The notes under the pieces: generated by a model
The model's database searches: none
What the model saw: the letters and a program-made list of their open reading frames with translations, nothing else
What the model was told of the DNA's origin: nothing
NCBI GenBank assembly: GCA_048882045.1
Contig: JBHLRZ010000001.1
Span: 32,001-96,000 of the forward strand
Length of the DNA: 64,000 nucleotides
From: Candidatus Thorarchaeota archaeon
Lineage (GTDB): Archaea > Asgardarchaeota > Thorarchaeia > Thorarchaeales > Thorarchaeaceae
Direction: 5' to 3'
Position numbers and translations under genes: made by a program
Shown: positions 1-64,000 of the stretch, piece by piece
How positions within the stretch are numbered: the first letter of the stretch is position 1
How the letters are laid out: each line of letters starts with the position of its first letter

Positions 1-105
1 GGCCATAGTTTTCACTACGATTTCTGTCGTCTAACCATCGTAAATATCTATGTCAGGTAAGAGTGTAGGAAAACGGGACGGAATTTGTGCAAATTCAGAA
101 ACAGA

Positions 106-888
106 TTATTTTTCACAGATGAAGAACAGTATCGATGCTGATTTGTAGCCAGTAGACTCTAGTTGCTCCATGAGTTGCTTGGCTTCGTGTTCAAGATTCT
201 CTGCTCCTGGAATGGACTTTGCTCTTTGAAGATGCTTCTCAAGCTGTTCCCGACCTGTTTCAAGGTTGTACTCACTTCTCGGATCCTCACACCTTTGGGA
301 ATCATCACAGAAGATGCAATGCAATCCCCATGATGATTCAAAGGCTTCGACGTTACTCATTCCTAGTCCATGTACGAGGTCCATGAGATGCTTCCTTGAG
401 TATGTGTCATAGTGAGGGATGCCTTCTAGTCTGTCCAATTTGGCGTCCAAGTGATGTGTCAGTGTTTCAGTATGTTGAGCGTTATTCTGGTTGCCATCAG
501 AAAACATCTCCTGAATGAGTAGATGCCCACCTGGTCTGAGAACACGTACTATCTCTTCTAAAACTGCATTCACTTTCTCAAGATGATGGATGGAATATGA
601 TAAACAGACTGTGTCGAAGGTCGCATCATCGAACGTGAGCTGTTCGCCGTTCATGAGTTCAAAAGAAACGGATCCATCCCTGACAGCCTCTTTCGCCTTT
701 TCTAAGTCAGCTTCTGAGATATCTATTCCTACAAAAGATTCGTAGTCTTTCATGGATTTCATCAGTGTGGTGATAAAATCCCCATGTTGAGTGCCAACAT
801 CCAAGACTCTTCCACCTGAAACGGATGACAGTCTATCCCGAATCTTGAGAACTCCAGAGTTTCTAATGCTATCAGTCAGGTTCTCCAA
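106..888 (-). CDS. class I SAM-dependent methyltransferase
   Basis: VLDVGTQHG motif I, GIDIS, FDDATFDTV and RVLRPGG motifs. Confidence 0.85.
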   Translation of the reverse strand: MENLTDSIRNSGVLKIRDRLSSVSGGRVLDVGTQHGDFITTLMKSMKDYESFVGIDISEADLEKAKEAVRDGSVSFELMNGEQLTFDDATFDTVCLSYSIHHLEKVNAVLEEIVRVLRPGGHLLIQEMFSDGNQNNAQHTETLTHHLDAKLDRLEGIPHYDTYSRKHLMDLVHGLGMSNVEAFESSWGLHCIFCDDSQRCEDPRSEYNLETGREQLEKHLQRAKSIPGAENLEHEAKQLMEQLESTGYKSASILFFICEK

Positions 889-1175
889 CTAGATTCTCCC
901 TCACTCCGCCCGAGTATGCTTTGCCTTAAAGGCTATCTTATGAAAGCAAAAGCATGCAAACCACATCAGAATATCATACGTATGTATGAGGATAATGTGT
1001 TTTCTTGAGAAAATGCCACTAGGAAATTCGTACAGCAGCTCACTCATGCTTAGACTTATATATGTAAATAATAGCGCTTGGGAAAGCATTCTCCTTGGGC
1101 TGCTATTTTGCACATGTTTGTCCATGCATATCGGCGGCTATATTTCAAGGGGAACGACAAAGGTGATCAAACAAG

Positions 1176-2120
1176 ATGGCTAGACCAGTGCGTGCCAACC
1201 AGCAGCATCAGAAGGGCTTGGCAGTCTGTTCTGTTTGCGGTGGCAGTGATTTTTATGAAGACTTGACACGCGGCGAACACATTTGCACTTCATGCGGATG
1301 TGTATTGAACGAACGACTCCTAGACACAGGACCAGAGTGGAGGGCTTTCACAGCTGAAGAGAGAAATGCTAGAGCCAGAACTGGTTCTCCTATGACATTG
1401 ACAATGGCGGACAAAGGTCTTGCCACTACAATTGGCTGGAGCGATAGAGATGCGAATGGTCGTGCGATTGCTGCAAGCAGTCGTGCTGCGATCTACCGAA
1501 TGAGGAAATGGCAGATCAGAACATTAGTGCACAGCTCCCAGCACAGGAACCTCAGCATTGCTATGAGTGAGATGGACAGATTGACATCCCAACTTGGTGT
1601 CCCACATGAAACCAAGGAAACCTCAGCACTCATCTATCGAAAGGCTCTATCAAGGCGCCTCGTCAGAGGTAGGAGCATCGAGGGCATGGTGGCTGCAACC
1701 ATCTATCTATCATGCCGAATCCACAAGATTCCACGACAACTCGATGAGATAGTCACAGAGGCAAGGGTCAACAGGAAAGAGCTTGGACAGTGTGTCCGAC
1801 TCATTCTCCGCAATGTTGACGTCAAGGTGCCAATTCCTTCAGCAAACGACCTTATGCCAAGGATCTCTGCAGACCTTGGACTTGATGGAAAGACTGTCCA
1901 GACCGCGATGAACATCATCAACGATGCTAGAGAGAGAGGCATCACAGCTGGTAAAGATCCAGGTGGTCTTGCAGCCGCAGCCCTCTACATCGCAGGCATC
2001 ATCGAGGACGATAGAAGGACTCAGAGAGAGATTGCTGAGGCTTCTAATGTTACAGAAGTGACTGTTCGAAACAGGTATAAAGACCTGGCAAACAGCCTTC
2101 AGATTACAATCAAACCATAG
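1176..2120 (+). CDS. tfb: transcription initiation factor IIB (TFB), copy 1
   Basis: N-terminal CxxC..CxxC Zn ribbon, PEWRAF B-reader, GRS and GKDP cyclin repeats, EVTVRNRYK HTH. Confidence 0.97.
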   Translation: MARPVRANQQHQKGLAVCSVCGGSDFYEDLTRGEHICTSCGCVLNERLLDTGPEWRAFTAEERNARARTGSPMTLTMADKGLATTIGWSDRDANGRAIAASSRAAIYRMRKWQIRTLVHSSQHRNLSIAMSEMDRLTSQLGVPHETKETSALIYRKALSRRLVRGRSIEGMVAATIYLSCRIHKIPRQLDEIVTEARVNRKELGQCVRLILRNVDVKVPIPSANDLMPRISADLGLDGKTVQTAMNIINDARERGITAGKDPGGLAAAALYIAGIIEDDRRTQREIAEASNVTEVTVRNRYKDLANSLQITIKP

Positions 2121-2158
2121 TGGTTGGGATTTCTCCCAACTACTCCTTTCCTATTTTT
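2120..2158 (+). terminator. putative hairpin/U-rich terminator after tfb
   Basis: GTGGTTGGGA-TTTC-TCCCAACTAC inverted repeat followed by a pyrimidine/T-rich tract right after the stop codon. Confidence 0.5.
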
Positions 2159-2299
2159 CCATTAGATTCATTTGTGTAGAAAACTGACATCCTTAGGATT
2201 CAAATGAACAAGCTCATTCTCGCACTCTGTGGTTTCCCTATAGAGAGTGTGAGTGACATACTTCTCGATAGATTGAGAGAGTTATTTTGAGGAGATTTA

Positions 2300-2563
2300 A
2301 TGACAGACCTGTATCTAGAAGACTATGGGTCCAAAGAAAAGGAAGATATCTGTTGGCAAACAATAGGTGTTCTCTGTGTGGTCATAATTGGGTTTGTCTT
2401 GTTCTATATGGTCTATACATCACTCTGGGAGCTGATGCTTCCAGCAATTTCAGATCGTGGTCTTGAACTAACAAGTCTAGGATTGATTTTTGGAGTAATA
2501 TTAGTAGTCTATATTGTCAGAAGCAAGTCACTAGAGAAAAGGAAGATAATGGCGGCTTCCTAA
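2300..2563 (+). CDS. small membrane protein (2 TM)
   Basis: GAGGAG SD-like site upstream, two hydrophobic segments; its stop codon lies within the 3' end of the convergent tRNA-Sec. Confidence 0.6.
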   Translation: MTDLYLEDYGSKEKEDICWQTIGVLCVVIIGFVLFYMVYTSLWELMLPAISDRGLELTSLGLIFGVILVVYIVRSKSLEKRKIMAAS

Positions 2564-2640
2564 GAGAATCGAACTCTCAACGCTTGCACCTTCACGGGTT
2601 TGAAGTCCGTGGGACCAGACCACCGTTCCTGTAGAAGGCC
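2550..2640 (-). tRNA. selC: tRNA-Sec (anticodon UCA)
   Basis: Minus strand folds as 9-bp acceptor (GGCCTTCTA/TAGGAAGCC), 7-bp D stem with TGGT loop, 6-bp anticodon stem with loop CT-TCA-AA, long variable arm, 4-bp T stem (AGAG-TTCGATT-CTCT), discriminator G and encoded CCA: the 9/4 archaeal/eukaryotic tRNA-Sec fold. Confidence 0.92.
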
Positions 2641-2666
2641 AGGACTATCTGTGAAAGGGAACTAAT

Positions 2667-3314
2667 CTAAATGTAACGACCAATAATGTTCTGAGTTTCC
2701 CGTTTCCATTCTATACTCTTCTTAGCGAGTTCAGAAGCGATATTTCCAGGCATTGTTTCATCACGAGGAAGTGATTCGATTTTCGATAGCCATGCTGCAG
2801 TTGTGAGTGTGGTTGACGGGATACTCTCCTCACCCTCGGTTGCTTTGATTATCATCTCCCTCCCATGTGCCACCTGAACATAGACATCGTTCACAGGGGC
2901 TTTAGCGAGAATTTCTTTGATAACTCTGTCCCAACAGGTCTTTGCAACCAGTGCTTTCTTGAGTTTGGATCTGTCATTCTCAGATAATGCCTGATACTTT
3001 GAGAGTGTAGCATCCATTGCTTGGATGTGATCATCAACATAGACTGAGAGTGCGACCTCATCATGTCCCATTGCTGTTAGTTCAACAGCAGCCTGTGCTT
3101 TTGTCACTTGAATCGCAGCATGTGCTTCTTCACCTGCAATTCTGAGGGAAAACTTTGCAGACCCGTGGAAATCCTGACTCTCTGCCTCACTATGTTCTTC
3201 TAAAATCAGATTGGGTTTGGATGCAACAACATACCAAGCCAGTCTGAAAACAATGTCAGGATCAACGCTGCTGTAGTTGAGTTTGCGAGAGACCTCGGTC
3301 ATTTCTTCATTCAT
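2667..3314 (-). CDS. hypothetical protein between selB remnant and tRNA-Sec
   Basis: 215-aa open frame with GGAGG-like SD upstream; no recognised motif. Confidence 0.75.
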   Translation of the reverse strand: MNEEMTEVSRKLNYSSVDPDIVFRLAWYVVASKPNLILEEHSEAESQDFHGSAKFSLRIAGEEAHAAIQVTKAQAAVELTAMGHDEVALSVYVDDHIQAMDATLSKYQALSENDRSKLKKALVAKTCWDRVIKEILAKAPVNDVYVQVAHGREMIIKATEGEESIPSTTLTTAAWLSKIESLPRDETMPGNIASELAKKSIEWKRETQNIIGRYI

Positions 3315-3346
3315 TCGACTTGCCCTCCCTCAAGGGTTCCCCTAGT

Positions 3347-3740
3347 CTACTTACTGGCCTCCTTATAGAGTTTAGTTGTGGCTGTCTCCACATCGTTTTT
3401 TGAGGCGCCAATGGCTGCATTCATAACAATGTGTTCTCCAGTTTGGACCATTGGACCTTCATCTGCTGCAATAACAATGATTGCTCCATCAATAATGTTG
3501 GCACCAGCAACGACACTCCTGATAAGATCAGCGTGTCCTGGAGCGTCAACTAGAGTGACTGGAATCCGTCAAGTTCCAAAATTGTAAAGCCAAGATAGAT
3601 GGTAATTCCCCGTTTCTTGGCTTGAGGGTGTTTGTCCAGTCCAGCGGTTGAAACTTTCTTGCGCATTGCTTTTGCTAAGGCGTTTTACCATGGTCAATGT
3701 GACTCATGAGCCCAACATGCACTGGAACGAGACTACCCAT
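3347..3740 (-). pseudogene. selB: selenocysteine-specific elongation factor SelB/EFSec, frameshifted and truncated
   Basis: Manual translation gives three frames: MGSLVPVHVGLMSHIDHGKT / LAKAMRKKVSTAGLDKHPQAKKRGITIYLGFTILELDGF / VTLVDAPGHADLIRSVVAGANIIDGAIIVIAADEGPMVQTGEHIVM. These match the archaeal SelB G domain, with 1-nt losses near 3681 and 3560 and a stop after about 130 codons. Confidence 0.9.
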
Positions 3741-3825
3741 TTCTGAACTTCAAATGTGGCTGGTGGAATTGAACATAAAACCAGTGTCAGAGGACTTTAT
3801 TGGGACGATTGCTGAATCAAAGGCT

Positions 3826-4251
3826 ATGGTATCACGGTCGTTAGAGAAGATGTTGCTTATTGCAATAGGTCTCTCGACAGCAGTCATTATTGGTGTTCCA
3901 GTCTTGTTGTATGCTATTGAAACGATAAACACGACCACTCAGTTGCAGGAAGCACAATTGGCAGCAGAACTGATTCATAATGCCACAAACACAGTAGATA
4001 CTGGAATCTCCAATTCAACTGCAATCACCATTTGGATCCCCAGAGGAGCGGTTGTATCAGCTGTGGGGAACACTCTTACAGTATCTTTCGCAGAAATAAC
4101 AGAATCATGGACTGAAACATACAATCATGAAATATCAGTTGATGACCCTCCGTTTAATCCTGAAGGCCAATTACTCTATACGATAGAAGTTGTCATGATT
4201 GGAGATGTCATTCACATCGCCTTTGACGCAGTCCCAACATACCGTACTTGA
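3826..4251 (+). CDS. pilin-like secreted protein (class III signal-like N-terminus)
   Basis: Short basic leader, then SLEKMLLIAIG hydrophobic helix and a beta-rich Thr/Asn-rich domain; start moved to ATG 3826 because the ORF-track start overlaps selB. Confidence 0.55.
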   Translation: MVSRSLEKMLLIAIGLSTAVIIGVPVLLYAIETINTTTQLQEAQLAAELIHNATNTVDTGISNSTAITIWIPRGAVVSAVGNTLTVSFAEITESWTETYNHEISVDDPPFNPEGQLLYTIEVVMIGDVIHIAFDAVPTYRT

Positions 4252-4325
4252 ACTCGATGGAGCACAACGTTTTTAATCTAGGCTCAGGTTCTCGCGCCAA
4301 CAGCACCCAGCGAGGACTGAATTCA

Positions 4326-5387
4326 ATGGCAGAAGATGCCGATTATGTCGATGAAACTAGCAATGACGAAGAAGAGTCAGAGCTAGAAGAAGACATTCTC
4401 GTGGAAGCAGAAGCAGAGGGGAAGAAAGAGAGCAGGAAATTTGTTCTTTCGTCGAATCCTCTCGGACTAATTCTGAATCTCAGAATGTTGCGAAGGATAG
4501 TCCAGATTGTGTTCTTCATCGGAGTGAATGGATACATTCTGCTGGCATGGTTCCATATGCCAAACGTCCAAGCATTCTGGCTGTCCATCTGGAATAATTT
4601 ACCATCTATTCCTATTCTTGCGCCACTTGAAGCTCCTTTTGCAGCTATAGCTGGGTCATTTGACACTTTACAGAGGGAGTTATCGTCTGGTATCTTTCCA
4701 TTCTTTACAATCGGTGCCATGCTGATCATTCTCATCATCGTTGGACGTGCTCCATGTGGTTGGCTCTGTCCAATAGGTACAATTCAAGACTTCGTGACTC
4801 TCCCTAAGAGGACCAAGACTCGACCAACACATAATGCGGAGAAAGAGCTGAGACGGGTCAAGGCGTACATTTTCGTTGTAGCAGCATTCTTCGCAGTCTG
4901 GGTGGGATTTGCACGTGCAACCGGCTCAGCAGATTCCCTAGAGGCAACTCTCGGCGATTTGTTTCGAGAAGACGTCTTTGCGCCTCTCAATCCAGCATAC
5001 ATTCTTTTCGTCGAGCTGCCAAAACAAGTGTGGCCTACAGATTTGAACACTCTCTGGTACTTCACTCAGTGGGGATTGCCATTTTTCCAAATGGCATTCG
5101 TCATTCTCATATTCGTCATTTCATTCTGGGTACCAAGATGGTTCTGTAGATGGGTATGCCCAGCCGGATGGCTCTATAGCGTCTTTTCTAGAGATGCTAT
5201 GATAGGAATAGGAAGAAATCCAGCGCGATGCACTCCAGACACGTGTAATGTCTGTGAGGTGGTCTGTCCTATGAATATCAGGATTAGGAAATTCCCATAC
5301 CAACACATGCACAGCCCAGATTGTATCATGTGTCTTGAGTGTAAGAGTCACTGTCCAAACAAAGCAATAGTAATCAGGTTTTCATAG
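4326..5387 (+). CDS. membrane 4Fe-4S protein, NapH/MauN-like polyferredoxin
   Basis: GRAPCGWLCPIG and RWFCRWVCPAG motifs, two C-terminal ferredoxin-type Cys clusters, multiple TM helices. Confidence 0.88.
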   Translation: MAEDADYVDETSNDEEESELEEDILVEAEAEGKKESRKFVLSSNPLGLILNLRMLRRIVQIVFFIGVNGYILLAWFHMPNVQAFWLSIWNNLPSIPILAPLEAPFAAIAGSFDTLQRELSSGIFPFFTIGAMLIILIIVGRAPCGWLCPIGTIQDFVTLPKRTKTRPTHNAEKELRRVKAYIFVVAAFFAVWVGFARATGSADSLEATLGDLFREDVFAPLNPAYILFVELPKQVWPTDLNTLWYFTQWGLPFFQMAFVILIFVISFWVPRWFCRWVCPAGWLYSVFSRDAMIGIGRNPARCTPDTCNVCEVVCPMNIRIRKFPYQHMHSPDCIMCLECKSHCPNKAIVIRFS

Positions 5388-5741
5388 ATCCAGTTGCTCA
5401 GACTTCTTGAGAACATCGTTGAAAGCGTCGTTTACTGAAGAGTAAAGATTCATGAGCTCTAGACCATGCTCTGTAACTCTGGCACCTCCACCTCCCTCCG
5501 TTCCACCCTTATAGGTTTCAACCAGAACCACATCGAGCTCTTTCTCTATCTTCTTGATGACACCCCAAGCATAACGATATGACATCCCGAGCTTCTTTGC
5601 ACCATTGGTGATGGTCCCTGCTTCATGAACTGATTTGAGTATGGCATATGCTCCAGGCCCGAAGATGTACTTGCCATCCCTCTCTAGCCACAACTTATAG
5701 TTTGGTTCTAACTTGAGGGTTCGTTTACCCTTCGGACTCAA
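5382..5741 (-). CDS. ModE-family winged-helix regulator
   Basis: IFGPG..ILK....GTITNGAKKLGMSYRYAW and GGTEGGGARVT signature. Confidence 0.88.
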   Translation of the reverse strand: MSPKGKRTLKLEPNYKLWLERDGKYIFGPGAYAILKSVHEAGTITNGAKKLGMSYRYAWGVIKKIEKELDVVLVETYKGGTEGGGGARVTEHGLELMNLYSSVNDAFNDVLKKSEQLDL

Positions 5742-5785
5742 TCAAACTCCTCCTAGAGGAATGTCTTGTCAACAAACAGTCTGAT

Positions 5786-6010
5786 TCAATGACCCCATCG
5801 AAGGCGTTCACCTTTTGTGTCTTTCTTGAATACTTTCTTCACTGTTTTCCAATGATCCGCACACAGGTAGATTGTCCTGGATTTTGCGTCCTTTACTTTG
5901 AGACTAGCATTAGCTACACTTTCAGCAATCCTGTCTCTTTTCATGGACCTCTTTGAGGGCTTTCTACAACCAACTATACTGCAAATCTTTTCCGTTGACA
6001 ATTCCGACAC
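5786..6010 (-). CDS. small basic Zn-binding hypothetical protein
   Basis: CSIVGC...YLCADH motif; GTG start chosen ~28 nt downstream of a TATA-like TTATAGTTATAA. Confidence 0.65.
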   Translation of the reverse strand: MSELSTEKICSIVGCRKPSKRSMKRDRIAESVANASLKVKDAKSRTIYLCADHWKTVKKVFKKDTKGERLRWGH

Positions 6011-6058
6011 TTCAAGACAGTACCACTTGTGAGGCATTATAACTATAACGCATGGATA

Positions 6059-7051
6059 TCAAGAGTTTGCATTCTTTGGAGTTATTACACCGCCCTTGGA
6101 GAAATCGAATAAGACTCTCTCATCATCTCCCAGTCGGAGTCTTACTGTCTTGGAATCATCAACTAATCCTATCACTGTTGATGTCAATTCATGTTTGGAA
6201 ACAATATCTTGGAGTTGACTCAGGTCATCTCTTTGTGTCGCTACGAGAAAACCAAGAGATATGTACATCCGAATCCAATCTTCTAAGTCGATATCAAGTG
6301 GTTTTGAGGAGTCGATTACATCGAGATCGATTGTTCCACCTCTGCCCGAGTATTCAAGCATCATCGCAGCAGTACCTATGACTCCTGCTACAGACACGTC
6401 CTTAGAGGCTGTGAGTATTTGTTCACTGGCAAGAGTATTCATGACAGAGAGTCTTTTGACCACTTCATCCGAAGTTCTATTCGTCACTGAGTCCCAACCA
6501 AGTGTGTAACTTTCTCCTCTTTGTCCTACTGTGTCGAAAATGAATACGAGCAAGTCATCAACTTTGGCACCGCCTGCTGTGAGTAGATGGTTTACTTTCA
6601 CGGTTCCAGTTGTAGATCCAACAACATATGTTGAACTAGATGCAGGATTCGTGTGGCCTCGTACAATCGGAACACGGAATGTATGTGATCCTGCAATCAG
6701 TCCATCAAGAAGGGCTTCACCTATCTCTGGGTCAGAATACGAGAGGGCAACAGCAAAAGACGTGGGTGTACCTCCAGCAGCATAGATATCCATCACATTG
6801 GCAAGTACAGCATTGAATCCAGCTGCTCGTGGATGATTTAGACACAGGTCCTCAACTATTGCGTCTGTTGTGAGCAAAACCGAGTCATCAGACCCGGTGT
6901 CAATTACTGCTGAATCTTCCCCTAATCCGTGAGGTGTATTTCCATTGAAGGATTCTAAACGTAGTTTGTCAATGATTGAGGGAAGAACGAACTTGCGAGA
7001 GATGCCATCAAAACTCACGAGGAGTTTGACTATCTCATCAAGACGGCTCAA
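6059..7051 (-). CDS. AIR synthase (PurM/ThiL/HypE)-related protein, methanogenesis marker 2-like
   Basis: GEDSAVI, TTDAI, NVMDIYAAGGTP, GHT and SKDVSVAG motifs. Confidence 0.85.
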   Translation of the reverse strand: MSRLDEIVKLLVSFDGISRKFVLPSIIDKLRLESFNGNTPHGLGEDSAVIDTGSDDSVLLTTDAIVEDLCLNHPRAAGFNAVLANVMDIYAAGGTPTSFAVALSYSDPEIGEALLDGLIAGSHTFRVPIVRGHTNPASSSTYVVGSTTGTVKVNHLLTAGGAKVDDLLVFIFDTVGQRGESYTLGWDSVTNRTSDEVVKRLSVMNTLASEQILTASKDVSVAGVIGTAAMMLEYSGRGGTIDLDVIDSSKPLDIDLEDWIRMYISLGFLVATQRDDLSQLQDIVSKHELTSTVIGLVDDSKTVRLRLGDDERVLFDFSKGGVITPKNANS

Positions 7052-7072
7052 ATCAAATCACTCGATGCCTAG

Positions 7073-7198
7073 CTATGGACCAGTAAGAAAACCTAGTGCA
7101 AATGCAGCTTGACCTAATAGGACACCAATTCCTAAGAGTGATATCCCGACCATGAAATAGATGAGTGCCCTCATGGAGGGACGGATTTCTTCGAACAC
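7073..7198 (-). CDS. 41-aa membrane microprotein (not in ORF track)
   Basis: AGGTGA SD 6 nt before GTG; translation MFEEIRPSMRALIYFMVGISLLGIGVLLGQAAFALGFLTGP; fills a gap in a co-oriented gene run. Confidence 0.6.
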   Translation of the reverse strand: MFEEIRPSMRALIYFMVGISLLGIGVLLGQAAFALGFLTGP

Positions 7199-7258
7199 TG
7201 CAGTTCACCTTTGCGTGACTGCGAATTGGGTGTCGCTTATAGACATTGTGCAACAAGG

Positions 7259-7564
7259 CTACTTTCTCTTTTCTCTGAACTTCTTCGCAATTTCCTTGGG
7301 CATCGCGTCGGGATAGGGGGCATCGAGTCTGACGTCAGATGTGACTTGTACAGGCTGTTTTGCCCTCATGCACTTCCCATCTTGCGACAACTTTCGTTCA
7401 GCGCACTTGGAATGAACGCACCATCCTTGGTCACATTCTTCGTCAATCCAAGTACACCATATTTCCTTATTGTTCCCGCGCTTCCTAATCTGTAGCGCCG
7501 GAGGTTTCTTCGTACAAATGAAACTCTTACAGAGAGCTGAACAATCTACATTACTGCTAGTCAT
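7259..7564 (-). CDS. Cys-rich hypothetical protein
   Basis: Eight Cys in 101 aa (e.g. IWCTWIDEECDQGWCVHSKC), GGTGA SD upstream. Confidence 0.7.
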   Translation of the reverse strand: MTSSNVDCSALCKSFICTKKPPALQIRKRGNNKEIWCTWIDEECDQGWCVHSKCAERKLSQDGKCMRAKQPVQVTSDVRLDAPYPDAMPKEIAKKFREKRK

Positions 7565-7595
7565 AGCTCACCGCTCCAATTTCGAATTTTGTCAT

Positions 7596-8387
7596 TCACC
7601 TCTTCTCAGCCTGACGGATTAGAGCTTCTAGTTTTGCTCTTCCGCCTTTCAAGATTCTGATGTTTCGCTCAAGTCGATACTTCGATGATTCGTATGTATC
7701 CCTTGATATGTCCCCAATTTTGAACTTGGCATTCACCCTACTGATTTCCTTCTCAAGATCCTTCAAAGTCTTCTTGATGCCACCATCCCACTTTTTCGCG
7801 GCCTTAATGGCATTCTTCAGATTCTTCCGGAGCTCTTTCAAAGTGGCAACAATCTCAGTCCTCTGTTCATTATAGACATCTTTGTCTACAGTCCCAGAAA
7901 TGCTATCGAGTTTTGAGAGTCGACTCTCATGTGTGTCAAGAGCCTCAATGAGTTGCTCAAGGACAAATGGAGTTCCTACTGCTTTGAGTTCTCTCCGACG
8001 AGTCTTTGTCTTTTCAAATTCCGACCGTAGCTCCTCAGCGCGAGTGGTCAAAACGGACTTGTCTGCTTGTTGAAGCTGGAGAGCTTGTCTAGTCGCTTTT
8101 GTCTTATCAATGAGAATGTCTAACTCCAAATCGACGACCTCAAGCTCAGCTCTGGCTAGTAGGACAATAGCAGCCTCATACTCCATGTCTGCGATGGTCA
8201 CATCAAAGTGAGGGTAAGAGGTCTTTGGAGTAGGTTCCAAATCGATAGGCATCTCGGGCTCTTCGACATCCGATGGCTCAGGAGATGGAGTGTCACCTGG
8301 ATGAAGCGGTTTACCACACAACTTGCAAAACCGTCCATCTGGGACTTCCATGTTGCAGAAAGGACACGTTACCAACGGTTCAGACAT
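7596..8387 (-). CDS. zinc-ribbon plus coiled-coil protein (CdvA-like C-terminus)
   Basis: CPFC..FCKLCG ribbon, Pro/Glu linker, long heptad-rich helices, KFKIGDISRDTY motif. Confidence 0.7.
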   Translation of the reverse strand: MSEPLVTCPFCNMEVPDGRFCKLCGKPLHPGDTPSPEPSDVEEPEMPIDLEPTPKTSYPHFDVTIADMEYEAAIVLLARAELEVVDLELDILIDKTKATRQALQLQQADKSVLTTRAEELRSEFEKTKTRRRELKAVGTPFVLEQLIEALDTHESRLSKLDSISGTVDKDVYNEQRTEIVATLKELRKNLKNAIKAAKKWDGGIKKTLKDLEKEISRVNAKFKIGDISRDTYESSKYRLERNIRILKGGRAKLEALIRQAEKR

Positions 8388-8449
8388 GGTTCAGGACCAT
8401 CCATAACCAAAGTTCTCGGGATCACGCCCGATTCAATCTTGCATTCTTT

Positions 8450-8767
8450 CTATGCCAAAGTACCTAATCGTACACTCACTTCATCTAGCTGTGCTTTAGT
8501 GGTGACAATTGTGCTTACACCATATGTAGGAAGTACTTTTAGCTCCTCCACAAGTAAAGCAATTGCCTTGTTCGCGTCAATCTCCTTTTGATCGAGTGAG
8601 CCATCAGGAAAAGTGAGGGATGCCTCGACCCAATTTTTCTTTGTTTCGTCAGAAGGAAACAGACAGTAGATGTAGTCTTCATTGCTGCAGATAAATGAAG
8701 GAGTATTCTCCCAGGCTTTAGCCAACAGCATACCAAAAGCCTTTGCATTTTCAGCCTTATCAGCCAT
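8450..8767 (-). CDS. hypothetical protein
   Basis: 105-aa ORF in co-oriented run. Confidence 0.7.
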   Translation of the reverse strand: MADKAENAKAFGMLLAKAWENTPSFICSNEDYIYCLFPSDETKKNWVEASLTFPDGSLDQKEIDANKAIALLVEELKVLPTYGVSTIVTTKAQLDEVSVRLGTLA

Positions 8768-8836
8768 CAGGATTCATCCTCGGGGGCTAGATGTTAGCAA
8801 GGACAATGAAACTGCGAACTTAAGGTTTTTGCGAAC

Positions 8837-9397
8837 TTATGGTCGATGCCAGACGAACGAGTAGTAGGCAATCTCATGATTTTCCTTTACCGTAGCTATG
8901 ATGAACTTCTTACGAACACTTGTTGCGAGGCGTCCAGCTCTCACAATGTCTAGTGGGACAACTCCTTTCTTCTGGGGAATCACATGCACCAGAAATGGAG
9001 CGTGGTCCTTGCCAGGTCCATGTTCATAGACCGCGAAATCAGTCCCAAACTTCAGACCTGGGCGGACTACATACCCACGTTTTCGCAACTGAGAATATAC
9101 TAGAAACCTGTCTCTGAACTCATCTGAGAGAGTTTCACCGAGATCGAGCAGATTGTCAACAGTGAGTGCTTTTCCAGCCTGATCCATGACACTGATCTTG
9201 TTCTCTTGAGTCAAATATGCGCATTCAACCAATGAGAGTTCCAATGGTTTATCAAAGACTGAAGATTTCGGTTTTCGAATTCCTACTGGCTGACCAAAAT
9301 AACCCTCATCGTACAGTTTCATGCCATGTTCAGAATCCCACACAATTCCTCTGTCCCCCACAAGGCTGGCATGTGCGAGAGGGATTTTAGGATTCAA
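8837..9397 (-). CDS. endA: tRNA-intron endonuclease, catalytic subunit
   Basis: LELSLVECAYL, RGYVVRPGLKFGTDFAVYEHGPGKDHA and RLATSVRK (Tyr-His-Lys triad). Confidence 0.95.
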   Translation of the reverse strand: MNPKIPLAHASLVGDRGIVWDSEHGMKLYDEGYFGQPVGIRKPKSSVFDKPLELSLVECAYLTQENKISVMDQAGKALTVDNLLDLGETLSDEFRDRFLVYSQLRKRGYVVRPGLKFGTDFAVYEHGPGKDHAPFLVHVIPQKKGVVPLDIVRAGRLATSVRKKFIIATVKENHEIAYYSFVWHRP

Positions 9398-9412
9398 ATC
9401 ATGGCACCGGCT

Positions 9413-10078
9413 CTATCTACTGTTTAGTGTTAGTGAGAGTGTACGAATGGTTAAGGCCGCATCCTCACTGAAGTTGGCCATATCCTCGAGCATATTTATG
9501 AAATCTCGAAACCTCAACATTACTGCTATTGGTATTTCTAGAGGATAAAGCAGAGTCACAATCTCACGCTGTACAACATCGATTTCCTTCTCAAGTCTAC
9601 AAATCTCGTCTGCGTGCTTCATGGAGGATTCCATGTTTATTGAAAGAAACCTGACAGCCTCCCTCTGTTGTGAGACCTGAGAAGAAATCAGCTCTCCGAG
9701 CTTTGCTATCTTCTCTTTCAGTTCATCTTCAGGAGTCCATGCACCCACGACAGATGCCAGATGGTAGCAAGCTATCTCAGAACCATCAATCACCTTGTCG
9801 TTGTAGAATACAAGTTTGAGAAGGTCTTCTCTCTGCATCAGGGCGTTTGCTTCAGCAAGTTCATTGAGGATGGTCCGCTTCAATTTGTCACCCACTTCTT
9901 CAAGTTCGGTGATCTTGTTTAGTTCCTTCTCATCAATGGATTTCTTCCCTTCAAGCCAATCGGAGATGGCGTTGCTAACAATCTTGTTTGCAGATACAGC
10001 TTTACGAAAATGTTCATCCAGCATCTGAGTGATGTTGCTTAGTTCAGAGCTCATGAAGCGACCATTATCAAGCACCAT
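9413..10078 (-). CDS. DUF47 / PhoU-like phosphate transport regulator
   Basis: ELEEVGDKLKR, REDLL, LEKEIDVVQRE and LEDMANFSEDAA repeat pattern. Confidence 0.85.
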   Translation of the reverse strand: MVLDNGRFMSSELSNITQMLDEHFRKAVSANKIVSNAISDWLEGKKSIDEKELNKITELEEVGDKLKRTILNELAEANALMQREDLLKLVFYNDKVIDGSEIACYHLASVVGAWTPEDELKEKIAKLGELISSQVSQQREAVRFLSINMESSMKHADEICRLEKEIDVVQREIVTLLYPLEIPIAVMLRFRDFINMLEDMANFSEDAALTIRTLSLTLNSR

Positions 10079-10162
10079 ATTATATTACACCCTATAAGCT
10101 GGAGTCGATTGGAGTAGCTTTTTAATTCTTCTGGACATCCAGCCAGAGGAGGACACAAAGAC

Positions 10163-10951
10163 TTGGAGCTCTGGCAGATTATTGTGGCGATGTTACAGGG
10201 ATTGGTCGAGTGGCTACCAATAAGTAGCGAAGGTCAGGTCGTCCTGTTTCTGTACAACTTCACTCCAGTTCCTTTAGAGGACATTGTTTCTTTGGTTGTA
10301 TGGCTCCATCTTGGTACAGCTCTGGCGGTGATTATCAGATATCCAAGAGTGATTCTCGAGATTCTTAGTCTGAAGGACAGACATCTATTTAGACTCCTAC
10401 TCATTGCTACTCTGAGTACTGCTATAACTGCAGTTCCTTTGTACTTCTTTCTCAGGGACACTCTCATATCATTTGAAATCGTCAATGTATTGGTTGGCGT
10501 ATTGTTGCTGATTACAGCTATTATCCTCTATCTTCCCACTAAGTCTAGAGATGACCACGAGAAAACAGCTAAGGACATAGAAGACCGAGAGGCTGCTTCC
10601 ACAGGACTTGTTCAGGGATTAGCTGTTCTTCCGGGACTCAGCAGATCTGGAGTGACCATTTCAGCACTCCTGATGCAACGGATTGACAAGGAAACAGCCA
10701 TGCGATTCAGCTTTCTGATGAGTGTTCCAGCAGTTCTCGCAATATTCATCCTTGATCTGCTATCTGGAAGGACATTACCACCCACAGTTGGAACTCTTGA
10801 CCTCATTTTGATTGAAGGAATAGTATTCGTTACGGGTCTATTATCAATGGAATTTCTTTTGCGATTGGCACGTAGAATCAGCTTCTGGAAACTATGTTTG
10901 GCTCTAGCCATCATTGCAATCGTGTTCGGGATTCCATCTCTGATTCCTTAG
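10163..10951 (+). CDS. uppP: undecaprenyl-diphosphate phosphatase (BacA/UppP family)
   Basis: QGLVEWLPISSEG, HLGT, PGLSRSGVT and FSFLMSVPA motifs. Confidence 0.93.
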   Translation: MELWQIIVAMLQGLVEWLPISSEGQVVLFLYNFTPVPLEDIVSLVVWLHLGTALAVIIRYPRVILEILSLKDRHLFRLLLIATLSTAITAVPLYFFLRDTLISFEIVNVLVGVLLLITAIILYLPTKSRDDHEKTAKDIEDREAASTGLVQGLAVLPGLSRSGVTISALLMQRIDKETAMRFSFLMSVPAVLAIFILDLLSGRTLPPTVGTLDLILIEGIVFVTGLLSMEFLLRLARRISFWKLCLALAIIAIVFGIPSLIP

Positions 10952-10957
10952 AGACTG

Positions 10958-11677
10958 TTACTCTTCACGTTTCTGGAACATGATAGCTATGGGAGCATTT
11001 GCCTTTCGCCACTCTGCGAGCTTTCCTTCATAGTTGAGGGGAATGGGGTGGCGACCATGGTTTCCGGCAACGATGAAAAGAGTACCGACTCGTGCTTGCT
11101 GATACAGAATCTTGATCCAGTTGTCCGTTCTCCGAACAATCTTCTCCAGTAGTGTCTTAGGAGGTGTTCGATGTCCATATTGTGCATACAGGCTCTCAAA
11201 GTCTAGAAAGTGGAGATATAGCAGATCACTCTTGACGATATGTTTTGTAGCCTCGATATAGGTAGCCATGTCATCACGGGGTTGAACAGTGTACTCTGGA
11301 TCAAACTCACAATGTTCCATGTCTTCTTCCCGGCATATGACTCGTGTTTCCTTCCCATTGTTCTTGATATGTTGAATGAGGTGGAAGTCAGGCCGGTGTC
11401 CTTTCAGGAGTCTTTTGATTAGAGGTAATGCATACGGGTCATTGGTATCAAGAAGTGCTAAGACTTCCATGTTCTTGATCAGTGCTTCTGGTTTATACAC
11501 CACAGCTTCAAAGAGACCAAAATTGTCTATCATTATGATGACTATGGCCTTTGGATCGAACTTCTTGAGCAGCTCCATATTCGGAGCAAAGAGTCCTTCA
11601 GGAACCTCTAGTCCAAGCAATGCTAGAACAGTGGCAGGAAATTCAAGTGCTGTAGTGCGAACCTGTGGAAACGACAT
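10958..11677 (-). CDS. alkaline phosphatase superfamily core protein (degenerate)
   Basis: IVIIMIDNFG, LLYLHFLDFE and IVAGNHG motifs resemble the metal-binding strands of the AlkP/NPP fold. Confidence 0.55.
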   Translation of the reverse strand: MSFPQVRTTALEFPATVLALLGLEVPEGLFAPNMELLKKFDPKAIVIIMIDNFGLFEAVVYKPEALIKNMEVLALLDTNDPYALPLIKRLLKGHRPDFHLIQHIKNNGKETRVICREEDMEHCEFDPEYTVQPRDDMATYIEATKHIVKSDLLYLHFLDFESLYAQYGHRTPPKTLLEKIVRRTDNWIKILYQQARVGTLFIVAGNHGRHPIPLNYEGKLAEWRKANAPIAIMFQKREE

Positions 11678-11733
11678 TCCTCTTCCTCGTAAGGTGTTGT
11701 TTTAACCTACTCATCTACTTAACACTATGGCCT

Positions 11734-12747
11734 ATGGAAGAGTTAAAAAAGTCACCCGAGGGACCACCCCAAAGAGGACAGTTAATGACTCTACGAGATA
11801 TCATTTACAAAGACACAGTAAAGTTCATTCTCTCAGGTGGCAAGGGCGGAGTAGGAAAGACCAGCTCAGCTGGAGCCATGGCGGTCTTGTCTGCAAAACA
11901 TGGTTTTCGAACCCTAGTACTCTCGACCGATCCTGCCCATAGTCTGAGTGATAGCTTTGATCAAGACCTCTCAGGTGGAGACATCATACCAATCGAAGGT
12001 TTTGACAATCTATGGGGAATGGAAATCAATACTGAGAAGGGAGTAGAACAGTTCCAACAGGCCATGGGAGACGGTGCTGTGGGACCCGAAGCTCAAATGG
12101 CAGCAGGACTGATGGGTGACATGACAGGAATGGCACCTCCTGGTTCAGATGAGGCGATGGCCTTTGGTAAGATTCTCGAGTTCATTGAAGACTCCTCATA
12201 TGATAGGGTGATTTTTGACACAGCTCCAACAGGACATACTCTAAAATTGCTTGAGTTACCTGATCTTCTCGATAGCTGGCTTGGAAAGATACTGACTTTG
12301 CGACAGAGATTGAGCTCAATGATGTCAGGACTTCGTGGAATGTTTGGTGGAGGAGACCAGGAAGAAGACTCGTGGAAAATGATTCAGCATACAAAGGACA
12401 AGATCCGTGCTGCCAGAATTGAGTTATCAGATCCAGACACTACGCAGTTTGTCGTAGTAATGATACCTGAAGCGATGGCTGTCTTTGAAACCCAGAGGTT
12501 GCTGACTAGTCTTGGTTCTTGGCACATTCCAGCAACACATCTTATTGTGAACCAACTGGTCCCACCAAACCCAGACTGCAAATTCTGTTCAAAGAGATAC
12601 GAAATGCAACAGACAAACATGAAGGACATTAGAGAACTCTATTCAGACATGGACTTGACAGAGGTACCTCAATTCGATGGAGAAATAAGAGGGTTGGAAG
12701 GTCTTACAAGACTTGGTAAGATTCTGATTGGAGAAGCGGAGGAATAG
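11734..12747 (+). CDS. GET3/TRC40/ArsA family ATPase (single domain, GET3-like)
   Basis: GGKGGVGKTS, STDPAH, DTAPTGHTL, Met-rich insert, C-terminal CKFC. Confidence 0.93.
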   Translation: MEELKKSPEGPPQRGQLMTLRDIIYKDTVKFILSGGKGGVGKTSSAGAMAVLSAKHGFRTLVLSTDPAHSLSDSFDQDLSGGDIIPIEGFDNLWGMEINTEKGVEQFQQAMGDGAVGPEAQMAAGLMGDMTGMAPPGSDEAMAFGKILEFIEDSSYDRVIFDTAPTGHTLKLLELPDLLDSWLGKILTLRQRLSSMMSGLRGMFGGGDQEEDSWKMIQHTKDKIRAARIELSDPDTTQFVVVMIPEAMAVFETQRLLTSLGSWHIPATHLIVNQLVPPNPDCKFCSKRYEMQQTNMKDIRELYSDMDLTEVPQFDGEIRGLEGLTRLGKILIGEAEE

Positions 12748-12749
12748 AT

Positions 12750-12848
12750 ATGAGATATGCAACCAAGAGGAAACTGATGTCGATATGCATGGTCTTATTG
12801 TTCCTGGCTTCATTTGCTATTGCAATATACCTAATTTACAGACCTTGA
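12750..12848 (+). CDS. 32-aa single-TM microprotein (not in ORF track)
   Basis: ATG 2 nt after the GET3 stop, GGAGG upstream; MRYATKRKLMSICMVLLFLASFAIAIYLIYRP. Confidence 0.5.
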   Translation: MRYATKRKLMSICMVLLFLASFAIAIYLIYRP

Positions 12849-12863
12849 TCCAATCAAGTAGAA

Positions 12864-13007
12864 CTAGACGCCTTTTACTCGCTTGACGACTGGTGGGCGT
12901 ATCTTGTAGAGGATTCGACCTCCGCAGTATGGACATTTTACTCCTGGGAGAGTCTTCAGACCTTCAGGTGTAACCTCTCTATGACATTTGTGACATACGT
13001 AAACCAT
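12864..13007 (-). CDS. rpoP: DNA-directed RNA polymerase subunit P (Rpo12)
   Basis: MVYVCHKC..VKCPYCGGRILYKIRPPVVKRVK. Confidence 0.93.
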   Translation of the reverse strand: MVYVCHKCHREVTPEGLKTLPGVKCPYCGGRILYKIRPPVVKRVKGV

Positions 13008-13090
13008 TCCAGCCACCAACTGTTGTCGCGGAGCAGGGCAATATGAAGCTTTTCTTAGGACACATGTAATCTGATTATCGCGACTGTTCT

Positions 13091-13399
13091 TCAAGTTCTT
13101 GGATTCGGAAAGTGGAACTGCCAAACGTCGGCTTCGTCAGATAACTGAGCAGCGATATCTTTAGGTTGTTTAGGATTGAACATCACGATGCTACATTCTT
13201 CACAAAGAAGTCCAATTCTAACTGTTGAGTATGTGAAGGCGCCACAACCAAACAGTGGTTTTCTTCTTTGGAATACAGGACCCCAAGGCCAACTCTTCTT
13301 TGGATTCTCGACCCATTGAACGGAGATCCATCTACCACGCACCTCAATTCCACCCCTTCTGAGAGTATTACCGCAATATGGACATTTGTCAAATTCCAA
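13091..13399 (-). CDS. small Zn-ribbon protein (DUF6487-like)
   Basis: KCPYCGNTLRRG ... LCEECSIVMF pattern. Confidence 0.65.
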   Translation of the reverse strand: MEFDKCPYCGNTLRRGGIEVRGRWISVQWVENPKKSWPWGPVFQRRKPLFGCGAFTYSTVRIGLLCEECSIVMFNPKQPKDIAAQLSDEADVWQFHFPNPRT

Positions 13400-13459
13400 T
13401 ATTCAAACCCCCTTCAAAATTAGCTTGTTACGTAATTAGATAAAGAAATTGACTTGTAG

Positions 13460-15052
13460 TCATTCGATGTCATGCAATATCTCACCAGCAATCAAACCAC
13501 TACTCAAGACTTGAGTGACTCTCACAAAAAGAAATGTGCCAGGAGAAAATCCACCTTGGACCGTCATGAGTGGACCCTCCTCAAGAGGATAGACCATGGT
13601 GAATCCGTGATGGGTCCTTGAGGGCTCAGCAGCGATTCCACGGACAATGTTTCCCACATACTGTTCCTTCTTCTGGCGATTGATCTGCTCAGCCTCCTTC
13701 CGAAGTCTGATTCCATATTCGCTCCTTGTCGAGGACTCAGGGAATTCAGCAAATGCGGATCCAGGCAACGCGCGGAATCCATAGAGGATTATCCTCTCTG
13801 CACCAGCCTCACTCACCTGTCGCATCATCCTGATGGACTCCTTGGTAGTTTCATCATCTTCTCCAGGGAGATCATAGATGAGGTAAACAAATGGTCTCAT
13901 CCCATACTCTCGAGCAATCTTGACTGCACGAATGACATCACCTGAACTTCCGCACTTCCCAATCTGTTTCATGTGATAGTCGGAACCGGTTTCGAGGCCA
14001 ATATTTGGCGAACTGGATATCATTGACTCCTTCAGTGTCTTGGCCACATCCTCGGTGAACAGACATGCCTTCATGTTTTCGATTGCTATGTGCACCCTTC
14101 CCTCCTGTACTTGAGGGATGGAGTTTAGTCCATCGAGAAGTAATCTAATTGCTCTAAGATTCGCAGGTGGACTACATGGATCGGTGAGAGGTTCTGAACC
14201 ACGCATATAGTCTAAAAATCCTGGGGCTTCGAGAACTATTCTATGGACATCAAGGTTCACAAGTTCTCTGACCTCCTTGATGATTGATTCTGTAGACCGA
14301 CTTCGAGGTGGACCCCACGTGCCTGGGACACTGCAGAAACCACATCCAGGTGGTATGGTTTCAGGACAATCCATTCGCAGACTGGCATCTTCAGAGTTAC
14401 AGTTCGAGCAGTCAGTGCACTCTCTACCATCGGGCAATGAGAGGTTGGTCCGCCTGAAGTTTGAACAACCTCTGAGTATCTCGACATACACCTTACTAGC
14501 TTGATATACTGGATAATCCACTATTCGTACTGTTGAAGGAGTGTACTTCTCTGAGAAAACTACAGAGGAGAGCAAAGGACGAGGTCCTGTTACTACATCC
14601 GTGCCAGAATCTGTGAAGGCAATACCAAGGATGTCAGATAGAGGAGCAGAACCACTAAGAAATCCCTGTTTCAAGAGGTCATCAAGTGTGGCTTCCCCTT
14701 CACCCATTACTACAACATCAGGTCGGATCTCTCTGAGAATCCTTTCAGGTTCTGAGGTGATTGGTCCACCGATGATCACTTTGCCCTTTGGTTTCGTTTG
14801 TCGCCATATCTGGACTAGTTTCTGGGTTGCAACCCAATCCATTGTCATAGCACTGACTGCCAAGTGGTCAAACTTACGAAGTAGTCCACGCTTGGCAAGA
14901 AGATCCTCCACTCTATGGATTCTGCTGTCAAGACTGTGTTTTTCAAACACCCCAGCAACCGTACGGGGACCACAGCCAATAGAGTCACGCGAGCTCCTTC
15001 GCTGACCAGTTCCAGCACTTAGTGCATCCACTATCAGAATTCTGGCTGTCAT
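13460..15052 (-). CDS. B12-binding radical SAM protein with C-terminal TRAM-like domain
   Basis: IIGGP, VVMGEGE, EILRGC...GCGFC and GLETGS motifs. Confidence 0.88.
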   Translation of the reverse strand: MTARILIVDALSAGTGQRRSSRDSIGCGPRTVAGVFEKHSLDSRIHRVEDLLAKRGLLRKFDHLAVSAMTMDWVATQKLVQIWRQTKPKGKVIIGGPITSEPERILREIRPDVVVMGEGEATLDDLLKQGFLSGSAPLSDILGIAFTDSGTDVVTGPRPLLSSVVFSEKYTPSTVRIVDYPVYQASKVYVEILRGCSNFRRTNLSLPDGRECTDCSNCNSEDASLRMDCPETIPPGCGFCSVPGTWGPPRSRSTESIIKEVRELVNLDVHRIVLEAPGFLDYMRGSEPLTDPCSPPANLRAIRLLLDGLNSIPQVQEGRVHIAIENMKACLFTEDVAKTLKESMISSSPNIGLETGSDYHMKQIGKCGSSGDVIRAVKIAREYGMRPFVYLIYDLPGEDDETTKESIRMMRQVSEAGAERIILYGFRALPGSAFAEFPESSTRSEYGIRLRKEAEQINRQKKEQYVGNIVRGIAAEPSRTHHGFTMVYPLEEGPLMTVQGGFSPGTFLFVRVTQVLSSGLIAGEILHDIE

Positions 15053-15195
15053 AAGATACCTGAAACATATCCTCAGTGGGTTATTTACTGTTCCTAGAAA
15101 GCGATTTTGCCTTAACTCATAGCACTTATATGGCGCTAGGAACACATCTCAGTCTGGCGATAAGTAAAAGCCAAAACTAAGGAGTAACATGCTAC

Positions 15196-15540
15196 GTGAG
15201 TGACGACGAAGGCGGAATTTGTCCGAACTGTGGATTGCCTCAAGACCTGTGTGTCTGCGAAACGATTGCACAGGAAGAGGCAAGGATTACTGTAACTGTA
15301 GAACGACGAAAATGGGGTCGATTGACGACTGTTGTTGAAGGTTTTGACAAAAACATTGACCTCGGTGATTTGGCCACGAAATTGAAAGGAAAGCTGGCCT
15401 GTGGTGGTGCTGCAAAGCACGGTCATGTGGAGCTTCAAGGAGACCATCGTGGAGTCATCCAAGACGTACTTGCAAAGCTTGGATTTCCGGAAGAGATGGT
15501 CCAAGTTGATTGGTCATTCCAAAGATCAGGAAGAAGATAG
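15196..15540 (+). CDS. sui1: translation initiation factor SUI1/aIF-1
   Basis: CPNCGLPQDLCVC, LKGKLACGG and VELQGDH. Confidence 0.95.
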   Translation: MSDDEGGICPNCGLPQDLCVCETIAQEEARITVTVERRKWGRLTTVVEGFDKNIDLGDLATKLKGKLACGGAAKHGHVELQGDHRGVIQDVLAKLGFPEEMVQVDWSFQRSGRR

Positions 15541-15605
15541 TTGTTCTATAGTCCCTAGTGGATATTAGATTTTCAAGCTGCTACGTCTAGTCATCTTAAG
15601 ATGAA

Positions 15606-16592
15606 TTAACCCAGACTCATCGAATCAATTCCCAGTTTCTTCACTATTTCCTTGTATCTGTTACGAACAGTCACTTCTGTGACTCTAGCTACTTCAGCAA
15701 TCTCTCTCTGAGTCCTTCTCTCGTCCAACATGATTGAAGCTACATAGATAGCAGCTGCCGCCAGACCAAGGGGGTCTCGACCTATTGTGAGACCGATGTC
15801 TCTACTTCTCTGCAGAATCTCAACTGTTCTCAGCTGAACCGGACTCGAGAGTGATAATTGGGATGCAAAACGGGAGATGTAATCAATGGGATTGCTCAGT
15901 GGTATCTTGATGGCCAGACTCCGAGTAAGGAGTCGATAACATTGTCCGAGCTTCTTCTTGTCAACGCGGGACGCATCAGCCACCTCATCAAGAGGACGAG
16001 GTTTTAGTCTGATACGACAGGCAGCATAGAGTGTGGCTGCCACCATAGCTTCGATGGACCTACCCCTAACAAGTTTCTGGATGATCGACTTCCTATACAA
16101 GAGTGCAGCAAGCTCACGAATTGGCCCAGGAATTCCCAGCTGGGAAGCAAGTCGCTCTAGTTCCGACATTGCCTGAGCTAGGTTCCGATCCATACTTGAA
16201 TGAACCCTAGAACGTATCTGCCATTTTCTCAGTCGATAGATCTCAGACCGTCTGGTTGGACTGAGTTTCTTTCCTGATGTGTCCCGGTCTCTCCAATCGA
16301 TGACAGTCGAGAGACCCTTGTCATGCACCGTATAGCGGACAGGTGCACCAACCCTGCTCCGAGCATCACTCTCTTCAGCACTGAAAGCACGCCACTCAGC
16401 ACCAGTATCGATTCGATGGTCTGACAGGACAAGACCACAACCTCCGCACACCCTCTCCCCGCGGGTCAGATCCTCTACAACAGATGAAGATCCACACTCA
16501 GAACAAGCTATATGCTCTATACTTGCATCAGAGATAGTATCCTTTCTATCAGTAGCTCCACGCGCACGGTCCACTGTCTCTCTCTCCTCCAC
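15606..16592 (-). CDS. tfb: transcription initiation factor IIB (TFB), copy 2
   Basis: Zn ribbon, AEWRAF, HDKGLST, RGRSIE, GRDP and EVTVRNRYKE. Confidence 0.97.
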   Translation of the reverse strand: MEERETVDRARGATDRKDTISDASIEHIACSECGSSSVVEDLTRGERVCGGCGLVLSDHRIDTGAEWRAFSAEESDARSRVGAPVRYTVHDKGLSTVIDWRDRDTSGKKLSPTRRSEIYRLRKWQIRSRVHSSMDRNLAQAMSELERLASQLGIPGPIRELAALLYRKSIIQKLVRGRSIEAMVAATLYAACRIRLKPRPLDEVADASRVDKKKLGQCYRLLTRSLAIKIPLSNPIDYISRFASQLSLSSPVQLRTVEILQRSRDIGLTIGRDPLGLAAAAIYVASIMLDERRTQREIAEVARVTEVTVRNRYKEIVKKLGIDSMSLG

Positions 16593-16758
16593 GTGGCTTA
16601 ATCCGGATCAAAACCGCCAGAATTCACTGCCAAGTCATAGTATTTACGACAGTCTCCCGGTAACCCACTAGAAGCCAAGGGGAAAATTTTCTTTTAATTG
16701 TTCTGAATTCAGTCGATGAGGGTTTCAGCGGATTTAGACGCTTGTTTGCAGATGCACA

Positions 16759-17688
16759 TTATGTTGTTCTTTCATGTCCCCGTTCAGTGATGATGACTGT
16801 ATGTTCGTGCTGCGATACTAATTCACCCTTCTCTTCTGCAAGGATGTTGTGACCGAAGAGAGCACCATTCTTCTCGAGTTCTTTGATTGCCATCTCGAGT
16901 GATGCGGGGGACATACGTTCAGCAATCCAACGCTTTGCGAATGGAAACTCCTTGTACTCTTTTCTGGCAATCCCTAAAAACTGCTTTGTCCCCTTGAAAC
17001 GTACCGGTACTCTCACAGGGAGGAGCTGATAGATAAGGGGTCGTGGTAGGTCGGAGATATTCCCAGAACCGGTACTGGCAAAAGTTTCGATAGCATACGC
17101 TTCGCCCTCTTCAACAAGGACCTCAGATTTCCCTGAAACACATGGCACCTGTTTGTCCGCATGCAGCTCATATTCCTTCAACTGATGGCCTGAGAGCTGT
17201 TTGATTGGCTCAAAACCAGCGGATTGTATAGTATCCTCGATCAGCGCTCCAATTGTATTGAGTTTCGCACCTGGACGCATCATCTGGATGGCGACGTTTG
17301 TTGCATCCACCGATGCCTTGACGAGAGATTCATGGTCAGGGTTCAGTGCAATAGTGAAGGCAGTGTCTGCGATGCACCCCTCAACATGAGCGCCACAGTC
17401 AACTGTCACAAGATCTCCTTCCTCGATGACGGTTTCATCATTTAGTGGAGACGTGTAGTGTGCAGCAACATTGTTCAGAGCCACGTTGCACGGAAATGAA
17501 GTGCCAGAAGAGTTCTCACGAATGTAGTCCTCTACTGTGTTGATTATGTCAAGAACTTTAGTCCCAGGCTTTACCATTGGTCGTGCAAGGTCTAGAGCTT
17601 CTCGAGCTACAACTCCTGCTCGACGCCAGTTTTCCCAAGGATCTTCTGACTCATCTTCTGATTTCTCAACGGGCTTATCATCTGCCAC
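16759..17688 (-). CDS. map: methionine aminopeptidase type II
   Basis: FPCN, AAHYT, VDCGAHVEGCIADTA, LSGH, AIETF and SQHEHT; GTG start with GGTGA SD. Confidence 0.95.
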   Translation of the reverse strand: MADDKPVEKSEDESEDPWENWRRAGVVAREALDLARPMVKPGTKVLDIINTVEDYIRENSSGTSFPCNVALNNVAAHYTSPLNDETVIEEGDLVTVDCGAHVEGCIADTAFTIALNPDHESLVKASVDATNVAIQMMRPGAKLNTIGALIEDTIQSAGFEPIKQLSGHQLKEYELHADKQVPCVSGKSEVLVEEGEAYAIETFASTGSGNISDLPRPLIYQLLPVRVPVRFKGTKQFLGIARKEYKEFPFAKRWIAERMSPASLEMAIKELEKNGALFGHNILAEEKGELVSQHEHTVIITERGHERTT

Positions 17689-17740
17689 AGTATCACCAAC
17701 TCTTTGGGCCCTCTTGTGCAAGCAAGATAAAAGTGACGCT

Positions 17741-18136
17741 CTAGGATAGAACCTTCTCAATCTTCTTAGCGATGCGGGTCATCATAAAGAACATGTAACC
17801 GATGTTGGCGCGTTTGTTTGTAAGAGCGGAAAGAATGGCATCGGCTCCAGCATCGCAGATGATGACGTAGCCTGTTTCTCCCTCAATGAGCGTTCGAACT
17901 AATGCCCCACGCTTGAGCTGCTTGAAGACTTTCCGAGTCGCCTCTTGGATTTGAGTGGTACGACCAGCAATGACATCCTCATCAGGAATCCTTGCCTCTT
18001 CCACGCCTTCTGGAATGTGAGTGCAGATTGTAAGGCCCTGTGATTTGGAAATAATCGCGCTTGCCTCTACATTTCCTTGTGATGCGCGACTTAAATCGAT
18101 AAGAAGCTCATTCAACATCTCGGTCTTTGAGGACAA
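17741..18136 (-). CDS. roadblock/LC7 domain protein
   Basis: VEASAIISKSQGLTI...LKRGALVRTLIEGETGYVIICDAGADAILSAL...NIG pattern. Confidence 0.85.
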   Translation of the reverse strand: MSSKTEMLNELLIDLSRASQGNVEASAIISKSQGLTICTHIPEGVEEARIPDEDVIAGRTTQIQEATRKVFKQLKRGALVRTLIEGETGYVIICDAGADAILSALTNKRANIGYMFFMMTRIAKKIEKVLS

Positions 18137-18184
18137 TTTGTTGCACCTCCAAGGCGTCTTTTAGTCAAAAAGGATGTCAAGTAT

Positions 18185-18958
18185 TTAAACTCTCTTGGCG
18201 CCAGCATTCTTGAGACCCTTGACGATCTTAGCGAGCCCCTCGCCACCATCCTTTTGAACATGTTTTTCCAAGTAGGTTCCTTGAACCACAATTGAAGCTC
18301 CAGACTCCACAGCTGTGACCACCGATTTCTCGTCATTGAAACCTCCTCCAGTGATTAAAGGAATGTCAATGAACTTGGAAACTGTGGCGATCATCTCAGG
18401 GGGCACTCCACCGCCCTCTGCTCCGCTACCAGCTTCAAGATAGACAAGTTTCATCCCTAGGAGTTCAGCAGCAATAGCATACATAGCAGGTAGTTTTGGT
18501 TTGTCTCGCAGGAAGGGCTTTGCATCACCTACCCAAGATGCGGTTTTACCAGGAGCTACTATCAGATATGCCATGGGAATTGTTTCAATCCCAGTGAGTT
18601 TAATCTTTGGGGCAGCAAGAGCTTGAGCACCAATGATATAGTAGGGATTTGTGCTGTTGAGAAGTGTCATGAAGAACATCGCGTCTGCATGTTCGGAAAC
18701 ACCTGTGATGTTGCCTGGAAATAGAATGGTTGGAATATCAACTGCTTCCTTGATCTTTGCCACAGCATCATCTATTACTCCAAAAATAGTACTTCCTCCG
18801 ATCATGAGTGCGTCGCTACCAGCCTTCTCAGCAAGAGAGGCAATCTCCACGACACTCTCTATAGTCATAGATAATGGATCAGGATCAAGAAGTGAGAAGT
18901 GGCAGGCACCTTCAGACTCAAGTTTCTCAGTGATGTACTTCCAAACCTTACCAGTCAT
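18185..18958 (-). CDS. geranylgeranylglyceryl phosphate synthase
   Basis: LLDPD, MIGGS, ILFPGN, LLNS, YLEAGSGA and GGG motifs. Confidence 0.93.
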   Translation of the reverse strand: MTGKVWKYITEKLESEGACHFSLLDPDPLSMTIESVVEIASLAEKAGSDALMIGGSTIFGVIDDAVAKIKEAVDIPTILFPGNITGVSEHADAMFFMTLLNSTNPYYIIGAQALAAPKIKLTGIETIPMAYLIVAPGKTASWVGDAKPFLRDKPKLPAMYAIAAELLGMKLVYLEAGSGAEGGGVPPEMIATVSKFIDIPLITGGGFNDEKSVVTAVESGASIVVQGTYLEKHVQKDGGEGLAKIVKGLKNAGAKRV

Positions 18959-19182
18959 CCTTTTAGTCTCCAGTCTAGGACAATTCCTTCGTGACGTACT
19001 TTTTACGCTTTTGGTGAATCAGTCATGGTGGCTTATTTGACAATGTAGGATATTCTCTATCACAAGCGTATTCTCGTTTGAAAATGAAATATCGTGAAGA
19101 GATTCTGACCGTTATTCTCAACCTTTATTACCAATACTGATTGAAGCTCGCAAGTTGTGTTCTGCTGAACGAGGACCCCTAT

Positions 19183-21741
19183 ATGACCTCAAGTGACCCC
19201 AAAGGACAGGCTGAATCAGCCGAAATCGAGGTAGTGTCTACTGATTCCGAACTACGTATCGGTGTGTTTCCTTGTATGTGTGGTAAGAACATCGGTGCAG
19301 TTGTTGACATAGAAGCTGTGGCCGAGTACGCACGGACACTCCCAGGAGTCGTATTTGTTCAGGTGAATCGTTACACCTGTGCTGACCCTGGTCAACGAGA
19401 AATAGAGGATGCAATCAAAGAGTATGGTCTCAATCGAATAGTAGTTGCATCATGCAGTCCAACTATGCATGAAGACACCTTCCGAAAGGCAGTGAGATCA
19501 GCGGGACTCAACCCATATCTATGTATCATGGCAAACATCCGTGAACATGTTTCATGGGTACATCGAGAAGATCCTGTTGCTGCAACAGAGAAGGCGAAGG
19601 ATTTAGTTGCCATGTCTGTAGCTAAGGCTGCAACACTAGAAGCGCAGAAGGAGCTGGATGTTCCAGTGACTCAAGCTGCGCTAGTTGTAGGAGCTGGTGT
19701 TGCAGGTATGCAAGCAGCTCTTGACTTGGCGGATTCTGGATTCAAAGTCAACTTGGTTGAAAGAGAACCCACGATAGGCGGCATAATGGCGATACTGGAC
19801 AAAGTGTTTCCACAGAATGACTGTTCCATCTGTATCCTAGGACCTAAAATGGTAGATGTGGCCAAGCATCCAAATATCAATCTGATAACATTGGCTGAGG
19901 TCGAGTCCATTTCAGGATATGTAGGAAACTTCGACGTCAGAGTGAAGCAACGGGCGCGTTATGTAGATATCGACAAGTGTACAGCATGCGGGGATTGTGT
20001 CGAGGTTTGTCCAGTGGATGTTCCCAGTAGGACTGATCAGAGTCTGACTTGGCAGAAAGCGATCCAAATCCCATTTCCACAAGCTGTCCCATCATCTTAC
20101 TTCATTGATCATGATTCTTGTCTTGGAATGGACCTGATTAGATGCGGAAAGTGCATCGACAGGTGCGAACAGGAAGCGATTGTGTCGTCGGACACTGCAC
20201 GCTACATCGATTTCGAAGTTGGTGTCATCATTCTGGCAACAGGATTCCATCCTGCTAGTCCAGAGAAGATACCACGCCTTGGATGGGGCAGATATCCCAA
20301 CGTCATCACCTCGCTCGAGTTTGAACGTCTGATCAACGCTGCAGGACCTACTGAAGGAAAGCTTGTGAGACCCTCAGACCTGGCAAAGCCACAATCTGTA
20401 GCAATTGCTCAGTGTGTCGGGTCACGCAGCATAGACACGCGAATCAATTGCTCGAATTTCTGTTGTGCGGAGTCGATTAAGTGTGCACTTCTCATTAAGG
20501 AACACTATCCTGACACTGAAGTCACAATATACTATCAGGATCTGAGGATGCATGGCAAGTATTTTGAAGAACAGTATCTCAAGGCCCGAGAAGAGGGGAT
20601 CAAATTTGTTCGGGGTCGTGTTGGAGAGATACAACAATATCCCAAGACAAAGAACCTGAGAGTGAGTGTAGAAGACACGACTCACAACAAGTTAGAGATG
20701 CTTGAGTACGACATGGTAATTCTGTCTATGGGTGCTGAAGGCCAGTCAGGGAACTTCCCTATACCGATATCCTGCACCTCAGACTCATTCTACATTGAGT
20801 CACATCCCAAACTGAGACCCGTTGATACGAGCTCAGCAGGAGTGTTCATTTGCGGAGGAGCTGAAAGTCCCAAGGACATTCGTGACTCGGTCATTCAGGC
20901 GAGTGCTGCGGCAGGACGCGCTGCGATTATTCTACAGAAGGGCAGATATCCCATCGAAGCACTCAGCGCTCGTATCATGCAAGACAAATGCAATCGTTGT
21001 GGTACATGTGTGAAGCGATGTCCGTACGGTGCTATCTCACAGGATGGTACAGGTAAGTACACAGTGACAGGGGCTCTCTGTCAAGCATGCGGCACATGTG
21101 CTGGAGACTGTCCACAAGATGCCATTTACATGCCCAATTTCACAACCCAACAGATTGAGGCTCAGATAGAGATCGCTCTTGCTGAGAATCCTGAAAAGAA
21201 GATAGTGGCCTTCGCATGCAACTACTGTTCCTACCGGGGATCTGACCTCGCAGGTGTTTCAAGGATGCAGTATCCTACCAATGCTCGAGTCATACGAACG
21301 ATTTGTTCAGGGAGGTATTCTACCAAGTTCGCTCAGAAGGCCTTCGAGCTGGGTGCTGGTGCTGTGCTCTATTCAGGTTGTCACCTTCCAGCAGACTGTC
21401 ACTTTCAAACGGGAAACCATTGGATGGCCAAGCGAGAGCCACGGATTAGAGGTTGGATGAAGCGGAATAACATTGATGATGAACGATTTAGAGTTGAGTG
21501 GGTTTCTGCAAGTGAGGGAAAGAAGTGGCAGGGCATCATGACAGAGTTGGCGACTGTAGTTGAGAAACAAGAGATGAGTAAGCCTAAGCCAAAGAAGCCG
21601 ATTACAAAATCCAAGAAGAAGACACAACCAAAAACGAAGGAAAAGCCGAAGAAAAAGACAGCAACTAAAGCGAAAAAGACGACGAAGGCAAGGAGTGTTG
21701 GTGTTAAGAAGACGAGTACGACTAAGAAAGGAGGGAAGTGA
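19183..21741 (+). CDS. hdrA: heterodisulfide reductase subunit A fused to C-terminal MvhD domain
   Basis: CMCGKNI, ASCSP, VVGAGVAG (FAD), FPQNDCSIC, ferredoxin motifs, QCVGSR; MvhD FACNYCSY..CSGR..GCH..DCHF; Lys-rich tail. Confidence 0.95.
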   Translation: MTSSDPKGQAESAEIEVVSTDSELRIGVFPCMCGKNIGAVVDIEAVAEYARTLPGVVFVQVNRYTCADPGQREIEDAIKEYGLNRIVVASCSPTMHEDTFRKAVRSAGLNPYLCIMANIREHVSWVHREDPVAATEKAKDLVAMSVAKAATLEAQKELDVPVTQAALVVGAGVAGMQAALDLADSGFKVNLVEREPTIGGIMAILDKVFPQNDCSICILGPKMVDVAKHPNINLITLAEVESISGYVGNFDVRVKQRARYVDIDKCTACGDCVEVCPVDVPSRTDQSLTWQKAIQIPFPQAVPSSYFIDHDSCLGMDLIRCGKCIDRCEQEAIVSSDTARYIDFEVGVIILATGFHPASPEKIPRLGWGRYPNVITSLEFERLINAAGPTEGKLVRPSDLAKPQSVAIAQCVGSRSIDTRINCSNFCCAESIKCALLIKEHYPDTEVTIYYQDLRMHGKYFEEQYLKAREEGIKFVRGRVGEIQQYPKTKNLRVSVEDTTHNKLEMLEYDMVILSMGAEGQSGNFPIPISCTSDSFYIESHPKLRPVDTSSAGVFICGGAESPKDIRDSVIQASAAAGRAAIILQKGRYPIEALSARIMQDKCNRCGTCVKRCPYGAISQDGTGKYTVTGALCQACGTCAGDCPQDAIYMPNFTTQQIEAQIEIALAENPEKKIVAFACNYCSYRGSDLAGVSRMQYPTNARVIRTICSGRYSTKFAQKAFELGAGAVLYSGCHLPADCHFQTGNHWMAKREPRIRGWMKRNNIDDERFRVEWVSASEGKKWQGIMTELATVVEKQEMSKPKPKKPITKSKKKTQPKTKEKPKKKTATKAKKTTKARSVGVKKTSTTKKGGK

Positions 21742-21745
21742 GCGA

Positions 21746-22243
21746 ATGGCAGACGAAAATTACAGCCAGAAGATTGAAGAACTCCAAAAAGCTGGTCGCC
21801 CATGTTTCCAATGTGGTATTTGTGCGTCGTCATGTCCAGTCTTCAGAGTTGCACCTGAGATGAACCCAAGGCTAGCAGTTGACTCTGTAGTATCGAAGGG
21901 AGATGTCCCTGTCGAGGGTAATGAGTGGTTATGTTCGTATTGTTTAATGTGCGAGGAACGTTGTCCAATGGGAGTGTCACTCGCAGAGATTCTCATCGGT
22001 ATCAAGAACATATCCTCGCGTAAGGGCCATGCTCCAAAGGACTTTGTAGAGTCTGGCGAGGCGCTACTGGCAAAGGGGTGTCTGTCCCCACAATCAAACA
22101 GGTCTGACAAGAAACGAGTTGAATTGGGTCTTCCAGATCTACCACAACCAAACCTAGAGCAGGTCAAACTCATCTTTGAAGCAACTGGAGCATATGAAGT
22201 TCTCAAAGCAAATAGGGCAGTGTTGGAGGAGGAAGCGGAATGA
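21746..22243 (+). CDS. hdrC: heterodisulfide reductase subunit C
   Basis: CFQCGICASSCP and WLCSYCLMCEERCP; operon context. Confidence 0.92.
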   Translation: MADENYSQKIEELQKAGRPCFQCGICASSCPVFRVAPEMNPRLAVDSVVSKGDVPVEGNEWLCSYCLMCEERCPMGVSLAEILIGIKNISSRKGHAPKDFVESGEALLAKGCLSPQSNRSDKKRVELGLPDLPQPNLEQVKLIFEATGAYEVLKANRAVLEEEAE

Positions 22244-23133
22244 GGTACGCGTTCTTTCCTGGTTGCACAATGGCAAACAGACTGCAGTTTGCAGAGAAAT
22301 CAGTCCGCATGGTAGTTCCCGAGTTTGATGTTGAGTTAGTGGATCTTGCATTCACATGTTGTCCGGAACCAAATGCAGTGAGGTCTCTGTCCGAGGAAAC
22401 GTGGGTCACATTTGCAGCTAGAAACATTGCACTTGCTGAATCGGAGGGTTTGGACATTCTTACAGCTTGTGCAGGTTGTCATGAATCATTGACACTGGCA
22501 AAGCACGAACTCGATACGCGTCCTGATTTGAAAGCCAGAGTGAATGAGATTCTAAAAGGAATGAACTTGGAGTACAAAGACACCTCATCAATCATTCACG
22601 TTCACCAACTTCTGTTCGACGAGATAGGTCTGGAAACAATCTCGTCCAAGGTGATAAGACCAGTACCAATCAAGGTTGTCACACACACTGGATGCCATCT
22701 ATTGAGACCACACAAGATAATGCAGGTGGATGATGCTGAAGCACCTGCTAAACTCGATTTGTTATGTAATGCGCTTGGGATGGAGTCCCTCGAGTATATG
22801 GACAAGGTGATGTGTTGCGGAGCTGGAGTACGAAAAGCCGACAACGAAACCTCGTATGCGATTCTGAAAGAAAAGATGACCAGTATGACGATGGTTGAAC
22901 CAGACGCGATAGTAGTGTTCTGTCCAACCTGTTTCATCACTTTTGAGTCTGGTCAGAAGATTACCAATCGTCTGTTTGAAACTGACTTCAAACTACCAGT
23001 ATTCTATTACACAGAACTTCTTGCAGTTGCTATGGGACTACCTGACACAGACAAGCTTCTGGCTGATCACAGAGTAAAACTCGAACTTCCTGAACCATCC
23101 GAAGCAAAGAGTGGTGAGTCAATTTCTGTTTAG
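22240..23133 (+). CDS. hdrB: heterodisulfide reductase subunit B
   Basis: FFPGC, TCCP, CAGC, HTGCH, CCGAG and CPTC (two CCG domains). Confidence 0.93.
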   Translation: MRYAFFPGCTMANRLQFAEKSVRMVVPEFDVELVDLAFTCCPEPNAVRSLSEETWVTFAARNIALAESEGLDILTACAGCHESLTLAKHELDTRPDLKARVNEILKGMNLEYKDTSSIIHVHQLLFDEIGLETISSKVIRPVPIKVVTHTGCHLLRPHKIMQVDDAEAPAKLDLLCNALGMESLEYMDKVMCCGAGVRKADNETSYAILKEKMTSMTMVEPDAIVVFCPTCFITFESGQKITNRLFETDFKLPVFYYTELLAVAMGLPDTDKLLADHRVKLELPEPSEAKSGESISV

Positions 23134-23149
23134 GACGATAATTGAGGCT

Positions 23150-23776
23150 GTGAATGTGGAGAAGCCTACTGTCGCAATTCTTGCAGGTGGAAACTCAAAG
23201 AGATTTGGTTCAGAGAAGGCACTTGCGGAGTTTAGAGGACACGCCCTTGTATCACATATGGTCGAAATTGCCCATAAGATATCAACTGAGGTCATGATAG
23301 TTGTGTCAGACGACGAGCAAGAAGACCTTCTTCGAAAGGTCGTTTCTGATGTCCGAATAGTCGTTGACCCGCCAGGAGAAACCAAGTGTGCTTTGGTTGG
23401 AGCTATTACTGCATTTGAATACACATCAACAAAACACGTCCTTCTCCTACCTGTAGATGCACCTTTGGCAAATACTGAACTCCTAAGATTGCTGTTGGAG
23501 ATTTGTGAAGGTCATGGTGCCGTAGTACCTTCATGGCCTACGGGGTACATTGAACCGCTCCACTCTGTATATCTAGCTGAGCATGCATATTATCACGGAC
23601 TTAAGGTTGTAGAGAGTGGCCATTACAAGATGCGAAACCTCCTCGAGAGGCTTAAGAATGTCCTGTACATCTCTACTGAAACGTTGAAGCAGTTTGATTC
23701 AGACCTCTCTACGTTTACAAATTTCAATACTCAAAAAGAACTCAAAGATGCAGAAAGAAAGAGTCGAAAAAAGTAG
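23150..23776 (+). CDS. mobA: molybdenum cofactor guanylyltransferase
   Basis: ILAGGNSKRFGSEKA, PVDAP, EPLHSVY and NFNT motifs. Confidence 0.9.
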   Translation: MNVEKPTVAILAGGNSKRFGSEKALAEFRGHALVSHMVEIAHKISTEVMIVVSDDEQEDLLRKVVSDVRIVVDPPGETKCALVGAITAFEYTSTKHVLLLPVDAPLANTELLRLLLEICEGHGAVVPSWPTGYIEPLHSVYLAEHAYYHGLKVVESGHYKMRNLLERLKNVLYISTETLKQFDSDLSTFTNFNTQKELKDAERKSRKK

Positions 23777-23797
23777 GTGTCATTCAAGATTCTCATA

Positions 23798-24106
23798 CTA
23801 TTCGGACTGTAAACCCTCAAGGATTGCCAGTGCTTCTCCCACAGTTATTGAAAGTTTATGAGCTAATTCCTTTGCTGAGATTTTAGGATTCTTTTCTAGA
23901 ATGTATTTTTCCGCATATGCAACATTTCCAGGATACAGTGGATTGTCTCTTGCGGTTTCAAGAAGAAGTGACCATAATGGATGGGTCTTGAAGTCTGCAA
24001 TGTTGATATCAATAGTTCTGCCTGATTTACCATTCTTGACCCTTTTTACAGGCTTTGGATCAATAGCATCCTTCTTTTGTTTATCGAGTCTCTCTTGCTT
24101 GATCAA
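23798..24106 (-). CDS. hypothetical protein with C-terminal HTH
   Basis: ISAKELAHKLSITVGEA helix-turn-helix. Confidence 0.6.
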   Translation of the reverse strand: MIKQERLDKQKKDAIDPKPVKRVKNGKSGRTIDINIADFKTHPLWSLLLETARDNPLYPGNVAYAEKYILEKNPKISAKELAHKLSITVGEALAILEGLQSE

Positions 24107-24329
24107 GGCGGCGTCCCAACCTCAGTTCCCGGCGAACCCAACGAAAAGTTGGCTCCTACTTGAGAGTTGAGAATTGCGATATAAGCCTTGGGGAGCTTTT
24201 TTGGAAATCATTCATAATCAAACTGATTGGTGTTTTTTGTGATTGAAGACCGCGCCATTCCCAAGTCGCAAGGTTTAACAAGGAAGGTCTAGAAAGCGGA
24301 CGAGATGAACACGACCTTCGGGTCACATT

Positions 24330-24641
24330 ATGGGGAATGAATTATTGCCTCATGGCATTAGAAGAATTGTTCTTGATGTATTGAAACCTCACAGTCCTCG
24401 TCTGACTGACCTCTCTCTCATGCTCGCAAGAGATGAGCGAGTAAATGGACTGAACATCTCATTAAAAGAGGTAGACCAGAACACGGAGAGTATCACCATT
24501 ACTCTTGAGGGCGATGATCTCAGCTTTGACTCAATCAAAGAGATTCTTGAGCAGGCTGGAGCCGTGATTCACTCAATCGATCAGGTTGTTGCAGGAAGAC
24601 GGTTTGTTGAGGAGGTCACTCTTCAACCAGAAAATTCCTAG
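24330..24641 (+). CDS. DUF211 family protein
   Basis: IRRIVLDVLKPH...GAVIHSIDQVVAG signature. Confidence 0.9.
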   Translation: MGNELLPHGIRRIVLDVLKPHSPRLTDLSLMLARDERVNGLNISLKEVDQNTESITITLEGDDLSFDSIKEILEQAGAVIHSIDQVVAGRRFVEEVTLQPENS

Positions 24642-24645
24642 TCAA

Positions 24646-25263
24646 TCACTTACGTCCGGAGAGCTGATCAGTCAGCCTCTTACTCTCTTCCTCAATCTTA
24701 CGTCGTACAAGATTGTGAATCTCCTGTTCGAAGATGGATGGAACAATCTTTACCACATTACAGAGACGATCAACAATTGTTTCAGCGAGTTGTTTGTATG
24801 ATGGTGCATTACCTGTAACGATACCTCGGACTACGACCTCGCCGACACTTGCACTGACAATTGAATCGAGAACACTGGCAATCGTACCCTTGGGATCCAT
24901 GAAGAAGGGAAGGTGTGTCTTGTCGTGTAATATATTGAATCCAAGCTTCTCGGTGACGCTCTCTGTGTACCATTCAAGACTTGATTCCTTCATTCGAAGT
25001 TTTGATGCAAACTCTGTCTTGGTGAGGGGATTGGGATGACTCCAAGGATGACGAGTGACTATGTATAAGGCAGCACCAAAGAAGGGATCCACCTCACGTG
25101 GGATTCCCTCTCTTGAAACGAATCGTCGAACAAGATCCAATGCGAGGTTCTCATATCTCTCGTCAACCTTGTTCGCTTTGTAAAATTCATGAGCGTCTCG
25201 GACAACACTGACGATTTCTTGGGGGCTTGCAGCCAAGTGTTCATCGTCAAAGCGTGTAACCAT
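24646..25263 (-). CDS. hypothetical protein with TFB/cyclin-repeat-like segment
   Basis: DPFFGAALYIV...LTKTEFASKLRMKESSLEWYTESVTEKLG resembles the second TFB cyclin repeat. Confidence 0.55.
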   Translation of the reverse strand: MVTRFDDEHLAASPQEIVSVVRDAHEFYKANKVDERYENLALDLVRRFVSREGIPREVDPFFGAALYIVTRHPWSHPNPLTKTEFASKLRMKESSLEWYTESVTEKLGFNILHDKTHLPFFMDPKGTIASVLDSIVSASVGEVVVRGIVTGNAPSYKQLAETIVDRLCNVVKIVPSIFEQEIHNLVRRKIEEESKRLTDQLSGRK

Positions 25264-25377
25264 TGTTCCCGCTCCAGAATAATCGCGCGCTCAGAGAGTC
25301 GTCTAGATTGCTGAGTTCTGCTCCAGCTAATTAACTCTTTTGCAATAGAAACAGAGGTGGGGAAAAACGCGCCATAT

Positions 25378-26007
25378 CTATCTTGGACGATAGATCTTGT
25401 CCAGAGCCCACCTCAGAGTTCTCTGAATCTCTTCCAATCTTGATTCGGGCCCATAGTTAGTTATGAGTATCTCGTCGAGATTATTGTCTTCCGACTTTAA
25501 TTCGAAGTCGAAAGTGTCATCCCAATCAATCTCCTTATTCTCGGCTCTAAGTCTGTCTTCTTCTTGAAACTTCCCTAGAATCTCCTTAAGGAAGAACTTG
25601 GCAAAGGCTCCGCGAGTGATATTATAGACCGCATGGTCAGCAGGCACTATCCGTAGATTCTGGTCTATAACTTCAATGGTGGCCAACTCGAGATCACCAG
25701 CCTTGTTCATCACAAGGATGCTTCTTGGTTCACCAGTAGTTTCGATTTCTTCTGTTGGTGTTAATTCGGGAGATTGCTCAGGCATTCCCAAAGCTGTATC
25801 AGCTGTGACAAAGCTGGCCTTTCCAATTGTAACATCAAGAACTTGGATGAATTCCTCTAACCGATCAATACTCTCTCTAAGTCTGTCAATCTCTTCTTCG
25901 AGTTTTGTACGCAGATCGAGCAACACTTGTATGTTTGGACTTGCCACCTCATTCACCAACATGTCATGCGGATACCTGCGAAGGATATCCAATGATATAT
26001 CATTCAT
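25378..26007 (-). CDS. hypothetical protein with N-terminal coiled coil
   Basis: LEEEIDRLRESIDRLEEF heptads; acidic globular C-terminus. Confidence 0.7.
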   Translation of the reverse strand: MNDISLDILRRYPHDMLVNEVASPNIQVLLDLRTKLEEEIDRLRESIDRLEEFIQVLDVTIGKASFVTADTALGMPEQSPELTPTEEIETTGEPRSILVMNKAGDLELATIEVIDQNLRIVPADHAVYNITRGAFAKFFLKEILGKFQEEDRLRAENKEIDWDDTFDFELKSEDNNLDEILITNYGPESRLEEIQRTLRWALDKIYRPR

Positions 26008-26032
26008 TGTAATATTATAGCGCCCCTCTATT

Positions 26033-26257
26033 TCACTCTTCCAGTGCAGCTACAGAAATAGCGAAATCTGGGCACTCCAATTCACAAAGTTTGCACACCT
26101 TGCATGCGTCAAGATCTGCTACAATAGGTAGAAAGAATCCTCTGTTGTCCACGACCTCAGACTTTCGAAGGACACCGTGGGGACAGACAGAGATACAGAT
26201 ATGGCAGCCCTTGCACATCTTCGGGTCAACGACGATTGCTTTTGCCTTCTTAGCCAT
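26033..26257 (-). CDS. 2x[4Fe-4S] ferredoxin (2-oxoacid:ferredoxin oxidoreductase delta-like)
   Basis: CKGCHICISVCP and CKVCKLCELECPDFAI. Confidence 0.9.
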   Translation of the reverse strand: MAKKAKAIVVDPKMCKGCHICISVCPHGVLRKSEVVDNRGFFLPIVADLDACKVCKLCELECPDFAISVAALEE

Positions 26258-26374
26258 AACAGGAATCTCCGAATCCTCCCCCAATTAAATCGTGATATAA
26301 CGGTTCTCATCTGACAGAGAAGAGCGAGCATTAAATATGTCCGAAATGATGAGAGTGTAGTAGGTGTCTGGTTA

Positions 26375-27079
26375 TTGAAACCGTTTCTCGTATTCAAGTG
26401 TCCACAGTGCAAGAATTTCACAAACGCACCAGCTGGTCAGAAGAGAAGAAGATGTAGCTATTGTGGATCAATCATTGACATCACCAAGGCTGCATGTGCT
26501 ATTTTTGATTCTTCGAAGCAGGCTTTAATAGCGGTGAAGGAGTTCAATGCAGCTCGGGGAGGAGATGAGTTTCAAAAATCAGTGGAACGGTCTCGAGAGA
26601 GAGTTCTTGCATTAATGCCCAAAGAAACTGTGACCGCTTCAGACATCTCTGACGGAGAAGCTACGCCACTCGGCAAAAGGAAACGCCTCATGTCACTCTT
26701 AGAAAAAGAGGCTACGAAAGCACCGATATCACTCGACAGAATCGAAGAACTCTGTCTAAAGTATGAACTGGATTGGAAGTGGGTAGAAAGTCAATTGGAG
26801 AGTTTATCCAACAGTGGAACCGTCATATTTCCTAGACCGTGGTCAGTCCAGCTCGTAGTAACAGAAGACAAAGTGAGTGGAGATGACACGGTGAGGGATG
26901 TTACTACAGATATACTCGCCTTGCTTTCTGAGTCAGGCGAAACAATCAGAATAGTCGACCTCATCAAGAGATTCGAACAGAAAGGGATAGGCGAATTATC
27001 AGTTGTTTCGTCACTTGAGAAGCTGATGCAGAAAGGAGAGATATTCGAACCCAAAACTGGGCATGTTCAGCTGGTGTAG
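26375..27079 (+). CDS. DUF1922-like Zn ribbon plus tandem winged-helix protein
   Basis: FKCPQC..RRCSYCG, then two wH-like segments ending GEIFEPKTGHVQLV. Confidence 0.7.
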   Translation: MKPFLVFKCPQCKNFTNAPAGQKRRRCSYCGSIIDITKAACAIFDSSKQALIAVKEFNAARGGDEFQKSVERSRERVLALMPKETVTASDISDGEATPLGKRKRLMSLLEKEATKAPISLDRIEELCLKYELDWKWVESQLESLSNSGTVIFPRPWSVQLVVTEDKVSGDDTVRDVTTDILALLSESGETIRIVDLIKRFEQKGIGELSVVSSLEKLMQKGEIFEPKTGHVQLV

Positions 27080-27129
27080 ACTTTTCGATTGGTTGAAATG
27101 GACTCAGGAGACCTAGTAGTTGGTACAAA

Positions 27130-27519
27130 ATGCCAATAGTAGAACTCGTTGCAAAGAAGACCTTGGAGCTCAATCCAGACATGGGTCTCGATGTGGTCGA
27201 TTTGATTGTTCTGCTTTGGATGTATTCGAATCCGTATTCTAGCCACAGACGACAGTTGAGTTCTATGAGGAATGTCCTGAAGATGTCCGAAACAATCCAA
27301 GTTCCAGGAGGAGGACTGGATGTTTCAGAAGAAGAATTGACACAGATTGTACTTGGAAGTCTTAAGAAGCTAAAGGGAAAAGGACTCGTATACATTCAGT
27401 CAGCAGGTGTGCATTACATTAAAGGAACTCTTACAGAGAAGGGAGTGGATCTGATCAAAGCTTCTGTGAGGACCCCAGTTCTTAGAAGAGTGACTGCTGA
27501 GTTTGGGGACAATCCATGA
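27130..27519 (+). CDS. winged-helix hypothetical protein
   Basis: SLKKLKGKGLV...TLTEKG wH signature. Confidence 0.65.
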   Translation: MPIVELVAKKTLELNPDMGLDVVDLIVLLWMYSNPYSSHRRQLSSMRNVLKMSETIQVPGGGLDVSEEELTQIVLGSLKKLKGKGLVYIQSAGVHYIKGTLTEKGVDLIKASVRTPVLRRVTAEFGDNP

Positions 27520-27540
27520 GTTTCATAGACAAGTGACAAT

Positions 27541-27757
27541 CTTTAAATGCGAAACTCTTCCGAAACCGGACTGCTGCTCAGCAGAAACAGCTGTTTCAGT
27601 ACCGATGGAAGCAGTGCAGACAACTAGTTCTGCTCGCGAGAACAGTCTGCAGACGTGTGCCGGTAGGTCCTGGAGTGGTTGCGAGAGCACAAACACGACT
27701 TTACAGCTTCAGACAGACAAGCTGTTGTAAGTCCCCACAAAGCGGAAGTGAGGCATA
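27541..27757 (+). promoter_or_regulatory. TATA box plus long structured 5' leader of the rpl22 operon
   Basis: TTTAAA at 27542-27547 followed by ~190 nt containing five predicted hairpins before the rpl22 ATG. Confidence 0.55.
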
Positions 27758-28222
27758 ATGCCAACATATGGATATTCAATCATAGGCATTGACCCGGATA
27801 GGACTGCTATTGCTAGCGGAAGACACATGCGAGTTTCTCCAAAACAGTGTAGAGAAGTTTGCAATGAGATCAAGGGAATGATGCTAGACAAAGCCATTGA
27901 ACTTCTTGAACAGGTGATCGAAGAGAAAGCTTGGATTCCCTACCGACGTCACAAGAAGAAACGAGGACATCATTCGGGGATGAAAAAATGGCCTTCAGGA
28001 GGTCATCCTGTAAAGGCATCAGAACATATCCTGGGCATCCTAAAAAACGCAGAAGCCAATGCCGACACCAAGGGTCTTGACATCGATAGACTGCGAATCA
28101 TTCACGCAGCAACTCAAAGGGGAAGGACCTACAAGAAGTACATCGAAAGAGCATATGGGAGAAGCAGTCCGTATTTCGAGAACACTTCACATGTGGAGAT
28201 AGTATTGGAAGAGGTGAGCTAA
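27758..28222 (+). CDS. rpl22: 50S ribosomal protein L22 (uL22)
   Basis: VSPKQCREVC, NAEANA..KGLD and RAYGRS. Confidence 0.96.
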   Translation: MPTYGYSIIGIDPDRTAIASGRHMRVSPKQCREVCNEIKGMMLDKAIELLEQVIEEKAWIPYRRHKKKRGHHSGMKKWPSGGHPVKASEHILGILKNAEANADTKGLDIDRLRIIHAATQRGRTYKKYIERAYGRSSPYFENTSHVEIVLEEVS

Positions 28223-29139
28223 TGTCAGCTGTGAAGTATTTTATTGAACAGAACTCCCGAAGATTGGCAATTGATGAGTTCTTGGCAACTGAGCTCAACG
28301 CTGCAGGTTATGGTGGTGTTGAGATACGAAAGATGCCTATGAAGACAGAGGTCGTTATTCATGCCTCTCGGCCAGGAGTCGTCATTGGTCGTCGTGGTGC
28401 TAAAATCAGGGAACTCACATACATTCTAGAAAACGAATTTGGTATCGAGAATGTGCAGATCGAGGTTAATGAGATTGAGAACCCTTGGTTGGATGCCGCT
28501 GTGATGGCTTCACGGCTAGCCAGACAGTTAGAAAGAGGTGTTCGCTTCCGCAGAATGGCCTATTGGATTCTCAGACGTGTTATGAGAGCAGGAGCAATAG
28601 GCTGTGAAATCATTGTAAAGGGCAAACTTTCAAGCAGGAGAGCCCGATATCAGAAGTTCAAGCAGGGAACCATCGCAAAAACTGGTGAACCTGCAGATGT
28701 CTTTGTGGACCATGCCAACGACCTAGCTGTTCTCAAACCAGGGGTGATTGGGATTACTGTCCGAATCATGAGACCTGATGCCAAACTCCCTGGTGTCATT
28801 CAGATTAAACCGCCGAAGCCTCGCAAGAAGGAAGAGATTGAACTGGTCAAGAAACCAGATGATGAGGAGTCTGTTGAGGAAGAGGTTGGTGTCGAAGACA
28901 CACTCGAAGGCATCACAGACATAGACGAGTTAAGAGAACTTGAAGAGCTTGACGGTCTTGAGCTAATTGATGAACCATTTGAGCCAGCTCCAGAAGATGA
29001 GCCAAAGCCCGAAGTCAAAGAAGAACCTCCAGTGGAGGAGAAGACTGAGGCTGAGAGTGAGCCAAGTGAACCAGCTGAAGATGCAATCGTGGAGGATCTC
29101 AAGGAACTAGACGAGTTAGATGAGGGAGGAACTGAATAA
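28222..29139 (+). CDS. rps3: 30S ribosomal protein S3 (uS3) with long acidic C-terminal tail
   Basis: AGYGGVEI, RPGVVIGRRG KH domain, GCEIIVKGKL. Confidence 0.96.
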   Translation: MSAVKYFIEQNSRRLAIDEFLATELNAAGYGGVEIRKMPMKTEVVIHASRPGVVIGRRGAKIRELTYILENEFGIENVQIEVNEIENPWLDAAVMASRLARQLERGVRFRRMAYWILRRVMRAGAIGCEIIVKGKLSSRRARYQKFKQGTIAKTGEPADVFVDHANDLAVLKPGVIGITVRIMRPDAKLPGVIQIKPPKPRKKEEIELVKKPDDEESVEEEVGVEDTLEGITDIDELRELEELDGLELIDEPFEPAPEDEPKPEVKEEPPVEEKTEAESEPSEPAEDAIVEDLKELDELDEGGTE

Positions 29140-29351
29140 TGCCCGAACTTAGTGCGAAGGATCTTCGTAAACTCACCCAGGCTGAACGACAAAGGAAACT
29201 AGAGGAACTCTACGATGAGATGTCCTCCATCCGAATCGAGATGGCTACTGGTGGTGGTACTGAGAATCCCTACAAGATTCGAAACGTGAGAAGAGCAATT
29301 GCTCGTATTCTGACAATCAATCGAGAAGAAGAGTTGGAGGCGTCCGAATGA
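29139..29351 (+). CDS. rpl29: 50S ribosomal protein L29 (uL29)
   Basis: ENPYKIRNVRRAIARILT. Confidence 0.95.
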   Translation: MPELSAKDLRKLTQAERQRKLEELYDEMSSIRIEMATGGGTENPYKIRNVRRAIARILTINREEELEASE

Positions 29352-29632
29352 AAATAACTCCTCAGAATATTGTGAATCATGAGCTTGTTGGGTTGCAGAC
29401 TCACATAGTTGAATCAAAAGACCCCAATCATGTTTGCACGAGAGGTACAATCCTTGGAGAAACTAAGGAGATGATGGAAATTGACACAGGTAAAGTAACC
29501 AAAGCAGTTCCGAAGAATATCTGTGTCTTTGAAATAACACTCCCAGATAGTACAGTAGTCCGTGTAGATGGTGGACTACTGGGGGGAAGACCAGAGGACA
29601 GAATGAAGAAGCGCCTCAACAGGAGCTGGTGA
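29348..29632 (+). CDS. rnp1: ribonuclease P protein component 1 (Rpp29)
   Basis: NIVNHELVGL, GETKEM, VPK and RPEDR. Confidence 0.93.
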   Translation: MKITPQNIVNHELVGLQTHIVESKDPNHVCTRGTILGETKEMMEIDTGKVTKAVPKNICVFEITLPDSTVVRVDGGLLGGRPEDRMKKRLNRSW

Positions 29633-29634
29633 TT

Positions 29635-30003
29635 ATGGTTGAAACTAAGAACAAGGTTCGTAACATTGGCATTCCAAATGTGGAACCTCCTGAGAAGACA
29701 TGTGATGACAGGTATTGTCCGTTTCATGGACATCTGTCAGTAAGAAGCAAAGTCAGGGAAGGAATCGTTACCAGTACCCGGATGTACAAGACAATAGTGT
29801 TTCAGACTGACTTTCTCAGTCTTATCAAGAAATACTCGCGATACGAGAGACGTAGAACAAAGAGGCTGGCACATCTACCTCCCTGCATAGATGTGAAAGT
29901 TGGTGACACAGTGAAGGTTGTTGAGTGCAGACCCTTGAGTAAGAACGTTTCAGCTGTTGTCGTGGCAGTGAGTCCAGCTGAAGTGAGAACCGAGGAGGAG
30001 TAA
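29635..30003 (+). CDS. rps17: 30S ribosomal protein S17 (uS17)
   Basis: CDDRYCPFHG, KYSRYERR and ECRPLSK. Confidence 0.96.
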   Translation: MVETKNKVRNIGIPNVEPPEKTCDDRYCPFHGHLSVRSKVREGIVTSTRMYKTIVFQTDFLSLIKKYSRYERRRTKRLAHLPPCIDVKVGDTVKVVECRPLSKNVSAVVVAVSPAEVRTEEE

Positions 30004-30006
30004 TCA

Positions 30007-30429
30007 GTGTCAAGAAAAGTTGGAAGAGGAATCAGAAAATTCATACCTCGAATCGCTCGAGGGCTCCCAATAGGTGCCAAGATTTTGTGTGCCGACAATT
30101 CAGGAGCAAAGGAACTCAAACTGATCACCGTCTTTGGCTACAAAGGTAAGTTGAGAAAGCTGGGAAAGGCAGGCATAGGTGACATGGTCAACGTGTCAGT
30201 CACCAAAGGAAAGCAAGAACTTCGTAAACAGGTATTGCAGGCAGTCATAGTGAGACAGAGGAAACCATACAGACGACCTGATGGGACTTGGATGCAGTTC
30301 GAGGATAATGCAGCAGTTCTGGTAAAGCCAGGGGGTGAACCTCAGGGTTCTGAACTGAGAGGACCAATGGCAAGAGAAGTGACTCTGAAATGGCCAAGAG
30401 TTTCTGCTATTGCTTCAAAGATAGTGTGA
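30007..30429 (+). CDS. rpl14: 50S ribosomal protein L14 (uL14)
   Basis: CADNSGAK, RQRKPYRRPDG and FEDNAAV. Confidence 0.97.
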   Translation: MSRKVGRGIRKFIPRIARGLPIGAKILCADNSGAKELKLITVFGYKGKLRKLGKAGIGDMVNVSVTKGKQELRKQVLQAVIVRQRKPYRRPDGTWMQFEDNAAVLVKPGGEPQGSELRGPMAREVTLKWPRVSAIASKIV

Positions 30430-30438
30430 GGGTGGAAG

Positions 30439-30828
30439 ATGGTAAAGAAACCAGTAACAAAATCACCTAGGAAACAGCGACGGCGTGTTCGAAACGCACC
30501 TCTTCATGAGAAGAAGAACTTACTCAAGTGTCGACTTGATGAGTTCCTTCAAGAGGAATACGGACTACGTTCTCTTGTGGTCAAGAAAGGAGACCTCGTG
30601 AAAATCATGAGGGGGCAGTTTCGAGATACTGAAGGAAAGATAACTGCTGTAAGCTACAGGAAAGGCCGTGTGTATCTGGACAATGCCACACTTACCAAAG
30701 CAGATGGCAAAGAAGCCGCAGTACCGATTCATCCATCAAACCTCATGCTAGTGAAGCTGGAAATTGATGATGAAAGAAAACAGCTCATTGAGAGAAAGGT
30801 AATGAAAAACACGGAGGGTGATGAGTAA
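30439..30828 (+). CDS. rpl24: 50S ribosomal protein L24 (uL24)
   Basis: PRKQRR..NAPLH, KGDLVKIMRG KOW motif, IHPSN. Confidence 0.96.
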   Translation: MVKKPVTKSPRKQRRRVRNAPLHEKKNLLKCRLDEFLQEEYGLRSLVVKKGDLVKIMRGQFRDTEGKITAVSYRKGRVYLDNATLTKADGKEAAVPIHPSNLMLVKLEIDDERKQLIERKVMKNTEGDE

Positions 30829-31574
30829 TGGCTAGAAGAGGTCAGAAGAAACATCTCAAACGTCTTCCAGCGCCCAGACATTGGCCAATCAAGAGGAAGG
30901 AAGCAAAATTCACAACTCGTGTTATCCCTGGTCCACATCCAAAAGAGCACAGTCTGAATCTCGCCCTGATTCTTAGAGAGATTCTCGGATATGCAGAGAA
31001 CATGCGGGAAGTAAAGGCTATTCTCTCAACTGGTCAGATCAAAGTCGATGGTGTAGTCAGAAAGAATCCACGATTTCCAGTTGGACTCATGGATGTGATT
31101 GAGATCATAGATTCCAACGAGCGCTTTAGACTTCTACCCAAATTGAATGGTGGTCTTCGGCTTGTTAGCGTAAATGAGGATGAGGCAGGATTCAAACTCT
31201 GCCGGATTGAGAACAAATCCTTGGTCAAGGGTGGCAAGGTTCAGCTTGGACTTCATGATGGTCGGACCATCCTTGTAGAACCTGAGAAAGCAGCAGATTA
31301 CAGTACACTTGACACTCTAAAGATGGGTATACCGAAACAAAAGCTGATGAAGTCAATCAACCTGGATAAGGGAGTTTATGCCATTGTGACGAGAGGAAAG
31401 AACATTGGCATTGAAGGCAAGGTCTTAGAGATATCAAAGCGAATCGGCACACATGCAAGCACAGTGACTATCCAAGATCCTGAAGGCAACAGGTTCGAAA
31501 CTGCTCTCGATTATGTGTTTGCGGTTGGAAAGACTAAGTCAGAGGTCACTCTTGACGGAGGTGGATCTGAATGA
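30828..31574 (+). CDS. rps4e: 30S ribosomal protein S4e (eS4)
   Basis: HLKRLPAP, PGPH, FPVGLMDV and LHDGR. Confidence 0.97.
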   Translation: MARRGQKKHLKRLPAPRHWPIKRKEAKFTTRVIPGPHPKEHSLNLALILREILGYAENMREVKAILSTGQIKVDGVVRKNPRFPVGLMDVIEIIDSNERFRLLPKLNGGLRLVSVNEDEAGFKLCRIENKSLVKGGKVQLGLHDGRTILVEPEKAADYSTLDTLKMGIPKQKLMKSINLDKGVYAIVTRGKNIGIEGKVLEISKRIGTHASTVTIQDPEGNRFETALDYVFAVGKTKSEVTLDGGGSE

Positions 31575-32158
31575 GCATCGAGAATGAAGAGATCACAGAA
31601 GACGTCTTTCTAGAGGACTGGAAAGCCTTTCCGATGAGAGAACCATTCATTGCTAAAGTTGTCGTAGACATGTGTACTGGCGGTGGAGAAGCATTGACCA
31701 GAGCCTCCACAATCTTGGAGGAACTCAGTGGTCAGACCCCAACCCAATCAAGAGCTCGTCAGACAGTACGAGACTTTGGAATTCGTAGGAAAGAACCTAT
31801 CGCCGTACGAGTTACTCTCAGACACAAGAAGGCAGAAGAATTTCTGGTTAAAGCTTTGAAAGCCAAAGAGAACATCTTGCTAATCAAGAACTGGGACCTC
31901 GATGGTAACTTTGCATTTGGTATCGCAGAACACATCGACATTCCAGACGTGAAATACGATCCACAGCTTGGAATCCAGGGGATGAACATCACAGTATGTA
32001 TCGAACGCCCCGGATTCAGAGTGAAGCGAAGAAGGAGAAAGAAGACAAAGGTCCCACACAGGCACCGACTTACTCCAGAGGAAAGCATGGTCTTCATCAA
32101 GAACAAGTTTGGAATCGAGATACTAGAAAAGGAGCGTGAAAGGACATACCTGTTCTGA
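31571..32158 (+). CDS. rpl5: 50S ribosomal protein L5 (uL5)
   Basis: LSGQTP, FGIRRKEPI, GNFAFGIAEHID and YDPQLGIQGM. Confidence 0.97.
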   Translation: MSIENEEITEDVFLEDWKAFPMREPFIAKVVVDMCTGGGEALTRASTILEELSGQTPTQSRARQTVRDFGIRRKEPIAVRVTLRHKKAEEFLVKALKAKENILLIKNWDLDGNFAFGIAEHIDIPDVKYDPQLGIQGMNITVCIERPGFRVKRRRRKKTKVPHRHRLTPEESMVFIKNKFGIEILEKERERTYLF

Positions 32159-32166
32159 GGTGATCT

Positions 32167-32337
32167 ATGATGAGTCAAAAGAAAGAACGTCCAAAACGAA
32201 AGAGAATGGGCAAAGGCAGCAGAAAATGTGTCCGCTGCGGTACACACCAGGCTATCATCAGATCATACGGCTTGAACATGTGCCGACGCTGTTTCAGAGA
32301 AACAGCGGAGAAGCTCGGGTTCCGCAAATATCAGTAA
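32167..32337 (+). CDS. rps14: 30S ribosomal protein S14 (uS14, Zn type; not in ORF track)
   Basis: Manual translation [56 protein letters not shown]; GAGGTGA SD. Confidence 0.96.
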
Positions 32338-32353
32338 GGAGGCTAAGGAGAAA

Positions 32354-32746
32354 GTGACAATACTAGACCCATTGGCTGACGCAATGTCTAACATCTACAA
32401 CAGCGAGATCGTGGGAAAACCCGAGGTGGTTATCGCTCCTGCATCACGCCTGATAGAAAAAGTACTGCAGGTCATGCAGTCGAAAGGATACATCGGGGAG
32501 TTCGAAAGAATCGACGATGGTAAAGCAGGCCGCTTCCGTATCCAGCTCATGGGGCGGACAAACAAATGCGGTGTGATCAAGCCCAGGTTCCCAGTCCGAC
32601 GTGATGGATTCGAGAAGTTTGAGAAAAGATTCCTACCAGCTTACAACTACGGAATACTGATTGTAACAACTCCCGAGGGTGTGATGACACATCAGGATGC
32701 CAAGACTCGTGGGATTGGTGGGAGACTACTAGCATATGTATACTAA
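32354..32746 (+). CDS. rps8: 30S ribosomal protein S8 (uS8)
   Basis: [21 protein letters not shown] and GGRLLAYVY. Confidence 0.97.
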
Positions 32747-32759
32747 GGAGATCCGACAA

Positions 32760-33323
32760 ATGGAAGAAAATTCAATCTACGAACAACGGATCGAGATTCC
32801 CAGTGAATGTCAGGTTTCTCTAGAAGAAAAGACTGTTACAGTCAGTGGTCCAAAAGGTTCGCTGACCAGATCGTTTCCCGAACCGCAGACCAGCATCAAG
32901 ATTGAGGGCAATGAACTCATCGCAAACACCCACATCAACAGGAAACAGTCTAGAGCTCTGGTTGGAACGGTCATTGCTCACGTTCGAAACATGCTCACTG
33001 GAGTGCAGCATGGCTACGAATATGAGATGAAGATAGTATACAGCCACTTTCCAATCACTGTTGAAGTAAAGGATGATTCAGTTATCATCAAGAACTTCAT
33101 CGGTGAACGAGGCGTTAGGATCGCTCGTTTGATTGGTGATGTGGAAGTAAAGACCACTGAGGATGAACTATTCATCAGCGGGATCAACATTGAACATGTA
33201 TCACAGAGTGCAGCCAACATACAGCAAGCATGCAAAATCCGTGATAAAGACCGAAGAGTCTTCCTCGATGGCATCTATGTGATTAGGAAGAGGAAAGGCG
33301 AGGAAACTAAGGCAATCGTATAG
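32760..33323 (+). CDS. rpl6: 50S ribosomal protein L6 (uL6)
   Basis: GPKG, VYSHFP, NFIGE and KDRRVFLDGIY. Confidence 0.97.
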   Translation: MEENSIYEQRIEIPSECQVSLEEKTVTVSGPKGSLTRSFPEPQTSIKIEGNELIANTHINRKQSRALVGTVIAHVRNMLTGVQHGYEYEMKIVYSHFPITVEVKDDSVIIKNFIGERGVRIARLIGDVEVKTTEDELFISGINIEHVSQSAANIQQACKIRDKDRRVFLDGIYVIRKRKGEETKAIV

Positions 33324-33335
33324 GAGAGGAAATGA

Positions 33336-34130
33336 ATGTCAAAGAAACCAAAACTCAGTGAGGTCCCAGGAGTTGGACCAGCAATGGAAGAAAAACTTCG
33401 TGATGCTGGCATCAAGACAGTCCTCAGTCTATCGAAGATGGATCCAAAGAAACTCGCTGAGAAGGTGGAGGGTGTCGGAGAGGCCAGCGCAAAGAGTTTC
33501 GTATCCGAAGCCAAGAAACTGGTCCCGAAAGACAAACCAAAACCAAAGAAGAAAACAGAGGAAAAACCTGCGCCTAAGAAGAAAAAGGTAGAGCCGAAAG
33601 TCGAGAAACCGAAAAAGAAGAAAGCTACTCCTAAGAAGAAGGCTCCACCAAAGAAGAAGAAAAAGAAGCAAAAATTGGAAGTACCTCTTAGAGTTCAAAG
33701 GACAGACCAGCGAATTCTCAGGATTGCTCAGAGGAAGAAGAGGCAAATGCCTCAGTTTCGTCATGAACAAGCCCATAGATGGATTCGAGTAAATGACAGC
33801 TGGCGCAAGGTCCGTGGAATCGATAGTGCGACACGTGAGAAAAGGAGAGGACGCATTGCTATGGTGTCATCAGGTTATAGGACACCGAAAGCAGTGAGAA
33901 ACCTACACCCTTCACTCTTTGTCGAAGTCATGGTCTACAGAGCTTCAGAGGTGGAGAACCTAGATCCCGAAGTACATGCGGTCAGAATCGCAAGTACAGT
34001 AGGGGCAAGAAAACGACAGGAAATAATCTCCGCTGCTGACGCAAAACTCCTCAGGGTTCTCAACCCAGGAAGAAGTGACGAGATAGATGAGGAGGACCTC
34101 TTCACAGATCTTGACTTGGAGGTGGACTAG
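33336..34130 (+). CDS. rpl32e: 50S ribosomal protein L32e with N-terminal HhH domain and Lys-rich linker
   Basis: VPGVGP..VEGVGEASA HhH pair; eL32 core WRKVRGIDS..GYRTPKAVRNLHPS..RVLNP. Confidence 0.93.
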   Translation: MSKKPKLSEVPGVGPAMEEKLRDAGIKTVLSLSKMDPKKLAEKVEGVGEASAKSFVSEAKKLVPKDKPKPKKKTEEKPAPKKKKVEPKVEKPKKKKATPKKKAPPKKKKKKQKLEVPLRVQRTDQRILRIAQRKKRQMPQFRHEQAHRWIRVNDSWRKVRGIDSATREKRRGRIAMVSSGYRTPKAVRNLHPSLFVEVMVYRASEVENLDPEVHAVRIASTVGARKRQEIISAADAKLLRVLNPGRSDEIDEEDLFTDLDLEVD

Positions 34131-34132
34131 TA

Positions 34133-34579
34133 ATGAAACTCAGTACCCAGAAGAGATTAGCCGCTGACGTTATGAAGGTTGGGAAGTCCAGAGTCTGGAT
34201 TGACCCCGAGTTCGAAGACGAAGTAAGCCTAGCCATCACAAGAGATGACATCCGACGTCTTGTGGATGAAGGGGCTATTCAAAAGAAACCGATTCGTGGG
34301 GTTAGCAGAGGACGAGCTCGTTATAAATTGAACCAGAAGCGAAAAGGTCAGCGGGCAGGACCTGGAAGAAAGAAAGGAAAGGCAACTTCCAAGCTGAGCA
34401 GCAAAGAACGATGGATGATGAAGATTCGACCCATGCGTAAGGAGCTCAGAAAGCTCAGAGACGAAGGCAAAATCACACCCAGAGTTTATCGAGAACTCTA
34501 CTTGAAAGCGAAGGGTAATGCTTTCCGTAACACTGCTCACCTCAGAACATACATTTCAGAGAGGAGGCTGTCCAAATAA
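34133..34579 (+). CDS. rpl19e: 50S ribosomal protein L19e
   Basis: [27 protein letters not shown] and [10 protein letters not shown]. Confidence 0.97.
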
Positions 34580-35331
34580 TGGCACAGGGACCAACTTACA
34601 GAGTTAAGTTACGAAGAAGGAGAGAAGGGAAGACGAACTATTATCGTCGAAGACGTCTTCTTCAATCACGTAGTCCGAGACTGGTTGTTAGAAAAACAAA
34701 TTCAGCTACAATAGTGCAGGTCATTAATGCCACTGTTATTGGCGACTCTACAGTAGCCTCAGCAATCTCAACAGAACTGTCCAACCACGGTTGGGTCGCT
34801 GGAACAGGGAACCTTCCCTCAGCCTATCTTACAGGACTCCTTGCAGGGCTTCGTGCAAAGAATAGAGGTGTGAAGGAAGCAATCCTAGATGTGGGTCTGA
34901 ATCCACCAGTCAAGGGATCAAGAGTCTATGCAGCACTCAAGGGTGCTGTTGATGCAGGTCTGGATGTACCACACGATCCTGAAGTACTCCCTGATGAATC
35001 AAGAATAACGGGAGAACACATTGTGGCATCATTTGAGCACTTTGGAACTGATTCAAACATGTTCAGTAAGCTTGGGAAGAAGAAGACAACTATCTCGACA
35101 ATTCCAAACAAATTCAAGACTGTCAAGAAAGCAATCGAAGACCTTCCTGCTGCTGAACTCAAGAAGAAGAAGCGGAAGGCTCCAGCCAAGGCAAAAGCCA
35201 AGCCCAAAGCTGAGAAAACAAAGAAGGAGAAACCAGCTGTCAAACCTCCACGTGCAACACCTCGGAAACCAAAGCCAAAGAAGCTCATTTCAAGAGGTAA
35301 GGGCAAGAGGGGGAGAAAGGGCAAGAAGTAG
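34579..35331 (+). CDS. rpl18: 50S ribosomal protein L18 (uL18) with Lys-rich C-terminal tail
   Basis: [27 protein letters not shown] and LKGAVDAGL. Confidence 0.96.
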
Positions 35332-35343
35332 GGGTGACATGTA

Positions 35344-36024
35344 ATGAGTAGACAACAAAGAAGAAGGAGACAACCTCGAGCAGAGATTAACCCACTGGAT
35401 GATTGGGTTCCAAAGACAAAACTAGGTAGGCTTGTGAAAGAGGGACACATCAACTCGATTGATGAGATCATGCAGAACAATTACAGAATCAGAGAGCCTG
35501 AGATTGTTGACGCTCTGTTTCCCGACCTCAGACAAGAGGTTGTGGATGTGACCCTAGTGCAGCGCCAGTCTGACAGCGGACAGCAAAAGAGCTTCAGAAT
35601 CACTGTAGTGGTTGGAAATGGAGAGGGAGTTCTGGGAATTGGTATCGGTAAAGCACCAGAGTTTGTACCCTCTGTACGTGCTGCCGAGGCTCGAGCAAAG
35701 CTGAACATCATGATGTTCCGTCGAGGCTGTGGGTCTTGGGAATGTAGATGTCATGATCCTCACAGTATTCCATTCCAAGTGAAGGGCAGCTCTGGTTCAG
35801 TAAGTGTCACCCTGAGACCCGCTCCTAAAGGAACTGGTTTAGTCACTGCTGATGTAGGGAAGATAGTACTACGTATTGCAGGACTTCATGATGTATGGTC
35901 AATCACAAAGGGTAGGTCAAGGACTTCCTCCAATTTTGCGAAAGCATTTGTTAATGCATTGGCTCAGACCTACAAGATGTTACCACCACAAGAGTGGAGT
36001 TCAACAGGAGTTGCTGAAACATGA
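35344..36024 (+). CDS. rps5: 30S ribosomal protein S5 (uS5)
   Basis: WVPKTKLGRLV, RRGCGSWEC and PAPKGTGL. Confidence 0.97.
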   Translation: MSRQQRRRRQPRAEINPLDDWVPKTKLGRLVKEGHINSIDEIMQNNYRIREPEIVDALFPDLRQEVVDVTLVQRQSDSGQQKSFRITVVVGNGEGVLGIGIGKAPEFVPSVRAAEARAKLNIMMFRRGCGSWECRCHDPHSIPFQVKGSSGSVSVTLRPAPKGTGLVTADVGKIVLRIAGLHDVWSITKGRSRTSSNFAKAFVNALAQTYKMLPPQEWSSTGVAET

Positions 36025-36503
36025 GTGAGGAAGAAAAAGTCGTACTTGCAATTCGAGTGAGAGGTCAGGTAAGAGTCAAGCCACAAATAGCGGACACTCT
36101 GGACAAACTCCTACTAGGTCGTCTTCACCAGGCTCGACTAATCAAGGTCACTCCGAGTATGCAGGGGATGATTACAAAGGCAAAGGACTACATCACCTGG
36201 GGTGAGCCTACAGAAGACCTGGTCTTCAAGCTTCTCACGAAGAGAGGACGCCTACCAGGAAACGAGAGATTGACCGATGCCTATGTGAAGAAGAATTCTA
36301 ATGTCAGCAGTATCAAGGCGTTGGCAAAGGCGATTGCAAGTGGAAAGGCTACGATGGCTGATGTTGAAGGCTTGAAGCCAATATTCAGGCTTACTCCTCC
36401 AACTAAAGGCTTCAAGGGTAAGAAGAATTTGGGTGTTGGAATGGGAGGAATCACAGGCTATCGTGGGGAAGATATCAACGAACTGGCCCTACGTATGCTT
36501 TGA
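36021..36503 (+). CDS. rpl30: 50S ribosomal protein L30 (uL30)
   Basis: AIRVRG, KDYITWGE, FRLTPP..GF and GYRGEDINEL. Confidence 0.96.
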   Translation: MSEEEKVVLAIRVRGQVRVKPQIADTLDKLLLGRLHQARLIKVTPSMQGMITKAKDYITWGEPTEDLVFKLLTKRGRLPGNERLTDAYVKKNSNVSSIKALAKAIASGKATMADVEGLKPIFRLTPPTKGFKGKKNLGVGMGGITGYRGEDINELALRML

Positions 36504-36513
36504 GGTGAAAAGA

Positions 36514-37044
36514 ATGTCTTGGGACGATGATGACGAAACTCGAAGAAAAATCAGACGCTGGTTTGGTGACTTCCTACCTGAAGAGATGTTTCGTATGATA
36601 GAAGAGATGATGGAGAAGATGATGAGCGAAATGAACGAAGGATCACTGTTTAATCCAGAGTCCTTCGAAGAGATGCTCAAAGACCCAAATGGTACAAGTC
36701 CCTACGTCTTCGGATTCTCAATGAATATTGGTCCCGATGGAAAGCCCATCATCCAACGGTTTGGAAATCCACCAGGGAATGAGGGAATGGCACCTTCATC
36801 AACCCTTGAACCTCTTGTGGATGTGGTGGAGGAGAAAGACGAAATCATTGTAGTTGCTGAAGTTCCGGGTGTAGAGAGGGATGAGATAAAGGTCCGGATC
36901 AAGGGAAAAACCCTCACAATAAATGCTGAGAATCCTGAGAGACCCTATCACAAGGTCATAGAGCTTCCTAGCAATGTACAGAAAGAGGAAGCAAAATCTG
37001 CTATTCGTAACGGCGTACTGGAGGTTCGTCTGAAGAAGGCATAG
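36514..37044 (+). CDS. hsp20: small heat shock protein (archaeal Hsp20)
   Basis: PYVFGFSMNIGPDGKP..FGN, EPLVDV, AEVPGV and NGVLEV. Confidence 0.94.
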   Translation: MSWDDDDETRRKIRRWFGDFLPEEMFRMIEEMMEKMMSEMNEGSLFNPESFEEMLKDPNGTSPYVFGFSMNIGPDGKPIIQRFGNPPGNEGMAPSSTLEPLVDVVEEKDEIIVVAEVPGVERDEIKVRIKGKTLTINAENPERPYHKVIELPSNVQKEEAKSAIRNGVLEVRLKKA

Positions 37045-37059
37045 GATGGAGAGATATCG

Positions 37060-37509
37060 ATGCAAAAACGAAGATCAAAGAAAATCAACAAGATGCGAGG
37101 ACGCCGTGCAGCAGGCTATGGTTTCAGTGCAGGCCATCGTGCCTCTGGACAGAGAGGTGGAAAGGGGATGGCTGGATCCAAAAAGCATCACTACATCAAA
37201 GTCATGCAGGAGAATCCTCGATACTTCGGTAAGTGGGGTTTCAAGAGACCTCAGAAGGTGATCGACCATCCTGTTGCTGTGAACATCGGAGATATAGATG
37301 AAGCAGCAGATAGACTCGTCGCCCAAGAGCTAGCTACTATGACTGGAAAGAAATACAATATTGATGTTTCGCGGTTGGGCATAGACAGGATTCTGGGATC
37401 TGGAAAGGTAACCCGTAAGCTCAACCTGACAGGTGTGAAGTCTATTACACCGAGAGCCAGAGAAAAGGTCACTGGTGGCGGTGGTACAGTCGACCTTCCT
37501 GAGGAATAG
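37060..37509 (+). CDS. rpl15: 50S ribosomal protein L15 (uL15)
   Basis: GQRGGKGMAGSKKHH, YFGKWGF and ILGSG. Confidence 0.96.
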   Translation: MQKRRSKKINKMRGRRAAGYGFSAGHRASGQRGGKGMAGSKKHHYIKVMQENPRYFGKWGFKRPQKVIDHPVAVNIGDIDEAADRLVAQELATMTGKKYNIDVSRLGIDRILGSGKVTRKLNLTGVKSITPRAREKVTGGGGTVDLPEE

Positions 37510-37587
37510 TACGGTTTCATTCTGACCAGTACGTTTTAAAGGAGAGGCCATCTGGAACCCGAAAAGTACCTGCAGGAGGCACAAGGA

Positions 37588-39108
37588 ATGTCTAGTCGAT
37601 TCCTAAAAGCATTATCACCATTCGTACGGATAATGCCGGAGGTTAAAGCCCCAGACAGAGAGGTTTCTTTTCGTGAGAAGTTTGTCTGGACCGCTTTGAT
37701 ACTGATAATATTCCTAATCATGTCACACATGCCTCTCTACGGTGTTGACAAGAACGTAGGAACTGACTACCTTTGGGCAATGCGAGTCATACTTGCCAGT
37801 ACTCGCGGAACACTAATGGAGCTAGGTATAGGACCAATAGTCACTGCAGGTCTGGTCATGCAGCTTCTATCAGGATCGAAGATTATCGATGTAGACTTTG
37901 GAGACCCAGAAGACAGAGCCCTCTTTACTGGAGGTCAGAAGGTCATTGCAATGTTCATGACTGCCTTTCAGGCAATCGCATACATCCTTGGTAATGCGTA
38001 TGGAGAGCTTGATCCTACTAGTGCACTCATCGTTTTCTTACAGCTGTTCATGTCAGGGATTATTGTCATTCTGATGGACGAATTGGTGCAGAAAGGCTGG
38101 GGTCTTGGATCAGGTGTGTCATTGTTCATCATGACAAATGTCGCAGGTCAAGTTCTGTACAACTCATTGAACTTCATCGACGTTGAGTCTGCTTCACCCA
38201 TTGGTTATATGGGTGGAACAGAAGCCAATCCAGTACCCACTAACCTGCCAAAAGGGATCATATCAGCTATGGTGAGCAACCTTCTCAGATTCTTCGGAAT
38301 TGGTATAAGTCAAGGACTTACTGTTGATGCGGGTTGGTTCGTCGTACGAAATGGGTATGACCCGAGTCTGCTCTCGTTGACAGTAACATTTGCCATCTTC
38401 TTTGCAGTCATCTGGATGGAGTCTGTAAGAGTCGAGATTCCGTTACAGTATGCAAAATACCGAGGCATGAAAGCTAGATACCCAATCAAACTCCTTTACA
38501 CCTCGAACATTCCAGTCATTCTTGCTCAGGCACTCTATGCCAACATACTCTTCTTTGGACAGATCCTGTGGGGTTCTCTGAATCCTGAGGGGACTAACCC
38601 ATTCCTGAGTTGGATAGGCACATTCGAACGGGCAGATGACGGAAGAATGGTAGCAATATCAGGACTGGCCAAATATATCACACCCCCACAAGGCGTCTTT
38701 CGACTCATAGACGAAGGTATGGAAGGCTGGCTCCATATTATCATCTACTCCGCACTCATGATACTACTGTGTTGGGGCTTCTCGAAGATCTGGGTGGACA
38801 TTTCAGGCATCGCGCCGCGAGATGTTTCCCGACAACTTCTCAATTCAGGATATATTGTCCCTGGATTCAGAACCAGTGAGAAGGTCCTCGAGAGACTACT
38901 GGAAAGATACATTCCAATCGTTGCAGGTCTTGGTGGGCTCCTGATAGGCATACTAGCTGCAACTGCTGACGTCATGGGAGCCTTGGCAAGTGGAACAGGG
39001 ATATTGCTCATGGTATCAATCATAAAGCAATATTATGAACAGATAGCCAAGGAGCAACTTGCTGGAATGGGCGGCGAAGGTGCAGCAGGGCTACTCGGTA
39101 TACTATGA
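37588..39108 (+). CDS. secY: preprotein translocase subunit SecY (Sec61alpha)
   Basis: GTLMELGIGPIVTAG, KGWGLGSGVSLFI, YPIKLLYTSNIP and GTGILL. Confidence 0.97.
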   Translation: MSSRFLKALSPFVRIMPEVKAPDREVSFREKFVWTALILIIFLIMSHMPLYGVDKNVGTDYLWAMRVILASTRGTLMELGIGPIVTAGLVMQLLSGSKIIDVDFGDPEDRALFTGGQKVIAMFMTAFQAIAYILGNAYGELDPTSALIVFLQLFMSGIIVILMDELVQKGWGLGSGVSLFIMTNVAGQVLYNSLNFIDVESASPIGYMGGTEANPVPTNLPKGIISAMVSNLLRFFGIGISQGLTVDAGWFVVRNGYDPSLLSLTVTFAIFFAVIWMESVRVEIPLQYAKYRGMKARYPIKLLYTSNIPVILAQALYANILFFGQILWGSLNPEGTNPFLSWIGTFERADDGRMVAISGLAKYITPPQGVFRLIDEGMEGWLHIIIYSALMILLCWGFSKIWVDISGIAPRDVSRQLLNSGYIVPGFRTSEKVLERLLERYIPIVAGLGGLLIGILAATADVMGALASGTGILLMVSIIKQYYEQIAKEQLAGMGGEGAAGLLGIL

Positions 39109-39121
39109 CATTGAGATTGAT

Positions 39122-39157
39122 CCAAGGGGAGAGTTGGTTCTTCCCTTGGTTTCTTTT
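39122..39157 (+). terminator. putative hairpin/U-tract terminator after secY
   Basis: CCAAGGGGAGA...TCTTCCCTTGG followed by TTTCTTTT. Confidence 0.55.
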
Positions 39158-39232
39158 GATTGCTAATGAGCAGACTTTATAACTGGTACATTTAACCAGC
39201 GCCTAATCTTCGAAGGTCGGTGTATGGACCCT

Positions 39233-39823
39233 ATGGCAGAATCCAGAAATGTTGTAATCGTGACTGGCATTCCAGGTGTTGGAAAAACTACCGTGATCAA
39301 TACTGCCGTTGAACAGGTCAAAGAGAAGCATGGCGAGGATATCCTCATGCTCAATATTGGAACAGAAATGTTTGAGGTCGCAGTGAAGGAAGGCTATGTC
39401 AAAGACAGAGATGAACTACGCAAGCTACCAACAGCGATACAGAGAGAGGTTCAAAGACAAGCGGGAATTGTCATCGCAGAGAAAGCCAAATCAGCAAGGG
39501 CGATTGTTGACACCCACACCCTCATTCAGACCAACAATGGGTTCCTGATAGGACTACCTGAATGGGTGGTTACTGCGATCAAACCAAAGACTGTCGTTCT
39601 TGTTGAAGCGGACTCTGAGAAGATTGCTAGTCGCAGGAGTGGAGATGAAACCAGAACACGTGACGCACAAGCAATCACTGATATTCAGATTCATCAAGAA
39701 ATGTGCAGGGCTGCAGCAGTAGCAGTAGGGACTATTACTGGTGCGACCGTCAGAATAATCAAGAACCGTGAGGGACTTGTAGAGGAAGCAGCCTCTGAAC
39801 TTGCGGAAACCCTAATGGAGTAG
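39233..39823 (+). CDS. adkA: archaeal adenylate kinase
   Basis: GIPGVGKTT, RDELRKL, VDTH and GLPEWV. Confidence 0.94.
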   Translation: MAESRNVVIVTGIPGVGKTTVINTAVEQVKEKHGEDILMLNIGTEMFEVAVKEGYVKDRDELRKLPTAIQREVQRQAGIVIAEKAKSARAIVDTHTLIQTNNGFLIGLPEWVVTAIKPKTVVLVEADSEKIASRRSGDETRTRDAQAITDIQIHQEMCRAAAVAVGTITGATVRIIKNREGLVEEAASELAETLME

Positions 39824-39829
39824 AAAGAA

Positions 39830-40387
39830 ATGCAGGATATTTTTGGCGATATTTTAGGCTGGTTTACCTTGGTCTTTAAAGACCCACCAATGGCGGGTAT
39901 CTTCATTCTTTTCATATCCATGAGTATATCCACGATAAGCAATCTCGCAATGAGGCGCTTCACTGATATGAGACGGCTTAACAAGCAACAGGCTGAAATC
40001 AAGAGATATCGAGAATTGGAACAAGAGGCAAAGAAGACACAGAACGAGAAACTCCTAAAGAAGCTCAAGAAACGCAAAGCCTACATCGATCGCATTCAGC
40101 GGGAACAAATGACAGCACGGTGTAAACCATCACTGATATTCTTCATTCCGTTCATTTTCATATTCTCATTTCTTAGAGGATTCTATAACACAGGTGGTGT
40201 AGATGATTTGGTTGTTGTTCTTCCTTTCAACATCCAGAAAGTCCTCCCATTCCTAGTAGGGATGCTCGGTGCTCCTACTGGCGCTGGATTTGGACTGAGT
40301 TTCTATGGATTCTACTTCCTTGTGGGACTCGGAATGTCAAGTATACTTCAGCGTATCATGGGAACTCAGGTTCTTACAAACCCATAG
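39830..40387 (+). CDS. DUF106 / EMC3-TMCO1-Get1 (Oxa1 superfamily) membrane insertase
   Basis: TM-coiled coil-TM-TM layout, KPSL and FYFL motifs, canonical position after adk. Confidence 0.85.
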   Translation: MQDIFGDILGWFTLVFKDPPMAGIFILFISMSISTISNLAMRRFTDMRRLNKQQAEIKRYRELEQEAKKTQNEKLLKKLKKRKAYIDRIQREQMTARCKPSLIFFIPFIFIFSFLRGFYNTGGVDDLVVVLPFNIQKVLPFLVGMLGAPTGAGFGLSFYGFYFLVGLGMSSILQRIMGTQVLTNP

Positions 40388-40500
40388 CGCCAATCTGATA
40401 TCAGGTCTGACTAGTTTTTTGCAAAACTAGTAGGTTCTATCAGCAATAAGAAGAAACAGCCAGACATATTCAAGGAATCTGAAATGTTTCTGAGCAATAA

Positions 40501-40755
40501 ATGATATTGAAAGTACTGAGTCCTCTGGAAGAATTTGCACGCCTGATTGGAGGACACTTGGAAGAAATTTGGGGATTTCTTATATTCATTGGAGGAGCCT
40601 CGGCTTTCATTGTGATTCTAGTAGGAGCAATCCTCATGTTTGTAGGTGTGAAAGTAGGAAAGATCACTGGACAAGGTCTCATCCTAGGTGGAATCATACT
40701 CGCAATCATCATTGCATACTTCACGATGTATCCACCAGATTTCACTTCAGGATGA
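40501..40755 (+). CDS. small membrane protein (2 TM)
   Basis: Two long hydrophobic segments in 84 aa. Confidence 0.6.
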   Translation: MILKVLSPLEEFARLIGGHLEEIWGFLIFIGGASAFIVILVGAILMFVGVKVGKITGQGLILGGIILAIIIAYFTMYPPDFTSG

Positions 40756-40829
40756 GAAATTCCAAGCGACACCGCTTTGCTTAAAAGGAAAGTCTAGACG
40801 GTCCCCAGAGAGAAGACAGGTGTCATAAA

Positions 40830-41093
40830 ATGCGACCAGGTAGGCTTACTCGAGGACGAGCAAACCGCACTGTGAGGACTCCAGGTGGCAGGAGAGTCAT
40901 TCACAGGCAAAAGTTCTACAAGTCAGGAGGAGCCTGTGCGATCACAGGTTCAAAGTTGCATCTATCCCGAGATACCAAGCATGGTCGTAGGCGAAGTGCA
41001 AGTCGTTCAGCAAAGAGACCAAACCGACCATATGGGGGAATGGTTTCAGCCAAGGCTCTGCGTCGAGGTATCATAAAAGCTGCACGAGAGTAA
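40830..41093 (+). CDS. rpl34e: 50S ribosomal protein L34e
   Basis: VRTPGGR..H and KRPNRPYGG; position before cmk. Confidence 0.9.
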   Translation: MRPGRLTRGRANRTVRTPGGRRVIHRQKFYKSGGACAITGSKLHLSRDTKHGRRRSASRSAKRPNRPYGGMVSAKALRRGIIKAARE

Positions 41094-41097
41094 TAAT

Positions 41098-41634
41098 ATG
41101 AAACGCGTCGTCACCGTTGGTGGTCTTCACGGTACTGGCAAGAGTTCAGTGGCAGACGCGATTTCCAAAAAATTTGACTTGAGGCGAATGTCCGCAGGTG
41201 TGGTCTTCCGTCAACTTGCGAAGGACAGAAACCTCACCCTCGAGGAATTCAGTAGAGTTGCCGAAGGTAACGAAGACATCGACAGACTAATCGATGACAA
41301 GCTTCGTGAAGAAGCAGAGAAAGGAAATGCTGTTATTGACGGTCAACTAGCAGCATGGATGGCTGGGGACAATGCAGACCTGAAGATCCTATTGATCGCA
41401 TCAACAGAAAACAGAATTCGAAGGATTTCAGAGAGGGATGAGACTGATTTTGAATATGCTCGACGGGAAACCATTACTCGGGAGGGAAGCGAGAAGGCAA
41501 GATACCTGGAGTATTATGGTGTAGATATTTCGGACCATTCAATCTATGACCTAATCATTAACACTGACAAATATGATCTTGAAGATGTCATAGCCATTGT
41601 TTTTACAGCTATTGAACATTGCTTTGGAAAATGA
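41098..41634 (+). CDS. cmk: cytidylate kinase (archaeal)
   Basis: GGLHGTGKS, SAGVVFRQLA, IDRLID and YDLIINT. Confidence 0.93.
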   Translation: MKRVVTVGGLHGTGKSSVADAISKKFDLRRMSAGVVFRQLAKDRNLTLEEFSRVAEGNEDIDRLIDDKLREEAEKGNAVIDGQLAAWMAGDNADLKILLIASTENRIRRISERDETDFEYARRETITREGSEKARYLEYYGVDISDHSIYDLIINTDKYDLEDVIAIVFTAIEHCFGK

Positions 41635-41763
41635 CCAGTAAATAGTAACAAGCGTAAGGCTCTTATTGCCATCACGAATCCGCTCGACTATTCTCCCAGT
41701 CTAAGGGATGATGCTGCGAGGTGACTCGGATGCAGACCAACGACAAGGCGAGGTGTATTGAAG

Positions 41764-42045
41764 ATGAGTCTCTACGAAACTGGAAGAGTATGTGTAAAGA
41801 CTATGGGGCGAGAGGCCGGTAGTCTTTGTGTAGTTATAGAAAAGAAAGACGAGTCCTATGTAGTGGTGACTGGACCTAAGCATCTGAGCGGAATAAGGAG
41901 GCGAAACTGCAATATCAGACATTTGGAGCCGCTTGAAACCATACTCACAATTACTGCTGATGCAGACGATAATGCAGTCGAAAAGGCTATTGAAGAGGCT
42001 GGATTGACTGATAAATTCAAAACCAAGATTCGTCTTCAGATATAG
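41764..42045 (+). CDS. rpl14e: 50S ribosomal protein L14e
   Basis: GRVCVKTMGREAG..TGPK..GIRRRNCNIRHLEP. Confidence 0.95.
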   Translation: MSLYETGRVCVKTMGREAGSLCVVIEKKDESYVVVTGPKHLSGIRRRNCNIRHLEPLETILTITADADDNAVEKAIEEAGLTDKFKTKIRLQI

Positions 42046-42074
42046 AATGATTTGTCATCAGGAGGGTAGATTCG

Positions 42075-43091
42075 TTGACGGGCATATTGCCTGCAGATAG
42101 GCCCCGTGAACTGATTCTGAAATCATCTGAAACCACCAATCCAGAGTATGGATTTTCATCATTAGAAAACTTACCAATAGAGTATTTACTTGAGAATGGA
42201 GTCATTGCTCTAGACAAACCATCTGGTCCTACAAGCCATGAGGTCGCTACATGGGTGAGAAAAATCCTAGAGGTTGACCGTGTGGGTCATGGTGGAACTC
42301 TCGATCCTGGTGTCACTGGTATACTGCCAACTGGAGTAGGAAATGCAACCAAGGCTATGCAGGCTTTGCTTCCTGCTGGAAAAGAGTATGTTTGTGTGTT
42401 GGAACTCCATCACAATACTCCAGAGGATGAAATTCGAAGAGTAATCGGAGAATTTGTAGGTAGGCTCTACCAGAAACCACCCTTGCGGTCTTCTGTGAAG
42501 AGAGTGCTCAGGGTTCGTGAAATATACTACAATGAAATTCTCGAAATCAAGGGTCGTCTGGCACTATTTCGTGTAGGATGTCAGGCTGGTACCTACATTC
42601 GAAAGCTATGTTTTGACATTGGGGAGGCTCTAGGAGTGGGAGGACACATGCGAGAACTGCGAAGGACTCGGGTGGGATCTTTTAGAGAAGATGAGCACAT
42701 GTGCTCACTCTATGACCTGAAAGATGCTTTCATGTTCTGGAAGGAAAACGGAGATGAAACTGAACTCAGGAAGTACTTGCTCCCAATCGAATTTGGACTT
42801 GGGCATCTTCCTGTGATAAATATCCGTGATTCTGCAGTGGATGCAATTTGTCATGGAGCTGACCTAGCGGCTAGTGGCGTTGTCAGTTTGAGTAGTAATA
42901 TGAGGAAGGGAGACATAGTCGTTCTAAAGACCTTGAAGGGGGAGGCTGTTGCTGTTGCTAAATGCAGTGATACTAGTGACAGAATAGCCAAGGCAAAGAG
43001 CGGGATTGTTGCCAAGAGTGAACGAGTCCTAATGGAGCGAGGTCGCTATCCTTCACTCTGGAAGAAGAAGACCCAGGACGAATCGTCTTAG
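42075..43091 (+). CDS. cbf5: H/ACA RNA-guided pseudouridine synthase Cbf5
   Basis: DKPSGPTSHEV, GHGGTLDP, QKPP, GTYIRKLC, ELRRTR and a PUA domain. Confidence 0.96.
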   Translation: MTGILPADRPRELILKSSETTNPEYGFSSLENLPIEYLLENGVIALDKPSGPTSHEVATWVRKILEVDRVGHGGTLDPGVTGILPTGVGNATKAMQALLPAGKEYVCVLELHHNTPEDEIRRVIGEFVGRLYQKPPLRSSVKRVLRVREIYYNEILEIKGRLALFRVGCQAGTYIRKLCFDIGEALGVGGHMRELRRTRVGSFREDEHMCSLYDLKDAFMFWKENGDETELRKYLLPIEFGLGHLPVINIRDSAVDAICHGADLAASGVVSLSSNMRKGDIVVLKTLKGEAVAVAKCSDTSDRIAKAKSGIVAKSERVLMERGRYPSLWKKKTQDESS

Positions 43092-43136
43092 AGTATCATT
43101 CAACCATCTTTTTATTCAGAAATGTGTAGAAGTGAA

Positions 43137-43489
43137 TGGCTCTGGAGCAGAAGCGCGACTGACGGTACTCGCTCTTCGGAGCGAGAGCTGAGGAAACTCC
43201 CGACTGCGTGTCGACACCAGTCCTACTGAAGTAGGGAGGCGAGAGCCTCGCTCTGGGAACAGAAACGACACCCCCAAGCTGGATATGACAATGATACAGA
43301 GATTCAATCTGTTGAGGATCAGTTTGGAACGGTTGAAACGGCCTATCACTGGGCAGCAATCTCAAGAGTAGGCTTGCGATGAGTCGACCTGAAGCCTAGG
43401 GTAGAGAGCATAGTTTGATGTTGCAAGACTCCAGATAGGTAACATTCTGGAGTGGAACAGAATTGGGGTTACTCTCTGGACCAGAGCCA
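43137..43489 (+). ncRNA. rnpB: ribonuclease P RNA
   Basis: Terminal helix TGGCTCTGG/CCAGAGCCA, CR-I GAGGAAACTCC, ACAGAAA, TGAAAC and CR-V AACAGAATTGGGGTTA. Confidence 0.92.
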
Positions 43490-43499
43490 CCCCACCCTT

Positions 43500-44042
43500 T
43501 CATTCTCGCGTATGCTCTTGCATTATCTCCCCTTGAACCGCGACTACTTCACCGCTGGTCTTGCACTCTGCATACGCATCAAGCCACTCTCGATTGAGAG
43601 TGATGAATGAATCCCCCCATTTGAAGACAGACAAGATATCAAATGCTTCTTCGGTCAGTCCGAGAATGTAGAAACCTGCAGCAAGCGCTTCTGCAGTGGA
43701 GAGCTTTATTGGAATGTAAGTGTTGATTGGATTTGCGGCAAGAAGGTATGGGAGAGACCTCTGAGCACCTGCTCTTGAGGCAATGAATATCTTTTCAGCC
43801 TGTTTCCATGAACAGTCAAGTGCGACGAGACCAGACTTCAAGACAGAGTCCTTGTCAGCTGGTGAAAATGCGATTTCGGAAACAGGATTGAGAACCACTG
43901 CTCCTCGAGGGATGTGACGCATATTTTGAACTATCTGGGCTTTTCTCATCTTACCCAGTCGCGTACCTGTGCATTTCTTTGGATCACACTGATTTGCGTG
44001 ATAGACAATGACTTGAGGTTTCTGGGTCAAGATATAATCCAC
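43500..44042 (-). CDS. tsr3: 16S rRNA aminocarboxypropyltransferase Tsr3
   Basis: QCDPKKCTG, LDCSW, RSLPYLLAANP, KLSTAEALAA and FKWG. Confidence 0.95.
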   Translation of the reverse strand: MDYILTQKPQVIVYHANQCDPKKCTGTRLGKMRKAQIVQNMRHIPRGAVVLNPVSEIAFSPADKDSVLKSGLVALDCSWKQAEKIFIASRAGAQRSLPYLLAANPINTYIPIKLSTAEALAAGFYILGLTEEAFDILSVFKWGDSFITLNREWLDAYAECKTSGEVVAVQGEIMQEHTRE

Positions 44043-44110
44043 CGATATGTGAAGTCGAAGAGCAAAGGATTTCTGTGTTGTCCTACGCCCTCAAGTAGAG
44101 GAACTTCATC

Positions 44111-44380
44111 ATGCTCTATAAACCTGGTAACTCTTGTGAGATCTGCAACCAAGACGGACCATTCAGCTCATGTCAGATGTGTGGAGCAATTGTCTGTGAT
44201 TCTTGCAAGGTTGAAGGAGATAACATCTGCATCAGCTGCGAAGAAGCAAGATGTCAGGTCTGTAATGAGTATCTGGCTTCAAGGGCATGCAACAGCTGCG
44301 GTATGCTAGTGTGCGAAGACCACGGAACAAAGGTCAACGAAGCAACGTTTTGCGAGAAATGTCGGAAGAGTGACGAATGA
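44111..44380 (+). CDS. small multi-zinc-finger protein
   Basis: Repeated CxxC..CxxCG..VC units; overlaps the tiaS start by 4 nt. Confidence 0.7.
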   Translation: MLYKPGNSCEICNQDGPFSSCQMCGAIVCDSCKVEGDNICISCEEARCQVCNEYLASRACNSCGMLVCEDHGTKVNEATFCEKCRKSDE

Positions 44381-45708
44381 ATAGGAAACTTGTGCAAATT
44401 GGGATGGATGACATCGATAGTCCAGAGGGACGATGTACAACACACTTTGCTACTATCCTAGTTGAGAAAATTGATAGTCTAGATGTAGAGTGGATTGACT
44501 ACCCAAACCTCATTCGTCTGAACCCAGGAATTCCCTACAGAACCAGAGGAAATGGAGCAGTTGCCCTGAGATTTCTATCTCAAGAAACAGACTCAATTCT
44601 ACCAATGGTTCAAAACCTTGTTGAAGAGTATGTAGAAGTCGGATATCCAAATACGAATCCTGGTGTTGTTATCCTAGAAGGCGATATCCCGAAAGGTGTA
44701 GATGACCTCTCCAGCCAGGCACTTTGGAGAGTTGTGCCAATCAGACTTGCTCAGAGAGTCATTGAGGATTATAATATCCCTCATTTCTCATTCGGAAATG
44801 GGAGGGGACTCATTGGTTCTCTTGCCGCTGTAGCGAACACACTGGAGAACGATCACACCTACGAATTCATTGCCTATCGTTCACTCGAAGACTGCAAAGG
44901 CAAACGTGGAGTTGACGCCAATTCAGTACGTTCAATGGACAAAGAAATGGGAGATTGTGTCTTCTCAAACATCGATGAGTCGGCAAATAGGACAATGATC
45001 GAACCACATGGTCCCGACCCAGTTCTTTTTGGCGTACGTGGAGAAACTGCTGATTGTGTCATCCGAGGAGGCAAGCAGATAAAGAGCGAACAAAGTGTTG
45101 ACAGATGGATGGTGTTCAGATCAAATCAAGGAACAGCTGAACACCTGAAGTATAGTGTTGAAATCAAAAACCTTAGGCCGTACATGGCTGTTGTCGTGGA
45201 TGGATTTGTGAAAAACAAGCCAAAAATGGTTGAGGGAGGACACTCACTGTTCATTATTGCAGATGACAGCGGCCAGGTTGATTGTGCGACTTATGAACCG
45301 ACAGGTGAGTTTCGAGAGGTTATTATGAGGCTGATTCCCGGTGACAAGATTCGTGTACATGCGGGAGTTAGACCACCTTCAAGAACTCACGGTCTCACAT
45401 TGAATGTTGAGGGGCTAGATGTTGTCGAACTCGCTCCAGTAATCGAGTTTTCCAATCCATTGTGTCCAAAGTGTGGTAAGAGAATGAAGAGTGCAGGACG
45501 TGGAAAGGGACACAAATGTGCAAAATGTGGGCACAAAGACTCAGAAAGTATGAAGACAGAAACTAGAGTTACAAGGGACCTGCACGAAGGACTCTTCTTA
45601 CCGCCAACTAGAGCTCAACGACATCTAACAAGGCCGTATTCACGATTTAATAAAAGGAACAGGAATCGACCAAAGCAATTGATACCTGACTGGCATTCCA
45701 ACTCATAG
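44377..45708 (+). CDS. tiaS: tRNA(Ile2) agmatinylcytidine synthase
   Basis: IGMDDID..CTTH, RLNPGIPYRTRGNGA, PHGPDPVLFGVRG, YEPTG and Zn ribbon. Confidence 0.96.
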   Translation: MNRKLVQIGMDDIDSPEGRCTTHFATILVEKIDSLDVEWIDYPNLIRLNPGIPYRTRGNGAVALRFLSQETDSILPMVQNLVEEYVEVGYPNTNPGVVILEGDIPKGVDDLSSQALWRVVPIRLAQRVIEDYNIPHFSFGNGRGLIGSLAAVANTLENDHTYEFIAYRSLEDCKGKRGVDANSVRSMDKEMGDCVFSNIDESANRTMIEPHGPDPVLFGVRGETADCVIRGGKQIKSEQSVDRWMVFRSNQGTAEHLKYSVEIKNLRPYMAVVVDGFVKNKPKMVEGGHSLFIIADDSGQVDCATYEPTGEFREVIMRLIPGDKIRVHAGVRPPSRTHGLTLNVEGLDVVELAPVIEFSNPLCPKCGKRMKSAGRGKGHKCAKCGHKDSESMKTETRVTRDLHEGLFLPPTRAQRHLTRPYSRFNKRNRNRPKQLIPDWHSNS

Positions 45709-45736
45709 AGAAAGGTTTGCACAAAATCGGATATCT

Positions 45737-46135
45737 CTAGACTCTTCGGCCTCTTCTACCACCAGGCTTTCTTGTTCCATCGTGTGGCATCGGAGTTACT
45801 TCATCGATAATACCGATTCTAAGACCAGCTCTGCTGAGTGCACGGATTGCAGCTTGCGCACCTGGACCAGGTGTCTTAGGTCCATGACCACCAGGAGCTC
45901 GTACTCTGATATGAATTCCATAAATGCCCTTATCCTTAGCTTCACGAGCTGCTTGAAAAGCGGCCTGCATAGCAGCATGTGGAGATGACTCATTTCTGTC
46001 AGCCTTCACCATCATTCCACCAGAATATCGTGCAAGGGTCTCTGCCCCAGTGATATCAGTAATCATTATGATGGTGTCATTGTAAGAAGCAAATATGTGG
46101 GCTATTCCCCATTTGTCGCGATCGTCTTTACTCAT
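45737..46135 (-). CDS. rps11: 30S ribosomal protein S11 (uS11)
   Basis: [29 protein letters not shown] and GGRRGRRV. Confidence 0.97.
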
Positions 46136-46775
46136 GTTCGTCATCTCCTTCCGAATCAAGATCGTCATTAGTTACAGGTTCAGCCTCTGAAGGTCTTCCA
46201 CGCTCAACCGCATCAACCTCTTCAAAAGCTGCAGCTGATGCTCGAGTTGCTGCGTCGGATGCAGCAATCCTTGCTGGATGTGACTTGTCATTCAACGGAG
46301 ACTTTGCAGTGTATCGAAGACGTTCCTCCTCAGACACTGTTATGAGTCGTTGGGGTGTGTTTACCCTAGCGGCATCAAGCGCAATGTGTCCATGGGTGAC
46401 TAACTGGCGAGCATGATGCATGGAACTTGCTAGTCCCTTTCTGAACACAATCGTCTGTAGACGTCTTTCAAGTAAGTTTTCAAGTGTAAGGTCCAGAACG
46501 TGGTCAAGTGTTGGTTCCGTTGTCAGGATTCCAATGCGGGTCAACTTTGTGACAAGCTCACGTTCCTGTAGTTCTCTCTCGGATGGAGGAAGTGCAAGCA
46601 TATGACGCGCATTCCGGCGATAGTTGGAGAGGTCAGTCTTGTGTTTCCAGAGTTCTTTCTTGTTTCTTAAACCATAAGCACCGATGAGTTGAAGCTCCTG
46701 CTCAAATCTATCACTGTCGAAGGGTTTCTTCGGAGCTACGTACTTTTTCTTTTGCTTGCGTGGATCACCCATCAT
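46128..46775 (-). CDS. rps4: 30S ribosomal protein S4 (uS4)
   Basis: [21 protein letters not shown] and [10 protein letters not shown]. Confidence 0.97.
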
Positions 46776-46787
46776 TCATTCCCTCGA

Positions 46788-47237
46788 CTATACTTTCTTC
46801 CTCGACACACCAACAGCCATTCCGCCACGACCGGTTGTTCGGGTATGCTGACCTCTGACTCGAAGGCCTAATGAATGCCTGACACCTCTCCAAGACTTGA
46901 TTCTTCGAAGTCTGTCAATATCATTCCTATGAGCGAAATCTAAGTCGGACGCAATCAGATGCAACATCCTTCCGCTCATTCTATCTCGAGGACGATTTAC
47001 ATACCAGTCAGGAAAGTTAGCTGCTACAGGATCTTTAATGACCTTCTCAATCTTCTTTATCTCTGCATCAGTCAAGTAACCGAGCCTCTTTGAAGAATCA
47101 ATCTCTGTTTGTGTGATAATGGCTCGTGACAATCTTAAGCCTACACCCTTGATGCGTGTGAGCCCTTGGAGCAAGTTCTCTTGTCCATCTATGTCACTTC
47201 CACCTATACGGACGATATGTTTGTAATCTTCGGACAT
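46788..47237 (-). CDS. rps13: 30S ribosomal protein S13 (uS13)
   Basis: IKGVG, NRPRD and RGVRHSLGLRVRGQHTRTTGR. Confidence 0.97.
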   Translation of the reverse strand: MSEDYKHIVRIGGSDIDGQENLLQGLTRIKGVGLRLSRAIITQTEIDSSKRLGYLTDAEIKKIEKVIKDPVAANFPDWYVNRPRDRMSGRMLHLIASDLDFAHRNDIDRLRRIKSWRGVRHSLGLRVRGQHTRTTGRGGMAVGVSRKKV

Positions 47238-47407
47238 GGTATATGACCTCATCTGACTGGTCTGAGGCTTGTTCGCGTCTTGGAATTGGCTTATAATAGT
47301 TGCCATCAAGCCGCGTAATCTACAGCCCTAGACACGGTCAGGGGGAGTTCTTATGCAAAGAGTAGGCATACGATAGCAGAAAGTGGACCTTACGTGGGGC
47401 AGATGCT

Positions 47408-47803
47408 ATGGGAAACAAGCTACAATTAGAGCCAGAAGCTACACCTTCAGTACTTTCCAATATCCCAAACACATTACAATCATTCCTCATGAATTCAATC
47501 AGGAAAAAGACTCGTGAAAGAAAGACGGTTCTGGTGGCAAGTAATAGTCTGGCAAATCGGTTCATCTTGGAGCAGTGGGGAATAAGAGCATCTCAGAGGA
47601 GGAGATACAAGAACCTCTTTGCATCAGTGCGTCAACGATGCAGAGCAATGTTCCATAACTATCTCGCCCGTGGGAAAACAGAATGGGTTTCTGAAAGCAA
47701 TAGGATAATCTTTGGTGTGTACAAGTTCGATGAGATAAGAGGGAATCTCATCTTGGCATTCGTGAAAGTTACATCTGAAACTGAGTGGTCATTGCCAAGA
47801 TGA
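47408..47803 (+). CDS. basic hypothetical protein
   Basis: 131-aa ORF filling the gap between rps13 and the GTPase gene. Confidence 0.6.
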   Translation: MGNKLQLEPEATPSVLSNIPNTLQSFLMNSIRKKTRERKTVLVASNSLANRFILEQWGIRASQRRRYKNLFASVRQRCRAMFHNYLARGKTEWVSESNRIIFGVYKFDEIRGNLILAFVKVTSETEWSLPR

Positions 47804-48694
47804 CTAAGCTTCACTCTCGATGCAAAGCAACTGTTCAACTGGCATATCAGGAACATCTATCTCAAAGAATTCAGATAATACTTGGACAAGTATTTTGAGC
47901 AGATCCTCTCTGTAAGCCAAATCAATCGCCACCATTGCATGAGAAGATGACCCCATGACCTTGCTGATCGCTGTTGGATCTAGGGAATTGGGAGTGTCCT
48001 GTTTGTTAGCGAATATGACTATGGGCATCTCAGGATGCTCTTCCAGAATTTCGGAGAAGATTGTCTTTGAAGAGATGATATTCTTCAGGGTGGAGTCAGT
48101 TATTAGGAATATCATGTCTGTCAAAGAAAAGTCCCAGAGTTTACCAGCAGCCTCACGTCCCGCAAAGTCGAAAATCACTATATCGTAGTTTGCGAACTTC
48201 ATGTCCCTAATGACTTCACAATTTACTGCGATTGTTGGAATATGAGTGTCTGGAGGTTCTATTCCCATCAGAAGATGAAGAAGTGAAGTCTTTCCGACTC
48301 CCAGATTTCCTACTAGAGCAATCACGAATTGAGATTGGACAAAACGCGCAATGATTTGTTCATAGTTCTCCTTTACATATTTCATTGTTTGTTTTTCCAT
48401 GATTGAGCGAAGTGAAGTTGCGGCTCGATTTATCTTGCTGATTGTATCATCATCATTGGTGTCGTCATCAACTACAAAGATGATTATTCCTTTGCCACAT
48501 TCTCGACTCACGAATTTGTATTCTCCGATAGTGACTGGCTTGTATTTTAAACGCTCAGATTTCTTGATTAACTTCTCAAGTTGTGACAGATACTGCTTGA
48601 TAATCTTCATCGGAATTGAATCCGCCCAATATTCTGATGATGCAATCTTGCGCCTGTTCTTTGCATTCAGCAAGATTGTGCTATATATCATCAC
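47804..48694 (-). CDS. small GTPase (Arf/Ras-like) with N-terminal longin-like domain
   Basis: GNLGVGKTS, PTI, DFAG and NKQD G motifs; N-terminal ~120 aa with YKF..IIIFVVD pattern. Confidence 0.85.
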   Translation of the reverse strand: MMIYSTILLNAKNRRKIASSEYWADSIPMKIIKQYLSQLEKLIKKSERLKYKPVTIGEYKFVSRECGKGIIIFVVDDDTNDDDTISKINRAATSLRSIMEKQTMKYVKENYEQIIARFVQSQFVIALVGNLGVGKTSLLHLLMGIEPPDTHIPTIAVNCEVIRDMKFANYDIVIFDFAGREAAGKLWDFSLTDMIFLITDSTLKNIISSKTIFSEILEEHPEMPIVIFANKQDTPNSLDPTAISKVMGSSSHAMVAIDLAYREDLLKILVQVLSEFFEIDVPDMPVEQLLCIESEA

Positions 48695-48829
48695 GCGGAA
48701 CCTCCTCTAGGCAGGTATTCTATGAATTTTCTATTCTTAAGCTGTTGTCTTATAGACTGGAATTAAGGGCCACGGAAAACTAGTGATAATGGAAAAGATG
48801 AAAAGGCATGTCAAAGTCAGAGGCATTAA

Positions 48830-48950
48830 GCCGAGGTAGCCAAGCCCGGTTCACGGCGACAGCCTGGAACCAACAGTCGTACGAGCGATTGTCGCTCAGA
48901 CAGCTGTTCTCCAATAGGAGGCATGAGTTCAAATCTCATCCTCGGCGCCA
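48830..48950 (+). tRNA. tRNA-Ser (GGA) with 32-nt intron at 37/38 (48870-48901)
   Basis: GCCGAGG/CCTCGGC acceptor, ACAGC-CTGGAA[intron]A-GCTGT anticodon arm, long variable arm, TTCAAAT T loop, G73 plus CCA; bulge-helix-bulge (CTGG/TCAG). Confidence 0.93.
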
Positions 48951-48952
48951 AC

Positions 48953-50053
48953 TTACTCCTTGTGTTCTATAAATGACATTTCACCAACATAGCTGATGCC
49001 CATCATCTCTTTTACTCGTTCAGGTTCTTTCGTATGACCAAGAACCCATGCAAGCTTCACGAGTGCCGCTTCAGAAGTCATGTCATAGGCACTCATAGCT
49101 CCAACCTCCAATGCAGCTCGTCCAACCTCATAGATGGACAGGTCTGCTTGACCAAATGCACACTGTGAACTGATCATGACGAAACACCCTTGATCAATGG
49201 CTTGGAGGATTCCGCCTGTCAGGGCGTTCTCATCAGTAGGGACATTGCCAGATCCGAATCCCTCAATGATTATCCCATGGTAACCCAAGTCTACAATCCG
49301 CGAAAGAATCTGGGGTGGCATACCCGGGAACACCTTGAGAAGAAACACGCGGTCATCAATACGTGTGTCAAACCGAGGTATTAGACCGTGGTCACGTTTC
49401 TTTCGACCTTCATAGAGGACAATATCACGTGCAAGCAGACCTAGAGGAGAAGGGTCCATTGAATCAAAGGCGTCGTACGAATTTACACGTACCTTCTTGG
49501 CTCGAGTCGATCGATGAATCTCACCATTGAACACTATGCAGGTCTCGCCTAAGTCCCCGAAAGCAGCAACTCGAATAGCGTCTAGTAGATTCCTCGGACC
49601 ATCACTCCATGGTACTGATGCGGGTATCTGAGACCCTGTGAACACAATTGGCCGGCCAAATTCTTGAACCATGAAACTGACTGCTGCTGCTGCGTACGTC
49701 ATTGTGTCGGTCCCATGGGTGATAACGATACCAGTGAGGTCTTGGATCTCTTCATTCACCTCTTTAATGGTGCTCGCTAAATCTTGCCAGTGATGTGGTT
49801 GTGCGTTTGCAGAATCCAGTTGGTAGAGCTCTTTCCAGACGACCTCGATATTGTCCATACCTTTAGGAAGGCGTTCGATGAGCTCCTCGATAGACAGTCC
49901 AGGGCGAAGTGCCCTTGTACCAGAGTCATAGACACTGGAGATTGTTCCTCCTGTAGTGATGATACAGACTTTGACATTATTTTCAGAGCTCAGTTTCACA
50001 CACCTGTGTCCACGAGCTCTTGCTGATTTATCCGTGTTTTGCTTGAGTTTCAA
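48953..50053 (-). CDS. L-asparaginase type I
   Basis: TGGTI, HGTDT, TGSQ and EAALVKL; lacks the GatD N-terminal domain; true start may be downstream. Confidence 0.88.
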   Translation of the reverse strand: MKLKQNTDKSARARGHRCVKLSSENNVKVCIITTGGTISSVYDSGTRALRPGLSIEELIERLPKGMDNIEVVWKELYQLDSANAQPHHWQDLASTIKEVNEEIQDLTGIVITHGTDTMTYAAAAVSFMVQEFGRPIVFTGSQIPASVPWSDGPRNLLDAIRVAAFGDLGETCIVFNGEIHRSTRAKKVRVNSYDAFDSMDPSPLGLLARDIVLYEGRKKRDHGLIPRFDTRIDDRVFLLKVFPGMPPQILSRIVDLGYHGIIIEGFGSGNVPTDENALTGGILQAIDQGCFVMISSQCAFGQADLSIYEVGRAALEVGAMSAYDMTSEAALVKLAWVLGHTKEPERVKEMMGISYVGEMSFIEHKE

Positions 50054-50997
50054 TCGTTCTCTGTAGGTTTGATGACCACAGCAGAACCATCCCGACCAAG
50101 TTGGATTTTCATACCATCGCGAGCAAGTACGGAGTTAGGAAAAACCTTCCTTGCCTCCTCGATGATTTCATTCCCCTCAAAATATCGAGGACTGTAATGA
50201 GTAAGTACGAGAAGATTGGTTCCAGCGTCACGAGCCAACTCTGCAGCATCTGTTGCTGTAGAATGACCTCTCTCGTCTGCAAGATTACTATGTTCGGTGG
50301 TGTACATTGCTTCACTGATCAGGATATCAGCATCAGTGGACGACTCTCGAAGTGCCTCGCAAGGGCGAGTGTCACCAGAGTATACAATCTTAATTGACTT
50401 GGGACCAAGTTCTGTGACCATCTCTGGGGTGACAATGAAACCATTGTCTAGGACAATTGTTTTGCCTGATGCTAGTGATTTCCAAAGTGGACCCTCTGGG
50501 ACACCAAGCTCTTCAGCTTTAAGCGGAAGGAATTTTCCAGTCGGGCGGGACCATATGATTTCGTAGCCAAGTGCATACCCTCGATGCTCTACCTCAAACG
50601 CACGCACTGTCAGGTGTTGTTCTTGGAAGATAACTCCTGGTCCAATCGAGCGGACTTCCGCCTCAAATGTTGTTCCCAGATTGATCGTAGACTGATTGAC
50701 CTTGACGTATTCAATGAGCTCCTCTGGACCAAAGATGAGCAAAGGTTTGATTCTACCAAGCAATGAGAAACGAAAGAGTAAGCCAGGCAGGCCAAGAACA
50801 TGATCTGCATGAACATGACTGATGAAAATGGCCATCTTCTTGTTCAATCCTAGGCTAAGCTTTTCATACTGTCTTTGAACATCCTCGCCAGCATCGAAAA
50901 GTAACACCCACCCTTCATATCGGATTGCAATGGATGGATGATTTCGACCTTTTGTGGGAATCGATCCACCTGTGCCAAGAAAGACAATTTCAATCAT
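50050..50997 (-). CDS. rnz: ribonuclease Z
   Basis: FLGTGGSIPT, HVHADHVLG, exosite GVPEGP, YSGDT and HYSPRY. Confidence 0.95.
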   Translation of the reverse strand: MIEIVFLGTGGSIPTKGRNHPSIAIRYEGWVLLFDAGEDVQRQYEKLSLGLNKKMAIFISHVHADHVLGLPGLLFRFSLLGRIKPLLIFGPEELIEYVKVNQSTINLGTTFEAEVRSIGPGVIFQEQHLTVRAFEVEHRGYALGYEIIWSRPTGKFLPLKAEELGVPEGPLWKSLASGKTIVLDNGFIVTPEMVTELGPKSIKIVYSGDTRPCEALRESSTDADILISEAMYTTEHSNLADERGHSTATDAAELARDAGTNLLVLTHYSPRYFEGNEIIEEARKVFPNSVLARDGMKIQLGRDGSAVVIKPTEND

Positions 50998-51054
50998 CAG
51001 ACAGTCTTGTGAGGTTAGAAACTTGGACAAGATATGACTTGCGACTAATGGCAT

Positions 51055-52467
51055 TCAAGCTAAATCGAGAGGGATGTTCTTCGGAGAAGCCTCCCTTCGA
51101 ACGACACTGTATGTATAAGCATCAAAGAACTTGGAAACATCCCACTTCCATTGGTCCTTTCTCCGATCATACAATGCAGCAACTTTTGATGTACCACCTA
51201 CTCCAGCAGCAACAACATGAGCTGAGTAGTCATGTATCTTTGATGTTTCATCGTTCAGGACATCAATCAGATTCTGTCCTGATCCAGCAGGTAGTGCAGA
51301 AACTAGCAACACTTTCTTTTCGGATGGATCTTCTAAGTTTTGAATCCGAGAGTGATACGTGAGAGGAAGATAATCCCATGCGGGAATAATGTCACCTGAA
51401 CATTCTGGACTGAGCAGACAGATGACGCGGTCACTCAGAGCAGGGATGTTCACTCGAGCGCGAGGCAAAACAATTCCCTTCCTCAAGAGTTGAGTTCGTT
51501 TCCGAAACGCTGTTGAAGATGACAGTTTGGTAGCCTTAACAATGTCCGCAGCTGTCCCCCCATAATTGTCGACCAATGCGTCTATTATCTTCACATCAGC
51601 GTATGTAAATCCATGAGGCTTTGGAGGAATAGCAGGGGCAACATCCGCCAAGACAAGGGGATTGCCTCCTTTCCTCAACATTAGCCGGAAATGGAGAAGG
51701 TCAAGATTCCATCCTCTGTTTGGACTAAAGTAACGACCATTCAACTGCGGTCTTCCTGCGGAGAGCCCCCACACAGACACACTTCCTGTGCTGTTACGGA
51801 AACTCTTGATTGTGTCCAAGAATTCCTGTCGCTTGTCGTGGGGGATTGTTGCCACTACAAGTACTAATGGAGAATATCCATCAATCATCAAGGTCTTCTG
51901 AACATAGGGTCCAGACAGAACTAAAGTTGGGTTTTCGAACATGATTAGAACCCTTTCTAGTCCCAGTTTGTGTGTATTGAGCATCCCGCCAGTTTTCAAG
52001 ACCTCTGAATCATTCAACCGCTTGTACGCACGACGTGTCTGACCATAGGATAGTCTTGCACGTTCAGCAATGACATTCAAGGACTCTCCAGGGTTCTTGA
52101 TTGCAGCCTCAAGATATGGGAGCTCTGTTCTTGAAAGGACAGAGATGTTTTCCTCCCACAGGTCTACAATCAGACTCATGACATCGCGTTGACTGATTAT
52201 CGTTACATCACCAAGCTTGACAACTTCCTCTAGACGACGAGTAAGAAGAAGATAAAGACTGCCTCGATATGAGAGGACTATCTTCCTCAAAAGCTTGAAG
52301 TCTGCATCCTCTGTAAAGACCTCAAGTTGACCTCCCTCTTCAAAAGTCCTGACAAAACGTAAGACAGCCATTGCACTCGGGGATAGTTTCTCCCAGAATT
52401 TTGGAGTGTCGCTATCAGACATTATCGTTTCATCCTGACCATCCTGTACCAAATCTGGCTCAGTCAT
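51055..52467 (-). CDS. large multi-HTH (Lrp/AsnC-like) regulator
   Basis: Two HTHs (SLNVIAERARLSYGQTRRAY; TAADIVKATKLSSSTAFRKR), each followed by an alpha/beta domain. Confidence 0.6.
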   Translation of the reverse strand: MTEPDLVQDGQDETIMSDSDTPKFWEKLSPSAMAVLRFVRTFEEGGQLEVFTEDADFKLLRKIVLSYRGSLYLLLTRRLEEVVKLGDVTIISQRDVMSLIVDLWEENISVLSRTELPYLEAAIKNPGESLNVIAERARLSYGQTRRAYKRLNDSEVLKTGGMLNTHKLGLERVLIMFENPTLVLSGPYVQKTLMIDGYSPLVLVVATIPHDKRQEFLDTIKSFRNSTGSVSVWGLSAGRPQLNGRYFSPNRGWNLDLLHFRLMLRKGGNPLVLADVAPAIPPKPHGFTYADVKIIDALVDNYGGTAADIVKATKLSSSTAFRKRTQLLRKGIVLPRARVNIPALSDRVICLLSPECSGDIIPAWDYLPLTYHSRIQNLEDPSEKKVLLVSALPAGSGQNLIDVLNDETSKIHDYSAHVVAAGVGGTSKVAALYDRRKDQWKWDVSKFFDAYTYSVVRREASPKNIPLDLA

Positions 52468-52552
52468 AATAGTCCCCCACGGACATCGTTCTAAACTTGA
52501 GTAATATTATACTACAGTGTCATCTGGGGAGAATATAAGACCGTAAAGTCTG

Positions 52553-53305
52553 TCAGAGCGGCTTACTGTCAGTCCATAGAGACTCAAAATACGCACGAGC
52601 CATGGATGCAAAGAGGCTGGCACTCGAATAGATGCCAACGAATTCTGTATCGGACTCGCCTCCTGCAAGCATGATCAGAGTCTGCTGTTCATCTACAACC
52701 AAGCCCACACCAAAGACTCTCTCTCTTGTTTTTACTTCAAAGTTCGAAGGTATCAATGGAATTATCGTATCAGGGACATTGGATGTGAGGATGCGTGTGT
52801 GTGATTTGACAGATAGAACATTCTCAGCCACAGTTGTTAGATCCTCCATTTCCAGATCAAGACCAGGAATCGAGAGGAGAACTTCATCTTTCGCTGACTC
52901 AAGCATCTCTACAGCCTTTGAAAGGATCGCTGCACGTCCATGCATCACATAGACATCTCTGGTCGTGACCTTTGTTTCCTGTTCGTATAAGGGTTGGAGC
53001 TCATCGATAACAAGCTGACTTGACTGCTCAAGCTTATGTTCCCAGTCGAGTCGAATAACTCGGACTACCTCAGTCGGAGACTTAGCAACATAGATTGTGG
53101 GGCGACCTCGTTTTACAATTATGAACTGCTTCTCCTCAAGTCGGCCTAAGACATCGTATATCCGGGAATAGGGGACCTTTGACTTGGCTGATATGTCGGA
53201 TGCACCCATCTGTCCCCCTTCCACCAAGGCGAGATACGCCTGGGTTTCATATTCTGTGAGACCTAGCTGTCGGAGAGCCTTTAGGGTAGCATCACTCACT
53301 GACAT
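52553..53305 (-). CDS. TrmB family transcriptional regulator
   Basis: LGLTEYETQAYLAL, VPYSRIYDVL and GRPTIY. Confidence 0.93.
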   Translation of the reverse strand: MSVSDATLKALRQLGLTEYETQAYLALVEGGQMGASDISAKSKVPYSRIYDVLGRLEEKQFIIVKRGRPTIYVAKSPTEVVRVIRLDWEHKLEQSSQLVIDELQPLYEQETKVTTRDVYVMHGRAAILSKAVEMLESAKDEVLLSIPGLDLEMEDLTTVAENVLSVKSHTRILTSNVPDTIIPLIPSNFEVKTRERVFGVGLVVDEQQTLIMLAGGESDTEFVGIYSSASLFASMARAYFESLWTDSKPL

Positions 53306-53458
53306 TGTATTTCCCTGTTTCAGATGTCAGCTTCTGTCTTAAGGCTTATCAGCTTAAGACTGAAATGAGAGTGTTTTTATCTCGCCAAGGAATTTGGAAA
53401 ATCAGGAGGGGCCAGAACAAGTCCTCTATTTTATGAATCAAGGAGAAGGCGTCATCTC

Positions 53459-54478
53459 ATGACTCGAGATAAGAAACTTGCCAAAGACACGCCAGCATCA
53501 AAACTGCTTGAAGATTTTGTTGATTCGGATCTCATTCCAGATGATAGTGCCCACAGAAAAATGAGTGATGATGAATACATTGAGATGATGTTAAGAAAAG
53601 AAGCTGAACGCAAAACTCTGAGAAGTAGGCGTGATAAATCATTATCAGAAGAAACACATATGGAATCAGAGAACGAGGTGATACCAGAAATACCAGAGGG
53701 ATCATGTCCCTCGTGCTATTACTGCACAATAATCAGAAGAATCGGATCAAGTGTATACTGCGTATGTGCAAATCCAAAGCGAACCATTGATGGCATGTAC
53801 TATGACTATCGTATTTGGGTCAAAAGTGAGTTGGACTTGGCTTGTCACCGTGAGCCTCCTTTAAGAGGAGTTCAGAAACTCATCATACAGAAGGTCGAAG
53901 AACAGCATATTCTACTAGAACCAAACATACCTGGTGAAACCAATCCGGAGGAGAAATATACTATTAGTGATGAGTCAGAATCGGTAAACCTCTTTGACGA
54001 CAGATTCGAGCTTGTCGAACGAGTTGATGACACCCCTGATATTGAAGACCCAGACGTCCCAAATCTGAATATACGTCCACCAGAGCGGCCAAAGATGGAT
54101 CTTGAGTCAGAGCTCAGAAATATCGAAACATTATCTCCTGAAGAGATTGCTGAATCTCCTGATGAGAGAGTTGATACTCTGTTTAGAGAAGAAACAATTG
54201 CAGTATACAAACATAGAGCACTTGAAACACTTGAGAAGTATAGAAAAGAAAGACCACTAGACCAGAAGCAGTCTGAGGTCCAACCAATCGTTTCTGAGAA
54301 GATGGCACCGATGAGAAACTGTGAATCTTGCTACTTCTGTGTTAATAACAAACGAATCGGTGGTTCCAGCTGGGTTCATTGCACCAACATTGTAAGATCA
54401 GCTGATTCTGTGACTGCAGCATCATGGGTTAAAAGCAAGCTCAATGCGGCCTGCTGGAAACGACCAGAGTCACTCTGA
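53459..54478 (+). CDS. hypothetical protein with two Cys-rich repeats
   Basis: CPSCYYC..RRIGSS..CAN..WVKS..AC and CESCYFC..KRIGGS..CTN..WVKS..AC around an acidic linker. Confidence 0.75.
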   Translation: MTRDKKLAKDTPASKLLEDFVDSDLIPDDSAHRKMSDDEYIEMMLRKEAERKTLRSRRDKSLSEETHMESENEVIPEIPEGSCPSCYYCTIIRRIGSSVYCVCANPKRTIDGMYYDYRIWVKSELDLACHREPPLRGVQKLIIQKVEEQHILLEPNIPGETNPEEKYTISDESESVNLFDDRFELVERVDDTPDIEDPDVPNLNIRPPERPKMDLESELRNIETLSPEEIAESPDERVDTLFREETIAVYKHRALETLEKYRKERPLDQKQSEVQPIVSEKMAPMRNCESCYFCVNNKRIGGSSWVHCTNIVRSADSVTAASWVKSKLNAACWKRPESL

Positions 54479-55027
54479 ATACCATTTCAAGAATGCCTCA
54501 AATGCTTTTGTCCTATGTGATATTCTAACCTTCTCTTCAAAGGTGAGTTCAGCATATGTCTTTGAGTGCCCCTCTGGTACAAAGATTGGGTCATATCCGA
54601 ATCCACCAATTCCAGCTGCTTCATCAGCAACAGAACCAGACATAATCCCAACAAATGTTTCTAGACACTCACCATCAAAAAATCCCACTGCAGTTTTAAA
54701 AACTGATGCTCGTTTTGTCTTGTCCTTCATCAGCTGCAAAATCCCTGCATATCCTATGTATCTGAGAACCATACCGGCGTATGAACCAGGAAATCCATTG
54801 AGTGCCTCAACGAAGAACCCAGTGTCATCTACAACAACAGGCTTTTTGAGAGATTCAAATGCAGTCTTAGCGGCTGCACGTGCTATCTCCTCAATGTTGT
54901 CCGATCGAATCTCATGCTTCTCAATTGAAGTGGTTTCGAAATCCACATTGTATTTCTTGAAGAGAGGAGTAAGCTCCTTGAGTTTGTGTTTGTTTTGAGT
55001 GACCAGGACTATCTTATCCCTTGACAT
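54470..55027 (-). CDS. rdgB: XTP/dITP diphosphatase (HAM1)
   Basis: TQNKHK, DDTG..ALNGFPG, GFGYDPIF and ISHR. Confidence 0.95.
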   Translation of the reverse strand: MSRDKIVLVTQNKHKLKELTPLFKKYNVDFETTSIEKHEIRSDNIEEIARAAAKTAFESLKKPVVVDDTGFFVEALNGFPGSYAGMVLRYIGYAGILQLMKDKTKRASVFKTAVGFFDGECLETFVGIMSGSVADEAAGIGGFGYDPIFVPEGHSKTYAELTFEEKVRISHRTKAFEAFLKWYSE

Positions 55028-56138
55028 ATTCAAGGATCTCCTTGATTACACTGTAAGATGGTTTGGTCTTCTCAAGATCAAACATGCCTGTCGCGTTCCA
55101 GAGAATGACATGTTCAAGCCCTTCTTTCACCAAGTCTTCAAGGATTCCAATGAGGGTTTCTTTGTCGCCGGACATATAGAACTCATGTAAAACTTCCAGT
55201 GGCACCTTTTCAATAGCGTCTAGTGTGGTCTTTCGATCATATCGCATTGGAACATAGGTAGTTAGACCATGAAAATTATCACCAAAAGGATGTGAGTATC
55301 CTAAACGTACCCAGTCTTTTGCTGAATGCATTAGAGCAAATGCTTTGGCAAGGGGAGTTTTCATCATCCTCTCACATTCCATTGGATCATCATCAATAAT
55401 GCACCATTTCCACAGGGCTGCAGTGAAAGGTCCAGTGCGATTTAGTTTCTTTCTGTAATCCTGAATGATTCTTAGACCCTCTCCGTATTGCTTTGCGCTT
55501 GCGACAGATGGGATCCATCCATCGCCAAATTCAGCGGCAATCTTCAGCATTTTGGGGCCCATGGCGGCTATCCAGATTGGCGGTGGTTTTCCGTCCACGG
55601 CAGGCGTTAGAGACAAGACTGCGTCTTTGAGTTTCCAGTAGCGACCGTCATAGTTGAATGGTTCATGGGTGTTCCAAGCTACTTTGATGATTTCAAGAGC
55701 CTCTCTTAGCTTCCCAACCTGACCAGAGTAGTTAAGGCCATAGGGTTCAATATTCTCAATCTCGCCAGCTCCAATACCAAGTACTGTTCTTCCTCTACTG
55801 ATATGGTCGAGTGTAAGAAAGGTCTGGGCGATAAGGATTGGATGTCGTCTGATTGGTTCAGTAACTGAAGAGATCAGCTGAACATTCTCAGTAACTGCTG
55901 CGCAGGCGCTCATTATGCTAGATAGCTCGTAGTATGTGTGAGGCGATTGTTGAAAGACAGCCAGTGGTGTAATATCAGGGGTCCAGATGCTCTGAGGTAC
56001 AAACCCTGCAAAGTGGTCTGGAAATGCCATACTGTCATACCCTAGAGAGTCTATCGTCTTTGCATTCTTCAGAGCATTGTCCCAGGGTGGGAGGAAGGGA
56101 CCAGGTGCTCCAATCTTCAAGTCATGTATATCAATCAT
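55014..56138 (-). CDS. LLM-class flavin/F420-dependent oxidoreductase
   Basis: PDH, RRHP..AQ..TLDHISRGR..LGIGAGE and PPIWIAAMGPKML. Confidence 0.9.
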   Translation of the reverse strand: MIDIHDLKIGAPGPFLPPWDNALKNAKTIDSLGYDSMAFPDHFAGFVPQSIWTPDITPLAVFQQSPHTYYELSSIMSACAAVTENVQLISSVTEPIRRHPILIAQTFLTLDHISRGRTVLGIGAGEIENIEPYGLNYSGQVGKLREALEIIKVAWNTHEPFNYDGRYWKLKDAVLSLTPAVDGKPPPIWIAAMGPKMLKIAAEFGDGWIPSVASAKQYGEGLRIIQDYRKKLNRTGPFTAALWKWCIIDDDPMECERMMKTPLAKAFALMHSAKDWVRLGYSHPFGDNFHGLTTYVPMRYDRKTTLDAIEKVPLEVLHEFYMSGDKETLIGILEDLVKEGLEHVILWNATGMFDLEKTKPSYSVIKEILEYVKG

Positions 56139-57319
56139 TATTTGCACGTCTCCGCGAAGTGTATGAGGACCTTCTTGACCCTCTCAAAGTCCTCTAAATG
56201 CATGAACTCATCAAGTCCATGATAGTTGTTGTCATCTCGTAGTGTGCCATAGCAGACTGTTGGAATCCCGTGGGATGTGAAATAGTGACCATCATTCCCT
56301 CCGAGGTCCGCTGCGATGGTTATGTTTGGGTCATCAACCTCCTTGACCGCTTCGTGGAATGCAACGACATACTTATTCTTAGGATCAGAACCCCAGCCGG
56401 CATGTTTCGTTTTGAAATCAAGTGTGGCATCAACCCAAGTTTCTTCCTTTGCTTTCTCGAAGAATGCCTCTATGTCATTGGCAACTTCTTCGACATCTTC
56501 CTCTGGGATGGTCCTGCAGTCAAAAGATATCTCAGCTTTTCCAGGGATTGTGTTAGTCTTACTTCCTGCATTATAGACGGTCATTGAGAATCGGCCCCAA
56601 AGGGTCTGGTGCGGGCTGCCAGGTGGTGCTGGTAGTTTGGACTCTACCTTTCTACGTACATCAATATAATCTAGCATGACCTGCATCAGAGGAATAGAGA
56701 GATGGATTGCGTTTGCAAACTTGAACGGATACCCAGCATGCCCCTGTGTGCCTCTAACGGTTATTGTACCTGCAATGACTCCACTTGCACCATTACTAAC
56801 ATATTCGGGTCCAGAGTCAACAACTATTCCAAAATCACCACGGATCTTTGGAGGACCATTCATGAGATAATCAATTCCATTGACCCCTCCAATCTCCTCA
56901 TTTGGGCTAATTAGGATCTTCCAGTTGACCTTTGAGCTACCCTTTTTGATGAGTTCCTTTGCAGAACTGACAGCAGCAACAATGTTCCCTTTATTGTCGC
57001 TGACACCTCGACCGTATGCTTTGTCTTTCTCTAGTGTAAGCTCGAAGGGGGGGTTCTTCCACTCATCCACTTCGCCTGCTGGAACGACATCGTAATGCGT
57101 GCAGAGAAGGACTGTTGTCTTTGCACCTACATCCATGTTAGCAACAATGTTCGGTTGTGGGATTCCATCATGTAATGAATCAAAGACCTCGACTCTGAGA
57201 CCAGCCTCCTCACAGTACTTCTTAATGATTTCAGCGCAGACTGCATAGTTCTTCTTTTCATCACTGTTTGTGTCAAGCTCGACTATTTCTGTGAGAAATT
57301 CAGTTTCCCATTTGTCCAT
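56138..57319 (-). CDS. M20 family metallo-hydrolase (DapE/ArgE-like)
   Basis: HYDVVP, GRGVSDNKG, NEEIGG, GHAG and HGLDE. Confidence 0.92.
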   Translation of the reverse strand: MDKWETEFLTEIVELDTNSDEKKNYAVCAEIIKKYCEEAGLRVEVFDSLHDGIPQPNIVANMDVGAKTTVLLCTHYDVVPAGEVDEWKNPPFELTLEKDKAYGRGVSDNKGNIVAAVSSAKELIKKGSSKVNWKILISPNEEIGGVNGIDYLMNGPPKIRGDFGIVVDSGPEYVSNGASGVIAGTITVRGTQGHAGYPFKFANAIHLSIPLMQVMLDYIDVRRKVESKLPAPPGSPHQTLWGRFSMTVYNAGSKTNTIPGKAEISFDCRTIPEEDVEEVANDIEAFFEKAKEETWVDATLDFKTKHAGWGSDPKNKYVVAFHEAVKEVDDPNITIAADLGGNDGHYFTSHGIPTVCYGTLRDDNNYHGLDEFMHLEDFERVKKVLIHFAETCK

Positions 57320-57368
57320 CTCAATACATCTCCAACGGGGCATGTGTGTAGAGCTTACCTCACTCATA

Positions 57369-58172
57369 TTATTTCTGGCAGGTCTGGCAGTAGTTCGTTA
57401 CGATGCGGTTTGACTTGACTTCAGAAACCCTACCACCGCAGAGAGGACACTGACTCCCTCCGCGATTATGGACCATCAGGAAGTCCCTCTTCTCTATAGC
57501 AATCTCGTCGAGCGACCTCTCCGATATGATATCACGAATTCGAGTGAGTACCTTTCGCATAGAGTGATAGAGCCTTTCTACTTCATCCTCACTCAGTGAC
57601 GAACGACTACGAAACGGGAGAATTCCAGCATAGAGTAGAATCTCGTCAGCGTACGCATTACCAATTCCTTTCACAAATCGTTGGTTTCGAAGGACATTCT
57701 TGATTTGACCATTATGGCGTTTGATTCGCGTCTTGAACGCTTCGACAGTCAGCTCTGGATCCAGTGCTGAGGGGCCGCGGTTTCTGAATCCTGCAACTTG
57801 AGAATATTCCCCCCTCGGAACAAGATAGATTCGTCCCATCTTCTTTCTATCAGAATACCACAGTGTTCCTTCACCAGTGTGGATTGAAACCATGTCATAG
57901 CTTGTTGGATTCTTGTAACGAGGAATGACCCTGAATCTGCCTGTGAGCATGGGATTCACAACGAACTCATGATCATCCAGGGACAGAATCAGAAACTTGC
58001 CATCAGCTCTTGTTGAGCGAAACACCTGCCCTACAGCAAGTAATTCAAATTCGTCAATAGGTTGCCCATGGACAACTATGTGATTGTGGACTTTTGTCTT
58101 TTTCACAGTCTTTCCATTGAGTTCCTCGGTTAGCAACTCTGCAATAATCTCAAGTTCAGGAAGTTCAGGCAA
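57369..58172 (-). CDS. mutM: Fpg/Nei DNA glycosylase (MutM)
   Basis: N-terminal PELPE (TTG start, GGTGA SD), GKFL, GIGNAYADEIL H2TH, CPLCG..YCQTCQ Zn finger. Confidence 0.92.
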   Translation of the reverse strand: MPELPELEIIAELLTEELNGKTVKKTKVHNHIVVHGQPIDEFELLAVGQVFRSTRADGKFLILSLDDHEFVVNPMLTGRFRVIPRYKNPTSYDMVSIHTGEGTLWYSDRKKMGRIYLVPRGEYSQVAGFRNRGPSALDPELTVEAFKTRIKRHNGQIKNVLRNQRFVKGIGNAYADEILLYAGILPFRSRSSLSEDEVERLYHSMRKVLTRIRDIISERSLDEIAIEKRDFLMVHNRGGSQCPLCGGRVSEVKSNRIVTNYCQTCQK

Positions 58173-58292
58173 ACTCTCACCAGTCCAATGATACCAATGC
58201 TTCAAATAGAATAAGACAGTTTTCCTCTTCTAAAACACAACGACCAAAAGGCACCGACGTGTCCAGAGTAATATCGATAGAGGTGTTGAAGA

Positions 58293-58955
58293 GTGAACCA
58301 TCGCCTGAAAAATCTCGTTGTTGTGGTTCTGACATTCGTCATCACATTATCAGGCGGACTTCTTACAGAGTATGCAAGACAGTCAATGGTCTTTTCTTGG
58401 GCTATTAATGTCGGAAACGAGTTTGTCTATGATGTCACAGTCATTGGCAACCGAACAACAACGTCACAAGTTCTTCCACCCCCTTTTGAACCAATGAACA
58501 ACACACGGATTATTGTTGAAATCACTTCACTTCCGAATCTGACTTTGATGTACTATTCCTTTATCTTTGTTCAAGAGGTCGTGAATTTTCTGAAGACATC
58601 CTCTCAGTTCGAGAATAGATCTCCCATTCCTCCTGAGCTGTACAACACAATAAACTCGCATGTGTCTATGAGCATGCTTCCCATCGGAGCATGGGGTCAT
58701 CTGGACTCACTATTTCCAGACCAGACTAATATCGAACTCTCCGACCACGAGTCATTCATCTCTCGATATGACAATGGCGTCTTCTTCTTTGGACATTGGG
58801 AGAACCAAACAGGACCAAGACCAGAAGTGAATGAATGGCATGGAATCTATGATATTGAAACTGGAGTTCCTAGTCTTATTACCATCTCTGTAATTTCAAG
58901 AGGAGCTCTTGTTTCTGATATCTATACTATTACGATGACCTTGGTCAGCCAATAA
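58293..58955 (+). CDS. secreted or membrane-anchored hypothetical protein
   Basis: N-terminal hydrophobic helix, several N-x-T sequons, beta-rich body. Confidence 0.7.
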   Translation: MNHRLKNLVVVVLTFVITLSGGLLTEYARQSMVFSWAINVGNEFVYDVTVIGNRTTTSQVLPPPFEPMNNTRIIVEITSLPNLTLMYYSFIFVQEVVNFLKTSSQFENRSPIPPELYNTINSHVSMSMLPIGAWGHLDSLFPDQTNIELSDHESFISRYDNGVFFFGHWENQTGPRPEVNEWHGIYDIETGVPSLITISVISRGALVSDIYTITMTLVSQ

Positions 58956-59007
58956 TACCAATGACATTCGAGTATGACTTAAACAGGAAAATGTACCAAT
59001 ACTGGAT

Positions 59008-59601
59008 ATGGAGCCGACAGTTTATCACATACAAAAAGGCCGCCTCGTGAAGATGAAAGATCCAGGTGCTTTCGGTCGTGGCGACTGCTATCTCGTAGAT
59101 GCAGGCATGAAGATCTATCTATGGATTGGTCCAAACTCTAGTGTTGACGAGAAGTTCCTCACTGCTGCTTCTGCAGTCATGAGAGACACCGCGCGAGAAG
59201 GCAAAGCTGACATCGATAGAATCGAGGGAGGAAATGAGCCAGAAGAGTTCAAGGCACTCTTTGATGACTTCAGTCTTACTGATGAAGACACAGAGGGCAT
59301 TCTCAAGAAGGTTCAGTTAGAAACACGTGAACACAAACTTTGGCGCGTGCATCGTGAGGCGGATGAAACATTCTTCAAAGAGGTTGATCTTGACAGAGCT
59401 TCACTGAAGAGTGACGACGTCTTCATACTCGACACGTTTGACGACATCTATGTTTGGCGAGGTAAGGATGCCACTGCACGAGAGAAGTTTGATGCAACCA
59501 TCCTTGCAAGGAGATATGATGCAGAACGTGTGGGGGTTCAGGAAATCGAACTGATTGAGGAAGGAAGCGAACCAGACGAGTTCTTCAAATCTTTCCCATG
59601 A
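59008..59601 (+). CDS. two-domain gelsolin-family protein
   Basis: GDCYLVD..IYLWIG..SSVDEK..EGGNEPEEF and SLKSDDVFILD..IYVWRGK..EK..EEGSEPDEF. Confidence 0.9.
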   Translation: MEPTVYHIQKGRLVKMKDPGAFGRGDCYLVDAGMKIYLWIGPNSSVDEKFLTAASAVMRDTAREGKADIDRIEGGNEPEEFKALFDDFSLTDEDTEGILKKVQLETREHKLWRVHREADETFFKEVDLDRASLKSDDVFILDTFDDIYVWRGKDATAREKFDATILARRYDAERVGVQEIELIEEGSEPDEFFKSFP

Positions 59602-59602
59602 A

Positions 59603-61045
59603 TTATACTAACCTGTAGTGACCCGGACGAGGTTCATAGAGGACTCCACTGTCCTTCATCCGAGTCAGGGTCTCTGCAGCAACATGACGTTCGACTCCAG
59701 CCTCCTGAGTAATCTCATCTAGAGTGGGACCTAGAGATCCCTTCTTTCCGGTGTCGAGGGTTCTTATTGCTTTCAATACCTTTGTATTGAACCTATCAAA
59801 CCTGCTGCCCTTGCCCCAGTCCGTCTCTACTCCTTCTTTTAGTTCTGTGAGTTCGATGAACTCCTTTAATGCAGGTTCTAGGATTCGATTCCATGAGGTC
59901 TTGAGGTCCTTGGCAGTGACCTTGTCTTTCCAAAATGCTCTTGCGGTTGATCGAGCCAATCTGAGTGCACTCAAGGGTCGCCCCAGTGCGTCTGCATCAA
60001 GGAGGCTGCCCCGTGCCATTACACCCTCCTCAAGACCAAAGCTCTCCCTTAGTGTATCCAAGCGTGAGAGGACATATTCAGTCCCTGAATCGATTGTACG
60101 CTTCGAAACCTCTGGTGTGAGTAGTTGGAATGTTATGGCCGATTTCAAGATAGGTAGTCGTAGTTCCGATGGATTTCCAGTTTCAACCCAGAAGTCTTCT
60201 GATGCAAGTGCGATTGGTACATCAGGAAGTGAAGCTGTCTGTGACCCTGTGAGTGTTCCCATAGAAACCTCTCTGAATCCTGATGGGTCTATTCGATAGA
60301 CACACAACTGTTCCATCCTCTTCTTCGAGTAGGATCCGATGTCAAAACGTAAGAGCTTGGGAGCCTTGACTCTAACACTCCGAATGCTTCTGAATGCTGA
60401 AGGTCGTCCCTTCATAGAGGGAGGGAGGACATTTCTAATAAAGGACAAAAAACGTCGCACCTTTGTTTGAGATGCAATAGCCTGGATTCCTGTTGTAAGT
60501 CCCCCAATGCTATCCTCATATGGAGGACTTGAAACGAAGAGACGTGCGAACACCCTTTTGCTTGCTTCAGCCATACCTACATGCTCAAAGAGAAGATTGG
60601 AGATATCCTTCAGGGAGGAGGGAGGCTGAATGTTTGTAAGAAAGTCGATGGAGAGAGGCTCGTAGGAATCTGCAGCGATTGCACGTGTGATTGTTTGAGA
60701 ACTCATGAGAGGTTCAGGTGCAACAACTCTCTTCCCAGTCACTTCAATGAAAGCACCATCAGGTGGAAGTGGTTTATCTTCTGGGAATAGAATGAACTCA
60801 CCCTCAAGAAGCCACTGACTGGGGGTGAGCAGTATCATCGACTTGTCCCTTGTGTGATGGACAAATCCACTGTATCGATATAGCTGTCTTGAAACTCGCT
60901 CGCTGAAGTCCTGTAGCAAGCGTGACTCCCATTGTGTGAGTTCGGTTCCAAACTGCCTGCTGTAGAGGTCACTCACACTGACTGCGTCTGCGAGTCTATC
61001 GTGCTTAGAGCCTAATCTTTCAAACAGGTCCTCATACACATCCAT
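59603..61045 (-). CDS. degenerate MCM-like protein lacking Walker A/B
   Basis: Lid-like GRPLSALRLARSTARA..KVTAKDL and MCM-type C-terminal wH GVLYEPRPGHYRLV; no GxxxxGKS. Confidence 0.6.
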   Translation of the reverse strand: MDVYEDLFERLGSKHDRLADAVSVSDLYSRQFGTELTQWESRLLQDFSERVSRQLYRYSGFVHHTRDKSMILLTPSQWLLEGEFILFPEDKPLPPDGAFIEVTGKRVVAPEPLMSSQTITRAIAADSYEPLSIDFLTNIQPPSSLKDISNLLFEHVGMAEASKRVFARLFVSSPPYEDSIGGLTTGIQAIASQTKVRRFLSFIRNVLPPSMKGRPSAFRSIRSVRVKAPKLLRFDIGSYSKKRMEQLCVYRIDPSGFREVSMGTLTGSQTASLPDVPIALASEDFWVETGNPSELRLPILKSAITFQLLTPEVSKRTIDSGTEYVLSRLDTLRESFGLEEGVMARGSLLDADALGRPLSALRLARSTARAFWKDKVTAKDLKTSWNRILEPALKEFIELTELKEGVETDWGKGSRFDRFNTKVLKAIRTLDTGKKGSLGPTLDEITQEAGVERHVAAETLTRMKDSGVLYEPRPGHYRLV

Positions 61046-61993
61046 CTAACTTTCACCCTCCCTTCGTAGATATTCACGATATGCTTTTGGATAAAGTTCG
61101 GAGAGTTCCTCAATAGTTGGCAACCGTTCACTATATGGAATGTATGACTGACCAAGCTCAACCTTCGATATTTCGTCTTCAAGTAGAGGTCTGAGCTGTT
61201 CATTAGTTTCAAATCCAATGAAGTGTCTGAAGTTGGCTTTTGCAGCAACCGCAGTAGTACCATTTCCCATGAATGGATCTAGAATGATTTCACCTGGTTT
61301 TGACGAGAAGTCCACGCATCTTGAAACTACCGCGAGAGGAAGTGTCGTTGCGTTCTTGGTCTGACCAGTACGGTACTTTCGCTTGAACAACCAAACGTCT
61401 TCTGGATAGTTCTCAATCTTATTGAAGAAGTACTTTTTCGGGTTCTTGACGAAAACTAGGATATGGTAGTGGCTGGAAACGAATCGTTTCTTCGTATATA
61501 CTCCGAAGGGATAGTGCCAAATCAGATGGTTGAGTGTGACTAATCCAGCTTTACGAGCACCACTCAAAACAGATTCGAGATTGGTCCAACCACTGAATAC
61601 GTAGGCTGTTGATGTTGGTTTCATTATACGAGGAAGTTCTGCAAGCCATGCATCAGTGAATGCATGATACTCTTTCACTTCTTCATATCCTGTAACAACT
61701 AGGTTCTCATCCCGGTTATACACACTGCTCTTCCCATCAAAGTCAATTCCAAAGGGTGGATCCGCAATGACAAGATCGATAGAACGGGGAGGCAGTTTTT
61801 TCATTCCTTGAACACAGTCTTCGTATAGGATTGTGTCTAGATCCATACCCTCAAGGAACTCAGTCTTTGCAAACAGCTTCGATGCCTGATTATGACTCCA
61901 GTCATAGGTAGGTCTGAAATAGAACTCTGCAAGATTTGGTATATACCGTTTGCTTTGTTCCTTATCTGATTGGACTTTTTTAGACGGAGTCAT
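61046..61993 (-). CDS. site-specific DNA methyltransferase (N4-C/N6-A, beta class)
   Basis: DLVIADPPF catalytic motif precedes LDPFMGNGTT SAM-binding motif. Confidence 0.92.
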   Translation of the reverse strand: MTPSKKVQSDKEQSKRYIPNLAEFYFRPTYDWSHNQASKLFAKTEFLEGMDLDTILYEDCVQGMKKLPPRSIDLVIADPPFGIDFDGKSSVYNRDENLVVTGYEEVKEYHAFTDAWLAELPRIMKPTSTAYVFSGWTNLESVLSGARKAGLVTLNHLIWHYPFGVYTKKRFVSSHYHILVFVKNPKKYFFNKIENYPEDVWLFKRKYRTGQTKNATTLPLAVVSRCVDFSSKPGEIILDPFMGNGTTAVAAKANFRHFIGFETNEQLRPLLEDEISKVELGQSYIPYSERLPTIEELSELYPKAYREYLRREGES

Positions 61994-62063
61994 GTGTGAG
62001 TTCACAGTCAGATGCATGATGGTTATTCTTAAGCCTAGTCATACTTTGAAGGACTAGCTTATT

Positions 62064-63152
62064 CTACATGAGGTCTGAGGGATCGACACCACGAGACATT
62101 GCACGTTGTGTCATCCAGGCTAGCTGATTCGTAGGTTGCTCTGGTTTGTTTGGAGTTTCAACCCGCTTAATCTTGAGTGCGTCTTCAGGACATACGACTG
62201 CACAGACCCCACATCCAATGCATCGCTTAGGATCTACAACACAGATATCTTCAGGCACACTGAGTGCTCCAAACTGACAGCGATCAATACAGTTCTCGCA
62301 TCCTGTGCAGAGGTCAGCATTTACAGTCATCAAGAAATCGGTTTTGATATATTCACGGGGCTCAGCGACCTTATCTACTCCTCTGAGTACACCGCAGCAA
62401 CACGTGCAGCAGTTGCAGATGAATGTATGACCAGACTGTACGTTGTATGTGCAATGAATTAATCCTGCGTCTTCAGCTTCTTTGAGAAGTCTGAGTGATT
62501 CCTCTTTCGTGATGGGTTTTGTGAGAGGGTCGTTATCAAATGCATTCTCCTTGTTTGGAGCAAATGGGAGACAGACCGATAGCGGATAATCACAACCTTC
62601 GTCAATGAGTGTTTTCTGTTTTCTACAGATACACTCACGAACTCCCCAAGAAGCGGCAGACTCGATTAATTGTTCGGCCTGTTGAAAACTGTGAATCTCG
62701 AGCTCTGTACTCACAGCCTGATTGACTGGTATCACCTGAAAGATGACTGGCTCACTCGTTGTGATCTTCTTGAATCCAGTGACATTTTGAAAATACTGTT
62801 CTAGGATTTGAGCGAACTCTGCGTCCATCCGGCCCAGTTGTTCCTCATAGATGCCAACTGCAAAAGGCAACAGACCATATTTCCTAGCTCCCGCACTCTT
62901 TGACATCCAAGAGCTGATCTGACCCTTCTCGTGCATTGTTTCTAGAAGTGATTCTAGCTCTTCCTTTGAGCGATTCAATCGCATACTTACTTCATCTATA
63001 GTTTCACCAGTAAGCTTCAGTTGACTAGCAAGCTCAGCCTCTTCTGGTTCGAATATCCACTCGAGTAACTTAAGATGTGAACCATCATCAACTGGTGGAA
63101 ATCCATTCGGAATAGTATCGAGAACTTGAGCAAGTCTTTCGTATGGATTCAT
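62064..63152 (-). CDS. HTH plus 4Fe-4S ferredoxin domain protein
   Basis: N-terminal HTH, CICR, ICNCCTCCC and two CxxCxxCxxxC clusters. Confidence 0.88.
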   Translation of the reverse strand: MNPYERLAQVLDTIPNGFPPVDDGSHLKLLEWIFEPEEAELASQLKLTGETIDEVSMRLNRSKEELESLLETMHEKGQISSWMSKSAGARKYGLLPFAVGIYEEQLGRMDAEFAQILEQYFQNVTGFKKITTSEPVIFQVIPVNQAVSTELEIHSFQQAEQLIESAASWGVRECICRKQKTLIDEGCDYPLSVCLPFAPNKENAFDNDPLTKPITKEESLRLLKEAEDAGLIHCTYNVQSGHTFICNCCTCCCGVLRGVDKVAEPREYIKTDFLMTVNADLCTGCENCIDRCQFGALSVPEDICVVDPKRCIGCGVCAVVCPEDALKIKRVETPNKPEQPTNQLAWMTQRAMSRGVDPSDLM

Positions 63153-63202
63153 AGCAATCACAACTAAGTTTTCCTATGCAGAGCTATACATAACACTTCT
63201 GT

Positions 63203-64000
63203 TTATTCAGGACAATTCAGTGTGATGCCCAATGGGCTAAGCTCCTCATTCACTTTCGACGTTATGACCTCACAATCTTGTCCTTTTCCAATCAGGATAT
63301 GAGTAAGTGACTGTTGAAATGGAGGAAGGAATGGCAGATTACTTGCTTCTAGGATTGAGTTATAGGCTTCTTTGACCTTGGGTACTTTGAGATAATTCTC
63401 TAGCTCAGTAAGACTCGTCTTTGTGTCAAGGAGCATCTGACTAATCTTCTTTAGAAATGCAGGTTTTGGCACATTGACTGATGGACCAAAAAGTCCTTCA
63501 ACATTCTCTTCAAACCAATTTTGCATCCGATCTATATCATAGACTGGTAAGACAATAGGAGATTCGCCCTCTGTTTCGGGAGCGATAATTCTAATCATCC
63601 CGCGTTTTTCTGCTGACAGTACGAAGTCTGAGAATCTTCTATACCCTAGTTTTTCAGTTTCAAGACCAAGTTCACGGATAGTAATACCGATATCCCTCAG
63701 TGTATATGGCCTGCCCTCGTTGAGTCCGTCTTCTGCTACTTTAGCGAGAAATGCAAAAGCTTCATTGACCTCCTCTGATATCTTAACTGATTGCGGTGGA
63801 AGTTTCAATGGGAGCACCAGAATGGTTGCAGGGAGGTCTCCTTCAAGTTTGACATATCCTTGTGCTTCCGACCATTCGAGGAAGTCATGCCAATGGTCAA
63901 AGCCCATCTCCTTCTCACTAAATTCTGGGTTTAGTGATGTCATAACATGTTTTGCATGTCCCACACCAGGTTTACTCCCAGTCTTTGCAATCAGTCTGAT
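63203..64000 (-). CDS. OST-HTH/LOTUS domain protein (5'-partial, frame open to window edge)
   Basis: Two LOTUS-like motifs: PEFSEKEMGFDHWHDFL and ETEKLGYRRFSDFV. Confidence 0.7.
   Translation of the reverse strand: MRLIAKTGSKPGVGHAKHVMTSLNPEFSEKEMGFDHWHDFLEWSEAQGYVKLEGDLPATILVLPLKLPPQSVKISEEVNEAFAFLAKVAEDGLNEGRPYTLRDIGITIRELGLETEKLGYRRFSDFVLSAEKRGMIRIIAPETEGESPIVLPVYDIDRMQNWFEENVEGLFGPSVNVPKPAFLKKISQMLLDTKTSLTELENYLKVPKVKEAYNSILEASNLPFLPPFQQSLTHILIGKGQDCEVITSKVNEELSPLGITLNCPE

Follow-up and report, generated by a model that had tools for sequence, protein, structure and literature searches.

The selenocysteine locus of a Thorarchaeota genome

The DNA studied here (the window) is a 64,000-nt stretch of a Candidatus Thorarchaeota archaeon genome (GCA_048882045.1, contig JBHLRZ010000001.1, forward-strand positions 32,001-96,000). 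The assembly, labelled G000 below, is a MAG of 93 contigs with a completeness of 93.4%. Near the start of the window lies a locus that in related genomes encodes the selenocysteine (Sec) machinery. Six congeners have the same neighbourhood, with the gene order TFB, pstK, tRNA-Sec, an ORF of 215-221 aa (Sel_Asgard), spcS, selB and a divergent flanking gene. In these six genomes tRNA-Sec scores 56-60 bits, pstK belongs to the KTI12 family and selB encodes 464 aa (TIGR00475, 290 bits). Congeners have a single Sec cluster, located at the position equivalent to the window locus. The window aligns with the congener loci on both sides, and ~2.3 kb are absent between 3430 and 3425. The features identified are as follows (window coordinates).

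1176..2120, + strand: TFB gene, left synteny anchor (ORF and synteny)
2204..2290, + strand: pstK remnant, a 28-codon in-frame micro-ORF (alignment to congeners)
2554..2640, - strand: decaying tRNA-Sec, UCA anticodon (Rfam RF01852 match)
2667..3314, - strand: Sel_Asgard, intact, 215 aa, NF045535 "putative selenocysteine system protein" (211.9 bits, cut-off 132)
3347..3430, - strand: final 27 codons of spcS (SepSecS) with the stop codon, joined to the selB remnant (protein alignment)
3425..3430, - strand: deletion junction, 6-nt microhomology ATTGTT (alignments to G004 and G002)
3431..3740, - strand: selB (EFSec) pseudogene remnant, codons 1-104, from G1 to just beyond G3, in three frames (three-frame translation, alignment, synteny)
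3563..3564, - strand: second 1-nt deletion, in the Tyr/Phe codon preceding VTLVD, placement ambiguous by a few bases (alignment to G002)
3681..3682, - strand: first 1-nt deletion, third base of the Thr codon in GKT, making TAG at 3675-3677 (alignment to G002)
3706..4251, + strand: divergent flanking gene, right synteny anchor (ORF and synteny)

The true start of the flanking gene at 3706..4251 is likely the internal MVSRSLEKM. An ORF for an 87-aa hydrophobic, membrane-like protein at 2300..2563 (+) separates pstK from tRNA-Sec. It is conserved in G004 and absent from G002, whose pstK stops 5 nt short of the tRNA. Elsewhere in the window we found an archaeal RNase P RNA (43143-43483, +, 167 bits) and an intron-containing tRNA with a long variable arm (48830-48947, +, 43.4 bits with Rfam) that ARAGORN missed.

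A selB stub fused to the end of spcS

Three-frame translation of the minus strand across 3347-3740 yields MGSLVPVHVGLMSHIDHGKT and then TAG, followed by ALAKAMRKKVSTAGLDKHPQAKKRGITIYLGFTILELDG, by (P)VTLVDAPGHADLIRSVVAGANIIDGAIIVIAADEGPMVQTGEH and finally by IVMNAAIGASKNDVETATTKLYKEASK and a stop codon. An initial reading made from the sequence alone (the sequence-only reading) had described a SelB G domain split over three minus-strand frames, and the translation agrees. The stub is orthologous to selB, based on synteny with the six congeners and on its closest sequence, which is selB; at the syntenic position the intact congener gene encodes 460-464 aa. Nucleotide alignment with the intact selB of G002 (74% identity) contains exactly two 1-nt gaps. 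They correspond to the two single-base losses proposed at ~3681 (giving TAG) and ~3560, and are located at 3682/3681 and ~3564/3563, respectively. The replacements seen in SHIDHGKT and GITIYLGF are also real: G13S in the P-loop and D49Y in switch I both affect sites invariant among 10 Sec-using congeners. Across 80 sites that are invariant in the 10 congeners the stub departs at 7, most intact genes at 0-1, and the G004 gene at 5.

The stub protein is ~85% identical to intact SelB orthologues and most resembles the SelB of G004, with which it has GEHIVV and VIAADEGP in common. The G3 motif (DAPGH) is intact. In place of the P-loop GxxxxGK[ST] and the switch-I GITID the stub has SHIDHGK, after which the frame shifts, and GITIY. 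Its longest frame reaches 53.7 bits with TIGR00475, below the 242-bit cut-off, compared with 267-311 bits for intact congener SelB. The G4 motif (NKxD/TKxD), beta-barrel domains II-III and domain IV are absent from the stub because they were removed by the 2.3-kb deletion, which also took spcS.

Homology had at first been read as ending after QTGEHIVM. This holds for G4 and domains II-IV, which are indeed missing, but not for the codons that follow, as the next 27 are the C-terminus of SepSecS. The tail (IVMNAAIGASKNDVETATTKLYKEASK) is 89% identical to the C-terminus of G004 SepSecS over 28 aligned residues (E 2e-11). At the junction, ATTGTT is common to selB (GEH-IV-V) and spcS (SY-IV-M); G004 reads GEH-IV-VLQ in its selB and SY-IV-MNAA in its SepSecS. 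Measured against G004 ~2299 nt are missing, and 2308 against G002. One deletion took three quarters of selB, at its 3' end, and 94% of spcS, counted from its start. SepSecS, a ~440-aa PLP-dependent fold (PF05889/TIGR03531), persists here only as its final 27 codons; the intact G002 protein gives a PF05889 match of 385 bits.

Decay of tRNA-Sec, pstK and selD

The selB pseudogene had been described as adjoining a tRNA-Sec, and a tRNA with a UCA anticodon is indeed present at 2554-2640 (-). ARAGORN reported no tRNAs in the window, and tRNA-Sec was found with Rfam, at 46.0 bits relative to a gathering score of 47; Sec-using congeners reach 56-61 bits. Eight substitutions affect sites that are invariant in 8 Sec-using congeners, four of which retain pairing and four of which break stems, at tRNA positions 84, 15, 35 and 51 (window 2557, 2626, 2606 and 2590). 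The UCA anticodon and the overall RF01852 arrangement are kept, with one mismatch each in the acceptor, D, anticodon and variable stems, respectively. The minimum-free-energy fold is no cloverleaf (-26.0 versus -38.8 kcal/mol). Given a score barely under the Rfam threshold, this tRNA may retain residual expression.

The pstK remnant consists of 12 N-terminal codons, ~6 codons without clear homology and ~10 C-terminal codons. Approximately 682 nt have been deleted, and where PSTK has its P-loop (GxxxxGKS) and kinase core the remnant reads ...LCGFPIESV..., the P-loop being gone. Intact congener PSTK proteins are 249-257 aa long (KTI12 120 bits, TIGR03574 150 bits).

The selD gene is encoded elsewhere, and in ~20 congeners it has an in-frame TGA within a GUSCK motif. 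In G000 it has been excised on contig C9 between perfectly conserved flanks, where an interval of 1187 nt in G004 is reduced to 136 nt (~1026 nt deleted); the 3'UTR is still in place, preceded by the final 20 coding nt. In three other congeners (G001, G003 and G013; L040-L042) a fused SelD of 743-750 aa without TGA (~400 bits) takes the place of the Sec-containing SelD (344 aa) seen in the other congeners. SelB in these three genomes is longer (483-488 aa).

Several checks had been proposed together with the sequence-only reading. When the whole 93.4%-complete assembly was searched, neither SelB nor SelD exceeded its cut-off, and SepSecS and PSTK had no match. The best SelB-like matches were rejected as EF-1alpha-type GTPases, including an EF-1alpha-like GTPase of 554 aa on contig C3. 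Of the partner genes, selD is excised, pstK is gutted and SepSecS is reduced to 27 codons, and sister genomes have the intact cluster at the same place.

A TGA-containing gene family and its broken copy in G000

Besides SelD, the only selenoprotein family found in the genus is one we refer to as CxxU. It comprises a 268-aa protein with the motif ECxxUG, in which codon 25 is TGA in ~20 congeners (for example L065:1501-2304 in G004). In these congeners the TGA is in frame and coding conservation extends to both sides of it; the G041 orthologue is a Cys form (CSSC). Directly 3' of the gene is a putative SECIS, a hairpin framed by AUGA...GA and supported by 7 covarying base pairs. The SECIS-like hairpins of the CxxU gene (L065:2298-2343) and selD (L058:8844-8887, minus strand) start with AUGA or GUGA, whose UGA is the stop codon of the gene itself, and a second conserved hairpin follows. 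The Rfam SECIS models do not detect these hairpins, and those of CxxU and SelD are out of register when aligned jointly.

No Pfam or NCBIfam model matched the CxxU family. Its homologues in public records are exclusively Thorarchaeota-labelled entries annotated as "hypothetical protein", and every gene call begins after the TGA. We did not find the family in the Asgard selenoproteome literature (PMC11227280; PMC13188914). CxxU is apparently an undescribed Thorarchaeota selenoprotein family.

The G000 copy (contig C8, 20515-19925, minus strand; L062:2426-3016) retains the TGA. Internally it has lost 399 nt, its frame is shifted by +1 close to the end, and two SECIS pairs are broken. It is the only recognisable TGA-bearing selenoprotein gene remaining in this genome, so the proposed examination of in-frame UGA genes and SECIS elements ends with a sole candidate that is itself broken.

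TGA-containing FlpD/MvhD, NiFeSe hydrogenase and AhpC-TSA peroxiredoxin genes were searched for in the genus and none were found. We considered the HdrA-MvhD gene of the window (19141-21741) as a Sec-to-Cys conversion and rejected it, as its orthologues in Sec-using G004, G002 and G009 are of the Cys type with no TGA. Two HdrA paralogues in G004 and G009 were flagged as containing TGA; in the G004 cluster on contig C10 these are ordinary stops between adjacent ORFs. This cluster is a 9.5-kb set of Mvh/Hdr hydrogenase-heterodisulfide reductase paralogues (L059:1-9500, G004:C10), present in G004 and G009 with all genes in Cys form and absent from G000 at the syntenic flank (C18, near 29970).

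Losses elsewhere in the genus and in other Thorarchaeia

Loss of Sec is not unique to G000. Within the genus, selB is present in 21/27 congeners and selD is above cut-off in 23/27 (24/28 with G000 counted). Three genomes (G008, G016 and G021) are without selB only through contig breaks; all three retain a TGA-containing selD, and in G008 and G016 pstK is present together with a good tRNA-Sec. Like G000, G012 and G020 are without the entire Sec machinery, and both have scars. G020 has a tRNA-Sec of 37.6 bits and ~57 decayed spcS codons, and G012 has ~70 decayed spcS codons with pstK and tRNA-Sec gone. The selB stub has been lost altogether from both. Deletion junctions differ among G000, G012 and G020 at the spcS-selB locus and again at the selD locus.

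FastTree phylogenies of two syntenic regions that are unlinked to each other (5544 and 2275 aligned residues, respectively) both have the topology (G020,(G000,(G004,G012))) with support ≥0.985. G004 is fully Sec-competent. Because it nests among the three Sec-less genomes, the losses look independent, and three separate events would be the simplest reading of the trees and junctions. Alternatively, a single ancestral loss may underlie the Sec-less state of G000, G012 and G020, with G004 regaining the cluster through transfer, as could be suggested by the occurrence of all three Sec-less genomes in one four-species clade. We consider this unlikely. Both unlinked-locus trees place G004 as sister of G012 (support ≥0.985), three different junctions occur at both the spcS-selB and selD loci, and the G000 stub is most like the selB of G004 (GEHIVV, VIAADEGP). 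Moreover, G004 would have to regain four separate loci.

Outside the genus, the locus has collapsed in the same way in three more Thorarchaeia (G075, G056 and G101). In G075, TFB is directly followed by a 215-aa ORF (Sel_Asgard) and the flank, and in G056 the Sel_Asgard ORF adjoins the flank. Retained in G101 are a stub of pstK, the Sel_Asgard ORF, 122 spcS codons and the first ~101 selB codons, the latter two as a fusion (L119:4019-4674) of selB codons 1 to ~101 with spcS codons 324-445. The selB breakpoint in G101 is at most ~10 nt from that in G000 and is joined to a different spcS site. As read from the alignment, the G101 deletion probably used a V-Q-T microhomology.

Sel_Asgard, the gene that was spared

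The one intact gene of the G000 cluster is Sel_Asgard. Its NF045535 match spans positions 3-194 of the 195 in the profile, at the equivalog level. It contains no stops or indels, and 3 changes, all conservative, occur at 94 sites that are invariant in Sec-using congeners. The three Sec-less genomes of the genus have 3, 1 and 1 changes at these 94 sites and Sec users 0-8; for G000 alone the comparison is not significant (Fisher p = 0.19). The dN/dS ratio is ~0.06, a value that cannot date the loss, pairwise dS between species being saturated. The gene is intact in 6/6 Sec-less Thorarchaeia (the window, L036, L032, L117, L118 and L119). Conversely, in two genomes of another genus (G064 and G065) selB is present and Sel_Asgard is not detectable. 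Sel_Asgard matched no Pfam family, and its AlphaFold model (pLDDT 76) had no PDB match at E ≤0.001 (best TM ~0.3) and provided no functional clue. We presume that it is a hypothetical protein already linked to Sec, of which MBD3157761.1 is an example. Such a Sec-linked hypothetical protein, with this accession as the example, is mentioned by an Asgard survey (PMC11227280).

The G000 gene has the same place as the Sel_Asgard of Sec users, between tRNA-Sec and spcS, but it persists with every other Sec gene gone. Sparing of this gene, repeatedly, while several deletions struck all of its neighbours suggests that it is under selection for a Sec-independent role. Its persistence after the loss of the other Sec genes speaks against a role limited to Sec insertion. 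If so, Sel_Asgard would be neither a dedicated Sec factor nor the missing SECIS-binding protein. The locus constitutes a natural experiment on Sel_Asgard, the sole uncharacterised gene associated with the Sec system of Asgard archaea.

How the cluster was lost

We conclude, with a probability of about 0.93, that the selB sequence is a dead remnant within a collapsed Sec cluster, in an organism predicted to be without selenocysteine synthesis or insertion and to use UGA only as a stop. The sequence-only reading had taken several independent lesions as genuine pseudogenisation and a sign that Sec decoding was being lost. The lesions themselves agree with it, as do the synteny, the failure to find the genes elsewhere in the assembly and the exact recurrence of the sequence in independent contigs.

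We infer the following order of events. The ancestor would have had TFB, pstK, tRNA-Sec, Sel_Asgard, spcS and selB in order, as in nearly all congeners. A deletion between two copies of the 6-nt microhomology would have removed most of selB and spcS together, a second, in-frame deletion would have gutted pstK, and a third would have excised selD at its own locus. Afterwards, the selB stub may have gained its two single-base deletions and the replacements in its GTP-binding motifs. The now useless tRNA-Sec would then have gathered the substitutions that break four stems, and the CxxU gene would have been left as a wreck still holding its TGA. We infer a recent loss, dating back roughly 0.04-0.09 neutral substitutions per site, since the stub protein retains ~85% identity to intact orthologues even though synonymous sites between species are saturated.

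Could a working Sec system be encoded in the unassembled 7% of the genome, with the window locus a redundant decayed duplicate? The completeness of 93.4% leaves room for this, and some Asgard genomes do have two selD genes (PMC11227280). We nevertheless judge it very unlikely. Congeners have one cluster, exactly at the window position, and the selD scar is at the single syntenic selD site. Furthermore, four protein families are absent together, and the only selenoprotein gene found is broken.

Even less probable is that an assembly or sequencing artefact, or a chimeric join, conceals an intact selB. The genome is a MAG, and Sec-using relatives share its samples: contigs from run X1 are longer by 776 or 1033 letters at the pstK site, and the same samples hold relatives with intact pstK and intact tRNA-Sec, which accounts for the additional depth and the variant letters seen over the tRNA. 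However, Logan contigs from four runs of two studies (X1, X2, X5 and X6) cover 2560-4300 wholly or largely, at depths of 5-21, with 0 differences and 0 gaps, and this agreement takes in both frameshifts and the deletion junction. The indels and the junction were thereby compared with sequencing data, as had been proposed, and matched exactly, in assembled contigs, from which a rare intact allele in the population could escape. In addition, independent deletions have struck three further Sec genes at their syntenic positions, two of these genes being on different contigs, and the junction coincides with a microhomology rather than with a contig edge. We put just as little weight on a stub that still functions, for example as a truncated GTPase made by programmed frameshifting, for despite the intact DAPGH (G3) and the ~85% identity to intact SelB this would require two -1 corrections in a protein with the P-loop Gly and switch-I Asp replaced and G4 and domains II-IV absent, no partner enzymes are left, and G012 and G020 do without any stub.

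Significance and comparison with known systems

Presence/absence surveys of MAGs cannot separate true loss of Sec from missing data, and the dead selB, its scarred surroundings and the orphan TGA gene in G000 are positive evidence of loss. Together with its relatives, G000 forms a graded series of decay stages. The locus also led to an unannotated family, CxxU, for which the gene calls in public databases all begin after the TGA. The Sec trait may be fragile in this genus, as very few client proteins were found: the selenoproteome seems to be little more than SelD and the CxxU protein, with the SECIS core of the CxxU gene overlapping its own stop.

To a broader proposal we would give even odds. 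Thorarchaeia would have shed Sec repeatedly and recently, through at least six independent collapses of the five-gene cluster among 87 species, two of them microhomology-mediated with selB breakpoints at most ~10 nt apart. Sel_Asgard would be the only gene spared, having a Sec-independent role, and the trait would perhaps be fragile through its tiny selenoproteome.

Archaeal and eukaryotic SelB (EFSec, TIGR00475), as in Methanococcus maripaludis and Sec-using Thorarchaeia, resembles the window copy in orthology, in recognisable G1-G3 and in clustering with spcS, pstK and tRNA-Sec. Unlike a working SelB, the window copy keeps 104 of ~464 codons, has two frameshifts and has lost the P-loop Gly and the switch-I Asp to replacements.

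Losses of the Sec trait have occurred in some insects. In bacteria, loss of the trait is dynamic (Zhang et al., 2006; PMC1794560), and in some Thorarchaeia it was suspected from presence/absence data (PMC11227280). The kind of loss is thus already known; what is new is the proof at the level of relics, its recurrence by different deletions, an orphan TGA gene, the CxxU family and the behaviour of Sel_Asgard. The Asgard survey (PMC11227280) concerned the same clade and the same machinery and also concluded that some lineages are without the trait. It scored presence and absence, however, and could not part loss from incomplete genomes, whereas here relics and scars are found, and recurrently. 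As in other lineages that have lost Sec, such as bacteria, machinery and selenoprotein genes vanish together once the selenoproteome is small. In contrast to the bacterial losses, the present case is archaeal: the five genes affected form a cluster, deletions occurred at microhomologies, and a selenoprotein gene is left orphaned with its TGA.
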